Shown: positions 1 to 64,000 of the stretch, piece by piece
Numbering within the stretch: the stretch's first letter is position 1
Layout: each line of letters begins with the position of its first letter
Origin: a virus
Lineage: Duplodnaviria > Heunggongvirae > Uroviricota > Caudoviricetes
DNA: 64,000 nt
Virus record (IMG/VR): IMGVR_UViG_2880412407_000002
Reading direction: 5' to 3' (one strand)
Translations under genes and position numbers: made by a program
Notes under the pieces: generated by a model
Seen by the model: the letters and a program-made list of their open reading frames with translations, nothing else
Told to the model about the DNA's origin: nothing
Databases searched by the model: none

Positions 1-1020
1 CTACTTGCTAACCACGAGCGGCAAATCCAGTGTTGGTGTGATTTTTGTTTTACGATCGTAAATCAACACCTGATTTTCTGTTTTATGCCCGCTGAAAATT
101 TGTTTGTCGCGACTGCTGCCTTCGTAATCTGAGATCCCCTTGGCTTTTATGTCGTGAAAATTGCACCCGAACGGAACGCCAACTTTTTGCTCGGCTGCGC
201 GTTTAGCCTGATTCCACCAGTTATTCAGCGTTTTAGCTATGACTTTCCCGCCTTTGGTTGTATTGATCACATATTCGCATGTACAGGAAGATACATTTCG
301 GGCTAACTGGATCGCTGTACGTAATCGCGGTGACCATTCCTTGATTTGTTTGGTGCCGGTTTTGTTTTGCTCAATGTAGATCCCTTTATCCATAATATCC
401 TGCCATTTCAACTCAAGCACATCACCGAGTCTTGCCGCACAGAGATAGGAAATCTCCATTGCAATGCGTAACTGTGGAATTGCTTCCGCATATATCGCCG
501 CATACTGTTCATCGGTGATGTAAACAGTGCGGGCTTTAAGAGAGAATTTTCTGACTCCTTTGCATGGGTTATTCTTCACATACCCACGCTCATATCCCCA
601 CCCGTATACTCGACTCAGGCTTGCCAGTTCATGATTTGCCTGGGTCTTGCTCTCAAGCCCTCGTTTATCCATGAAAATTCTTACCTGCTCAGTTTTGACA
701 TTATCAGCAAGCACTTTTCCGAATACCATCAGCAACGCCTTCTGATGTTGTCGATAATCTTTTTGGGTTCGGGGGGCCAGTTCTGTAAATGCAGGGGAGT
801 CCATAAACATGTGCCACAATTTAGCTACGGTCATTATGTTGTGGAGTTTTGCTTTTTCCAGTTCATAATTTTGCCAGACTTTATCTACGCTGGTTTTCCG
901 CACTCTTCCTAGCCCTATACTTCTTGTACTTCCTTCGGGTTTCCACACGTAACTGTAACCATTCGATCTAACCCGCGGTGGCAGTACATTATCTTTTTTA
1001 TTTTTTCTTGGTCTTCCCAT
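1..1020 (-). CDS. int: Phage integrase (tyrosine recombinase)
   Basis: 339-aa ORF at the prophage end next to an xis-like ORF; near-identical copy at 45929-46948. Confidence 0.85.
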   Translation of the reverse strand: MGRPRKNKKDNVLPPRVRSNGYSYVWKPEGSTRSIGLGRVRKTSVDKVWQNYELEKAKLHNIMTVAKLWHMFMDSPAFTELAPRTQKDYRQHQKALLMVFGKVLADNVKTEQVRIFMDKRGLESKTQANHELASLSRVYGWGYERGYVKNNPCKGVRKFSLKARTVYITDEQYAAIYAEAIPQLRIAMEISYLCAARLGDVLELKWQDIMDKGIYIEQNKTGTKQIKEWSPRLRTAIQLARNVSSCTCEYVINTTKGGKVIAKTLNNWWNQAKRAAEQKVGVPFGCNFHDIKAKGISDYEGSSRDKQIFSGHKTENQVLIYDRKTKITPTLDLPLVVSK

Positions 1021-1240
1021 TGTTCAGCGCCTCAAAATCGGGTTCAGCAGAAACCAGTTCAGATGTTTTTGGCATCGTTGTCAGACCGTGTGGAATATCC
1101 CTGCGGAGAACTATGGGTTCGTTTTTAGGGCCGATTACAAATGGGATGCCGTGCAGTCTTAACTGGTGTTGCTGTTTTGTGTATCGCTCGTATTTCGTGA
1201 TCTCTTTAATCTCTGCTGGAGATAGAGTTAATTCGTACAT
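998..1240 (-). CDS. xis: Excisionase-like small protein
   Basis: 80-aa ORF (MYELTLSPAEIKEIT...) overlapping the int start by about 20 nt; ATG confirmed at 1240. Confidence 0.5.
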   Translation of the reverse strand: MYELTLSPAEIKEITKYERYTKQQHQLRLHGIPFVIGPKNEPIVLRRDIPHGLTTMPKTSELVSAEPDFEALNNGKTKKK

Positions 1241-1307
1241 GTGGTCACGTGCCTTTACAGCATGACCGCCGCCACTATAGCTGGTGGGCGGCGATATGGG
1301 TTGAACA

Positions 1308-3743
1308 TTAAAAATCAGCCTGACTCGGGAGCAGTTTTTGCCAGATGGCTGAAACGTATTTCGCCTGGTAACGTGCATCGTTCAGAGCGTTATGGCGTTC
1401 ACCTTCGAATGGAATAGTCGTTCTTGCGTCGAAATCCATCACCAGTCCCAGAGCAACCATCGTTCTTACATCGCGATCATTGGTGTAACGACATGGGCAG
1501 GGGATCCCCTGCCGTTCATATGAACGGCGTAAAATCACGTTGTCGAAAGTTGCACCGTTACCCCAGACCTGAACAAAAAATTCACCGGAGTTTTCGTCGA
1601 TAAATTCCCGTAATTGCAGCAGTGCATCATCTAACGGGATTTCATCGGTAAGAATGGCGGATTGCGCTTCGCGTGACTGTTTCAGCCACCACTTAATGGT
1701 GTCCCGATCAATGACTCCGCCAGCAGTTTCCAGATCGATAGTTTTGCTGAATTCTGGCCCCATCTCTCCGGTTTGCGGATCGAAAAATATTGCACCTATT
1801 GAGATAATCGGGGCATCAGGATTTTTTCCCATTGTTTCAAGGTCAATCATCAGATGGTGCCACAACCTGCTGGTGGATGTAATTTCACGATGACCGTTCA
1901 CCTTAATTAAGGGATTTGCTGTCTCGCCACTTTCATTATCTGTGGTGTGGTAGTGATCGCCGCCACTGCCTTCCATTTCCTCCTGAGCTTCAGCCTGATT
2001 TTCTTCATCGAATGTTTCCTGGCAGGTTGCGTCGCCCATCACCGCGCCACAATCAGGGCAGTTGCCGCCACCACTCTGACCGCAGGCGGTACAGACTTTT
2101 TCCTCTTCCTGTTGCGCTACTGGTTCGGATTGTTTCGTTTCTGGCTCGTCTTGTAACGCATTTGGGCTGTTTTGTTCCGCTTTTTGGTCGTTCTGTTCCG
2201 TTTCTGACTGGTTCTGGTTCACAGAATCGCAGGTTTCAATCCCCTTCACCCATTTCGGATCATTCGGGTCGCTAATCCCTTCAACAAATTCACCACGTGA
2301 TGCAGCAAGCAATTTATCGGCGTCAGGCTGGCTGATATTGGCTGCCTGCATAATTTTGTTTACTTCGTCAGCGGTAACTTTTACCGGCTCCGGTTGTACG
2401 GAATCTTCAGCGGTATCCACATTTTGCGGTAAGTCCGTGTATGTTCCGTTTTTGCGGGCAAGATATTCTTCTTTCGTGATTTCAGTAGCCCCGGCAGCCA
2501 GCGCCTTGTCCAGACCAGAAAGTTTGTTTGCGCGACCGTATTTTTCGCCATCCTTGTCGGTGAAGAGGAAGTAGAACGGCCCCTCACGCTCTACAGATGG
2601 TTCGACTTCCACTTTGCATTCGGTTTTTTCGTTGTCCGGAATTGCCGTTTCCACTGCATCAGTTTCTGGTACTGGCGACGAGAGAGTATCAGTTGCGCTC
2701 TGATTTCTTCCTTCATCTTCAAACACGCCCTTTGTAGTCAGGTATTCAGTAATGTATTTGTTCAGTGCCACAGGGTCTTTGTGAATGTCGATCGGACGTT
2801 CACGGACAAGGCCAAAAATAGTCTGGCGGCTGTAGCGAAGCGCATCAGGTTGTTTGCGCATTGATGCGGAGATGCGCTTCCAGTCTTCGCGATCTCTGGC
2901 GATAACTTCATTTTTAGCCCAGCGAAGGATGCTGCCGTCAATGTTTCCGGCATCCACATCACCAGGCCAGAGAGCGTAGGCCAGTTCGTCATCCAGTGTT
3001 TTCCATGTCTGCTTGTATTCGCGATGAGTGGCAGCAATGACCGGGCTGATTTTTCCTGTTGAATTGTCAGTGTACTGTTGATTGGCTCTGGCGCGGGCGA
3101 GATCAACAACAGACGTGTATTTTCCGGTTTCCTTGCGTTCACCTTCGCGACGTTTTTTCCAGATGCGCATCTCTGCCTGAATTTCGGGCCATTTAGCACC
3201 AGGAATACATTTATGCTTAACCCACCCAATGGCGTGCAACTTAAGCTCCGGATACATGGCGTTAACTTCTGGCATTTTCATCAACGCTTCAACGATATGT
3301 CCGTCGAATGTTGCCATGTCTTCCTGCAACAATTCCTGTGCGCTAATAACCATATCAACGGTGATGTTTTCACATGTGTCGAACTTAACCAGGACCGCGT
3401 TCTGTACTTCAGGGGACAGCTTGTCAAAATTGACGTTCATCGGATCGGATTCTGGTTCGACCGGAATAAAGGAAGCGGATTCCTCATCCCAGCAGTTTTC
3501 CTGCATATATTCGGTATCCCAGGAGTCGATGGCAGGGCGGGGCATGCCGGGTTTATCCTCGCAAACAAGAAATTTATAAGCGCAGTCCTGAGCAGCCGGA
3601 TATTGCTCCAGGAATTGCCAGGTAAATTTGGCTCGGGCGCGGCGTTCGTCGCCGGCTTCAATGGCAGTGGCTACAGCGACTGCACCTTCTTCCTTTATTG
3701 CCTGTTCGTCCGGAATGGCGGCGCAAATAAAGACTTTACTCAT
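1308..3743 (-). CDS. Large phage exonuclease-like protein with C-terminal DnaQ-like (DEDDh) 3'-5' exonuclease domain and a CxxC...CxxC zinc ribbon
   Basis: 811 aa; C-terminal motifs DLET, FDN and HNALNDA; occupies the exo position of the early-left operon. Confidence 0.65.
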   Translation of the reverse strand: MSKVFICAAIPDEQAIKEEGAVAVATAIEAGDERRARAKFTWQFLEQYPAAQDCAYKFLVCEDKPGMPRPAIDSWDTEYMQENCWDEESASFIPVEPESDPMNVNFDKLSPEVQNAVLVKFDTCENITVDMVISAQELLQEDMATFDGHIVEALMKMPEVNAMYPELKLHAIGWVKHKCIPGAKWPEIQAEMRIWKKRREGERKETGKYTSVVDLARARANQQYTDNSTGKISPVIAATHREYKQTWKTLDDELAYALWPGDVDAGNIDGSILRWAKNEVIARDREDWKRISASMRKQPDALRYSRQTIFGLVRERPIDIHKDPVALNKYITEYLTTKGVFEDEGRNQSATDTLSSPVPETDAVETAIPDNEKTECKVEVEPSVEREGPFYFLFTDKDGEKYGRANKLSGLDKALAAGATEITKEEYLARKNGTYTDLPQNVDTAEDSVQPEPVKVTADEVNKIMQAANISQPDADKLLAASRGEFVEGISDPNDPKWVKGIETCDSVNQNQSETEQNDQKAEQNSPNALQDEPETKQSEPVAQQEEEKVCTACGQSGGGNCPDCGAVMGDATCQETFDEENQAEAQEEMEGSGGDHYHTTDNESGETANPLIKVNGHREITSTSRLWHHLMIDLETMGKNPDAPIISIGAIFFDPQTGEMGPEFSKTIDLETAGGVIDRDTIKWWLKQSREAQSAILTDEIPLDDALLQLREFIDENSGEFFVQVWGNGATFDNVILRRSYERQGIPCPCRYTNDRDVRTMVALGLVMDFDARTTIPFEGERHNALNDARYQAKYVSAIWQKLLPSQADF

Positions 3744-3823
3744 TTTGTTTTAACCTCATTACAGATTTAAGGGTGAACAAATCCCTGCCATTGCTGGCAT
3801 ATAAAAATGAAACCGGATATTAA

Positions 3824-4033
3824 TTACGGTGCTGTTTTAAGTCCTGCCGGGATTTCGTTATTGTCCATGCGAATAACTTTATCAACCGGATAACAGTTGC
3901 CGGGAATTTTCTGTTCCGCTGCGGCAGCCATGCATTCTTTCATTGAGTCATGTATACCAATAACAAGATCGACTGGCTCGCCTGTATTAAGAAAAACCGT
4001 CAGAACGAGTGCAAATACTGTATTCATTGTCAT
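3824..4033 (-). CDS. Small protein, YdfD-like (Qin family)
   Basis: 69-aa ORF with hydrophobic N-terminus; its ATG overlaps the upstream stop (ATGA), suggesting translational coupling. Confidence 0.45.
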   Translation of the reverse strand: MTMNTVFALVLTVFLNTGEPVDLVIGIHDSMKECMAAAAEQKIPGNCYPVDKVIRMDNNEIPAGLKTAP

Positions 4034-4212
4034 CGTCCTTTTTGCATCAGGCGTAAACGGGCCAGCATTGAAACAATGCATATTTGATTTAATAGCTCCC
4101 GTTCGTGTTTTCTCTTATTAATGGCATCTTCAGTAAATACAGGGTTACTGATTCTGACACCAATTTCAAAACAACCTTCAGACGTATTGACGTTTGGTAA
4201 TAACGTTTCCAT
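4030..4212 (-). CDS. dicB: DicB-like cell-division inhibitor
   Basis: 60-aa ORF METLLPNVNTSEGCFEIGV...SMLARLRLM recalled as matching Qin DicB; lies directly downstream of a DicF-like RNA. Confidence 0.55.
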   Translation of the reverse strand: METLLPNVNTSEGCFEIGVRISNPVFTEDAINKRKHERELLNQICIVSMLARLRLMQKGR

Positions 4213-4395
4213 TATCGCATCCTCAACAATGAATTTTGTGATGCGGTGCCTGGTGCCTCCAGGTGACGTTAACCAGTTAATAATTAACGCCGGATACAGA
4301 GAACCCACCCATAAGAACCAATACGGAAGTCAACTGGCCTTTTTAACTGTTCCGCGTGCGCTGAGCCGCATTCACCGCATCACAAAATTCACTTT

Positions 4396-4455
4396 AAAAA
4401 GGGCGGGTATCACAAGGGAAAACAAAAAACGGATACCCGCCAAAAGGTAATCAAC
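4396..4455 (-). ncRNA. DicF-like sRNA variant (terminator hairpin plus U-tail, divergent 5' region)
   Basis: Minus strand reads ...uuuuGGCGGGUAUC-20 nt loop-GAUACCCGCCCuuuuu; same position and architecture as DicF but different 5' sequence. Confidence 0.35.
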
Positions 4456-4788
4456 ATGGGTTGTTGCAGCGGGGTTGTCACTTAAGCGTATGGTCAACCT
4501 GACAACCCGGTGTCCTCAACGGGGAAGGAATAACCCCGCCATACTTACCGCCGCGCCATTTCGCGGATTGCCACAACCGGAAGCGCACAGACGAAGATGT
4601 CAGTGGTACACAACAAAGGGAGGAATGACTTCGCCGTGCGCTTTCGCGTTATGCCCTGACTTTTCAGGGATATATCCTTTCAGTAAACTGTTTGTGCCGG
4701 ATTCTTATCCGTGTCCGGCGCACGACCATGCGCTGTCACGTGTGGTCTCCATTCTCAACCAGTAACCTCAATGGAGGATAAAATTAAA

Positions 4789-5088
4789 ATGGTCAGCAAA
4801 CTAAATCAGACTCGCTGGAAGATTCATTATGAAACAGCGCGTTTAAATTATATTCTTGAATGTTTTGGGGATAACCTTGCTGCTGAGGAAGGCTATCCAA
4901 ACCATGTCGATGGTTTCGAAGCGATATATCTTTATCTATCCCGTAAACATGGATGGACTATTTCACAGTGTCGTTTAATGCCACTGGATGATATTCGCCT
5001 TGCTCTTTCGTTAGAGCTATCAGGGTGGCGACTCCCTGATGATGCAAAGATTGACGACCATCATTCTCACGATGATATAAGTTGTTAA
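4789..5088 (+). CDS. Hypothetical small protein on the opposite strand
   Basis: GGAGG RBS before the ATG; counterpart with the same start context but different sequence in prophage 2; overlaps the 3' end of a minus-strand ORF. Confidence 0.3.
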   Translation: MVSKLNQTRWKIHYETARLNYILECFGDNLAAEEGYPNHVDGFEAIYLYLSRKHGWTISQCRLMPLDDIRLALSLELSGWRLPDDAKIDDHHSHDDISC

Positions 5089-5347
5089 GTTCCAGTAGTT
5101 TGGCTTTTGCAATGACCTCTACAGATTTCCAGAATTTGTGGGGGTCTGTACTCTCTTCCTGTTCGTCAGGAATGTTATTGTCCTCAACAGAAACAGAATA
5201 CAGTCCGGTAAACGCATCGCGCACATTACGAGCCATATTATCAATGTCTTTTTTCGTTTCAGCTTCTAATGCAACTTCGTTCAGACGTTGACGAAGTGTA
5301 TGTGCTGCAATTTCTTGGATTTCTTTTGGTAACTCTTTAAATTCCAT
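4958..5347 (-). CDS. Hypothetical early-left protein (N-terminus conserved in both prophages)
   Basis: GAGG RBS; N-terminal 65 aa (MEFKELPKEIQEIAAH...) shared with ORF 51123-51512. Confidence 0.4.
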   Translation of the reverse strand: MEFKELPKEIQEIAAHTLRQRLNEVALEAETKKDIDNMARNVRDAFTGLYSVSVEDNNIPDEQEESTDPHKFWKSVEVIAKAKLLELNNLYHRENDGRQSLHHQGVATLIALTKEQGEYHPVALNDTVK

Positions 5348-5358
5348 AGTCAACCTCA

Positions 5359-5511
5359 TCAGTCAGTGTTTCTGGCTAACCAGCGATGCGCGCCAGTTTC
5401 GGTTTTAAACGTTTTGCTTTTGGTATACGTTATCGCGGTGAACGTACCGTCCTGGTTGGGAAACACGCCGCATACCAGAGATTCACTGTTGCCAAGATCG
5501 ATAGTATCCAT
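5359..5511 (-). CDS. YdfA-like small protein
   Basis: 50-aa ORF MDTIDLGNSESLVCGVFPNQDGTFTA...; homolog at 51654-51809. Confidence 0.5.
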   Translation of the reverse strand: MDTIDLGNSESLVCGVFPNQDGTFTAITYTKSKTFKTETGAHRWLARNTD

Positions 5512-5689
5512 GTTGACCTCATTTCCCCTTAACGCCGGGGGAGCGGAACAAAAACCTGCTGCATAGTTAAAGTTGAACCCTGCCGTCATGTTCTTACGCC
5601 TCGGGCTGGCTACTTAACCCCTGACCACTGCCTGGTAACTCGAAGTATTGCCCTGCGTTCTGTGGGGCGGGGTGGGTGGTATGCTGGAA

Positions 5690-5760
5690 CTATAGGTAAT
5701 GCCTAATTGATTGTCAATAGGCTATGCCTAATGTTTTGATCGTAACCTAATAGGTGATGG
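5690..5760. promoter_or_regulatory. Candidate operator cluster for the leftward early promoter (ATTAGGC/GCCTAAT repeats)
   Basis: Three or more GCCTAAT-type motifs between the racR-like gene and ydfA-like gene; same motif as in the divergent region 6304-6426. Confidence 0.35.
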
Positions 5761-5826
5761 CGACAGCAGAAAGTGATGGGGGGTTAAATAACGGAATCCA
5801 GGAGTTTTCCGTCAGACCATATAAGT

Positions 5827-6303
5827 TTAAGTTCCAGTTTTTGTGATGTTCTGGCTTTTCCGTTCAGATTCTAGAGCTTTCAGATACTTACCCACTTTCA
5901 TTTCCATCGCTGCTATGTAGGCGCGAACATCGTGGTCAACCCAATCTGGTTCTGTAGCATTTCCAGATAACAGGAAAGCTACAATCGCTCTTATTTCATC
6001 AGAGGCTGCTTGATAAAGGTTGTTTATATCTAAAAGTTCACTTTTTGTATCTGAATTGGTGGGGGTTGGTATGGGGTATTCGTTAAGCCCCCAATGCTCT
6101 GGACCAACAACATCAGAAAAGAAACGCCATAATTCTGGAAGTTTATCTTTACTTATAGAGCCTTTCTTAATCCAGTCATAAATTGATGGTGGTTGGACTT
6201 TGAAGTGGCGTGCGACCTCCGCCTTTGATTTGACGGATCCCGATGCGATTTTTTTGTTAATGGCCTGCTCTATCGCTCGGCCTAAGTCTTTACCACTAAG
6301 CAT
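5827..6303 (-). CDS. racR: RacR-like prophage repressor (HTH)
   Basis: 158-aa ORF divergent from Cro-like and YdaT-like genes; recalled as matching RacR. Confidence 0.65.
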   Translation of the reverse strand: MLSGKDLGRAIEQAINKKIASGSVKSKAEVARHFKVQPPSIYDWIKKGSISKDKLPELWRFFSDVVGPEHWGLNEYPIPTPTNSDTKSELLDINNLYQAASDEIRAIVAFLLSGNATEPDWVDHDVRAYIAAMEMKVGKYLKALESERKSQNITKTGT

Positions 6304-6426
6304 TGCTTAATATTCTCCTATGCTCATTGCATTAGGCAATCCCTACCTTTATCGCATTAGGCACAGCCTATTGACATCTGTGTTAGGCGTCGCCTAATAT
6401 TTCTGTGTGTTTTTGGAGTTCATTCG
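6304..6426. promoter_or_regulatory. Divergent promoter/operator region of the immunity switch
   Basis: ATTAGGC repeats at 6332 and 6356 plus palindrome TTAGGCGTCGCCTAA at 6383-6397 between divergent genes. Confidence 0.45.
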
Positions 6427-6723
6427 ATGAAAAAAGAGAACTATTCATTCAAGCAAGCTTGTGCTGTTGTCGGTGGGCAATCAGCAATGGCTAGGCTTTT
6501 AGGTGTATCACCTCCAAGCGTAAATCAATGGATCAAAGGGGTACGTCAATTGCCTGCCGAGAGATGTCCAGCAATTGAACGTGCAACAAGAGGTGAGGTT
6601 CTGTGCGAAGAACTTCGTCCTGATATTGACTGGTCATATTTACGACGTTCGGCATGTTGTTCGCAGAATATGTCAGTGAAGCAACTAAATGACAGTAACA
6701 AATCCTCATTTGATCATACCTGA
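6427..6723 (+). CDS. ydaS: YdaS-like Cro/HTH protein
   Basis: 98-aa ORF with HTH-like motif (LLGVSPPSVNQWIKG), divergent from the repressor. Confidence 0.6.
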   Translation: MKKENYSFKQACAVVGGQSAMARLLGVSPPSVNQWIKGVRQLPAERCPAIERATRGEVLCEELRPDIDWSYLRRSACCSQNMSVKQLNDSNKSSFDHT

Positions 6724-6745
6724 AACATCAAGAGGCAAATGATTC

Positions 6746-7171
6746 ATGAAAATCAAGCATGAACACATCCGCATGGCGATGAATGCCTGGGCGCGTCCTG
6801 ATGGCGAAAAAGTTCCAGCAGCTGGAATAACCCAGGCTTATTTTGAGTTGGGTATGACGTTTCCTGAACTGTATGACGATAGCCATCCGGAAGCCTTGGC
6901 TCGCAATACCCAGAAAATTTTCCGCTGGGTAGAGAAAGACACCCCTGATGCAGTTGAAAAAATTCAGACGTTGTTACCAGCGATCGAAAAGGCAATGCCA
7001 CCTTTGCTGGTGGCCAGAATGCGCAGCCACAGTTCAGCTTATTTTCGGGAGCTGGTGGAGACGCGGGAGCGACTGGTGAGAGACGCTGATGATTTTGTCG
7101 CAGTGGCAATCGCCGGTTTCAATCAGATGAACCGTGGTGGCCCGGCAGGAAATGCTGTGGCAGTTCATTGA
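6746..7171 (+). CDS. ydaT: YdaT-like protein
   Basis: 141-aa ORF MKIKHEHIRMAMNAWARPDGEKV...; paralog at 53358-53783. Confidence 0.6.
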   Translation: MKIKHEHIRMAMNAWARPDGEKVPAAGITQAYFELGMTFPELYDDSHPEALARNTQKIFRWVEKDTPDAVEKIQTLLPAIEKAMPPLLVARMRSHSSAYFRELVETRERLVRDADDFVAVAIAGFNQMNRGGPAGNAVAVH

Positions 7172-7242
7172 CTGACAATAGCCATATCGAATCGCTTCCG
7201 GCAACTCGTGAGTAAAAAGATTCGGTATCAGAAGAGGTGAGT

Positions 7243-8313
7243 ATGGCTAACGCCTGGCTCAGATTATGGCATGACATGCCAAATGACCCTAAGTGGCGAA
7301 CAATTGCCAGGGTGTCAGGGCAGCCAATTGCAACAGTGATGGCAGTGTATATCCACCTCCTGGTGAGCGCGTCACGAAATGTCACGCGAGGTCACATTGA
7401 TGTCACGACAGAAGATTTGGCAAGTGCGCTCGACGTGACAGAAGAGGTAATTGATTCAATTTTGCAGACGATGCAGGGGCGGGTACTTGATGGTGATTTA
7501 ATCACTGGATGGGAAAAACGCCAGGTGCTGAAAGAGGACAACGGCAATATTTCGCAAACCGCAAAATCTCCGGCAGAGCGCAAGAGGGCGCAGCGAGAGA
7601 GGGAAAGAAAGCGGGAACAAAATGGCGATTGTCACGGCGAGTCACGAAATGTCACGCACATGTCACGACGAGTCACGACAGATAAAGATACAGATAAAGA
7701 TACAGATCAAGAAGATCAAAACACTATGGACCATGGCGTAAAAAACGCCACGAACCAGGCAGGGGATGTTCAGACCGTCAATCCTGGTCAGCCAGCAGGC
7801 ACGACACCGGAAGCCGATTCAGCGTATGCGCTGAAAGCCGATTCGGGCGCTGTGCAGCAGGTGATGACCGCAAGGCAGGAGCAATCACACCAACTTCAGC
7901 AGCCTGAAGCCGATTCCGCCATTCAGCGGGAAGCCGATCGGGTAGTCCCGGAAAACACCGGTCAGTCTGTGGGACGAGTGGATTATCCGGATGTGTTCGA
8001 ACAGGTCTGGCGGGAGTACCCGTTGCGTGCTGGGGCAAACCCGAAGAAATCCGCTTTCAGTGCCTGGAAGGCCAGATTACGCGAGGGGGTGCCACCAGAG
8101 GCCATGCTGGATGGCGTGAGGCGTTACGCAAGATACTTGGCGGCTACCGGGAAAACGGGAACGGAATTTGTTCAGCGAGCGACGACGTTTTTTGGACCGG
8201 ACCGGAATTTTGAGAACCCCTGGTTGCTCCCGGTAAGCGGCACGAACAACCAGCGTTGTGTGAATCATATTTCTGAACCGGATAACGAAATTCCGCCGGG
8301 CTTCAGGGGGTAA
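7243..8313 (+). CDS. Replication initiation protein (lambda O-like role) with internal iterons
   Basis: Position after the immunity genes; iteron arrays inside the ORF; C-terminal 200 aa shared with 54524-55648. Confidence 0.55.
   Translation: MANAWLRLWHDMPNDPKWRTIARVSGQPIATVMAVYIHLLVSASRNVTRGHIDVTTEDLASALDVTEEVIDSILQTMQGRVLDGDLITGWEKRQVLKEDNGNISQTAKSPAERKRAQRERERKREQNGDCHGESRNVTHMSRRVTTDKDTDKDTDQEDQNTMDHGVKNATNQAGDVQTVNPGQPAGTTPEADSAYALKADSGAVQQVMTARQEQSHQLQQPEADSAIQREADRVVPENTGQSVGRVDYPDVFEQVWREYPLRAGANPKKSAFSAWKARLREGVPPEAMLDGVRRYARYLAATGKTGTEFVQRATTFFGPDRNFENPWLLPVSGTNNQRCVNHISEPDNEIPPGFRG
7371..7677. repeat. Iteron-like repeats GTCAC(G/A), about 9 copies in two clusters, followed by a tandem GATAAAGATACA repeat
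   Basis: Motif seen at 7371, 7381, 7391, 7402, 7631, 7641, 7651, 7662 and 7672 with about 10-bp spacing. Confidence 0.5.
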
Positions 8314-8353
8314 GTGTTAATTTCTGGTCATGAGGTAATTTTCAGGAGGGCTT

Positions 8354-8776
8354 GTGGCAAAAGTTTTTACACAAGAAGAGCGGGAAAAAATTAAAGGGCA
8401 GGTTCTTGAACTCGTACGCCAGAGTGGGCGCGAGACGTTACGACAACTGGAAGCTAAAACTGGGGCAACAAGATATCTGATGAGCGTTCTGGCCAGAGAG
8501 CTGGTTGCCAGTGGCGATGTATACAACTCTGGTTACGGGTTATTCCCGTCTGAACAGGCGCGTAAGGACTGGCAAAATACCCGTAAAAAGCTCTCAAGGG
8601 CAAAGCTGAAGAAACCTGCAGTGGTTGATCCGGACCTTATCTGGTCGTTACCAGACGGCGAAATACGCCGCTACGACAGGCACCAGAACATAATTTGTCG
8701 TGAGAGCAGGAGGAGCGAAGTTATGCAGCGTGTGCTGGCGTTCTATCGGGGAAACTTTCAGGAGGTGATGGAGTGA
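8354..8776 (+). CDS. Hypothetical protein conserved in both prophages
   Basis: GTG start with AGGAGGG RBS; homolog at 57197-57610. Confidence 0.5.
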   Translation: MAKVFTQEEREKIKGQVLELVRQSGRETLRQLEAKTGATRYLMSVLARELVASGDVYNSGYGLFPSEQARKDWQNTRKKLSRAKLKKPAVVDPDLIWSLPDGEIRRYDRHQNIICRESRRSEVMQRVLAFYRGNFQEVME

Positions 8777-9069
8777 GGGTGAGAGTTTATATTGCCGGTC
8801 CAATGACGGGATATGAAAATTTCAACCGTGAGGCATTTCACAAGGTGGAAGAGGAACTGAAACGGGAAGGGCATACCGTCTTAAACCCGGCAGTACTTCC
8901 GGACGGGCTGACACAGCCGCACTACATGGATATTTGCATGGCAATGATTCGTTGTGTGGATGCGATTTACATGCTGAATGGCTGGCAGCGGTCAGCGGGC
9001 GCTAAGGCAGAGCTGGCACTGGCGGAGAAACTGGGGCATGCGGTGATTTATCAGGAGGTGGCTCAATGA
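8773..9069 (+). CDS. DUF4406-like protein (nucleoside 2-deoxyribosyltransferase-like fold)
   Basis: 98-aa ORF with RVYIAGPMTG motif typical of this family. Confidence 0.5.
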   Translation: MRVRVYIAGPMTGYENFNREAFHKVEEELKREGHTVLNPAVLPDGLTQPHYMDICMAMIRCVDAIYMLNGWQRSAGAKAELALAEKLGHAVIYQEVAQ

Positions 9070-9527
9070 GAGAGGTTAACTATGAGGCGCTTCGTGAGGC
9101 AGCACAAAACTATCAGTCGACGCTGGCGTGGTATCAGGCTACCCCGGACAGCCCAAATGCTGAACGGGATTGTGATGCGGCTCTTGCTGCGTTTAAGCGT
9201 CATATCCGTCATCGGGAAGCGGATATTATCGCTGGTTTGCTGGATGGACTGGAAGAAGCAAAATCACAACTCAACGAGCAGCGTGAGTATTACGAAGGCG
9301 TTATCTCTGATGGGAGCAAGCGTATTGCTGAACTGGATGCGCGGGAAGTTCAATTACCGACTCGCTACGACCTTCGATATGGACACCCGATAAATGCAGA
9401 TGAGCGACATGTCATGATACCTAAAGAAAATGGCAGTTGGCTTTACCTGATTGACCTAGAACACGCATTACGCGTCGCTGGCATTCGCATCAAAGGAGAG
9501 GAGCATGGAAATAAAACCAGAGGATGA
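9066..9527 (+). CDS. Hypothetical protein
   Basis: 153-aa ORF in a tightly packed operon with overlapping start and stop. Confidence 0.45.
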   Translation: MREVNYEALREAAQNYQSTLAWYQATPDSPNAERDCDAALAAFKRHIRHREADIIAGLLDGLEEAKSQLNEQREYYEGVISDGSKRIAELDAREVQLPTRYDLRYGHPINADERHVMIPKENGSWLYLIDLEHALRVAGIRIKGEEHGNKTRG

Positions 9528-9861
9528 GTTAAGCAATATCGTTTTATTTCCGGTAAAAGAGGATGACCCTCGTAATCAGGTTAATTTTCTTTATGAGCCA
9601 TCGGAAAGACCATATTGTCATCACGCCTCTGTCCGGGTTGACGAAAAAGAGCGTCAGGTCCGCTGTAAAATCTGCGGTGCAGTTGTGGAGCCATTTGACT
9701 GGATGCTCTCTGTGGCGAAAAGAGAAACTAGGCTGGCAGATGATGTAAAGCTATTGCGCCAGGAGGAACAGGAAAGGCGGAAAAATATAGAAAAGTTAAT
9801 TCAGATTGAGCGTAACGCGAAAGCGCGGATACGCAGGGTGACAAAATCCAGAACTGAATAA
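9505..9861 (+). CDS. Hypothetical protein with CHH...CxxC zinc-ribbon-like motif
   Basis: 118-aa ORF, ATG at 9505. Confidence 0.4.
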   Translation: MEIKPEDELSNIVLFPVKEDDPRNQVNFLYEPSERPYCHHASVRVDEKERQVRCKICGAVVEPFDWMLSVAKRETRLADDVKLLRQEEQERRKNIEKLIQIERNAKARIRRVTKSRTE

Positions 9862-9911
9862 ATAAATTTAGCGCTGTAAATAAAATCTAATCCTTAACTG
9901 GAGGTATATTT

Positions 9912-10124
9912 ATGTTAAATACACAGAAAGCCATTAATGCGGAAAAATATAACGAGTGGGCAAGAAAATTCTCTGAGCAGATTTTTAAAATTACTGGCGA
10001 TGAGAATGCGGCAAAAAATGAATTAGAACCGTGGACGCCTGAAGGAGCCGACCCAAATTATTGCTGGAGGGAGGTTGATCCAGTTGATGCTGCAAATGAA
10101 GCTATGAGTTATCACAACGATTAA
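9912..10124 (+). CDS. Hypothetical small protein
   Basis: 70-aa ORF, ATG at 9912. Confidence 0.35.
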   Translation: MLNTQKAINAEKYNEWARKFSEQIFKITGDENAAKNELEPWTPEGADPNYCWREVDPVDAANEAMSYHND

Positions 10125-10375
10125 TGTCAGGAGGCCGCCCGAAAGGGCGGTAATGAATGGTCACATTATTTAGAAAAAATATCCGCGAAAGAGTAGAACA
10201 ACAGAATTTCTGTTTCTCATTCTGTTTATCGTGTTGATGATACCGATATCCCCGTTAATCCTAGTCTGGATAATCGGAAAAATAATTGAGCCAGTTATTG
10301 AATTGTATAACGACGTGGTATGGGCGTCATTCAACACACTGCACAATAAAATTAATCCGTATAAGGAAAACTGAT

Positions 10376-10639
10376 ATGGCAACTTTGACAAAAAAAGAAC
10401 GGGCATGGTTGAACGAATTACAGGAAGTTCTTGATCGCTGTCCATCACCGAAAAAAATTGGCTTTTACACCATTGGCGATAAAAGCATTTACCTGTATGA
10501 CCTACGCCGCATGGATGAAATCATGGAGGCTCTTGATAATCGTTCGTCGATGGATTGGTGTGTTGCTGTTCATGATATGAATGCAGGGTTTGATGAAAAG
10601 ATTTTGTTCCCCTCATCAGTTGAAAGCACTGCGGGTTAA
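10376..10639 (+). CDS. Hypothetical protein
   Basis: 87-aa ORF from ATG 10376. Confidence 0.4.
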   Translation: MATLTKKERAWLNELQEVLDRCPSPKKIGFYTIGDKSIYLYDLRRMDEIMEALDNRSSMDWCVAVHDMNAGFDEKILFPSSVESTAG

Positions 10640-10649
10640 GGAGTAACAC

Positions 10650-11519
10650 ATGACCACTATTACCAAAGAACGTATTGAATTGTTCATTAAAAATCCGCTT
10701 GAAAACGGGCTTACCCGTGGTGAACAAATGGAACTGGCACGGATTGCGCTGGCATCGCTGGAAGCAGAGCCGGTGGCAAAGATTATAGCTCATTACCCAT
10801 TAGGGGTTGACGTAGGCAAACAAAAATTTGTACAGGCCATTAGAGAGCTTCCTGACTTTGGCGGATATCTATTTGCCGCCCCTCCAGCGCCGATAGTGCC
10901 GGAAGAAATGTATTGGCAGGATGCGCCAGTTGAAGGCAGCAGCAAAGCGGCTGCATACGCTACAGGCTGGAACGATTGCCGCGAAGCCATGTTTCAGTCC
11001 GGAAACTTTCGGGAAAATAAAGATTCGTCAACCAATAATTTTCGGAAAATCCCGGAAGCGTCAACCAGCTCTCCGGTAACTCCGGCTCTTCTGCCTGGTG
11101 GTTTCACCATTGAGGAGGCGAAGGAATTACATGAAGACCTGGCACGCAGCCACATAAGCAAGGCCTTAAGTGGCGAAAAGATGAAAAAGAAAGATCGCGA
11201 TGCTGATTTGCGCTGGATTCATGGCGTTATAGTTCAGGCAGCGTGGTTTGTAAAAGCATCACTGGAGCAGAATGCACTATCGGGCAACTATCCGGTAACT
11301 CCGGATAGTTGGATAAGCTGTAGTGAGCGAATGCCGGATACCAAAACAGCCGTTCTTGTTGCCAGGGATTTTGGCAGGAAAGGTGACTGGCGAATGAAAT
11401 GGGCGACTTACATCCCGGGGCATCCTGACGCTAATGATGGGTGGATAATACCTGGTGCGTCGTGGATACCATCACACTGGATGCCTCTACCAGAACCGCC
11501 GCAGGAGGTGCGCCAATGA
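10650..11519 (+). CDS. Hypothetical protein with DUF551-like C-terminal region
   Basis: 289-aa ORF, RBS GGAG before the ATG. Confidence 0.45.
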   Translation: MTTITKERIELFIKNPLENGLTRGEQMELARIALASLEAEPVAKIIAHYPLGVDVGKQKFVQAIRELPDFGGYLFAAPPAPIVPEEMYWQDAPVEGSSKAAAYATGWNDCREAMFQSGNFRENKDSSTNNFRKIPEASTSSPVTPALLPGGFTIEEAKELHEDLARSHISKALSGEKMKKKDRDADLRWIHGVIVQAAWFVKASLEQNALSGNYPVTPDSWISCSERMPDTKTAVLVARDFGRKGDWRMKWATYIPGHPDANDGWIIPGASWIPSHWMPLPEPPQEVRQ

Positions 11520-11984
11520 ACTGGCCTGAAGCATTTGCAATTACAGGCGTTGCTATGGCTATCGCTTTTTTAGTATATGTTATTTGTCGGTGAGGGTAAA
11601 AACGTTCGCCGGGATTAACACCAAAGGAGGGAATATGTCGGATGATATATCACTGGCAATGGAAGGTGCGCTGGCTGTTGTTGCTGTTGTGGGCGTTTAC
11701 TGCCTGGTTGTGTTTTTGATGGATCGACTAGGGAACTGAATTCATTACGATATGGGAATTCCCATATCGGGTAAAAACGGTTTGCGGTAAAGCGAGAGTT
11801 AAGTAGAATTGCTGCGGGTGCTTGAGGCTGTCTGCCTCGGGCATGCCACCGTAAGGCAGACAGAGAAAAGCCCCAGTTAACATTACGCGTCCTGCAAGAC
11901 GCTTAACATTAATCTGAGGCCCAATCTATGCTTCACAAACGTAGGTTAGCCTCTTACGTGCCGAAAGGCAAGGAGAAGCAGGCT

Positions 11985-12140
11985 ATGAAGCAGCAAAAGG
12001 CGATGTTAATCGCCCTGATCGTCATCTGTTTAACCGTCATAGTGACGGCACTGGTAACGAGGAAAGACCTCTGCGAGGTACGAGTCCGAACCGGCCAGAC
12101 GGAGGTCGCTGTCTTCACAGCTTACGAACCTGAGGAGTAA
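11985..12140 (+). CDS. hok: Hok-family type I toxin; mok-like in-frame upstream extension from 11928
   Basis: 51 aa MKQQKAMLIALIVICLTVIVTALVTRKDLCEVRVRTGQTEVAVFTAYEPEE; structured leader upstream. Confidence 0.75.
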   Translation: MKQQKAMLIALIVICLTVIVTALVTRKDLCEVRVRTGQTEVAVFTAYEPEE

Positions 12141-12208
12141 GAGACCCGGCGGGGGAGAAATCCCTCGCCACCTCTGATGAATCAGGCATCCTCAACGCAC
12201 CCGCACTT

Positions 12209-12235
12209 AACCCGCTTCGGCGGGTTTTGTTTTTT
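12209..12235 (+). terminator. Rho-independent terminator after hok
   Basis: CCCGC-TTCG-GCGGG hairpin followed by a T-run. Confidence 0.5.
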
Positions 12236-12307
12236 CCTGGCATTCTGGTTTACAATTCGCACGCCAGCCTGAACAACTGGCACCTGCTGCGCCAGCAGAG
12301 ACAACCG

Positions 12308-12586
12308 ATGGCGCACGATACCAAATTATACAATTCTGATGATTCTGCCGTCTTTGCCAGCAGGCGCGGACGGTGTTTTCACGCATTCAAATCTGACTGG
12401 TACCAGCATCCCCCATGCACTGAAGAACAGGCCGAATGGCTCATTCAGTGTTACCGCAGGCGCGGATGCGAGGTTAAAAAAGCCCTTAGCCTCGACTACC
12501 GTCACTGGATAATCTCCGTCAGGCTCCCTTACTCCGAACGGCCACCGCGTCCGTCCCGCACATTCCAGCAACGGATCTGGAGGTAA
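12308..12586 (+). CDS. Small protein conserved in both prophages (between hok and DUF968)
   Basis: 92-aa ORF MAHDTKLYNSDDSAVF...; identical gene at 59663-59941. Confidence 0.45.
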   Translation: MAHDTKLYNSDDSAVFASRRGRCFHAFKSDWYQHPPCTEEQAEWLIQCYRRRGCEVKKALSLDYRHWIISVRLPYSERPPRPSRTFQQRIWR

Positions 12587-12587
12587 T

Positions 12588-13637
12588 GTGCGGGTATTAC
12601 TTCGACCTGTTCTGGTACCGGAACTCGGTCTGGTTATCGTTAAGCCAGGCCGTGAATCCATGCGGGTATTTCATGGCGGCAGGGTGCTGGTGGAGTCTGA
12701 ACCGAAAAGCATGCGTAATCTGCCGTCCGGGGTCGTTCCTGCCGTTCGCCAGCCGCTGGCGGAAGATAAATCATTACTGCCATTTTTCAGCAATGAGCGT
12801 GTGATTCGTGCTGCTGGTGGCGCTGGTGCACTGTCTGACTGGTTATTACGTCACGTTAAATCCTGCCAGTGGCCTCATGGTGATTATCATCACAGCGAAA
12901 CTGTCATACATCGTTACGGTACCGGCGCGATGGTGTTGTGCTGGCACTGCGACAACCAGCTGCGCGACCAGACATCCGAATCACTTGAGCAACTTGCTCA
13001 ACAAAACCTGTCAGCATGGATGATTGACGTCATCCGCCACGCAATGAATGGCATACAGGAACGGGAATTATCGCTGGCTGAATTATCCTGGTGGGCAGTC
13101 TGCAATCAGGTGGTGGACGCATTACCTGAGGCAGTATCGCGTCGTTCTCTGGGATTACCGGCGGAAAAAATCCGCTCCGTATACCGTGAAAGCGACATCA
13201 TACCGGGAGAACAGACCGCCACCAGCATACTGAAGCAGCGCACAAAAAATATTGCGCTACCGCCTCACACCCACCAGCAACAGAACCCACCACAGGAAAA
13301 GACGGTGGTCAGCATTGCCGTTGATCCGGAGTCTCCGGAATCCTTCATGAAACGACCTAAACGTCGCCGCTGGGTAAATGAGAAATACACACGCTGGGTA
13401 AAGACACAGCCGTGTGCGTGTTGTGGTAAGCCAGCGGACGATCCTCATCATCTGATTGGTCATGGTCAGGGTGGAATGGGAACAAAATCCCACGATATTT
13501 TCACGCTACCGCTGTGTCGGGAGCATCACAACGAGCTTCATGCGGATCCGCTGGCGTTCGAAGAAAAGCATGGTTCTCAGGTTGATTTAATTTTTCGTTT
13601 TCTTGATCACGCCTTTGCAACTGGCGTGCTTGGGTAA
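12588..13637 (+). CDS. DUF968-type protein (YdfU-like) with C-terminal CxxC...HH motif
   Basis: 349-aa intact ORF; prophage 2 copy is split by a 1-nt change. Confidence 0.6.
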   Translation: MRVLLRPVLVPELGLVIVKPGRESMRVFHGGRVLVESEPKSMRNLPSGVVPAVRQPLAEDKSLLPFFSNERVIRAAGGAGALSDWLLRHVKSCQWPHGDYHHSETVIHRYGTGAMVLCWHCDNQLRDQTSESLEQLAQQNLSAWMIDVIRHAMNGIQERELSLAELSWWAVCNQVVDALPEAVSRRSLGLPAEKIRSVYRESDIIPGEQTATSILKQRTKNIALPPHTHQQQNPPQEKTVVSIAVDPESPESFMKRPKRRRWVNEKYTRWVKTQPCACCGKPADDPHHLIGHGQGGMGTKSHDIFTLPLCREHHNELHADPLAFEEKHGSQVDLIFRFLDHAFATGVLG

Positions 13638-13649
13638 AAGAGGTGACTG

Positions 13650-14009
13650 ATGCTCATAGATTTGGTTTTACCTTACCCGCCGACGGTGAACACTTACTGG
13701 CGACGCCGTGGCAGCACATATTTTATCTCGGAGGAGGGAAAGCGTTATCGCCGGGCTGTGGCGCTTATTGTTCGCCAGCAGCGGCTGAAATTAAGCCTGT
13801 CCGGAAGGCTGGCGATAAAGGTGATTGCAGAGCCACCGGATAAGCGCCGCCGTGACCTGGACAACATTCTGAAAGCACCGCTGGATGCGCTGACGCATGC
13901 GGAAGTGCTCATTGATGACGAGCAGTTTGATGAAATCAATATTGTGCGCGGTCAGCCAGTATCTGGTGGACGGCTGGGTGTGAAGATTTACAAAATTGAG
14001 AGTGAGTGA
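13650..14009 (+). CDS. rusA: Holliday junction resolvase RusA
   Basis: 119-aa ORF with the RusA-family signature ([15 protein letters not shown]...RRDLDN). Confidence 0.8.
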   Translation: MLIDLVLPYPPTVNTYWRRRGSTYFISEEGKRYRRAVALIVRQQRLKLSLSGRLAIKVIAEPPDKRRRDLDNILKAPLDALTHAEVLIDDEQFDEINIVRGQPVSGGRLGVKIYKIESE

Positions 14010-14548
14010 GCGTAAATATGATATATCCGGAAATTACAGGCAAAAGCGGCGAACATTTACGCCTGAACACGCTGGAAGCAGTCTGGATCCAGGGGAAATT
14101 ACGGATGTGGGGGCGGTGGTCGTATATCGGTGGGGGTAAATCCGGAAATATGTTTAACCGGTTACTGGTTTCGAAAAAGCTGACGAAAACAGCAGTTAAT
14201 GAGGTTTTACGCAGCATGAAGAAATCCGGGCTGGAAAAACCGGAACTTGAGGCATTTTTTCGGGATATGACCAGAGGGAAGCAGAAGAGCTGGTTGTCAC
14301 ATTGTACAGACACAGAGGCGTTGATTATTGATCGCGTTATCAGTGAGGTGCTTGGGGAATATCCCGGGCTAATCAATATTCTCCGGCAAAGGTACGAAGG
14401 ACGGGGAATGAGTAAGAGAAAAATGGCAGAATGTTTAAATCGTACTCACCCGGAATGGTGTTTCAGCACATGTGAGAAACGTATTGCAGGTTGGTTAGCC
14501 GTGGCTGAACACATGCTTTATGTACCTATGCACGATTCATTTCGATAA
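14006..14548 (+). CDS. Putative late antiterminator (Q-like by position); true start may be ATG 14018
   Basis: 180-aa ORF between rusA and a terminator hairpin, upstream of the late genes. Confidence 0.4.
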   Translation: MSVNMIYPEITGKSGEHLRLNTLEAVWIQGKLRMWGRWSYIGGGKSGNMFNRLLVSKKLTKTAVNEVLRSMKKSGLEKPELEAFFRDMTRGKQKSWLSHCTDTEALIIDRVISEVLGEYPGLINILRQRYEGRGMSKRKMAECLNRTHPEWCFSTCEKRIAGWLAVAEHMLYVPMHDSFR

Positions 14549-14644
14549 AAAAAGCTTGCTTTTTTACGCAGAAACAGCTTGAATTCCTGTAAGCTTCGCA
14601 AAGCTGTATCGCGAGGCGAAATGCAAGTTTTTTCGCACAAGGAA

Positions 14645-14667
14645 GCCACCGGAAGGTGGTTTTTTTG
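14645..14667 (+). terminator. tR'-like terminator downstream of the Q-like gene
   Basis: GCCACC-GGAA-GGTGG hairpin followed by TTTTTTT. Confidence 0.45.
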
Positions 14668-14789
14668 TGTCCGTAATATACAGCAGCGCAATAAATTCGC
14701 TGGTGGTTATTAATACCGTTCTTTCAGCTTGCTGGCTTTTTCGACAAGAGTTATTGGTGTGTCACGTTAACCGAAAAAGGGAAAAAGAC

Positions 14790-14987
14790 ATGCTGAAACA
14801 GCAGGATATGACAGAAACCGCCAGAGTGGTGTTTAATGAATTAAGCGTCACCGAACCGGCGACAGTCGGGGAGATTGCGCAGAATACTTACCTTTCACGC
14901 GAACGCTGCCAGTTAATACTGACCCAGCTGGTTATGGCGGGTCTGGCAGATTATCAGTTCGGTTGTTACAGACGCCTTCCGCAGTGA
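14790..14987 (+). CDS. Small late-region protein
   Basis: 65-aa ORF; near-identical gene at 62993-63190. Confidence 0.4.
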   Translation: MLKQQDMTETARVVFNELSVTEPATVGEIAQNTYLSRERCQLILTQLVMAGLADYQFGCYRRLPQ

Positions 14988-15138
14988 AGGCTTTTTTATT
15001 TGTGGTAAATGGGCGGCTGGTGGGTGTTAGGGGCACTCACCAGCCATCTGCTCATGCGTTGGGGTCACAAGCAAACCTCAGGCCCATCTGCTTTGCGCAA
15101 AAGCGGTATGAGCCTATCAGAGAAGTGCTTATTGATCT

Positions 15139-16215
15139 ATGGCTAATACTGTAAAAATATCCAGTTGTGAGTTAATCAACGCCGACTGCCTGGAATTTAT
15201 CCGGTCATTACCCGAAAATTCTGTTGACCTGATAGTCACGGACCCGCCGTACTTTAAAGTGAAGCCTGAGGGCTGGGATAACCAGTGGAAGGGCGACGAT
15301 GATTACCTGAAGTGGCTGGACCAGTGTCTGGCGCAGTTCTGGCGGGTGCTGAAACCTGCCGGAAGTCTTTACCTGTTCTGTGGTCATCGCCTGGCATCTG
15401 ATATCGAAATCATGATGCGTGAACGCTTCAATGTGCTGAACCATATTATCTGGGCGAAGCCGTCCGGACGCTGGAACGGGTGCAACAAGGAAAGCCTGCG
15501 GGCGTATTTTCCGGCCACAGAACGCATTCTGTTCGCGGAACATTATCAGGGGCCGTATCGTCCGAAAGATGATGGCGATGAGGCGAAGGGCAGGGCACTG
15601 AAACAGCATGTGATGGCCCCGCTGATTTCTTACTTTCGTGATGCGCGTGCTGCTCTTGGGATAACGGCAAAACAGATTGCAGATGCCACAGGAAAGAAAA
15701 ACATGGTGTCGCACTGGTTCAGTGCCAGTCAGTGGCAGCTACCGAACGAAAGCGATTATCTGAAATTACAGTCGCTGTTTGCCCGGGTGGCAGAAGAGAA
15801 ACATCAGCGGGGAGAACTGGAAAAGTCCCATTACCAACTGGTCAGCACATACAGTGAGCTGAACCGGCAGTATATGGAACTGCTGAGTGAATATAAAAAT
15901 TTGCGGCGGTATTTCGGTGTGACGGTGCAGGTGCCGTACACCGATGTGTGGACGCATAAACCGGTGCAGTACTATCCAGGGAAACATCCGTGCGAAAAAC
16001 CGGCAGAAATGCTGCGGCAGATAATCTGCGCGAGCAGTCGTCCGGGTGACCTGGTGGCGGATTTTTTCATGGGTTCTGGCTCAACCATAAAAGCAGCTAT
16101 GGCGCTCGGGCGTCGTGCAACTGGTGTTGAACTGGAGGCAGAACGTTTTGCGCAGACCGTTAAGGAGATTAGTCACATCCTTACATGCTCAATTGATGAC
16201 TGGAAGGATGGATAA
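15139..16215 (+). CDS. Orphan DNA methyltransferase (N6-adenine or N4-cytosine, DPPY class)
   Basis: 358 aa with DPPY motif (LIVTDPPYF) and FxGSGST AdoMet-binding motif; no adjacent restriction gene. Confidence 0.8.
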   Translation: MANTVKISSCELINADCLEFIRSLPENSVDLIVTDPPYFKVKPEGWDNQWKGDDDYLKWLDQCLAQFWRVLKPAGSLYLFCGHRLASDIEIMMRERFNVLNHIIWAKPSGRWNGCNKESLRAYFPATERILFAEHYQGPYRPKDDGDEAKGRALKQHVMAPLISYFRDARAALGITAKQIADATGKKNMVSHWFSASQWQLPNESDYLKLQSLFARVAEEKHQRGELEKSHYQLVSTYSELNRQYMELLSEYKNLRRYFGVTVQVPYTDVWTHKPVQYYPGKHPCEKPAEMLRQIICASSRPGDLVADFFMGSGSTIKAAMALGRRATGVELEAERFAQTVKEISHILTCSIDDWKDG

Positions 16216-16326
16216 AGATATGGTCAGTTCAGGCTGTGAAGCAAGTAGACAGATAAGGCTGCAATAAAAACTGACAATAGTAAAATAGCTTTTTCCCAGG
16301 TAGTCATGAATACGATCTCTTAAAGC

Positions 16327-16346
16327 GCCCGCTGATACCAGCGGGC
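16327..16346 (+). other. Stable hairpin GCCCGCTG-ATAC-CAGCGGGC
   Basis: Perfect 8-bp inverted repeat directly downstream of the methyltransferase gene. Confidence 0.35.
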
Positions 16347-17436
16347 AATACATACTGGCATTAATGTTAAGTTCAGGGATAATTCATCGTATTTTGTGGT
16401 ACGACGCTATCAATATTAATAAACAGTATTTTTCATGTAAAATTTCTGTTTTTTTTGATCTGATTCTCGTTTCCTGGGTTATGATGTTGTTGTGAACCAT
16501 GCTGTTGAATGATAATGTTCGGGTATAAAATTGTTGCTGATATGTAGCGCAGTGAGCGGGTGGTATTTCTGTTGCTGAGTGTACGGATACAGTGCTTCCC
16601 TCCCTCAGCGGGGGGGCAGGTGTGCTGTGGTTTTAGAGACACCGGAAACGAGAATGATGCGGGTTTGCTGGTGCCGGGATAGAGTCGCCGGAGGTCATGA
16701 CATAGAGCAAAAAAGGAATGTGCATGCAAATACACACCTCTTCGGAGAGCTCTTCTTTATATGGATGAGCCTCAAGGTCAATAGTTTATCTGTTATGTAT
16801 TCATATGTTGTTACTTATATAATCCATACGGGCATATCATCAGTACACACATACTATTATGGCATTTTATTTTTGTTTTAACTGAATTCCCGGGGCACTC
16901 TTTTTGATTTCTGATAAGGAACCAGAATTTTCTGTTAAATGGTGTCACGTTGTAAATGGTTAATGGAAGCAGCTTATTATCCATAATCACACCTGAGTTA
17001 ACAGGTGTGAGAATACTTCCGGGTGGCAGGAACACATCTGACTGATACCAGATTATCAACTTTATTTTACACCATACAGTTGAAAACGTTATTCCGCTTG
17101 ATGGGCATATCACTGTGTCAATAACTATCCATTCCATCTTTTAACCTTCTCGGTACACATTGCTTTCGATTGTTTTGCTAAAAATCATAGTCAATAAATC
17201 AGTGTAACTCATTGATAAAGATCGTTTTCTTTGTCTTCCTGGGGGTTTCTTTTCTAATTTTGTATCACTTTGGTTCAAGTTGTTTCATTTTTTGTAATAC
17301 AAATTAGCAGGATGAGCGGGAATATAAAAAAATCGGATGTTTTTGTAATGGATATTATTTTTTGTAAAATAATGTATTTTTATTTAAATCTCTATCAGAA
17401 AAGAATTTATTGTTCCTTTATATGGTGGAAAAGGTC

Positions 17437-19382
17437 ATGGTATTTAAACACTACGATGTGGTCAGGGCGGCATCGCCGTCAGACCTTGCTGATGCACTTG
17501 CGCAAAAAATTCGTGAAGGATGGCAACCATACGGTGGGCCGTTTTCTTCGTATACGGATGATGGCGCAGCACTTATTCAGGCGATTGTCGCAGAAGGTGA
17601 TGTGAGCACACCTGTTGTGGTGAAGCCGTCGGATGGAGAAGGCACAGTAATCAGCGCCACCAGAGACCCGGAGTATTACTTTGTTGTTGTTCTGGCGGGG
17701 CAGTCAAACAGCATGGCATATGGTGAAGGCCTTCCGCTGCCGGAGACATATGACCGTCCGGACCCGCGTATTAAGCAGCTGGCGCGCCGCAGTACGGTGA
17801 CACCGGGCGGTGCAGCATGCAAATATAACGACATCATTCCGGCGGACCATTGTCTGCATGATGTGCAGGACATGAGCCGCCTTAACCATCCGAAAGCGGA
17901 CCTGTCAAAGGGGCAGTACGGAACCGTGGGGCAAGGGCTGCATATCGCCAAAAAATTGCTGCCGTTTATACCGGCGAATGCGGGCATTCTGCTGGTTCCG
18001 TGCTGTCGTGGTGGTTCAGCGTTCACCACCGGAGCCGATGGCACATACAGTGACGCGAGTGGTGCCTCGGAGAATTCAACCCGCTGGGGTGTGGACAAGC
18101 CGCTGTATAAGGACCTTATCGGTCGAACAAAAGCAGCACTGAAGAAGAATCCGAAAAATGTGCTGTTTGCCGTGGTGTGGATGCAGGGGGAATTTGATTT
18201 TGGCGGTACGCCGGTAAATCACGCAGCACAGTTTGGTGCGCTGGTTGATAAATTCCGTGCAGACCTGGCGGATATGGCAGGTCAGTGCGTCGGTGGCTCT
18301 GCTGGCGGTGTTCCCTGGATATGTGGAGATACGACGTATTTCTGGAAGCAGAAGAACGAATCCTCGTACCAGACGGTGTACGGCAGCTACAAAAACAAAA
18401 CGGAAAAGAATATCCATTTCGTACCGTTCATGACGGATGAGAACGGGGTGAATGTGCCGACGAACAAACCGGAAGAAGACCCGGACATTCCGGGTATCGG
18501 ATATTACGGTTCGAAATGGCGTGACAGCTCAGCCACCTGGACGTCACAGGACAGGGCGAGCCATTTCAGTTCATGGGCTCGCCGCGGGATTATTTCCGAC
18601 CGTCTGGCAACGGCGATTTTGCGCCATGCGGGAAGAGTGGCGCTAAACGCGGGGGCATCATCGACAGTATCAGAGGTGCGCCCGTCATCGCCTTCCGGTG
18701 CAGAAGCCACAGGCGTCACAGCACTGCTCTCTTACCTTGCCAGCGAGTCAGAGGGAAGCCTGAAAGTACAGGGATGGTCAGCCAGTGGCGGCAGGGCAGA
18801 AGTGGTCAGCGATGCGGAGGGAACCGGAGGTAAGGCAGTGAAGCTGACCAAGGAAGCCGGTAAAAGCAGCTGGGTGCTGGAGTACGCCGCGGGCAACGGT
18901 GCGGCTCTGTTACAGAAAGGGGGGCAGATTCGCTGCCGCTTTAAGGTTTCGGGAGCGCTGGCTGCGAACCAGTATGTTATGGCGTTTTACTGGCCGGTAT
19001 CTTCACTGCCACAGGGCGTTGCCCTGACCGGAGACGGGGGAATAACCTGCTGGCAGCGTTCTACATCCAGACAGATGTAAAAGACCTGAATGTGATGTAC
19101 CACAATGCGAAAGTGGCGACAAACAACCTGAAACTGGGAACCTTTGGCGCATTTGATAACGAATGGCATACGCTGGCTTTCCGCTTTGCCGGGAATAACA
19201 GCCTTCAGGTGACGCCGGTTATTGATGGTCAGGATGGCACACCGTTCACGCTGACGCAGTCACCGGTCAGTGCATTTGCGGCGGATAAACTGCATGTGAC
19301 AGACATTACCAGGAATGCGACTTACCCGGTGCTGATTGACAGCATTGCGGTGGAAGTGAACAACGCGGATGCCGCGGCATGA
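17437..19382 (+). CDS. nanS: NanS-p-like sialate O-acetylesterase (SGNH/SASA); frame shifts at a G5 run at 19036-19040
   Basis: GQSNSMAYGEG motif; N-terminal DUF1737-like region; C-terminal 96 aa continue in the +1 frame (ORF 19092-19382). Confidence 0.6.
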
Positions 19383-19518
19383 TAAAAAAAGCCGCCAGTT
19401 GCCTGAGACCTCTGGCGGTGTGAGATTCATGGAGAATCAAGGAAAGATACTACCACTTTCGTCATCGGCATTTTTAAATGAAAACTGTTTACTTAGTCAA
19501 CCATAACGGTAAGAAATT

Positions 19519-19698
19519 ATGACATTTATTCATCAGCTGATGCTGTACTTCTGTACGGTGGTCTGTGTGCTGTATCTCCTTTCGGGTGGGTACAGGGCCA
19601 TGCGTGACTTCTGGCGCAGACAGATTGACAAAAGGGCCGCTGAGAAAATCAGCGCCAGTCAGTCAGCCGGAAGCAAACCCGAAGAGCCGCTCATTTAG
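19519..19698 (+). CDS. Small single-pass membrane protein candidate
   Basis: 59-aa ORF MTFIHQLMLYFCTVVCVLYLLSGG... absent from the ORF track (below length cut-off). Confidence 0.3.
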   Translation: MTFIHQLMLYFCTVVCVLYLLSGGYRAMRDFWRRQIDKRAAEKISASQSAGSKPEEPLI

Positions 19699-19738
19699 CG
19701 GCAACTTTCTTAATCACATCTTTCGACGAGAAAATCCC

Positions 19739-19984
19739 ATGTCAGAAATTACATCCCTGGTCACTGCTGAGGCAGTGAAGGAAGTCCTGCGCTCTGAAGA
19801 AGTCCGGAGTGCACTGAAACAGAAACTCCGCCAGAATCTTGAGTCGCGTCTTGATGCAGAAGTGGATGCTATTCTGGATGAACTGCTGGGCGCACCGGCA
19901 GTTCCTGAGCCGGAAGGTATCGCGGGTGAGGGGAGTGCTTCAGATGGCGGTGAACCCACACCTGACAGCGACATGATGATGTAA
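19739..19984 (+). CDS. Hypothetical acidic protein
   Basis: 81-aa ORF from ATG 19739 upstream of the holin. Confidence 0.3.
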
Positions 19985-20060
19985 GCATGCGCAAGGGGCC
20001 ATCGGTGTGTGCCGGTGGTCTTTATATTGTTGTGAGCTTCCGGATTGCGGGAGACGGGGT

Positions 20061-20276
20061 ATGTACCAGATGGAAAAAATCACAACAGGTGTGTCATACA
20101 CCACGTCAGCGGTGGGAACGGGCTACTGGTTCCTGCAGTTGCTGGACAGGGTTTCCCCGTCTCAGTGGGCGGCAATAGGCGTGCTGGGGAGTCTGCTGTT
20201 TGGGCTGCTGACATATCTGACGAACCTGTATTTCAAGATTAAAGAAGACCGGCGTAAGGCGGCACGGGGAGAGTAA
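20061..20276 (+). CDS. Holin, S21 pinholin-like, with dual-start motif (MYQM)
   Basis: 71 aa with two TM segments and charged C-terminus; strongly resembles phage 21 S. Confidence 0.8.
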
Positions 20277-20280
20277 GCTG

Positions 20281-20814
20281 ATGAGCAGGAAACTCCGCTA
20301 TGGTTTATCGGCTGCCGTTCTGGCGCTGATTGCCGCAGGTGCTTCTGCGCCTGAAATCCTCGACCAGTTTCTGGATGAAAAGGAAGGTAACCACACCACG
20401 GCATACCGTGATGGTGCGGGTATCTGGACCATCTGCCGTGGAGCCACCCGGGTGGATGGTAAGCCTGTGATTCCTGGCATGAAGCTGTCGAAGGAAAAAT
20501 GCGACCGGGTTAACGCTATCGAACGGGATAAGGCGCTGGCATGGGTGGAGCGTAATATAAAAGTTCCACTGACCGAGCCACAAAAAGCAGGTATCGCGTC
20601 ATTCTGTCCGTACAACATTGGTCCCGGTAAGTGTTTCCCGTCGACGTTTTACAGACGAATTAATGCAGGTGATCGAAAAGGTGCCTGCGAAGCTATTCGC
20701 TGGTGGATTAAGGACGGTGGCAGGGACTGCCGTATTCGCTCAAATAACTGTTACGGTCAGATATCCCGTCGTGACCAGGAGAGCGCGCTGGCGTGCTGGG
20801 GAATCGACAGATAA
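20281..20814 (+). CDS. SAR-endolysin (lysozyme, GH24-like) with N-terminal signal-anchor
   Basis: 177 aa; hydrophobic N-terminus LSAAVLALIAAGASA; directly after the holin. Confidence 0.8.
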   Translation: MSRKLRYGLSAAVLALIAAGASAPEILDQFLDEKEGNHTTAYRDGAGIWTICRGATRVDGKPVIPGMKLSKEKCDRVNAIERDKALAWVERNIKVPLTEPQKAGIASFCPYNIGPGKCFPSTFYRRINAGDRKGACEAIRWWIKDGGRDCRIRSNNCYGQISRRDQESALACWGIDR

Positions 20815-21084
20815 GAAGAATATTTTGCTGAAAAATGAGGTTTGCTTACATGGACGGATAACACGAAATCCTGCAAATTGGCAAAATGTAAGTGAATAAA
20901 GTCAAAACAGTTGTTTAACACTCAGGCACCGTAATGATGCCTTTGTCATTTCTGCGCATCTCACGCGCATCTCACAACACAGAACCTTTCAGGATGACCC
21001 TTGAGGATACCGGTTTGGCTGTCGGTGCCTTTCTGTGGGCTGGATTCCTGTGAGACAAGGTTCATCACTAAAAGGAAATAACCG

Positions 21085-21654
21085 ATGAATATGATGGCCG
21101 TGCCGTTTCACGGCAACTCTCTTTATGTAGTTAACCATAATGGCGAACCATACGTTCCCATGAAACCTGTCGTTGCGGGGATGGGGCTGGCCTGGCAATC
21201 ACAGTTGGCTAAGTTAAGACAGCGTTTTGCGTCAACTATAACGGAAATCGTTATGGTTGCTGAGGATGGGAAACAACGCAATATGGTGTCCATGCCACTT
21301 CGAAAACTTGCCGGCTGGCTACAAACCATTAATCCCAACAAAGTAAAACCCGAAATCCGCGATAAGGTCATCCGGTATCAGGAAGAGTGCGACGATGTTC
21401 TTTACGAGTACTGGACGAAGGGTTTTGTCGTTAATCCCCGTAAAATGAGCGTGATGGAAGAACTCAACCAGGCTTGTGCTGACATGAAACGGGATAAAAA
21501 CATTGCCAGTGTGTTTGCTACCGGGCTGAATGAGTGGAAACAGGTTAAAGCCGCGCATGTATCAAAAATCCGTACGCTGGTAAATGAAGCGAATATGCTG
21601 ATTGATTTTGTCCTGGCTGATACAGGCAAAGGGAAAATAACAAAGGCGGATTGA
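21085..21654 (+). CDS. Antirepressor-like protein (AntA/AntB N-terminal domain-like)
   Basis: 189-aa ORF inserted between the endolysin and Rz. Confidence 0.4.
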   Translation: MNMMAVPFHGNSLYVVNHNGEPYVPMKPVVAGMGLAWQSQLAKLRQRFASTITEIVMVAEDGKQRNMVSMPLRKLAGWLQTINPNKVKPEIRDKVIRYQEECDDVLYEYWTKGFVVNPRKMSVMEELNQACADMKRDKNIASVFATGLNEWKQVKAAHVSKIRTLVNEANMLIDFVLADTGKGKITKAD

Positions 21655-21807
21655 TGGGGTGGCTAATGATATCAGATAAACTCATAACGCTGGTGAAGAG
21701 CCTCTGTGTACTTGTCGGCATTTCATTTTTAGTCATGCTGGTTGCCATTTTCTTTTCCACCGCCTGGCGAGTCCTGACGTTATCGGGACTGGTGGGGTGA
21801 AAGAGAG

Positions 21808-22275
21808 ATGAACCGTGTTCTGTGTGTGGTGATTATTGTCCTGGCGGTTGGCTGTGGTGCGCTGTGGCTGGCAACAAACCATTACCGTGACAACGCGCTC
21901 ACCTACAAAGCGCAGCGTGATAAAAAAGCCAGAGAGCTGGAACAGGCGAATGCCACCATTACTGACATGCAGGTGCGCCAGCGTGATGTTGCTGCGCTCG
22001 ATGCAAAATACTCGAGGGAGTTAGCCGATGCGAGAGCTGAAAATGAAACTCTGCGTGCTGATGTTGCCGCTGGTCGTAAGCGCCTGCGGATCAACGCCAC
22101 CTGCTCCGGTACCGTGCGTGAAGCCACCGGCACCTCCGGCGTGGATAATGCAACCGGCCCCCGACTGGCAGACACCGCTGAACGGGATTATTTCATCCTC
22201 AGAGAACGGTTGATGACAATGCAGAAGCAGCTGGAAGGGGCACAGGACTATATCCGCACTCAGTGCCTGAACTAA
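21808..22275 (+). CDS. Spanin Rz (inner-membrane subunit)
   Basis: 155 aa with N-terminal TM segment and coiled-coil-like region; embedded Rz1 ORF. Confidence 0.75.
22028..22213 (+). CDS. Spanin Rz1 (outer-membrane lipoprotein) embedded in Rz in another frame
   Basis: Lipobox LVVSAC and proline-rich mature region. Confidence 0.7.
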
Positions 22276-22514
22276 GTTTTGCTGATGCGCCGTATCGTCA
22301 CCGTATTCCTGCATTAACAGAGACCGCAGCCCGACAGGGAGACTCCTCTGCGAGAGTGTGCGGGGATAATCAAAAACGATACACACCGGGGTTTACCGCG
22401 TTAACGGAGCGCGGTGTTGTCCCCTCATAGTCGCCAGTCCGGTGCGATGGTGGAAGAAACTGGATTTTGTTGCAAATGATAACCATTATCATTTTTTGCG
22501 GGTCCTCCTGGTGG

Positions 22515-22545
22515 GGTGGGCCTGAACACGGGGCGGGCGGCGCGG
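22515..22545. other. Candidate cos site
   Basis: GGGGCGGGCGGCGCGG resembles the lambda cosN GGGCGGCG core, just upstream of the small terminase gene. Confidence 0.3.
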
Positions 22546-22689
22546 AAAAAGGCGCATTTTTTGATTTTTATGGCACCATCACCACCAGTGTAAGTTATTG
22601 ATATATAGAAAAATAAAAATTTTTAGTGTCGAATCTGGTTGTTTTTTGTTCATCACTGGTGTGTGTTTACATAATTTTCAGGGGGAGTT

Positions 22690-23166
22690 ATGGATCGTGA
22701 ATTAAAAAATCTGCATCTGAATATTTCCCAACTGGCCGCATTATCCGGTGCTCATCGACAGACTGTTGCGGCTCGGGTAAAAAACATAAGCCCAGCCGGT
22801 GGTCATGAGAGCAATCTCAAACTGTACCGACTGACAGATATCCTTGCCGAGCTGATGAAAGCTCCTCTGCCTGTAGATAACAAGGAAATGGATCCTCATG
22901 CGCGTAAAGCATGGTACCAGTCAGAACGTGACCGACTGAAATTTGAGCAGGAAACTGGTCAGCTTGTGCCAGTCAGTGATGTCAGGCGGTCCTTTTCTGT
23001 CGTGGTGAAAGCGATAGTTCAGGTACTGGAAACCTGGCCTGACCGGCTGGAAAGGGACAGGGGGTGGACCGCATCACAACTGAATGAAGTACAGATTGTG
23101 GTTGATGAGATCCGCGATACACTGGAAAAGGCAGTCATTGACTGTTGTGATGAGGCCGATATGTGA
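22690..23166 (+). CDS. Terminase small subunit
   Basis: 158-aa ORF immediately upstream of and overlapping the large terminase gene. Confidence 0.6.
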   Translation: MDRELKNLHLNISQLAALSGAHRQTVAARVKNISPAGGHESNLKLYRLTDILAELMKAPLPVDNKEMDPHARKAWYQSERDRLKFEQETGQLVPVSDVRRSFSVVVKAIVQVLETWPDRLERDRGWTASQLNEVQIVVDEIRDTLEKAVIDCCDEADM

Positions 23167-25286
23167 ATCAGGTGAACGAGAGCCATAGCCGCGCATCCGA
23201 TATCTGGCGCGAAGTGGCCTCGCTGTTTCGCCCACCCAGCCGGTTACCAGTAGCGGAAGCCATCAGGCGTTATATGCGGGTTCCACGGGGAGCCAATACT
23301 TCCGGTCCGTGGGAGTCATCGCTGACGCCCTATATGATTGACCCCATTAATACATTATCAGCCCGTGAATATGACGCGGTGGTGTTTGTGGGACCTGCGC
23401 GAACCGGGAAAACCGAAGGGCTGATTGATGGCTGGATTGTGTACGGCATCATCTGTGATCCGGCGGATATGCTGGTGGTGCAGATGACTGAGACGAAGGC
23501 GCGTGAGCATTCCAGAACGCGTCTTTCCAGGACGTTTCGCCACAGTCCGGAGGTCAGCAAGCGCCTCAGTCCTTCCCGTAATGACAACAACGTCCACGAT
23601 AAAATGTTTCTTGACGGCTCCTTCCTGAAGATTGGCTGGCCGTCGATCACCGTCTTTTCCTCTTCGGATTACCGTCGTGTGGCGCTGACGGATTATGACC
23701 GTTTCCCTGAAAATGTGGACGGGGAAGGGGATGCCTTCACGCTGGCCTCAAAGCGTACCACCACCTTTATGTCCTCGGGGATGACCCTGGTCGAGAGTTC
23801 ACCGGGGCGGGATATCACCGATACCAAATGGCGTTGTGGTGGCGCACATGAGGCACCGCCAACAACGGGGATCCTGTCACTGTATAACCGGGGAGACCGC
23901 CGCCGGTGGTACTGGCCGTGTCCGCACTGCGGGGAATATTTTCAGCCGGTGATGGATAACATGACCGGATACCGGAATAACCCGGATTTTGTGGCTGCCG
24001 GTCAGGCTGCCCGTCTGATGTGTCCGCATTGTCGCGGGCTGATTGCCCCTGAGCAGAAACGCGAACTGAATAACCAGGGGATCTGGCTTCGTGAAGGTGA
24101 ACGGGCGGCGGCGGACGGCAGTATCACCGGAACGCCACGAAACTCCCGGATTGCGTCATTCTGGATGGAGGGGCCAGCTGCGGCGTTTCAGACCTGGGAA
24201 CAACTGATTTTTAAACTGCTGGCGGCAGAAGAAGAGTATGAGCGAACCGGCAGTGAAGAGACCCTGAAAGCGGTGGTGAACACCGATATCGGACGACCCT
24301 ATCTTCCCCGTTCAGCCACGGAACAGCGTAAAAGTGAACTGCTTGAACAGCGTGCCGAGCCGTTTCCCCGGCGATCTGTGCCGGATGGTGTGCGTTTTAT
24401 TGAGGCAACGGTTGACGTACAGGGCGGTAAAAATCGCCGTTTTGTTGTGCAGATCACCGGATACGGAGAGCAGGGGGAACGCTGGATTGTTGATCGCTAC
24501 AACATCCGGCATTCACTGCGCTGCAGTCCCAACGGTGAAAGTCTGCCGGTTGATCCGGCGGCATATCCGGAGGACTGGGATTTGTTGCTGACGGATGTGT
24601 TCCATAAAACATGGCCGCTGGCTTCTGATCCGGATGTGCGCATGCGTCTGATGGCCATGGCGGTGGATACGGGAGGGGAAGCCGGGGTGACAGATAACGC
24701 CTATCGTTTCTGGCGTCGTTGCCGGAGTGACGGACTGGGCAACAGGGTGTTTCTGTTCAAGGGGGATGGACTTCGCCGTGACAGGCTGATTAACCGAACC
24801 TTCCCGGATAATACCGGCAGAAGTGCCCGCCGTGCCAGAGCCAGTGGCGATGTCGCGCTGTGGCTGGTTCAGACGGATGCGTTTAAGGATCGTGTAAATA
24901 ATGCCCTGTGGCGTGACACACCAGGGCCGAACTATATCCACTTTCCCGACTGGCTGGGGCGGTGGTTTTACGATGAGCTGACCTATGAAGAGCGCGGCAG
25001 TGACGGAAAATGGCGAAAACCGGGCAGGGGCGCTAACGAAGCGTTTGACCTGCTGGTTTATGCGGATGCGCTTGCCGTTCTGCATGGTTACGAAAAGATC
25101 CGCTGGCCCTCCGCACCGGACTGGGCACAGCGGGAAACGTGGCTCGTCTTCCCGCAGGAGCGTTCTGGTGAAACGGTATCCCCGGAACTGACGGCCGGGG
25201 CAGAAAAACGCCGTCGCCGGAAGAAAAAACTGCGGACGGAGCGTGCGGAAGATAATCCATGGATAACATCAGGAGGCTGGTTGTGA
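23163..25286 (+). CDS. Terminase large subunit (lambda gpA-like)
   Basis: 707 aa with Walker A-like GPARTGKTE and CPHCGEYF zinc motif. Confidence 0.85.
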   Translation: MNQVNESHSRASDIWREVASLFRPPSRLPVAEAIRRYMRVPRGANTSGPWESSLTPYMIDPINTLSAREYDAVVFVGPARTGKTEGLIDGWIVYGIICDPADMLVVQMTETKAREHSRTRLSRTFRHSPEVSKRLSPSRNDNNVHDKMFLDGSFLKIGWPSITVFSSSDYRRVALTDYDRFPENVDGEGDAFTLASKRTTTFMSSGMTLVESSPGRDITDTKWRCGGAHEAPPTTGILSLYNRGDRRRWYWPCPHCGEYFQPVMDNMTGYRNNPDFVAAGQAARLMCPHCRGLIAPEQKRELNNQGIWLREGERAAADGSITGTPRNSRIASFWMEGPAAAFQTWEQLIFKLLAAEEEYERTGSEETLKAVVNTDIGRPYLPRSATEQRKSELLEQRAEPFPRRSVPDGVRFIEATVDVQGGKNRRFVVQITGYGEQGERWIVDRYNIRHSLRCSPNGESLPVDPAAYPEDWDLLLTDVFHKTWPLASDPDVRMRLMAMAVDTGGEAGVTDNAYRFWRRCRSDGLGNRVFLFKGDGLRRDRLINRTFPDNTGRSARRARASGDVALWLVQTDAFKDRVNNALWRDTPGPNYIHFPDWLGRWFYDELTYEERGSDGKWRKPGRGANEAFDLLVYADALAVLHGYEKIRWPSAPDWAQRETWLVFPQERSGETVSPELTAGAEKRRRRKKKLRTERAEDNPWITSGGWL

Positions 25287-25495
25287 GCACAGAAGAAGCC
25301 AGAGAAATGATACAGCGGTACCGTGAAGCGGAAATGGCCGTACTGGAGGGAAAGTCTGTCACCTTCAACGGGCAGCAACTGACGCTGGAAAGCCTTTCTC
25401 AGATCCGCGCCGGACGTCAGGAGTGGGAACGCAGGCTTGCCGCGATGGTGAGCCGCAGGCGGGGAAAACCGGGATTTAAACTGGCGAGGTTTTAA
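25259..25495 (+). CDS. W: Head-tail joining protein (gpW-like); start may be GTG 25283 after AGGAGG
   Basis: C-terminal RRRGKPGFKLA resembles lambda W RRRGPAGFYV. Confidence 0.6.
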   Translation: MDNIRRLVVSTEEAREMIQRYREAEMAVLEGKSVTFNGQQLTLESLSQIRAGRQEWERRLAAMVSRRRGKPGFKLARF

Positions 25496-26997
25496 TGGCA
25501 ATTATTGATGATGTGATCGGCGTGTTTTCCCCCGGGTGGAAAGCAGCCAGACTGCGTTCAAGGGCGTTAATCATGGCCTATGAGGCGGTGAAACCGACCC
25601 GGACACATAAAGCCCGGCGGGAAAATCGCTCTGCTGATCAGCTCAGTAAATACGGTGCGGTTTCCCTGCGGGAGCAGGCCCGTTTTCTGGATATCAATCA
25701 TGACCTGGTGATTGGTGTGTTTGACAAGCTGGAAGAGCGGGTGATTGGTGCCAGGGGAATTATTGTGGAGCCTCAGCCATTACGAAAAAACGGGGAAATG
25801 GCGGCTGAGCTGGCTGCGGATATCCGCCGTTTGTGGGCTGAATGGTCCGTGAGTCCGGATGTGACAGGGCAGTATACCCGTCCTGTGCTTGAACGTTTAC
25901 TGCTGCGGACCTGGCTGCGGGATGGTGAAGTGTTTGCGCAGATGGTCAGTGGTGCGGGAAACGGTCTGGAACGGACGGCGGGAGTGCCATTCTGGCTTGA
26001 GGCGATGGAGCCGGATTTTGTTCCCATGCGCACTGATGAATCCGCCGGACTGAATCAGGGGGTTTTTCTTGATGAGTGGGGAAGACCGAAAAAATATCTG
26101 GTTTATAAAAATTATCCGGTCAGCGGCCGGCAGAGTGATACGAAAGAAATCGCTGCCGGAAAAATGATCCACCTGAAGTTCACTCGTCGTCTGCATCAGA
26201 CGCGAGGCTCATCCATGTTATCGGGGGTGCTGATGCGGATCAGTGCCCTTAAGGAGTATGAGGATGCGGAACTGACAGCGGCGCGTATTGCTGCGGCGCT
26301 GGGACTGTATATCCGTAAAGGTGACGGACAGGACTATGAAGATCCGGGGATCAAAGAGACCGAGCGGGAAGTCCATATCACCCCGGGTATTATTTATGAC
26401 GATTTGCGCAAGGGCGAGGATATCGGCATGGTCAAATCTGACCGTCCCAATCCCAACCTTGAAACTTTCCGCAACGGCCAGTTGCGTGCAGTGGCAGCAG
26501 GCAGTCGTCTGAGTTTTTCCAGTGCGGCGCGTAACTATAACGGCACCTACAGCGCCCAGCGGCAGGAGCTGGTCGAGTCCACGGATGGTTACCTGATCCT
26601 GCAGGACTGTTTTATTGGCGCGGTAACCCGCCCGGTGTACCGGACATGGCTGAATATGGTGGTTGCGGCAGGTCTGCTGAAAATTCCGGCGGATGTGGAG
26701 ATGAAAACGCTATATAACGCGACGTATTCCGGTCCGGTGATGCCGTGGATCGACCCGGTTAAGGAAGCTGAAGCCTGGAGAATTCAGATCCGGGGTGGTG
26801 CAGCGACAGAATCTGACTGGGTGCGTGCCGGTGGGCGCAATCCGGATGAGGTCAAACGTCGCCGCAAGGCTGAAATTGATGAAAACAGCAGACTGGGGCT
26901 GGTCTTTGATACTGACCCCGTCAACGACAAAGGAGGCAACAGTGCCGGAACTGAACGACAGTATCAGCGCGACACCGAAAGCCAGCATGAAGAATAA
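25495..26997 (+). CDS. B: Portal protein (lambda gpB-like)
   Basis: 500-aa ORF between W and the protease gene. Confidence 0.85.
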   Translation: MAIIDDVIGVFSPGWKAARLRSRALIMAYEAVKPTRTHKARRENRSADQLSKYGAVSLREQARFLDINHDLVIGVFDKLEERVIGARGIIVEPQPLRKNGEMAAELAADIRRLWAEWSVSPDVTGQYTRPVLERLLLRTWLRDGEVFAQMVSGAGNGLERTAGVPFWLEAMEPDFVPMRTDESAGLNQGVFLDEWGRPKKYLVYKNYPVSGRQSDTKEIAAGKMIHLKFTRRLHQTRGSSMLSGVLMRISALKEYEDAELTAARIAAALGLYIRKGDGQDYEDPGIKETEREVHITPGIIYDDLRKGEDIGMVKSDRPNPNLETFRNGQLRAVAAGSRLSFSSAARNYNGTYSAQRQELVESTDGYLILQDCFIGAVTRPVYRTWLNMVVAAGLLKIPADVEMKTLYNATYSGPVMPWIDPVKEAEAWRIQIRGGAATESDWVRAGGRNPDEVKRRRKAEIDENSRLGLVFDTDPVNDKGGNSAGTERQYQRDTESQHEE

Positions 26998-28965
26998 ATC
27001 CTGGTTCAGGATGCAGGCTGGGGGCCGGGTGACGCGGATATTTATATTTATGACGAGATTGGTTTCTGGGGAGTTACCGCGAAGCAGTTTGTCAGCGAAC
27101 TGAATGCACTGGGTGATATCACCCACATTAATCTCCATATCAATTCACCGGGTGGCGATGTCTTTGAAGGCATCGCCATTTTTAATGCCCTGAAAAATCA
27201 GGGGGCGACCATTACCGTGTATGTGGATGGCGTTGCCGCCTCGATGGCATCTGTGATTGCGATGGCCGGTGATACGGTCATTATGCCGGAAAATGCCTTC
27301 ATGATGATCCATAAGCCATGGGGATTCAGTGGCGGGGATGCTGAGGATATGCGCAGTTATGCCGATTTGCTGGATAAAGTCGAATCGGTACTGTTGCCAG
27401 CCTATGCGCAGAAAACCGGAAAAACCACCGATGAAATTGCCGCCATGCTGGCGGATGAAACCTGGATGTCCGGTGCCGAATGTCTGGCACACGGATTTGC
27501 TGACCAGGTGACACCCGCTGTTGAGGCAATGGCATGTATTCAGTCAAAACGTACAGAGGAATTTAAAAAGATGCCGGAATCCATCCGAAACATGATTACT
27601 CCGCCACGCAACAGTGCCCCGCGTGATACCACAGTGACAATCCCTGCACCGGCGGTAACAGAACCATCACCGGTACCGGCAGTGTCTGATGAGGCGACCA
27701 TTCGCGCCCGCGTTATGGCAGAACAGAAAGCCCGCATGTCAGGCATTAACGATCTGTTTGCCATGTTCGGCGGTCGCTATCAGACGCTTCAGGCACAGTG
27801 CGTGGCTGATCCTGACTGTTCGCTGGAAATGGCCCGTGAACGACTGCTGAATGAAATGGGCAAGGAGTCCTCGCCGACCAACAAAAATACACCGGCCCAT
27901 ATTTATGCCGGAAACGGCAATTTTGTGGGGGACGGGATCCGCCAGGCGATGCTGGCCCGTGCCGGATTTGAAAATGTCGAGAAGGATAACGCCTATAACG
28001 GGATGACCCTGCGTGAATGGGCTCGCATGTCACTGACGGAGCGCGGTATTGGGGTGGCCAGTTATAACCCCATGCAGATGGTCGGGCTGGCGCTGACGCA
28101 CAGCACCTCTGATTTTGGCAATATTCTGCTGGATGTGTCGAACAAGGGGCTGATCCAGGGCTGGGAGGAATCAGAAGAAACCTTCCAGAAGTGGACCCGT
28201 AAGGGACGCCTGTCAGACTTCAAAACAGCGTATCGCGTGGGGATGGGCGGTTTTGGTTCTCTGCGCCAGGTTCGTGAGGGGGCGGAGTATAAATACATCA
28301 CCACCTCAGATCGCAAGGAGACCATTGCACTGGCCACTTACGGGGAGATTTTCTCCATCACCCGCCAGGCCATTATCAATGATGATCTGAATATGCTGGT
28401 GGACGTGCCGATGAAGATGGGGCGTGCGGCGAAGGCAACGATTGGTGACCTGGTCTACAAGGTGCTGACGGATAACCCGAAACTGTCCGACGGTAAGGCG
28501 CTGTTCCATGCCGATCACAAAAATATTGCCACCGGGGGGATCTCCGTTTCCGGACTGGATGCGGCCCGTCAGATGATGCGCCTGCAGAAAGAAGGCGATC
28601 GTGCCCTGAATATCCGTCCGGCCTTTATGCTGGTACCGGTGGCACTGGAGACGGTGGCGAACCAGACCATCAAATCGGCCAGTGTGAAAGGGGCGGATGC
28701 AAACGCCGGTGTCATTAACCCTATCCAGAACTTTGCTGAGGTGATTGCAGAAGCGCGTCTTGATGCGGCAGACCCGAAAACCTGGTATCTGGCGGCGGCA
28801 CAGGGCACTGACACCATTGAAGTGGCCTGGCTGGATGGTGTGGACACGCCATACATTGATCAGCAGGAAGGTTTCACCACTGACGGCATTGCCACAAAAA
28901 TCCGTATTGATGCCGGAGTGGCACCACTTGACTGGCGCGGGCTGGTGCGTTCGTCGGTGGCCTGA
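26987..28965 (+). CDS. Fused prohead protease (ClpP/S49-like) and major capsid protein; 5' end has a frame discontinuity
   Basis: ClpP-like motifs (INSPGG, catalytic AASMAS) lie in frame 1 upstream of the first in-frame start (GTG 27217), with no start codon back to the portal stop; the only nearby ATG (26987) is in frame 2. Confidence 0.65.
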
Positions 28966-29052
28966 TAACCGCGTTATCACAATCACTGCCCGAAAGGGCT
29001 TTTTTTATGCCTGAAAAACAGCCCCACAGGGGCTGTCCGGAGAAACAGCATT

Positions 29053-29379
29053 ATGGCGAAAAATTTTGTACAGGACGGTACCACCATTGAACTGGTGAAT
29101 GCCGGAGATCAGACCATCCTGAGCGGTGCTGCGGTGGTGGTCGGCAGTATGGTGGCCGTGGCCATTACCGATATTCCTGCCGGTGAGGCCGGTGACGGTT
29201 TTGCCGAAGGCGTGTTCCTGCTGCCCAAACAGTCTGCTGACGACATTCAGTCCGGCGCGGTGGTTTATCTGAAGGACGGGGTTGTGCAGTTGGCTGCCGA
29301 CGGTGCGGTGGCCGCGGGGGTAGCCTGGGAAAATGCTCCTGCAAACAGCGCCACTGTGGCGGTAAAAATCAATGTCTGA
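29053..29379 (+). CDS. Head decoration protein-like
   Basis: 108-aa Gly/Ala/Val-rich ORF after the capsid gene. Confidence 0.45.
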   Translation: MAKNFVQDGTTIELVNAGDQTILSGAAVVVGSMVAVAITDIPAGEAGDGFAEGVFLLPKQSADDIQSGAVVYLKDGVVQLAADGAVAAGVAWENAPANSATVAVKINV

Positions 29380-29653
29380 TCTGTTTACGCGAATGTGTTG
29401 CCGGATGGACGTGGCGACCGTTCGGATGATGGGCAAACAGGCGGAGATTAACGGCGTCGTGTACGACGTGATGCCGGAGGAAGAGTCCGCGGAGATGGGG
29501 GCGCTTTCGGGCAGCCAGTTGTCACTGGTGGTGTTTTCAGCCCGGTACCGTCCGGCCCGTCATGATGTTGTTGTGTTTGAGGGCCGCACACTGACGGTGA
29601 CCCGTTATGACACGTACAACGGTAAACCCCGGATTTTTGTCGAACAGGAATGA
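29372..29653 (+). CDS. Head-tail connector (FII-like by position)
   Basis: 93-aa ORF between the decoration gene and Z. Confidence 0.4.
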   Translation: MSDLFTRMCCRMDVATVRMMGKQAEINGVVYDVMPEEESAEMGALSGSQLSLVVFSARYRPARHDVVVFEGRTLTVTRYDTYNGKPRIFVEQE

Positions 29654-30279
29654 GTATGGCAATAAAAGGTCTGGCGCAGGCCATGAAAAATCTGGATGCA
29701 ATTGACCGCCGTGCCGTTCCCCGGGCTGCCGCCACGACACTTAACCGTGTGGCGGAGTCCATCATCGCGAAAACGGCCTCTTCGGTTGCCAGGGAGCTGG
29801 CGGTTCCGCGCCGTCTCATCCGTGAGCGTATCCGCCTGCAACGGGCCAGCGCAGACAGGGTTTATGCGAAGGTCATCATCAACACCGGTAATCTGCCCGC
29901 CATAAAACTGGGGACGGCCAGCGTGCGGCTTTCCCGCAGAAAGCGACGAAAGAAAGGCGAGCGTTCGGTCACGAAAGGCGGTGGCAGTGTGCTGATTGTG
30001 GGGAAAAGACGGATCCCGGATGCCTTTATCACCCGGCTGGCTAACGGACGCTGGCATGTGATGCAGCGTATGCCGTGGGCATCATCGTCCACCGGCGCTG
30101 ACAGCAAAGGGAGGCCGAAACGCCACCGTCTGCCGACTGAAGTGGTGAAGATTCCGACTGCCGGACCGCTGGCAGAAACCTTTGAACGTGAACGGGACCG
30201 GATGTACCGGGAAAAATTACCGGCGCAGATGATGAAAGCCATGACGCATCAGTTACGTCTGGTGCTGAAAAGAAAATGA
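29650..30279 (+). CDS. Z: Tail completion protein Z
   Basis: Strongly resembles lambda Z (MAIKGL...RRKRRKKG...GGGSVLIVG...NGRWHVMQR). Confidence 0.75.
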   Translation: MSMAIKGLAQAMKNLDAIDRRAVPRAAATTLNRVAESIIAKTASSVARELAVPRRLIRERIRLQRASADRVYAKVIINTGNLPAIKLGTASVRLSRRKRRKKGERSVTKGGGSVLIVGKRRIPDAFITRLANGRWHVMQRMPWASSSTGADSKGRPKRHRLPTEVVKIPTAGPLAETFERERDRMYREKLPAQMMKAMTHQLRLVLKRK

Positions 30280-30291
30280 CTGGGAGGGTGT

Positions 30292-30689
30292 ATGAAACAC
30301 CGTGAAATACGGGCGGCAGTTCTGTCTGCCCTGAAAGAAAATATTTCTGAGAGGGTGAGCTGGTTTGACGGTCGCCCGGTTTTTATTGATGAACAGGAAC
30401 TGCCTGCTGTTGCTGTTTACCTGACAGATGCGTCTGCTGCTGACGAGTTCGTTGATGAGGGAACCTGGGAGGCGACACTGCATATTGAGGTTTTCTCAGG
30501 GCAAAAGAACCGGACTCGGCACTGGATATGTGGATGGAAGAAAAAATTCTTCCTGCGCTGGAGGCAGTTCCCGGGCTCAGTGCATTACTGCTGAAGATGA
30601 ATCTTCAGGGGTATGACTACCGCCGGGATGATGAGTTTATGATGTGGGGATCGGCAGATCTCCTGTGGAAAATTACCTACGAGATGTGA
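30292..30689 (+). CDS. U: Minor tail protein U; frame shifts at an A4 run at 30503-30506
   Basis: N-terminus resembles lambda U (MKH.E.RAAVL...FDGRP...PAVAVYLT...HIEVF); C-terminus ([11 protein letters not shown]...ITYEM) is in the +1 frame. Confidence 0.7.
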
Positions 30690-30696
30690 GGACGAT

Positions 30697-31449
30697 ATGG
30701 CAACACCAAATCCCCTTGAGCCGGTAAAAGGTGCCGGTACCACTCTGTGGGTTTACAACGGCAAGGGTGATGCTTATGCAAACCCGTTGTCAGACGATGA
30801 CTGGCAGCGACTGGCTAAGGTGAAGGATCTGACGCCGGGCGAGATGACGGCAGAACCCTACGATGATAACTACCTGGATGATGAAGACGCGGACTGGACC
30901 GCGACCGGGCAGGGGCAGAAGTCTGCAGGAGATACCAGTTTTACGCTGGCCTGGAAACCGGGAGAAGAAGGTCAGAAAGGGCTTATAGGCTGGTTTGAAA
31001 GCGGGGATGTGCGGGCCTATAAAATCCGTTTCCCAAATGGCACGGTGGATGTGTTCCGTGGCTGGGTCAGCAGTATCGGTAAGGCCGTGACGGCGAAAGA
31101 AGTGATCACCCGCACGGTGAAAGTGACCAACGTGGGCAAACCTTCTGTAGCGGAAGAACGCAGCAAAATTACGCCGGTCACTGCGATTAAGGTGACGCCG
31201 ACATCCGGTACGGTGGCAAAAGGGAAAACAACCACCCTGACGGTTTCTTTTGAGCCGGAAAGTGCAACCGACAAGACGTTCAGAGCGGTTTCCGCCGATC
31301 CGTCGAAAGCCACCATTAGTGTGAAAGATATGACAATTACGGTAAACGGCGTGGCGACAGGTAAGGTGCAGATCCCTGTGGTGAGCGGAAATGGTCAGTT
31401 CGCCGCAGTGGCTGAAGTCACCGTTACTGAAGCGGGCGCTGCAGGGTAA
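30697..31449 (+). CDS. V: Major tail protein V
   Basis: 250 aa resembling lambda V along its length ([11 protein letters not shown]...[38 protein letters not shown]). Confidence 0.85.
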
Positions 31450-31462
31450 ACGGAGGTCATAC

Positions 31463-31885
31463 ATGTTTCTGAAAACAGAACAATTTGAATATAACGGTGT
31501 GTCCGTCACGCTTTCCGAATTGTCTGCGCTGCAGCGGTTTGATTATATAAAGTTTGTTTCAGACGCAGAACAACAGGAGACAACGAAGCATGATGTCGTG
31601 CACATTAACCAGCGATATCTGGAAACGGCATCCCTGCTTGTGGCGATGTCGCTATGGCATTCCCATTCCCTCAAAGGCACTCTGGCCTCTCCGGAGACAG
31701 AGATGCAGCAGATCCGCCGTGAAGTGATGCTGGGATGGCCTGCTGATGCACTGAATCAGGCAACGAACCGGGTGCTTTATCTTTCAGGTATGCTGGATAA
31801 CCGGCACGATGCCGATCCTGAACCAACCGGGAAAACAGAAGCGACTGAGCCGGTAACATCAAAAAAGCATTCGAAGGCGAGCTGA
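31463..31885 (+). CDS. G: Tail assembly chaperone G
   Basis: Resembles lambda G (MFLKTE.FE.NGV.VTLSELSALQR...LVAMSLWH). Confidence 0.8.
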   Translation: MFLKTEQFEYNGVSVTLSELSALQRFDYIKFVSDAEQQETTKHDVVHINQRYLETASLLVAMSLWHSHSLKGTLASPETEMQQIRREVMLGWPADALNQATNRVLYLSGMLDNRHDADPEPTGKTEATEPVTSKKHSKAS

Positions 31886-32220
31886 ACTTTGTCCTGAAAC
31901 TGGCGCGTGAGATGGGGAGAGCCGACTGGCGCGCCATGCTTGCCGGGATGACATCCACCGAATATGCCGACTGGCGACGTTTTTACTGCACGCATTATTT
32001 TCAGGATACCCAGCTGGATATGCATTTTTCCGGGCTGACGTACGCCGTACTCAGCCTGTTTTTTTGCGATCCGGATATGCATCCGGCGGATTTCAGCCTG
32101 TTCGCTCCGGAGGCAGAGGAAGGGCAGGCGGAGACGCCGGACGAAAATGATGTACTGATGCAGAAGGCGGCGGGCCTCGCCGGTGGAGTCCGTTTCGGGG
32201 AGGAGGGAAGGAGGTTGTGA
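31463..32220 (+). CDS. Tail assembly chaperone GT produced by -1 ribosomal frameshift at A_AAA_AAG (31861-31867)
   Basis: The -1 frame after the slippery heptamer runs open to stop 32220, encoding the T moiety. Confidence 0.6.
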
Positions 32221-32263
32221 CAGTTATTGATGGTATCAGAGGACATTTCAGGAGGTGACCACG

Positions 32264-34908
32264 ATGGCAGGTAATTTTGCCGATCTGACAGCCGTGCTGA
32301 CACTGGATTCTGCCCGTTTTTCTGAAGAGGCAGCGCGGGTAAAAAAAGAGCTGGGTGAAACCAGTGCGCTTGCTGATTTGATGTCCGGGAAAGTCAGTCA
32401 GTCTTTCAGAAAACAGGCTGATGCTGCTGAGCAGAGTCTGAGCCGACAGGCGCTGGCTGCACAAAAAGCCGGGATATCAGTCGGACAGTATAAGGCTGCC
32501 ATGCGCACACTGCCCGCACAGTTCACGGATATTGTCACTCAGCTTGCCGGTGGTCAGAATCCCTTCCTTATCATGCTGCAGCAGGGGGGGCAGATCAGCG
32601 ATTCATTCGGTGGACCGCTCAGCCTGCTTACCCTGCTGAAGGAGGAACTTCTCGGGATCAGGGATGCCTCTGAATCATCAGAGGAGTCGCTGTCAGATAC
32701 GGCAAATGCACTGGCTGAAAATGCCCGGAATGCCGGTGAGCTGGGACGATTTATGTCGGTGGCCCGTGTGGCGGCAGGTGGCGGGGTTGCCGTACTGGCC
32801 GCGCTTGCTGCCGCCGCCTGGCAGGCAGAGCAGGCTGACCGGGCCTTATTGCGTTCACTGACCCTGACCGGAGGGGCTGCTGCCACCACAACGGCAGAAT
32901 TGTGGAAAATGGCCGGGGTGATCAGCGATGAAGCCGGTGGTGGTATCAGACAGGCGGCAGAAAATCTGGCCCGTCTGGCAGAAAGCGGGAAATATACCGC
33001 CGGGCAGCTACGGATCATGGGGGAAACCTCTCAGAGATGGCTGCAGACGGTGGGGGACGATGCCGGGAAGGTGGAAAAAGCCTTTGAAGGGATTGCAGCA
33101 GATCCGGTGAAGGCGCTGGCCTCCCTGAATCAGCAGTATAACTTCCTGAGCGTTTCCCAGTTACGCCATATTGATGAGCTTGAGCGCACGAAAGGTAAAC
33201 AGGCTGCGGTGACGGAGGCGATGTCCCTGTTTGCGGATGTCATGAATGCACGTCTGGAGCAACTTGATAAAGCGGCCACGCCGGTGGAAAAAATCTGGGA
33301 CGATGTTAAAACCTGGACTTCTGACGCATGGGCATGGATAGGTGATCATACACTGGGGGCACTCAGTCTGATCACTGACGTGGTGGCCGGAACCGTTGAA
33401 CAAGTGAAGCTGCTGCTTGTGCAGGGGATCTGGCGCTGGCTGAATTTATTCAGTCAGCCTGGGAAACGACAAAGAATGTGCCCGGCGTTGGTGCGTTGTT
33501 TGGTGAACTGGCAGAAGAGAACCGCGTATTTATTGAGAAAACAAAACGCGATGAACTGGCGCTGAGAAAATCCATTGCGGAACGGGATGCGCGTATACGC
33601 CAGGGGGAAATGGGGTACATCAACCGCTCGCGTGCAACAGGCGTCAGCAAAGGTCCTGGGCAGCAGGAAGCCGTCAGCCGTCTGGCTGAAGAGCTGACAG
33701 GTAAAAAGCATACATCACCGAAAACGCGCTCTGCCGGGGAGAGGGAAGAGGAGCAGGCAAGAGAGGCTCTGCTTGCCCTTGAAGCTGAGCTCAGGACGCT
33801 GGAAAAACACAGCGGTGCGAATGAGAAAATCAGTCGGCAGCGCCGTGATTTATGGAAGGCGGAAAGTCAGTATGCGGTCCTGAAAGAGGCTGCCACGAAA
33901 CGGCAGTTATCCTGGCAGGAAAAATCCCTGCTGGCCCATGAGAAAGAGACGCTGGAGTACAAACGCCAGCTGGCTGACCTGGGCGACAAGGTTGAACACC
34001 AGAAACGCCTGAATGAGCTGGCACAGCAGGCGGTGCGGTTTGAAGAGCAGCAGAGCGCGAAGCAGGCCGCCATCAGCGCAAAAGCCCGCGGTCTCACTGA
34101 CCGTCAGGCGCAGCGGGAGTCTGAAGCGCAGCGTCTTCGGGACGTGTACGGTGATAATCCGCAGGCGCTGGCCCGGGTCACCGGGGCACTGAAACAGACA
34201 TGGGCGGATGAAGACATGCTGCGCGGTGACTGGCTGGCCGGGCTGAAGTCCGGCTGGGGGGAGTGGGCGGAAAGTGCGACGGACAGTTTTTCGCAGGTTA
34301 AAAGTGCTGCCACGCAGACCTTTGACGGTATTGCACAGAATATGGCGGCGATGCTGACCGGTGCAGAGGCAGACTGGCGGGGATTCACCCGTTCGGTGCT
34401 GTCCATGATGACAGAAATCCTGCTTAAACAGGCCATGGTGGGCATTGTCGGGCGTATCGGCAGCGCCATTGGCGGTGCTTTCGGTGGTGGTGCATCTGCT
34501 TCCTCGGGGACGGCCATTGAGGCTGCGGCGGCGAACTTCCATTTCGCGACCGGAGGATTTACGGGGACGGGCGGCAAATATGAGCCTGCGGGGATAGTTC
34601 ACCGCGGGGAGTTTGTTTTCACGAAAGAGGCAACCAGCCGGATAGGTGTGGGGAATCTTTACCGTCTGATGCGCGGCTATGCGGAAGGTGGTTATGTGGG
34701 TGGTGCCGGAAGTCCGGCGCAGATGCGGCGGGCGGAAGGTATTAATTTTAATCAGAACAATCACGTGGTGATTCAGAACGACGGTATCAACGGACAGGCG
34801 GGGCCGCAGCTGATGAAGGCGGTGTATGACATGGCCCGCAAGGGGGCGCAGGATGAGCTCCGGCTGCAGTTGCGTGATGGCGGTATGTTATCAGGGAGCG
34901 GGCGATGA
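32264..34908 (+). CDS. H: Tail tape measure protein H; frame shifts at a G4 run at 33424-33427
   Basis: Two overlapping ORFs (436 and 476 aa) together about lambda H length; position between GT and M. Confidence 0.75.
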
Positions 34909-35234
34909 AAACATTTCGCTGGAAAGTGAAGCCGGATATGGAGGTGAACTCGCAGCCATCGGTGCGTGAAGTGCGTTTTGGTGACGGGTATTCGCAGCGT
35001 ATGGCGGCGGGGCTGAATGCTGACCTGAAAACATACCGTGTGACGCTTTCCGTGACCCGGGAGGAGGCCCGGCATCTGGAAGCGTTCCTGGCAGAGCACG
35101 GTGGCTGGAAGGCGTTTCTGTGGACACCGCCTTATGCATACCGACAGATAAAGGTGACCTGTGCCGGGTGGTCTGCGCGGGTCGGGATGTTGCGCGTTGA
35201 GTTCAGCGCGGAGTTTAAGCAGGTGGTGAACTGA
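34905..35234 (+). CDS. M: Minor tail protein M
   Basis: Resembles lambda M (MKTFRWKVKP...VRFGDGYSQR...FLWTPPY). Confidence 0.85.
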   Translation: MKTFRWKVKPDMEVNSQPSVREVRFGDGYSQRMAAGLNADLKTYRVTLSVTREEARHLEAFLAEHGGWKAFLWTPPYAYRQIKVTCAGWSARVGMLRVEFSAEFKQVVN

Positions 35235-35932
35235 TGCAGGATATTCACGAAGAAAGTCTGAACGAGTCGGTTAAATCAGAGCAGTCACCGCGGGTGGTAC
35301 TCTGGGAAATCGACCTGACGGCGCAGGGCGGTGAGCGGTATTTTTTCTGCAATGAGCTGAATGAAAAAGGGGAGCCGGTGACCTGGCAGGGGCGTGAATA
35401 TCAGGCGTACCCGATTGAGGGCAGCGGCTTTGAGATGAACGGAAAGGGCAGCAGTGCCCGCCCGTCGCTGACGGTGTCCAATCTGTTCGGTCTTGTCACC
35501 GGGATGGCGGAGGATTTGCAGAGCCTGGTGGGTGCCACGGTGGTCCGCCGCCGGGTGTATGCGCGTTTTCTGGATGCGGTGAACTTTGTGGCAGGCAATC
35601 CGGAGGCCGACCCGGAGCAGGAGCTGACTGACCGGTGGGTGGTGGAGCAGATGTCAGAGCTGACGGCCATGACGGCCTCGTTTGTGCTGGCCACACCGAC
35701 GGAGACGGACGGAGCGCTGTTTCCCGGTCGCATCATGCTGGCGAACACCTGTATGTGGGATTACCGGGGAGATGAATGCGGGTATAACGGTCCTGCGGTG
35801 GCGGATGAGTTCGACAACCCCACCACGGATATCCGTAAGGACAGATGCAGCAAGTGCATGCGCGGGTGTGAGATGCGCGGCATGGTGGCTAATTTTGGCG
35901 GTTTCCTTTCCATCAATAAACTTTCGCAGTAA
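35234..35932 (+). CDS. L: Minor tail protein L
   Basis: Resembles lambda L (VVLWEIDLT..GGERYFFCNE.NEKGEPVTWQGR.YQ...FGGFLSINKLSQ). Confidence 0.85.
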   Translation: MQDIHEESLNESVKSEQSPRVVLWEIDLTAQGGERYFFCNELNEKGEPVTWQGREYQAYPIEGSGFEMNGKGSSARPSLTVSNLFGLVTGMAEDLQSLVGATVVRRRVYARFLDAVNFVAGNPEADPEQELTDRWVVEQMSELTAMTASFVLATPTETDGALFPGRIMLANTCMWDYRGDECGYNGPAVADEFDNPTTDIRKDRCSKCMRGCEMRGMVANFGGFLSINKLSQ

Positions 35933-35942
35933 ATCCTGTTTT

Positions 35943-36686
35943 ATGACACAGACTGAATCAGCGATTCTGGTGCATGCCCGGCGGTGTGCGCCTGCGGAGT
36001 CGTGCGGCTTCGTGATAGGCACCCCGGAGGGCGAACGGTACCAGCCCTGCGTGAATATCTCCGCAGAGCCGGAGGCGTATTTTCGTATTGCGCCGGAAGA
36101 CTGGCTGCAGGCAGAGATGCAGGGGGAGATTGTGGCGCTGGTTCACAGCCACCCTGGTGGTCTGCCCTGGCTGAGCGAGGCGGACCGGCGGCTGCAGATA
36201 AAGAGTGCCCTGCCCTGGTGGCTGGTCTGCCGGGGGGAAATTCACAAATTCCGCTGTGTGCCGCACCTGACCGGGCGTCGTTTTGAGCACGGGGTGACGG
36301 ACTGTTACACCCTGTTCCGGGATGCATACCATCTGGCGGGGATAACGCTGCCGGATTTTGTGCGTGAGGATGACTGGTGGCGCAACGGTCAGAACCTTTA
36401 CCTGGACAATATGGCGGCGACTGGTTTTTACAGGATTTCCCTGCCTTCCGCACAGCCTGGCGATATCCTGCTGTGCTGCTTTGGCGCATCGGTGGCCAAT
36501 CATGCCGCCATATACTGCGGCAACGGTGAGCTGCTTCACCATCTGCCTGAACAACTGAGTAAACGGGAGAGGTATTCCGAAAAATGGCAACGACGAACGC
36601 ATTCAGCCTGGCGTCACCGCCACTGGCACGTATCTGCCTTCACGGGGATTTACAACGATTTGGCCGCCGCCTCAGCCTGTATGTGA
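35943..36686 (+). CDS. K: Tail assembly protein K
   Basis: Resembles lambda K (MTQTESAIL.HARRCAPAESCGFV...GEIVALVHSHPGGLPWLSEADRR). Confidence 0.85.
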   Translation: MTQTESAILVHARRCAPAESCGFVIGTPEGERYQPCVNISAEPEAYFRIAPEDWLQAEMQGEIVALVHSHPGGLPWLSEADRRLQIKSALPWWLVCRGEIHKFRCVPHLTGRRFEHGVTDCYTLFRDAYHLAGITLPDFVREDDWWRNGQNLYLDNMAATGFYRISLPSAQPGDILLCCFGASVANHAAIYCGNGELLHHLPEQLSKRERYSEKWQRRTHSAWRHRHWHVSAFTGIYNDLAAASACM

Positions 36687-37264
36687 ACACGGCAGCGGAA
36701 GCCATCCGTGCCCTGTCGATGCAGATGCCGGGATTCCGCCGTCAGATGAACGAAGGCTGGTACCAGATACGTATTGCCGGTGATGACACGGCACCGGAGG
36801 CGGTGTACGCCCGTCTTCACGAACAGCTGGGTGAGGGAACGGTCATCCACATTGTGCCGCGACTGGCCGGGGCCGGAAAGGGCGGACTGCAGATTGTGCT
36901 GGGGGCGGCAGCCATCGTGGGGTCGTTCTTCACGGCCGGGGCATCAATGGCGTTATGGGGTTCAGCCCTGGCAGCCGGTGGTTTTTCTGCCACCACGATG
37001 CTGTTTTCTCTGGGGGCCAGCATGATTCTGGGTGGTGTGGCTCAGATGCTGGCCCCGAAGGCTAAAGTACCGGAGTACAAAAGCACGGATAACGGCAGAC
37101 AGAACACGTACTTTTCCTCGCTGGATAACATGATTGCTCAGGGGAACCCGATGCCGGTGCCTTACGGTGAAATGCTGGTTGGTTCACGACGGATATCCCA
37201 GGACATCAGCACCCGTGATGAGGGCGGGGGCGGAAAGGTCGTGGTTATCGGGCGGCAGAGGTAA
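36584..37264 (+). CDS. I: Tail assembly protein I
   Basis: Resembles lambda I (LASP..ARICL.GDLQRFGRR...NTYFSSLDNM.AQGN); overlaps the K 3' end as in lambda. Confidence 0.8.
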   Translation: MATTNAFSLASPPLARICLHGDLQRFGRRLSLYVNTAAEAIRALSMQMPGFRRQMNEGWYQIRIAGDDTAPEAVYARLHEQLGEGTVIHIVPRLAGAGKGGLQIVLGAAAIVGSFFTAGASMALWGSALAAGGFSATTMLFSLGASMILGGVAQMLAPKAKVPEYKSTDNGRQNTYFSSLDNMIAQGNPMPVPYGEMLVGSRRISQDISTRDEGGGGKVVVIGRQR

Positions 37265-37512
37265 AAAGAATAAAAAAATCCCGCAGTGTATGGAGGCTGC
37301 GGGAACAGAAAATGAAGATTAACCACAGGGAGTTTTGTTTTTATTGGCCCGAAAAAACTGTAACGCCCGGGAATGATATCTGCCACGGGGGCGTACAGAA
37401 AATGTGAAGAAATTCAGAAATTTTATTCCGTCATGACACAGGCACCCTCCGGGGTGCCTGTCGTTTTTGGGGCATAAACAGATTCAGACATCAGACAGGA
37501 GAGGGGGACAGA

Positions 37513-47235: not shown

Positions 47236-49707
47236 TCAAAAATCAGCCTGACTCGGGAGCAGTTTTTGCCAGATGGCTGAAACGTATTTCGCCTGGTAAC
47301 GTGCATCGTTCAGAGCGTTATGGCGTTCACCTTCGAATGGAATAGTCGTTCTTGCGTCGAAATCCATCACCAGTCCCAGAGCAACCATCGTTCTTACATC
47401 GCGATCATTGGTGTAACGCCATGGGCAGGGGATCCCCTGCCGTTCATATGAACGGCGTAAAATCACGTTGTCGAAAGTTGCACCGTTACCCCAGACCTGA
47501 ACAAAAAATTCACCGGAGTTTTCGTCGATAAATTCCCGTAATTGCAGCAGTGCATCATCTAACGGGATTTCATCGGTAAGAATGGCGGATTGCGCTTCGC
47601 GTGACTGTTTCAGCCACCACTTAATGGTGTCCCGATCAATGACTCCGCCAGCAGTTTCCAGATCGATAGTTTTGCTGAATTCTGGCCCCATCTCTCCGGT
47701 TTGCGGATCGAAAAATATTGCACCTATTGAGATAATCGGGGCATCAGGATTTTTTCCCATTGTTTCAAGGTCAATCATCAGATGGTGCCACAACCTGCTG
47801 GTGGATGAGATTTCATGATGACCGTTCACTTTAATTAAGGGATTTGCTGTTTCGCCAGTTTTATTATCGCTGGCGTGATACTGATCGCTGCCAGTGTTCT
47901 CCTTGTGCAGATGTTCAGTGCCTTCCATTTCCTCCGGATCATTTTTCTGAGCTTCAGCCTGATTCTCTTCATCGAATGTTTCCAGGTAGGTTGCGTTCCC
48001 CATCACCGCACCACAGTCAGGACAGTTGCCGCCACCGGTCTGACCGCATGCGGTGCAAACTTTTTCCAGTTCCTGTTGCACTGCTGGTTCTGGTTGTTGT
48101 TCTTCTGGCCCGTTTTGTTGCGTATCCGGGCTGTTTTGTTCCGCTTCTGGCTCATTTTGTTTCACGTTGGGCTGATTCTGGTCCTCAGCGTCGCGACTCT
48201 GGATCCCTTTCACCCATTTCGGATCATTCGGGTCGCTAATCCCTTCAACAAATTCACCACGTGATGCAGCAAGCAATTTATCGGCGTCAGGCTGGCTGAT
48301 ATTGGCTGCCTGCATAATTTTGTTTACTTCGTCAGCGGTAACTTTTACCGGCTCTGATTGTTCGGAATCTTCAGCGGTATCCACATTTTGCGGTAAGCCC
48401 GTGTATGTGCCATTTTTTCGGGCAAAATATTCTTCTTTTGAGATTTCGGTACCGCCGGCAGCCAGCGCCTTGTCCAGACCAGAAAGTTTGTTTGCCCTGC
48501 CGTATTTTTCCCCGCCCTTATCGGTAAAGACGAAATAAAATGGTCCTTCACGCTCTACAGATGGTTCAGCTTCCACCAGGATTTCATTTTTTTGAGTATC
48601 GGATTCTGCCGTCTCCACTGGAGCAGTTTGTGCTGCTGACGGCTGGAGAGCATCAGTAGAGCTCTGGTCTGTTTCTTCATGTTCAAACACGCCCTTTGTC
48701 GTCAGGTATTCACTGATATATTTGTTCAGTGCAACGGGATCTTTGTGAATATCGATCGGACGTTCGCGAACAAGGCCAAAAATAGTCTGACGGTCATAGC
48801 CAAGTGCTTCGGGCTGTTTGCGCATTGATGCTGAGATACGCTTCCAGTCTTCGCGATCCTTGTCGATAACCTCATTTGTCGCCCAGCGATGGATGGTACC
48901 GTCAATGTTTCCTGCATCCACATCACCGGGCCAGAGGGCGCAGGCCAGTTCATTGTCGAGTGTTTTCCATGTCTGTTTGTATTCGCGGCGAATGGCAACA
49001 GTGACAGCCCCGGTTTTTTCAGCAGCGTTTTCAGTGTTCTGTTGGTTGACTCTGGCGCGGGTGAGATCAACAACAGACGTGTATTTTCCGGTTTCCTTGC
49101 GTTCACCTTCGCGACGTTTTTTCCAGATGCGCATCTCTGCCTGAATTTCAGGCCATTTAGCGCCAGGCTCACATTTATGCTTAACCCACCCGATGGCATG
49201 CAGTTTAAGTTCAGGATACATGGCGTTAACTTCTGGCATTTTCATCAACGCTTCAACGATATGTCCGCCGAATGTTGCCATGTCTTCCTGTAGTAATTCC
49301 TGTGCGCTAATCACCATATCAACGGTGATGTTTTCGCATGTGTCGAATTTAACCAGGACTGCGTTCTGTACTTCAGGGGACAGCTTGTCAAAATTGACGT
49401 TCATCGGATCGGATTCTGGTTCGACCGGTACAAAGGAAGCTGACTCCTCATCCCAGCGGTTTTCCTGCATATATTCGGTATCCCAGGAATCGAGGGCAGG
49501 GCGGGGTATGCCGGGTTTATCCTCGCAGACAATAAATTTATAAGCGCAGTCCTGAGCTGCCGGGAATTGCTCCAGAAATTGCCAGTGAAATTTTGCGCGT
49601 GCGCGACGCTCATCACCGGCTTCAATGGCAGTGGCCACCGCAACAGCGCTATCTTCTTTTATGGCCTGTTCGTCAGGAATAGCAGCGCAAATAAAGATTT
49701 TACTCAT
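47236..49707 (-). CDS. Large phage exonuclease-like protein (DnaQ-like C-terminal domain), divergent paralog
   Basis: 823 aa; conserved termini, divergent acidic central region relative to 1308-3743. Confidence 0.65.
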   Translation of the reverse strand: MSKIFICAAIPDEQAIKEDSAVAVATAIEAGDERRARAKFHWQFLEQFPAAQDCAYKFIVCEDKPGIPRPALDSWDTEYMQENRWDEESASFVPVEPESDPMNVNFDKLSPEVQNAVLVKFDTCENITVDMVISAQELLQEDMATFGGHIVEALMKMPEVNAMYPELKLHAIGWVKHKCEPGAKWPEIQAEMRIWKKRREGERKETGKYTSVVDLTRARVNQQNTENAAEKTGAVTVAIRREYKQTWKTLDNELACALWPGDVDAGNIDGTIHRWATNEVIDKDREDWKRISASMRKQPEALGYDRQTIFGLVRERPIDIHKDPVALNKYISEYLTTKGVFEHEETDQSSTDALQPSAAQTAPVETAESDTQKNEILVEAEPSVEREGPFYFVFTDKGGEKYGRANKLSGLDKALAAGGTEISKEEYFARKNGTYTGLPQNVDTAEDSEQSEPVKVTADEVNKIMQAANISQPDADKLLAASRGEFVEGISDPNDPKWVKGIQSRDAEDQNQPNVKQNEPEAEQNSPDTQQNGPEEQQPEPAVQQELEKVCTACGQTGGGNCPDCGAVMGNATYLETFDEENQAEAQKNDPEEMEGTEHLHKENTGSDQYHASDNKTGETANPLIKVNGHHEISSTSRLWHHLMIDLETMGKNPDAPIISIGAIFFDPQTGEMGPEFSKTIDLETAGGVIDRDTIKWWLKQSREAQSAILTDEIPLDDALLQLREFIDENSGEFFVQVWGNGATFDNVILRRSYERQGIPCPWRYTNDRDVRTMVALGLVMDFDARTTIPFEGERHNALNDARYQAKYVSAIWQKLLPSQADF

Positions 49708-49800
49708 TGTGTTTTAACCTCATTACAGATTTAAGGGTGAACAAATCCCTGCCATTGCTGGCATATAAAAATGAAACCGGATATTAATTACGGTGCTGTT

Positions 49801-49992
49801 TTAAAGTCCTGCCGGTATTTCGTTATTATTAGTGTGAGTAGTTTTATCTACCGGATAACAGTTACCGGGAATTTTTTGTTCTGCTGCTGCAGCCATGCAT
49901 TCTTTCATTGAACCGTATAAGCCAGTCACCAGCTCAAGAGATTCGCCGGAAACAAGATAAACTGTCAGAACGAGTGCAAATGTTGTATTCAT
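49801..49992 (-). CDS. Small protein, YdfD-like
   Basis: 63-aa ORF homologous to 3824-4033. Confidence 0.4.
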   Translation of the reverse strand: MNTTFALVLTVYLVSGESLELVTGLYGSMKECMAAAAEQKIPGNCYPVDKTTHTNNNEIPAGL

Positions 49993-50177
49993 TGTTTATA
50001 TCCTTTTTGCAGCAGGTCCAGACGAGCCAGCATTGAAGGAATGCATACTTCATTTAACAGGTCCTGCTCGAGTTTTCTCTGCTTAATGGCGTCTTCAATA
50101 AATGTTTTGTCTCCAGTGATAACGCCAATTTCGAAACGAAGTTCAGACGTGCTGGCATTACATGATAACTTTTCCAT
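49989..50177 (-). CDS. dicB: DicB-like cell-division inhibitor (divergent)
   Basis: 62-aa ORF MEKLSCNASTSELRFEIGV...SMLARLDLL downstream of DicF. Confidence 0.5.
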   Translation of the reverse strand: MEKLSCNASTSELRFEIGVITGDKTFIEDAIKQRKLEQDLLNEVCIPSMLARLDLLQKGYKQ

Positions 50178-50356
50178 TATCGCGTCCTCAACAATGAATT
50201 TTGTGATGCGGTGCCTGGTGCCTTCAGGTGACGTTAACCAGTTAACAATTAACGCCGGATACAGAGCATTCTCGTTACTCAGCAAATGACCGCTTTACCG
50301 ATTTAACTGTTCCGCGTGCGCTGAGCCGCATTCACCGCATCACAAAATTCACTTTT

Positions 50357-50414
50357 AAAAAAGGGCGGCAGAGCAGTCACGGAGTAAAACTGATACCGCC
50401 AAATGTCACCAGAA
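50357..50414 (-). ncRNA. dicF: DicF sRNA
   Basis: Minus strand reads uucuggugacauuuggcgguaucaguuuuacuccgugacugcucugccgcccuuuuuu, recalled as matching E. coli DicF. Confidence 0.7.
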
Positions 50415-50748
50415 TATTGATAACAGAGGGCGTTGCAGCGGGGTTGTCACTTAAGCGTATGGTCAACCTGACAACCCGGTGTCCTCAACGGGGAAAGAAT
50501 AACCCCGCCATACTTACCGCCGCGCCATTTCGCGGATTGCCACAACCGGAAGCGCACGGTCGAATTAAATTTAACGACGGCTCTAAGGGAGAAGGACTTC
50601 GCCGTGCACTTTCGTGTTATGCCCTGACTTTTCAGGGATATATCCTTTCAGTAAACTGTCAGTGCCGGATTCTTATCTGTGTCCGGCGCACGACCACACG
50701 TAGCAGCGTGTTGGTCTCCATTTTTAATTCAGCCCTTAATGGAGGATA

Positions 50749-50936
50749 AAATGCCAAACAAACCATGCCCTGCCTGTAACGCTCTTTCTGGCTTTTTAGA
50801 GAAGGGCGGTTATTACATTTTTAACTGTCCAGAACATGTTGAATTTCATATATCAAAACTTGACAGTATCATTACAAAGCCAAATCAGTATCAGTCTGAT
50901 TTACTGAATAAAGAGTTAAACGCCGCCCGAGATTAA
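50749..50936 (+). CDS. Small zinc-ribbon-like protein (CPAC...CPEH)
   Basis: 61-aa ORF with GGAGG RBS. Confidence 0.35.
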
Positions 50937-51122
50937 TGGCGTAGTGGCCCATTAAAAATATTGCAAAGACCAACTATTGTTGAACTGGATTAAACCAGTA
51001 ATTCTCTATTGCTCTTATTGTTACCATCGGATGATTGCCGGGGGTTATTTTAAGTTCGGGAGGAAAAGGCTCTCCATCAGCAGCCATCATTGAGTATGTG
51101 AAATCCGCCGACGCAGTCCCTT

Positions 51123-51512
51123 TCATGATAATTCCGAATTTTTCAAGTAATGAGAGCAGTTCCGGTAATCCTGTGTCATCTGAATAACTTTCCTCATAGA
51201 AAGAAGCGATTGCCGCAGGAGATGACAGTTCTCGCTCTGCAATTTTTTTGTAGTTTTCCAGAATTCTTTTTTTGAATACTTTTCCTCGACATGAAAACCC
51301 ATCACCGAGGCAATCCGCTTTGCAGTTTCTTCAGTATTCTGGTTGTTTGTTACCGAAACAGAGTACAATCCGGTAAACGCATCGCGCACATTACGAGCCA
51401 TATTATCAATGTATTTCTTCGTTGCAGATTCTAATTCAACTTCGTTCAGACGTTGGTGAAGTGCATGTGCTGCAATTTCCTGGATTTCTTTTAGTAAATC
51501 TTTAAATTCCAT
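51123..51512 (-). CDS. Hypothetical early-left protein (N-terminus conserved with 4958-5347)
   Basis: 129-aa ORF. Confidence 0.35.
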   Translation of the reverse strand: MEFKDLLKEIQEIAAHALHQRLNEVELESATKKYIDNMARNVRDAFTGLYSVSVTNNQNTEETAKRIASVMGFHVEEKYSKKEFWKTTKKLQSENCHLLRQSLLSMRKVIQMTQDYRNCSHYLKNSELS

Positions 51513-51532
51513 CTTTAACTCCGTTAGTCGTT

Positions 51533-51652
51533 AGATTTTGCCGAACTGGAAAGCGCCTGTTTAAACTCACTGAAGCTGAGAGCTTCCTCGCCTTCGGCAA
51601 GGCCTTCGAAGTATTCTTCGTAAGCCTTTTCCATGATTGTGTCGAAATCCAT
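51533..51652 (-). CDS. Small acidic protein
   Basis: 39-aa ORF MDFDTIMEKAYEEYFEGLAEGEEALSFSEFKQALSSSAKS, absent from the ORF track. Confidence 0.35.
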
Positions 51653-51653
51653 A

Positions 51654-51809
51654 TCACTCACCTGAGTTTCTTTCCAGCCAGCGACGGGCACCATTTTCGG
51701 TTTTAAACGTTTTGCTTTTGGTATACGTCATCGCGGTGAATGTACCGTCCTGGTTGGGAAACACGCCGTACACCAGAGATTCGTTGTTGCCAAGATCGAT
51801 AGTATCCAT
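51654..51809 (-). CDS. YdfA-like small protein
   Basis: 51-aa ORF MDTIDLGNNESLVYGVFPNQDGTFTAMTYTKSKTFKTENGARRWLERNSGE. Confidence 0.5.
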   Translation of the reverse strand: MDTIDLGNNESLVYGVFPNQDGTFTAMTYTKSKTFKTENGARRWLERNSGE

Positions 51810-52085
51810 GTTGACCTCATTTCCCCTTAACGCCGGGTAGCGGAACAAAAACCTGCTGCATAGTTATTAAAGTTGAACCCTGCCGTCATGTTCATACGCC
51901 TCGGGCTGGCTACTTACCCCCTGACCACTGCCTGGTAACTCGAAGTATTGCCCGGCGTTCTGTGGGGCGGGGTGGGTGGTTGGTGTATGTAATCTACAAT
52001 TAAAAACTGTTTTGTGTCAACAGTTTTTAATTGTTGTTTTGGGCAAAAAAATCCCTCGAAAGAGGGAGTATGAAAATTGTTCAAC

Positions 52086-52373
52086 TCAGATAGAGAAGGG
52101 AAATTGTCGCCGAGAATGTGTCACGCTTACAATCTCAATGCTTGAAGCAGCTACTCTGTACAGGATTATGTAGTTAGGGTGGGTCACGATCTCTCTCAAT
52201 CCAGAAACCCGTTCGCTTGGTGGATATAAGTACGGATGCTCAGATAGAGGTAATACCGATGTTTCAATGCGTATTTTTAGTCTACGTGCTGCCGGTGGGT
52301 TCTCCTTGGCGATGTAAGTTATGATCTGGCGCAAATCATCGCGAGCAGACGGTAGCCATAAAATGGGTAACAT
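52086..52373 (-). CDS. Type II toxin, ParE/RelE family
   Basis: 95-aa ORF whose ATG overlaps the upstream antitoxin stop by 1 nt. Confidence 0.6.
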   Translation of the reverse strand: MLPILWLPSARDDLRQIITYIAKENPPAARRLKIRIETSVLPLSEHPYLYPPSERVSGLREIVTHPNYIILYRVAASSIEIVSVTHSRRQFPFSI

Positions 52374-52564
52374 TACTCGCTCTTGTTAGTTACAGCAATT
52401 TGAGCAATAAGATTTTCCATTTCAGCCATTACCTCGTCATGTGGAATTGCGGGGCGAGTGTCTGCAAGGCTTGACGTTACTTTAGTGCGCAACCATTCGT
52501 TGTAACTGTTTTCTTGTTCGGTAGTTTCGAATTCTGAAACTATCGGAGAAAGGGCTGTACCCAT
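52373..52564 (-). CDS. Type II antitoxin partner
   Basis: 63-aa acidic ORF immediately upstream of the toxin in an operon. Confidence 0.5.
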   Translation of the reverse strand: MGTALSPIVSEFETTEQENSYNEWLRTKVTSSLADTRPAIPHDEVMAEMENLIAQIAVTNKSE

Positions 52565-52591
52565 GGCATAACTCCTCTTCTTGTACTGTGG

Positions 52592-52993
52592 TCACGCCCG
52601 GCGGCTTTTTTGTGCCGCCAGCCACCTAGCAATGGTTTCTTCCATTGATTTTTTCTTGTCTTTGATTTCTTGAAGCATTTTTTCTTGGTCTTCCTCAGGA
52701 AACGCACTAAAAGCTTGGAGCAGTTCGCGTTGGCGAGGACCAATTTTCATCGTGTCAGGGGTGAAAATTTGCTCACACTCTTCAGGAGGCAATAAAAACC
52801 AATGCAATGGATGCCCTGAAACCTCAACCAGTTTATCCAAACTTGAGGCTTTAGGTGTAGCCTTACCGCTGACCCATTGTTGAACAGTTTGTTGTGTCAC
52901 ACCAATTCTACGGGCAAGCTCAGCCTGGCTCCATCCAGTTTCCTGAAGAAGCTTGCTGATTCTGTACATAGATACTTCTAGGGCGCTCATCAT
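52592..52993 (-). CDS. Prophage repressor (HTH_XRE, DicA/CI-like)
   Basis: 133 aa with HTH (QAELARRIGVTQQTVQQWVSG); divergent from the Cro-like gene. Confidence 0.7.
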   Translation of the reverse strand: MMSALEVSMYRISKLLQETGWSQAELARRIGVTQQTVQQWVSGKATPKASSLDKLVEVSGHPLHWFLLPPEECEQIFTPDTMKIGPRQRELLQAFSAFPEEDQEKMLQEIKDKKKSMEETIARWLAAQKSRRA

Positions 52994-53000
52994 TATTCAA

Positions 53001-53064
53001 TTTTACAGGTAAATACTGTTAAAAGCACCACAATAAAAAACTGTTGATTGCATACAGTTTTTTA
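53001..53064. promoter_or_regulatory. Operator-like inverted repeats in the divergent promoter region
   Basis: TTTACAGgtaaataCTGTTAAA and AAAAACTGTtgattgcatACAGTTTTT between the repressor and Cro-like genes. Confidence 0.4.
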
Positions 53065-53101
53065 TTGTAGGCTTTGCTTATAGTTTTTAGAGGAGGGCAA
53101 A

Positions 53102-53374
53102 ATGCTAGATAGCACTCGCGAAAAAATTAGGCAGAAATACACTCAGGCTGAAATAGGTCGTTATATGGGGGTCGCTCAACAGACTGTTTGGCAATGGTTT
53201 AGCTTTGGCGTTCCCCCAAAGCAGGTAATTCCGTTATGCCAACTAATGAAGTGGGAAGTTACCCCGCATGAAATCCGCCCAGATATTTATCCTAACCCAA
53301 CCGACGGTTTACCTGTTGGATGTAAGGTTAACACATCAAATGCGCCGGAGTTGATTCATGAAAATCAAGCATGA
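53102..53374 (+). CDS. Cro-like HTH protein
   Basis: 90-aa ORF with HTH (RYMGVAQQTVWQW). Confidence 0.6.
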   Translation: MLDSTREKIRQKYTQAEIGRYMGVAQQTVWQWFSFGVPPKQVIPLCQLMKWEVTPHEIRPDIYPNPTDGLPVGCKVNTSNAPELIHENQA

Positions 53375-53783
53375 ACACATCCGCATGGCGATGAATGCCT
53401 GGGCGCATCCGGACGGCGAAAAAGTACCGGCTGCGAAAATTACCAAAGCGTATTTCGAGCTGGGAATGACGTTCCCGGAACTGTATGACGACAGCCATCC
53501 GGAAGCCATGGCTCGCAATACTCAGAAAATTTTCCGCTGGGTGGAGAAAGACACTCCTGATGCGGTTAAAAAAATTCAGGCGTTGTTACCAGCGATCGAA
53601 AAAGCGATGCCGCCTCCGCTGGTGGCCCGAATGCGCAGCCACAGTTCCGCTTATTTTCGGGAGTTGGTAGAGACGAAGGAACGGCTGGTGAAAGATATTG
53701 ATGATTTCGTTGCATCAGCGATCGTTCTGTTCGATCAGATGAATCGTGGTGGCCCGGCAGGAAACACTCTGGCTGTGCATTAA
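53358..53783 (+). CDS. ydaT: YdaT-like protein
   Basis: 141 aa, about 85 percent identical to 6746-7171. Confidence 0.6.
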   Translation: MKIKHEHIRMAMNAWAHPDGEKVPAAKITKAYFELGMTFPELYDDSHPEAMARNTQKIFRWVEKDTPDAVKKIQALLPAIEKAMPPPLVARMRSHSSAYFRELVETKERLVKDIDDFVASAIVLFDQMNRGGPAGNTLAVH

Positions 53784-53796
53784 TTGGGTAATAAAT

Positions 53797-54306
53797 ATGA
53801 GTAATGACAAAAAATTGACACTGAGCGTTTACGAAAACAGTCCGCACATCTGGCGTGGCGGTTTATCTGATGTGGAGCTGGCAGAGTGGTTGATACATAA
53901 AGCTAATGCGCTGCTCTGGCGTTTGTCAGCCAGAGAACAGCGCAAGGAAACCAGAATAAAGCTGGCTGATGCAGAAGCGTGTGCCGGGCTTATTGAGGAT
54001 TATACAAATCTTGGTATTTCTTCAGCAGAGAGTGATCCCATTCAGCCTCTGAGCAGGGAGTCAATCCAGCACGCTGGTTGTATGGCACATCTTGTAACTG
54101 CTCGTCAACATGAGGTGGGTATTGGATCACTTCCGGTGGGATATTCGCTGATTCCAGAGCTGGTTGAAGCAAGAAAATCAGTTCAGAAAAAGAGAGATGA
54201 CGCACTTCAATTATTGAGAGAGCACTATGGCGCGATACCAGAATGCGAACAGCATCGATACCCTGAAGGTTATGAATGGATGCAGTCTCTTTTTGAAGTT
54301 CGCTAA
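53797..54306 (+). CDS. Hypothetical protein
   Basis: 169-aa ORF from ATG 53797. Confidence 0.4.
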   Translation: MSNDKKLTLSVYENSPHIWRGGLSDVELAEWLIHKANALLWRLSAREQRKETRIKLADAEACAGLIEDYTNLGISSAESDPIQPLSRESIQHAGCMAHLVTARQHEVGIGSLPVGYSLIPELVEARKSVQKKRDDALQLLREHYGAIPECEQHRYPEGYEWMQSLFEVR

Positions 54307-54523
54307 TCAATATGTCGAGACGAAGGTATGTTTCGGCGCGCAGCCAGGCTCTGTAATCCGGGAGCATTTCGGGGCTGTTACACCAGCGGTTTGTTGCTGC
54401 AACATTTAATACATGAGCCTGATAAAGGCTTTTCAAAAAATACATGTCGAACCTCCTCTGGTTCTGTCGATTGGGAACCACAGATTATATCCGGAGGAAG
54501 GTTCGGCACCAGATGAGGTAGCC

Positions 54524-55648
54524 ATGCGTGATTACGCAAAAGTTTCTCCGCGATTCTGGCTGGGAGAAACGGGGAGAGAACTTAGAAAGGCGGGTGCAGA
54601 AGCGCAAGTTGTTGCTTTTTACCTGATGACATCCCCTCACGCAAATATGCTGGGTTTGTATTACCTGCCAGTTTTATACCTTGCTCATGAAACCGGGCTT
54701 GGTCTGGAAGGGGCTTCAAAGGGGCTTAAAAGGGCTGTTGAAGCTGGTTTTTGTAGCTATGACCATGATGCAGAGATGGTCTGGGTCCATGAAATGGCAG
54801 CCTGGCAGGTTGGGGAAACGTTGAAGCCTGGCGATAACCGTTGTGCAGGTGTCAGGAATGAGTATGCATCATTACCTGAAAACGCTTTTCTGTCAGTGTT
54901 TTACGACAGATATAAAACGGATTTCCATCTGGATGTGAGGCGGAATAATAGCCGAAATTCGGTAAGGGGCTTCGAAGGGGCTTTTAAGGGGCTTCGAAGC
55001 CAAGAACAGGAACTGGAGCAGGAGAAAGAACAGGAACAGGACAAAAACACTATGGTTCATGGCAAAAAAAACACCACGAACCAGGCAGGGGATGTTCAGA
55101 CCGTCAATCCTGGTCAGCCAGCAGGCACGACACCGGAAGCCGATTCAGCGTATGCGCTGAAAGCCGATTCGGGCGCTGTGCAGCAGGTGATGACCGCAGG
55201 GTCGGAGCAATCACACCAACTGCAGCAGCCTGAAGCCGATTCCGCCATTCAGCGGGAAGCCGATCGGGTAGTCCCGGAAAGCACCGGGCAGTCTGTGGGA
55301 CGAGTGGATTATCCGGATGTGTTCGAACAGGTCTGGCGGGAATACCCGTTGCGTGCTGGGGCAAACCCGAAGAAATCCGCTTTCAGTGCCTGGAAGGCCA
55401 GATTGCGCGAGGGGGTGCCACCAGAGACCATGCTGGATGGTGTGAGGCGTTACGCGAGATACCTGGCGGCGACCGGGAAAGCGGGAACGGAATTTGTTCA
55501 GCGAGCGACGACGTTTTTTGGGCCGGACCGGAATTTTGAAAACCCCTGGTTGCTCCCGGTAAGCGGCACGAACAACCAGCGTTGTGTGAATCATATTTCT
55601 GAACCGGATACCGAAATTCCGCCGGGATTCAGGGGTGATGTGGCATGA
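54524..55648 (+). CDS. Replication initiation protein (O-like) with internal iterons
   Basis: AGGT RBS; C-terminal 200 aa shared with 7243-8313; followed by a DnaC-like gene. Confidence 0.55.
   Translation: MRDYAKVSPRFWLGETGRELRKAGAEAQVVAFYLMTSPHANMLGLYYLPVLYLAHETGLGLEGASKGLKRAVEAGFCSYDHDAEMVWVHEMAAWQVGETLKPGDNRCAGVRNEYASLPENAFLSVFYDRYKTDFHLDVRRNNSRNSVRGFEGAFKGLRSQEQELEQEKEQEQDKNTMVHGKKNTTNQAGDVQTVNPGQPAGTTPEADSAYALKADSGAVQQVMTAGSEQSHQLQQPEADSAIQREADRVVPESTGQSVGRVDYPDVFEQVWREYPLRAGANPKKSAFSAWKARLREGVPPETMLDGVRRYARYLAATGKAGTEFVQRATTFFGPDRNFENPWLLPVSGTNNQRCVNHISEPDTEIPPGFRGDVA
54708..54994. repeat. Iteron-like repeats AAGGGGCTT, two clusters of three
   Basis: Clusters at 54708-54736 and 54964-54994 inside the replication gene. 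Confidence 0.45.
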
Positions 55649-56385
55649 AAAACATTGCGGCAGCCGGGGTTCTTGAACGTATTCGCAGACTTGCACCACA
55701 GGCGTCGGTTCCACCGTACCGGACGGTGGAGGAGTGGCGGGAATGGCAACTTGCTGAAGGACGAAAACGCAGCGAGGAGATTAACCGCCAGAATCACCAG
55801 TTGCGGGTGGAAAAAATCCTGAATCGTTCGGGCATCCAGCCTCTGCACAGCAAATGCTCGTTTGCGAATTATCAGGTGCAGAACGACGGGCAAAAATACG
55901 CGCTGAGCCAGGCCAAATCCATAGCTGACGAACTGATGACCGGGTGCACGAATTTTGTGTTCAGCGGTAAAACCGGCACCGGGAAAAATCACCTTGCAGC
56001 GGCGATGGGTAACCGGCTGATGGCGAAGGGGCGCAGCGTGATTATCGTCACCGTGTCTGATGTCATGAGCGTGTTGCATGACAGCTACGACAACGGCAAA
56101 TCCGGGGAAAAATTTTTACAGGAGCTTTGCAGTGTTGATTTGCTGGTCCTGGATGAAATAGGCGTTCAGCGGGAGACGAAAAACGAGCAGGTGGTATTAC
56201 ACCAGATAATTGATCGCCGGACAGCATCACTGTGCAGTGTCGGGATGTTAACAAACCTGAATCATGCCGCAATGAGTACACTTCTTGGTGAGAGGATTAT
56301 GGACCGCATGACCATGAACGGTGGTCGATGGGTGACGTTTAACTGGGATAGCTGGCGGTCAAACGTTGGACGTCAGGGTATGTGA
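55645..56385 (+). CDS. DnaC-like helicase loader (IstB-like AAA+ ATPase)
   Basis: 246 aa with Walker A (SGKTGTGKNHLA) and Walker B (LLVLDEIG). Confidence 0.8.
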   Translation: MKNIAAAGVLERIRRLAPQASVPPYRTVEEWREWQLAEGRKRSEEINRQNHQLRVEKILNRSGIQPLHSKCSFANYQVQNDGQKYALSQAKSIADELMTGCTNFVFSGKTGTGKNHLAAAMGNRLMAKGRSVIIVTVSDVMSVLHDSYDNGKSGEKFLQELCSVDLLVLDEIGVQRETKNEQVVLHQIIDRRTASLCSVGMLTNLNHAAMSTLLGERIMDRMTMNGGRWVTFNWDSWRSNVGRQGM

Positions 56386-56410
56386 GAATTTTTGACGAGG
56401 TAAATTTTCG

Positions 56411-57181
56411 ATGGAAACTGTATTGCATGCACTGAAAGCGATGGGAAAAGCCAATTCTGTTGAACTGGCGGCGCGGCTTGATATCAGCCGTGAAGAAGTT
56501 CTTAACGAACTGTGGGAACTCAAAAAAAATGGCGTTGTTGATAAAACGGGTCACACCTGGTTTCTGGCTGGCGAAGGTGAATCCCGGGTAACCGAAGAGC
56601 GGCCAGTAAAATCTGAAGCACAGGATATGCTGACCGGGGAGGTCGAACAAAAAGTTACCGCAGACATGATGATTGAGTTTATCGGTCAGGATGGGGCTAA
56701 AACGTGTGAGGAACTGGCGGGTAAGTTCGGTGTCAGTACTCGCAAGGTTGCTTCCACGCTGGCGGTGGTAACCGCAACGGGGCGGCTGGCACGCGTTAAT
56801 CAGAACGGTAAATTTCGTTACTGCATGCCGGGCGATAATTTACCAGCAGAGCCGAAAGCCGCGCTGGTAACGGAAAGTGATGGTAAGGCCTTTCCTCAGC
56901 CAGCAGGTGCTGCGTTACCAGTCCGGGAAGCCGCAACACAGGAAGAAATTAAAACAGAAACTGTGGCGGACATTGTGCAGCCGTTGCCATCGTTTACCGA
57001 AACGCAAGCAGATGAGCTGATTTTTCCGTCCCTTCGCAGGGCAAACCTGGCGCTGCGCAGGGCGAAAAGTGATGTTCAGAAGTGGGAGCGAGTCTGCGCC
57101 GCGCTGCGGGAGCTGAACAAGCACCGGGATATTGTTCGACAGATTACTGATTCTTCCCGCCGTGTTGTATCGGAAAAGTGA
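56411..57181 (+). CDS. Hypothetical protein with two winged-helix-like repeats
   Basis: 256-aa ORF after the helicase loader. Confidence 0.45.
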
Positions 57182-57196
57182 TTGCCGGAGGCGCTT

Positions 57197-64000: not shown

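Follow-up and report, generated by a model that had tools for sequence, protein, structure and literature searches.

The question raised by this locus is what a protein of 811 residues, ending in an exonuclease domain, does just upstream of the excisionase and integrase genes of a prophage. The window, that is, the whole 64,000-nucleotide stretch of IMG/VR record IMGVR_UViG_2880412407_000002 that was analysed, holds two prophages in tandem, and each of them encodes such a protein.

The gene, its copies and their conservation

The main open reading frame (1308..3743, minus strand) is complete in the list of open reading frames, starts with ATG and encodes 811 amino acids; RefSeq lists the product as '3'-5' exonuclease' (WP_032212635.1). 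The second copy, in the tandem prophage, lies at 47236..49707, also on the minus strand, and encodes 823 amino acids, in agreement with the preliminary description, which had placed a protein of about 810 residues at the exo position of both prophages. The two proteins are 86% identical, the gene at 1308-3743(-) shows 100% identity to O121:H19 chromosomes, and PHROG 2082 matches the 811-residue protein over its full length. The divergence between the copies, earlier described as mainly central, could be placed more sharply: the predicted disordered linkers have diverged (48-64% identity, dN/dS 0.54-0.63), whereas the folded domains are kept (87-100% identity, dN/dS 0.00-0.16), with dS between the compared copies reaching 0.9. 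This is a gene under purifying selection, not a chance open reading frame.

Of 5426 complete E. coli genomes, 4797 (88%) have a match to the gene, often in multiple copies, and full-length copies are present in 3463 genomes as well as in viable phages. Homologues occur in the viable phages Tritos, HannyBb and mEp460 and, as the pseudogene ydfE, in K-12. The genome counts, the existence of PHROG 2082 and the tabulated Tritos module described below contradict the rarity that the first account of the locus had implied. The search for full-length homologues returned E. coli sequences only, all with at least 89% identity, and informs on abundance, not on diversity. In many cases the RefSeq name of the homologues is '3'-5' exoribonuclease', and the newer Pfam families PF27430 and PF27432 are precomputed on homologues. 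Some of the copies in E. coli genomes are IS-interrupted. The K-12 gene exoD (DLP12) was considered as a C-terminal fragment of the same family and rejected as unrelated.

Domain organization

All features of the protein are given here with their minus-strand coordinates. The N-terminal part (residues 1-206; 3126..3743) is an alpha/beta plus helical domain and is the part kept in K-12 ydfE. It is followed by a non-catalytic region homologous to RecE (residues 279-613; 1905..2909), recognized by BLASTP and by NCBIfam PRK09709, which comprises a helical domain (245-345), a conserved box (458-502) and the putative zinc ribbon. A small beta/alpha domain (residues 385-435; 2439..2591), modelled by AF2 with pLDDT of 94-97, corresponds to a gap in the K-12 RecE alignment and has dN/dS of 0.03-0.07. 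The putative zinc-ribbon motif, read from the sequence, consists of four cysteines (2049..2093) spaced as C551-x2-C554-x7-C562-x2-C565, and the same CxxC-x7-CxxC arrangement is found in K-12 RecE. Between the copies this motif is 95% identical (dN/dS 0.02), and the linkers on either side of it contain 25-28% Asp plus Glu, as expected from the acidic linker with a four-Cys zinc ribbon that had been noticed before. The C-terminal domain (residues 629-801; 1341..1859) is a DEDDh 3'-5' exonuclease domain (PF16473) according to Pfam, PDB sequence match and multiple alignment. The protein is composed of a scaffold and a catalytically intact DEDDh domain, joined via disordered acidic linkers.

Structure comparison of the full AF2 model with the PDB by Foldseek gave no informative neighbour of the scaffold (best E = 0.6), and no match of the scaffold below E = 0.001 was obtained in BFVD. 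A profile search that included distant N-terminal domains gave just 35 matches, most of them partial. In the full-length AF2 model the DEDDh domain has low confidence (pLDDT < 50) because few DEDDh sequences were in the alignment; its assignment is based on the sequence evidence, not on this model.

The nuclease domain and its relatives

PF16473 (Rv2179c-like 3'-5' exoribonuclease) matches the domain over model positions 1-177 of 177 with E = 3.5e-64 and a score of 216.2 bits, for which the cut-off is 27. Catalytic residues D634, E636, D734, H784 and D789 correspond to D7, E9, D119, H186 and D191 of DexA, and the DEDDh residues are invariant in 6 of 6 aligned sequences (both copies, two distant relatives, the EcD-like protein described below and T4 DexA). 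The DnaQ-like DEDDh domain at the C-terminus, proposed from inspection of the letters, is borne out by the Pfam match and by the presence of all five catalytic residues on alignment; the nuclease is likewise not of the lambda-Exo or RecE type, Pfam giving DEDDh instead, and membership of a well-characterised family with a known partner was not found. By homology, the domain would be of the type that trims DNA or RNA from 3' to 5'.

Its closest characterised relatives are DexA of phage T4 and EcD, a defence exonuclease of E. coli. DexA is the PDB sequence match of the domain (8KEL, E = 2e-8; 8KEN), and host DNA scavenging is among the roles described for it. A 189-residue EcD-like exonuclease, whose sequence was obtained via the primers given in the EcD paper (PMC12153337), is 38% identical to the domain (E = 5e-35) and has A78 at the position of DexA D90, matching the published EcD. 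This tetramer-forming Asp is kept as D706 in the present protein, unlike the Ala in EcD. At the position of DexA Trp152, both copies have Thr754, the two relatives Tyr and the EcD-like protein Trp; the equivalent Trp is reported to be needed for cutting of 5hmC or T4 DNA (PMC12153337). DexA D169 pairs with D770 by HMMER or with L767 by MAFFT, in a region with indels.

Relation to RecE

Residues ~279-613 are homologous to residues 294-591 of RecE of the K-12 Rac prophage (BLASTP, 2e-47), with 37% identity overall and near-identity from residue 465 onward; the box 'DKLLAASRGEFVxGISDPNDPKWVKGI' is nearly identical in the two proteins. The RecE equivalog PRK09709 covers residues 238-611 only (1.8e-68), and its score of 231.5 bits is far below the equivalog cut-off of 1269. 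No similarity to RecE residues 601-866, the PD-(D/E)XK nuclease, was detected in the window by tblastn. Judged from these alignments, the protein is a RecE-family scaffold in which the nuclease domain has been exchanged. The earlier wording, that the protein is not of the RecE type, holds for its nuclease domain and fails as a claim of independence from RecE, since residues 279-613 are homologous. The non-catalytic part of RecE is likewise without assigned function (PMC11611040).

Some relatives carry the same N-terminal module in fusion with RecE-type PD-(D/E)XK nucleases (P0145, P0194 and P0230). In other relatives a third type of C-terminal domain, represented by ZF40 gp07, has Rad52_Rad22 as its top Pfam match in 7 of 8 members, just below the cut-off. 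Its comparison with human RAD52 by hhalign aligned the expected motifs with a probability of 1% (E = 0.049), and profile searches of the PDB found nothing for it; this third type is probably a Rad52-like annealase. The fusions to RecE-type nucleases and to the domain matching Rad52_Rad22 suggest that the scaffold is recombination-associated. It is as constrained as the nuclease domain, and it is common to RecE.

Operon context and Chi sites

A candidate pL-like promoter (TTGACA-17-TATAGT; 5689..5717, minus strand), which is a consensus match only (11 of 12 positions in a consensus scan), heads the leftward early operon that includes the gene; no promoter-like site comparable to it was found by the scan directly upstream of the gene. 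The upstream neighbours in the operon, by RefSeq annotation, are dicB (4030-4212) and a ydfD-like DUF1482 gene (3824-4027), and downstream are an excisionase-like DUF4224 gene (998-1240) and a tyrosine integrase gene (1-1020), all on the minus strand. Lying directly upstream of xis-int, the gene is at the recombination-module position; its modular product belongs to the early-left operon of Rac/Qin-like lambdoid prophages.

Searches of the window by tblastn (E < 1e-3) detected no RecT, Bet, lambda Exo, Gam or RecE-type nuclease; the best hit of lambda Exo had E = 0.079, and the 811-residue protein has no Pfam match to it. No partner recombination gene was annotated by RefSeq at the identical locus or found in a PHROG scan of neighbouring open reading frames, so the earlier remark that no RecT- or Bet-like gene is adjacent stands on all three approaches. 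Absence of SAP, SSB and anti-RecBCD genes was judged by tblastn for RecT, Bet and Gam, and by PHROG and RefSeq names for the other types. The gene is the phage's sole recombination-type gene.

The window contains 21 Chi sites compared with 2.4 expected, a number reached in 0 of 100 shuffles, and 17 of the 21 are on the plus strand. Prophage 1 has 11 sites on the plus and 2 on the minus strand, and 10 of these 11 plus-strand sites are located in the int-to-lysis half, corresponding to the right end of the packaged genome. One Chi site (GCTGGTGG; 1869..1876, plus strand) is inside the 811-residue gene at the linker/DEDDh junction and adjoins position ~1880, where the ~100% identity between the two prophages ends.

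The arrangement has a published counterpart. Tritos gene TRITO_27 matches 98% of the 811-residue gene at a nucleotide identity of 89.8%, and Table 1 of PMC12315714 (2025, Genome Research) describes the Tritos class as nuclease-positive, SAP-, SSB- and anti-RecBCD-negative and Chi-rich. That paper gives 21/6 to 7/2 as the Chi-site range of the class, and in it both classes with a RecE scaffold, Gifsy-1 and Tritos, are without anti-RecBCD and Chi-rich. The prophages studied here fit this Tritos-type, nuclease-only lambdoid Rec module, and the nuclease-only arrangement without SAP is already catalogued through the Tritos homologue.

Proposed function and alternatives

The best-supported reading, which we infer tentatively and rate as somewhat short of probable, is that the protein is an induction-phase nuclease that trims 3' ends and serves host RecBCD/RecA-dependent recombination. 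The gene would be transcribed from pL upon induction or infection, and the DEDDh nuclease would take nucleotides off free 3' ends of DNA. Its partnership would probably be with the host RecBCD-RecA pathway and not with a phage annealase, because these phages have no annealing protein, no RecBCD inhibitor and many correctly oriented Chi sites. Trimming of 3' tails might turn ends into RecBCD substrates, and the N-terminal scaffold may tether the nuclease to whatever target the N-terminus of RecE addresses. For the Gifsy-1 and Tritos classes, Chi-rich and without anti-RecBCD, cooperation with RecBCD fits better than its inhibition. Homology is the basis here for the substrate (DNA or RNA), the polarity and the partner, and several points count against a RecBCD helper. 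DnaQ-type 3'-5' exonucleases usually lower recombination, as PMC12315714 notes, and a nuclease of this type would destroy the 3' tails used by annealases and RecA; the Pfam family is named for an exoribonuclease, and EcD, the nearest experimentally studied bacterial relative, is reported to be a defence nuclease. In the searches above the scaffold had no informative structural neighbour that could back the tethering idea.

A broader idea, which we consider speculative and doubtful, is that the ~600-residue scaffold is a portable recombination adaptor for interchangeable effectors (the RecE 5'-3' nuclease, the DEDDh 3'-5' nuclease, the probable Rad52-like annealase and a fourth, uncharacterised domain), all directed to a single machine of the host, possibly RecBCD, RecA or the replisome. 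In Chi-rich lambdoid phages without an annealase or a RecBCD inhibitor, it would then be the DEDDh version that prepares DNA ends for the host pathway, and the Chi site at the junction of scaffold and nuclease may aid module shuffling.

The relationship to EcD also suggests a nuclease of prophage defence or superinfection exclusion, in which the DEDDh domain would degrade incoming phage nucleic acid and the scaffold would act as sensor or regulator. Its targets would be modified DNA, as for EcD ('HREX'), which reportedly cuts 5hmC DNA and protects against T4 (PMC12153337), or the 3' ends of RNA phages, as for the ISG20-like 'TONDO' exonucleases; prophage DEDDh enzymes of the latter kind, often with auxiliary domains, reportedly act in defence against MS2 and Qbeta. 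The 38% identity to the EcD-like protein with the published A78, a weak PADLOC match to a CRISPR-associated DEDDh model (E = 1.3e-4) and the persistence of the gene in many cryptic prophages are in line with such a role. We nevertheless regard it as rather unlikely: Thr754 replaces the Trp reported as required for cutting T4 DNA, D706 keeps the tetramer residue that EcD has lost, and PADLOC matched no complete defence-system model. Moreover, the gene lies deep in a repressed pL operon without a promoter-like site of its own in the consensus scan, in viable phages its place is that of the recombination module, its scaffold is common to recombination proteins, and the EcD-like gene is itself an early gene of a P2-like prophage.

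Homology to DexA (8KEL) points instead to a clean-up nuclease that would digest broken DNA or oligonucleotides to mononucleotides while the phage grows lytically, which agrees with the scavenging described for DexA and with presumed expression upon induction. A conserved scaffold of 600 residues under strong purifying selection would be needless for bulk scavenging, and the link with Chi-rich genomes lacking anti-RecBCD would be left unexplained. Lambdoid phages are also not known to degrade host DNA, and we consider this role improbable. Quite unlikely as well is an RNA-directed role, in which the protein, as a Rv2179c-like exoribonuclease, would trim the 3' ends of phage or host transcripts, for example the pL transcript with DicF/dicB upstream and xis/int downstream, and so tune division inhibition or integrase expression. 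The names of PF16473 and of many RefSeq homologues, and the location of the gene between the DicF/dicB segment and xis-int, favour it; DexA and EcD, the two closest experimentally studied relatives found, act on DNA, the scaffold is common to DNA recombination proteins, and no RNA-binding domain was detected in the 811-residue protein. Finally, the mosaic structure with its sharp identity break at the domain junction, the truncated pseudogene that is all K-12 has and the IS-interrupted copies could be taken as signs of a decaying recET remnant, in which illegitimate recombination replaced the RecE nuclease and left a protein without function. This reading is already disfavoured, and we give it very little credence, by the low dN/dS in every folded domain (0.00-0.16, at dS up to 0.9), the intact catalytic residues and the full-length copies in 3463 genomes and viable phages.

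Implications

The gene is among the commonest prophage genes of E. coli, and linear-linear recombineering and direct cloning build on full-length RecE, whose N-terminal two-thirds are homologous to the scaffold described here. An adaptor role of the scaffold, if it serves a host recombination or replication machine, would explain why full-length RecE and its nuclease domain behave differently and how Chi-rich lambdoid phages without an annealase exploit RecBCD, and would open a way into the mosaic exchange between the many prophages that Shiga-toxin-producing E. coli carry. A defence nuclease, should the protein prove to be one, would be very widespread and yet absent from current defence catalogues.

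Comparison with known systems

DexA and EcD share the Pfam-level family and the DEDDh residues with the domain studied here, but each of them stands alone, with 227 and 189 residues, respectively, whereas the present domain is the end of a multidomain protein of 811 residues; DexA is from a virulent phage, and the EcD-like gene lies in a P2-like prophage. Pfam also describes Rv2179c of Mycobacterium tuberculosis, the name-giver of PF16473, as a stand-alone exoribonuclease. The full 177-position model is matched here, while Rv2179c itself gave no direct PDB sequence match to the domain at E < 0.01, and no literature linking it with a prophage was found.

RecE of Rac (exonuclease VIII) has the same operon position, early-left and upstream of xis-int. 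It carries a C-terminal PD-(D/E)XK 5'-3' dsDNA exonuclease instead of the DEDDh 3'-5' domain, the first ~230 residues of the present protein have no sequence relation to it, and no recT follows the 811-residue gene. The ydfE pseudogene of the K-12 Qin prophage is 93% identical to residues 1-256 and is located after dicB-ydfD in the same way; it is truncated by IS2, and nothing from residue ~257 onward, the nuclease included, is left.

The closest systems are the exonucleases of Tritos, HannyBb (CDS0033) and mEp460_ev081, which match 98-100% of the gene at a nucleotide identity of ~90-91%. These three differ only in linker indels (823 versus 811 residues) and in the immunity, replication and integrase modules on either side. 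Tritos and HannyBb are viable phages and, like the prophages here, have no annealase, and Tritos-type phages lack SAP, SSB and anti-RecBCD and are Chi-rich, again as found here. In HannyBb the order exonuclease-xis-int is the same, with unnamed open reading frames upstream, and in Tritos the whole order DicF-dicB-ydfD-exonuclease-xis-int is that of the present locus.

Domain architecture and selective constraint

The gene at 1308-3743 on the minus strand is an intact ORF of 811 aa, and its counterpart in prophage 2 (47236-49707) encodes 823 aa with 86% identity, in agreement with the preliminary description of an ORF of about 810 aa in both prophages. Residues 629-801 matched the Pfam DEDDh family PF16473 ('Rv2179c-like 3'-5' exoribonuclease'; E = 3.5e-64, 216 bits, cut-off 27), which supports the DnaQ-like C-terminus assigned earlier. 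The five catalytic residues (D634, E636, D734, H784 and D789) were all present and invariant in an alignment of six sequences: the two copies, the distant relatives P0124 and P0183, T4 DexA, and a protein resembling EcD, a stand-alone E. coli DexA homologue. The four-Cys zinc ribbon described in an acidic linker was located at C551-x2-C554-x7-C562-x2-C565, and the flanking linkers are 25-28% acidic.

The AlphaFold2 model of residues 1-440 was confident (mean pLDDT 85.8). In it, residues 1-206 form an alpha/beta plus helical domain, residues 245-345 a helical domain and residues 385-435 a small beta/alpha domain. C-terminal to these lie a conserved box with two helices (458-502), then the zinc ribbon and finally the DEDDh domain, and the inter-domain segments are predicted to be disordered. 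Foldseek searches with the N-terminal domains gave no informative neighbour in the PDB (best E = 0.6) and none with E < 0.001 among viral models. Identity between the copies was 87-100% in the folded domains and 48-64% in the predicted disordered linkers. Comparison of copy 1 with copy 2 and with Tritos and HannyBb, two viable E. coli phages carrying near relatives, gave dN/dS of 0.00-0.16 for each folded domain, with linker values of 0.54-0.63. As the low values hold for the folded domains throughout, the N-terminal part is constrained as strongly as the nuclease. Judged from its sequence, the gene appears to be functional and not a relic, and we are highly confident of the identity and architecture of the protein.

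Distribution of the gene

The gene was matched in 4797 of 5426 complete E. coli genomes, with matches covering at least 80% of it in 3463 genomes and a median of two places per genome. Its full-length counterpart is PHROG 2082, and the precomputed Pfam families on homologues are PF27430, PF16473 and PF27432. The ydfE pseudogene of K-12 prophage Qin corresponds to the first 256 residues (93% identical) and is interrupted by IS2. The genes of the viable phages show about 90% nucleotide identity. The order in Tritos is DicF-dicB-ydfD-exonuclease-xis-int, as in the prophages here, and that in HannyBb is exonuclease-xis-int with unnamed ORFs upstream; no annealase was found in either. The family is thus catalogued and extremely common, and the arrangement of a nuclease without an annealase is already in print.

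A RecE-like scaffold with different C-termini

The NCBIfam RecE model matched residues 238-611 (E = 1.8e-68, 231 bits, below the equivalog cut-off of 1269), and residues 279-613 aligned to residues 294-591 of K-12 RecE by BLASTP (E = 2e-47). The two proteins are near-identical in the zinc ribbon and in the box 'DKLLAASRGEFVxGISDPNDPKWVKGI'. Because the homologous stretch is the portion of RecE outside its nuclease domain, the protein is a RecE-family scaffold whose PD-(D/E)XK 5'-3' nuclease has been swapped for a DEDDh 3'-5' nuclease. The preliminary description was correct in that the nuclease is not of RecE type, but it overlooked this relation of the scaffold.

Only 110 relatives of residues 1-280 were found by HMMER among 1.8 billion representative proteins, and domain mapping of the long relatives showed the same N-terminal module fused to four kinds of C-terminus. 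The first is DEDDh and includes P0183, which has the N-terminus of RecE itself. The second is a RecE-type nuclease (P0145, P0194, P0204 and P0230), and Pfam DUF3799 (PDDEXK-like) matches P0145. The fourth is phrog_26058, a group with no assigned function. The third, a 17-member group, had no Pfam match at standard thresholds. It contains a motif, 'DGEAQKKSLTDALKKALSLLGFSADVWLGLYD', similar to the Rad52 signature; Rad52_Rad22 was the top Pfam match in 7 of 8 members, slightly below the cut-off (best E = 0.0015), and stand-alone phage homologues carry mixed annotations, one being 'putative single strand-annealing protein'. Alignment by hhalign with human RAD52 was not significant, and PDB profile searches with this domain gave nothing significant. 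This C-terminus is a probable annealase domain.

Members of the third group, including Pectobacterium phage ZF40 gp07 (3714-5879 of DNA record L034), P0127, P0133, P0135, P0140 and others, carry an 'exonuclease' annotation (phrog_2489, phrog_7838) together with the same N-terminal scaffold, and are probably annealases mislabelled as nucleases. A classification of recombination modules from 314 lambdoid phages (PMC12315714, Genome Research 2025) enters ZF40 as having no annealing protein (SAP); it also notes 'RecE-2' proteins that lack a nuclease domain.

Chi sites and genomic setting

Table 1 of that classification lists a Tritos class of four phages with a nuclease, without SAP, SSB or anti-RecBCD, and with 7-21 top-strand Chi sites; modules without SAP were only 9 of 246 (PMC12315714). 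In the window, Chi (GCTGGTGG) occurs 21 times against 2.4 expected (about 9-fold), a number reached in 0 of 100 shuffles. Seventeen sites are on the + strand (1280, 1869, 7006, 7051, 12686, 12813, 14699, 15016, 20699, 23471, 28395, 47208, 47797, 53618, 60041, 60168 and 63219) and the others on the - strand (13219, 13271, 60574 and 60625). Eleven + sites and two - sites belong to prophage 1, and 10 of its 11 + sites fall in the interval from int to the lysis genes, which forms the right end of the packaged genome. Used as tblastn queries, RecT, the lambda proteins Bet, Exo and Gam, and the nuclease domain of RecE matched nothing in the window at E < 1e-3. An annealing protein, SSB and RecBCD inhibitor were likewise absent from the annotation in RefSeq and from a scan of neighbouring ORFs with PHROG, and these results confirm that no RecT/Bet-like gene is adjacent. 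Both prophages fit the Chi-rich, anti-RecBCD-less Tritos class.

Between 1-1879 and 45929-47807, which span int, xis and the entire DEDDh domain, the prophages differ at just 3 positions (884, 1309 and 1491), and identity drops abruptly to ~80% from 1880. The break falls at residue ~622, the linker/DEDDh junction, immediately beside a Chi site in each prophage (1869-1876 and 47797-47804, both +). The pattern suggests Chi-associated exchange or gene conversion between the two elements, and the junction is a possible hotspot for nuclease-module swapping. The two DEDDh domains differ in a single amino acid, residue 751 (window 1491), which is Cys in copy 1 (CPCRY) and Trp in copy 2, P0124, P0183 and the EcD-like protein (CPWRY); T4 DexA has Cys at the matching position.

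The gene lies within the leftward early operon, downstream of a strong pL-like promoter match (5717-5689, TTGACA-17-TATAGT), and no comparable site was found directly upstream of the gene. The region of the gene is 100% identical to O121:H19 chromosomes of Shiga-toxin-producing E. coli, and the two lambdoid prophages stand in tandem adjoining yccA, each with a Rac/Qin-like early region. In strain 2014C-3599, the annotation reference, IS600 is inserted in prophage 1 (L007 16798-17954), and a coordinate offset of 1274 bp suggests that it is absent from the window, which would then derive from a sister O121 strain. The type III secretion effector gene espK (43756-45117, -) lies between prophage 1, at its right end, and prophage 2. 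Each prophage has a hok/sok type I toxin-antitoxin locus (11816-11990 and 59171-59345, both +; Rfam sok 117 and 107 bits), and a RelE/ParE-RelB pair is additionally inserted beside the repressor of prophage 2 (52086-52373, -). Prophage 2 encodes a canonical DicF sRNA (50363-50414, -; Rfam 77 bits); the corresponding sequence of prophage 1 (~4394-4446, -) resembles DicF but is divergent, lacks 9 nt, differs in its 3' stem and stays below the Rfam threshold. The unannotated gap upstream of dicB holds a sub-threshold match to STnc100 sRNA (4235-4389, -; 33.5 bits, gathering score 47, E = 2e-5).

Possible function

As a tentative reading of the specific function, we propose a 3'-end nuclease that works with host RecBCD-RecA. 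The protein would be produced upon induction or infection and would take nucleotides off 3' ends, acting alongside the host pathway and not a phage annealase. Trimming of 3' tails could possibly make the ends substrates of RecBCD, and the scaffold may tether the protein to the binding target of the RecE N-terminus. Against this reading, DnaQ-type exonucleases usually lower recombination (PMC12315714).

A role in defence seems unlikely. Recombination is favoured over it because the scaffold is elsewhere fused to RecE nucleases and a probable annealase, and because both RecE-scaffold classes in PMC12315714 are Chi-rich and without anti-RecBCD. Scavenging and an RNA-directed role are both improbable, to an equal degree, and a dead remnant is the most improbable of all. 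The explicit RecE-scaffold/DEDDh swap, the exchangeable C-termini on a single scaffold and the fit of both prophages to the Chi-rich class are contributed here.

Comparison with known DEDDh exonucleases

The only PDB sequence match was T4 DexA (8KEL/8KEN), the structure of which has been solved (PMC12153337, NAR 2025). In the same report, EcD is active on 5hmC DNA only and confers protection against T4. An EcD-like ORF of 189 aa was found using primers in the supplement of PMC12153337 and a scan of viral contigs. It has Ala78 where DexA has D90, in agreement with that report, shows 38% identity to the DEDDh domain here (E = 5e-35), and is likely the published 'HREX' defence protein. Its gene (L031 6401-6991, -; also in L010, L015, L025, L026 and L028) is among P2-like prophage early genes, beside a DNA methyltransferase, a gpA-type replication nickase, a repressor and an integrase, and is therefore a phage gene and not a chromosomal defence locus. 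DexA W152, reported as necessary for cutting T4 DNA (PMC12153337), corresponds to Thr754 here; D90 is kept as D706. Prophage ISG20-like DEDDh enzymes, which are reported to defend against RNA phages (PMC13344964, 2026 preprint), form a separate clade from the domain here.

Follow-up and report, generated by a model that had tools for sequence, protein, structure and literature searches.

A paaR1-paaA1-parE1-type toxin–antitoxin locus in the immunity region of a tandem lambdoid prophage

Gene content and flanking signals of the locus

The 64,000-nucleotide stretch of DNA analysed here (the window) contains a pair of lambdoid prophages in tandem, and the toxin–antitoxin (TA) locus lies in the second of them. 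Three genes on the minus strand, encoding a regulator, an antitoxin and a toxin, are accompanied by two palindromic elements and by the divergent genes ydaS and ydaT (Table 1). The initial annotation had described a 63-aa and a 95-aa ORF that overlap by one base and follow the repressor gene on the same strand, a layout that the ORF list and the sequence bear out. Specifically, base 52373 is common to the antitoxin stop codon TAA (52375-52373) and the toxin ATG (52373-52371), giving TAATG, a Shine-Dalgarno sequence GAGGAG lies 5' of the antitoxin ATG, and a gap of 27 nt separates the regulator gene from the antitoxin gene. Scanned on the minus strand, this gap showed neither a terminator-like nor a promoter-like site.

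Table 1. Features of the TA locus and its surroundings in prophage 2 (positions in the window).
Feature	Position	Strand	Detail
PL/OL-type element	51991-52039	-	promoter scan 10/12; 39-bp palindrome 51996-52034
Terminator-like hairpin TCCCTC-TTTC-GAGGGA + T7	52052-52067	-	terminator scan and fold
Toxin ORF	52086-52373	-	95 aa, ATG start
Antitoxin ORF	52373-52564	-	63 aa, ATG start
HTH regulator gene, cI-like	52592-52993	-	133 aa; ORF list and Pfam HTH_3
OR-type divergent promoter/operator region	52994-53101	.	108 bp; 39-bp palindrome 53030-53068
ydaS, Cro analogue	53102-53374	+	Pfam YdaS_toxin 38.8 bits (GA 30); PHROG 35 transcriptional repressor
YdaT operator TTGATTCATGAAAATCAA, OM type	53351-53368	+	0 mismatches, ydaS/ydaT junction
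ydaT, CII analogue	53358-53783	+	Pfam YdaT_toxin; PHROG 163 CII-like activator

The antitoxin belongs to the PaaA family. Pfam PaaA2 (PF21217; 68.3 bits, GA 27) is the sole domain found in the protein, and the same Pfam profile search detected no DNA-binding domain. Over 53 aa it is 72% identical to PaaA2 (PDB 3ZBE/5CW7; E 1.4e-20), and it matches the NCBIfam 'RelB-family antitoxin' equivalog NF050103 with 92.1 bits (cut-off 50); RefSeq, where its accession is WP_000536233.1, calls it 'RelB family' or 'hypothetical'. The toxin, in turn, is a member of the ParE family by its match to Pfam ParE_toxin (PF05016; 63.5 bits, GA 23) and by its 67% identity to ParE2 (PDB 5CW7 chain B; E 3e-36). The earlier assignment of the pair to a ParE/RelE-type TA family was therefore right, and these Pfam and PDB matches refine it to a PaaA antitoxin with a ParE toxin. 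Because the Pfam scores lie well above the cut-offs and dN/dS of the two genes between alleles is 0.06-0.27 (0.06 for the toxin against the allele of locus L004), with synonymous change saturated, the sequence marks the two ORFs as genuine genes rather than random ORFs, and both are under strong purifying selection between alleles.

The regulator carries its HTH_3 domain at the N-terminus (E 2.3e-12) and matches the NCBIfam DicA model below threshold (51.5 bits versus a cut-off of 101); RefSeq names it (WP_000986592.1) only 'helix-turn-helix domain-containing'. Besides being prophage 2's cI analogue, it forms part of the TA operon as its third component. By the account of Hallez 2010 given in PMC4803016 and PMC8630535, PaaR is necessary for full repression, PaaA being without a DNA-binding domain, and in the paralogous system a promoter 5' of paaR drives the regulator and the TA genes as one transcript. 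With the paaR gene directly upstream on the same strand, co-transcription is predicted by analogy for the window as well. The initial annotation had also suggested co-transcription with the repressor and a role in prophage stabilisation or anti-phage defence; of these, co-transcription and stabilisation are on record for the paralogous system. It had not recognised that the regulator is integral to the system.

Two palindromes of 39 bp each, 79% identical and 1034 bp apart, flank the operon. The one past the toxin gene contains a promoter, TTGACA-18-TAGATT, directed leftward to ydfA/ydfB/dicB, and the other lies in the 108-bp intergenic region between the regulator gene and ydaS. In that region, a PRM-like -10 element TAAAAT (53005-53000) is separated by 6 nt from the paaR ATG, where no Shine-Dalgarno sequence is present, and a PR-like element TTGATT (53044-53049) is directed into ydaS. 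A generic sigma-70 scan of the 108 bp reported neither PRM nor PR, and both were placed by hand, by analogy with the mapped paaR2 promoter, and so remain predictions. In line with this placement, paaR2 in the O55:H7 locus L003 reads GATAAT-6 nt-ATG, the same -10-to-ATG geometry as in the window, and its transcript begins at the ATG according to 5' RACE, so that the message is leaderless like that of lambda cI (PMC8630535). A PL933P/OL element is located downstream of paaR2-paaA2-parE2 (PMC8630535), and the two palindromes of the window correspond to the OR and PL933P/OL of paa2. Between the toxin gene and the leftward promoter, the terminator-like hairpin starts 19 nt past the toxin stop codon; the hairpin is short and the fold z-score of the 57-nt stretch is only -1.57, and together with its T7 it is probably the end of the operon.

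On the other side of the regulator gene, ydaS has been described as the Cro analogue (PMC8630535), and the window YdaT is 86% identical to the CP-933P-type YdaT. The YdaT operator was searched for with the motif and position defined in PMC9986795 and PMC8630535, TTGATT-N6-AATCAA at the ydaS/ydaT junction. Allowing up to 2 mismatches, six matches were found in the window versus 4.4 expected, which is not above chance; the site in Table 1 is the only match with 0 mismatches, and this perfect site alone, found where it was predicted, carries meaning. As a YdaT-activated PRE-type operon start has been mapped at the ydaS/ydaT junction in CP-933P (PMC8630535), 53351-53368 is, by analogy, the expected site of a PRE-type alternative operon promoter. 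PMC8630535 describes the same setting: a lambdoid immunity region in which ydaS-ydaT run divergently and operators lie on both flanks. In the OR/OL palindromes, the leaderless-type -10 spacing and the position of the YdaT operator, the window thus keeps the structure of the regulatory scheme known from paa2.

Relation to the O157:H7 paralogues and to other systems

Four loci (L002-L005) were fetched, translated and compared with the window proteins. In the O157:H7 locus L002, all five immunity-region proteins (regulator, antitoxin, toxin, YdaS and YdaT) are 100% identical to those of the window. EDL933 carries, at 3,409,095-3,410,002, genes with the same RefSeq accessions as the window allele (WP_000986592.1, WP_000536233.1 and WP_001303876.1), and a search with L003 placed paa2 at 2.41 Mb of the same genome. 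The window-type copy of EDL933 resides in a lambdoid prophage next to serT (tRNA-Ser) and tccP2, which we take to be the CP-933M/Sp4 location. Each of the O157:H7 genomes listed has exactly two TA places, and strains such as LSU61 and AUSMDU00002545 have both alleles about 1 Mb apart. In the O55:H7 locus L003, ParE2 and PaaA2 are 100% identical to the PDB chains, and the regulator begins with MQKKE, the N-terminus of PaaR2 established by protein sequencing (PMC8630535). O157:H7 has been reported to contain two such systems that are paralogues of each other, with paa2 located in CP-933P and its homologue in CP-933M (PMC8630535). Since two paralogues were reported, two places were found and one of these is paa2, we infer from the observed sequence identity that the window locus is the second published paralogue, paaR1-paaA1-parE1 of CP-933M; naming in reviews is inconsistent, with forms such as 'paaR1-paaA1-parE3' (PMC3141249).

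The paired genes are thus a genuine and correct observation and an exact copy of a three-gene system that was already known. The initial annotation had rightly seen a TA pair but had not recognised in it a named and characterised three-component system. The closest known system is paaR1-paaA1-parE1 of EDL933 CP-933M (Hallez 2010, as cited in PMC4803016 and PMC8630535), and the EDL933 locus has the gene order and neighbours of the window. The locus itself shows no difference from CP-933M paa1, whereas the surroundings do, the window copy lying in an O121:H19-like STEC background and in the second of two tandem prophages. Over the 1.5 kb of the region, O121:H19 STEC chromosomes match the window at 100% identity. 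The locus has little weight as a discovery, being an identical copy of a system named in 2010, whose paralogue has been crystallised and whose prophage-switch wiring was studied in 2021; its value lies partly in annotation fixes, namely the RefSeq names of antitoxin and regulator and the parE gene of phage Evi, and partly in its context among other addiction or killer modules of the prophage.

Compared with paaR2-paaA2-parE2 of CP-933P/Sp12, the window has the same three genes, the divergent ydaS-ydaT, a downstream PL/OL element, the YdaT operator and leaderless-type spacing, and the C-terminal region of PaaR2 is conserved in its regulator. The toxin is 67% and the antitoxin 70-72% identical to those of paa2, whereas the HTH domain of the regulator, YdaS and the operators are unrelated, which means a different immunity specificity. 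Lambda cI-rexA-rexB offers a likeness of another kind, with accessory genes between the repressor and PL/OL on the PRM transcript of the repressor, as is predicted by analogy for the window transcript; RexA and RexB, however, are unrelated proteins that form an abortive-infection system and not a type II TA system. RK2 parDE shares with the window the ParE-fold toxin and, on the model of paa2, the phenotype of plasmid or element addiction. In contrast to RK2 parDE, the window antitoxin is PaaA without a ribbon-helix-helix domain, transcription is controlled by a separate regulator, and gyrase is only a putative target for this ParE subfamily.

When the window is compared with the paa2 and O104:H4 loci, the DNA is homologous from downstream of the toxin gene, across both TA genes, as far as about 52657 or 52722 in the 3' end of the regulator gene; homology restarts near the ydaS/ydaT junction (53284 or 53347). 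Three heteroimmune regulators (52592-52993 in the window, 4491-4862 in L003 and 4456-4956 in L005) have only their C-terminal ~48 aa in common, with the shared tail ELLQxFxAFPxED…ARWLAAQKxRRA, and the N-terminal HTH parts of the three types are unrelated; over these 48 aa the window regulator matches PaaR2 at 30 positions and the O104:H4 regulator at 33. Because the regulators share only this tail, the immunity-specific cassette comprises the HTH domain, the operators and cro, and because homology breaks inside the regulator gene, the TA pair is tied to the C-terminal domain of the regulator and not to an immunity type. From its position, we presume that this domain serves oligomerisation. The TA pair and the repressor C-terminal domain could then form the travelling unit, a guard that survives or channels swaps of the immunity cassette and that may double as a Rex-like exclusion system, a proposal that we put forward tentatively and consider rather doubtful.

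Against locus L004 (4001-4479), the neighbouring genes at 52086-52564 have uneven pS values, 0.63 for the toxin and 0.15 for the antitoxin. Such uneven synonymous divergence may reflect a recombination breakpoint that lies between the two genes or inside one of them, in spite of the reported cognate specificity: the antitoxins of the two paralogous systems do not cross-neutralise (PMC4803016).

Proposed operation and competing readings

We consider it highly probable that the locus is a paaR1-paaA1-parE1 type II TA operon in a CP-933M-like immunity region and that it acts as paa2 does. Sequence identity, gene order and landmarks are read from the window itself, and the steps that follow are carried over from paaR2-paaA2-parE2. 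Regulator, antitoxin and toxin would be made from one leftward mRNA that starts at a PRM-type promoter, probably as a leaderless regulator message, with a second, PRE-type start at the ydaS/ydaT junction activated by YdaT (CII), and transcription would stop at the hairpin-T7 3' of parE. The regulator would occupy the palindromic OR and OL in competition with YdaS (Cro), and because the two would compete at operators flanking the operon, TA expression would be wired into the bistable switch of the prophage. Disordered and protease-labile, PaaA would wrap around ParE and neutralise it; upon loss or replacement of the locus, ClpXP/ClpAP would degrade PaaA, and the freed ParE would act on the nucleoid, by way of a putative molecular target, to cause SOS induction and cell death. 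Such addiction, or post-segregational killing (PSK), would stabilise the immunity region of the prophage. PSK, the dependence on ClpXP, SOS induction, the leaderless start and the footprints are taken mostly from paa2, whose regulator DNA-binding domain and operators differ from those of the window. For the paralogue, the published function is addiction by PSK that stabilises the immunity region, and stabilisation of a plasmid has been demonstrated (PMC8630535, PMC4803016). The O157:H7 toxins inhibit growth, are neutralised by their cognate PaaA only and mediate PSK (PMC4803016, PMC8630535), and ParE2 colocalises with the nucleoid and induces SOS (PMC8630535). On the other hand, Jurenas 2021 detected no ParE2 activity in any steady-state condition, and the biological role is still a proposal (PMC8630535).

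What the toxin does and what the pair is for could be read in other ways. RefSeq labels the toxin 'RelE/ParE family' (WP_001303876.1), and its sole NCBIfam match is the RelE_StbE subfamily TIGR02385, which would allow for a RelE-type, ribosome-dependent mRNA interferase instead of a ParE-type nucleoid or topoisomerase poison. That match, however, is marginal (28.4 bits versus a cut-off of 27.9), whereas the Pfam ParE_toxin score is strong, identity to the crystallised ParE2 is 67%, and nucleoid colocalisation and SOS induction are on record for the latter; mRNase activity of the RelE type is, because of this weak score beside strong ParE evidence, very unlikely. The position of the pair raises a different question, as it is that of rexA-rexB in lambda, between cI and PL (PMC9986795). 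The pair, predicted by analogy to be driven by the lysogenic promoter, might mainly be an anti-phage abortive-infection or exclusion module in which ParE is freed when a phage halts host transcription or degrades PaaA, and the authors of the work on the paralogue left its role open (PMC8630535). This reading we regard as unlikely, though less so than the mRNA interferase: neither toxin nor antitoxin matched any defence model in PADLOC, where the regulator had only generic HTH matches, we found no published report of a phage-protection phenotype, and the phenotype actually demonstrated is plasmid stabilisation by PSK.

The undetectable steady-state activity of ParE2 and the cryptic state of the prophage that hosts the paralogue would also fit an inert remnant carried along in a decaying prophage. 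Strong purifying selection on both genes argues against this, given dN/dS of 0.06-0.27 between alleles whose synonymous change is saturated; moreover, the ORFs are intact and translationally coupled, 436 genomes carry the pair at ≥99% identity, and in the paralogue both deletions and PSK assays reveal activity. An inert pair is hence extremely improbable, and an addiction operon embedded in the prophage switch is the reading that we prefer.

Distribution of the module and its prophage setting

The TA pair is present in 832 of the 5426 complete E. coli genomes, the 436 at ≥99% identity being among them. Homologues of PaaA are also common beyond this species, among Alpha-, Beta- and Gammaproteobacteria. 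At 69 of the 80 loci outside E. coli (L007-L086), ParE lies directly downstream of PaaA, and no PaaR- or YdaT-like gene occurs in the vicinity of any of the 80; what lies upstream differs from locus to locus, for instance LepA, ChaC, a HigA-like antidote or nothing. Since no PaaR- or YdaT-like gene accompanies the pair there and the upstream neighbours vary, the three-component form resembles a two-gene module that was taken up by lambdoid immunity regions, which Jurenas et al. have likewise proposed (PMC8630535). PaaA-ParE pairs are widespread in Bartonella, Acidithiobacillus, Halomonas, Pseudomonas, sphingomonads and others, with antitoxins of about 60-65 aa. Phage records gave a single match to the toxin among 50,697, in Escherichia phage Evi (LR597642.1; 3501-3776 of locus L006), where an unannotated gene for a ParE homologue that shares 67% identity with the window toxin follows paaR2-like and paaA-like genes. 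Because just this one record matched, the available data place the module essentially in prophages.

Within the window, the tyrosine integrases of the two prophages (1-1020 and 45929-46948, both on the minus strand) are 100% identical over 339/339 aa. Identical integrases in tandem prophages point to two heteroimmune relatives that both lysogenised the host at one attachment site. The earlier statement that prophage 1 has no counterpart of the TA pair holds, as tblastn found one copy each of toxin, antitoxin and repressor in the window and no second. In prophage 1, a repressor of a different type (5827-6303, minus strand; 158 aa) is followed directly, after a gap of 237 bp, by a DUF1391/ydfA homologue (5359-5589). 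The YdaT proteins of the two prophages are 89% identical, so cross-talk between their establishment circuits is possible. The YdaT operator is perfect in prophage 2, and its counterpart at the cro/ydaT junction of prophage 1 (6739-6756) has one mismatch.

Between ydaT and the replication genes of prophage 2, a gene for an 'ECs1072 family phage-associated protein' (53990-54445, minus strand) lies on the opposite strand; it had no match in PADLOC and looks like a moron-like gene. Two RNA features were also found with Rfam: the DicF sRNA adjoins dicB in prophage 2 (50363-50414, minus strand), and a sok antisense RNA of the hok/sok type I TA system is present on the plus strand in each prophage (11816-11990 and 59171-59345). 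With DicF and sok, prophage 2 has at least three killer or addiction modules, namely paaA-parE, hok/sok and dicB/DicF, and these may help to explain the persistence of tandem cryptic prophages in STEC genomes.
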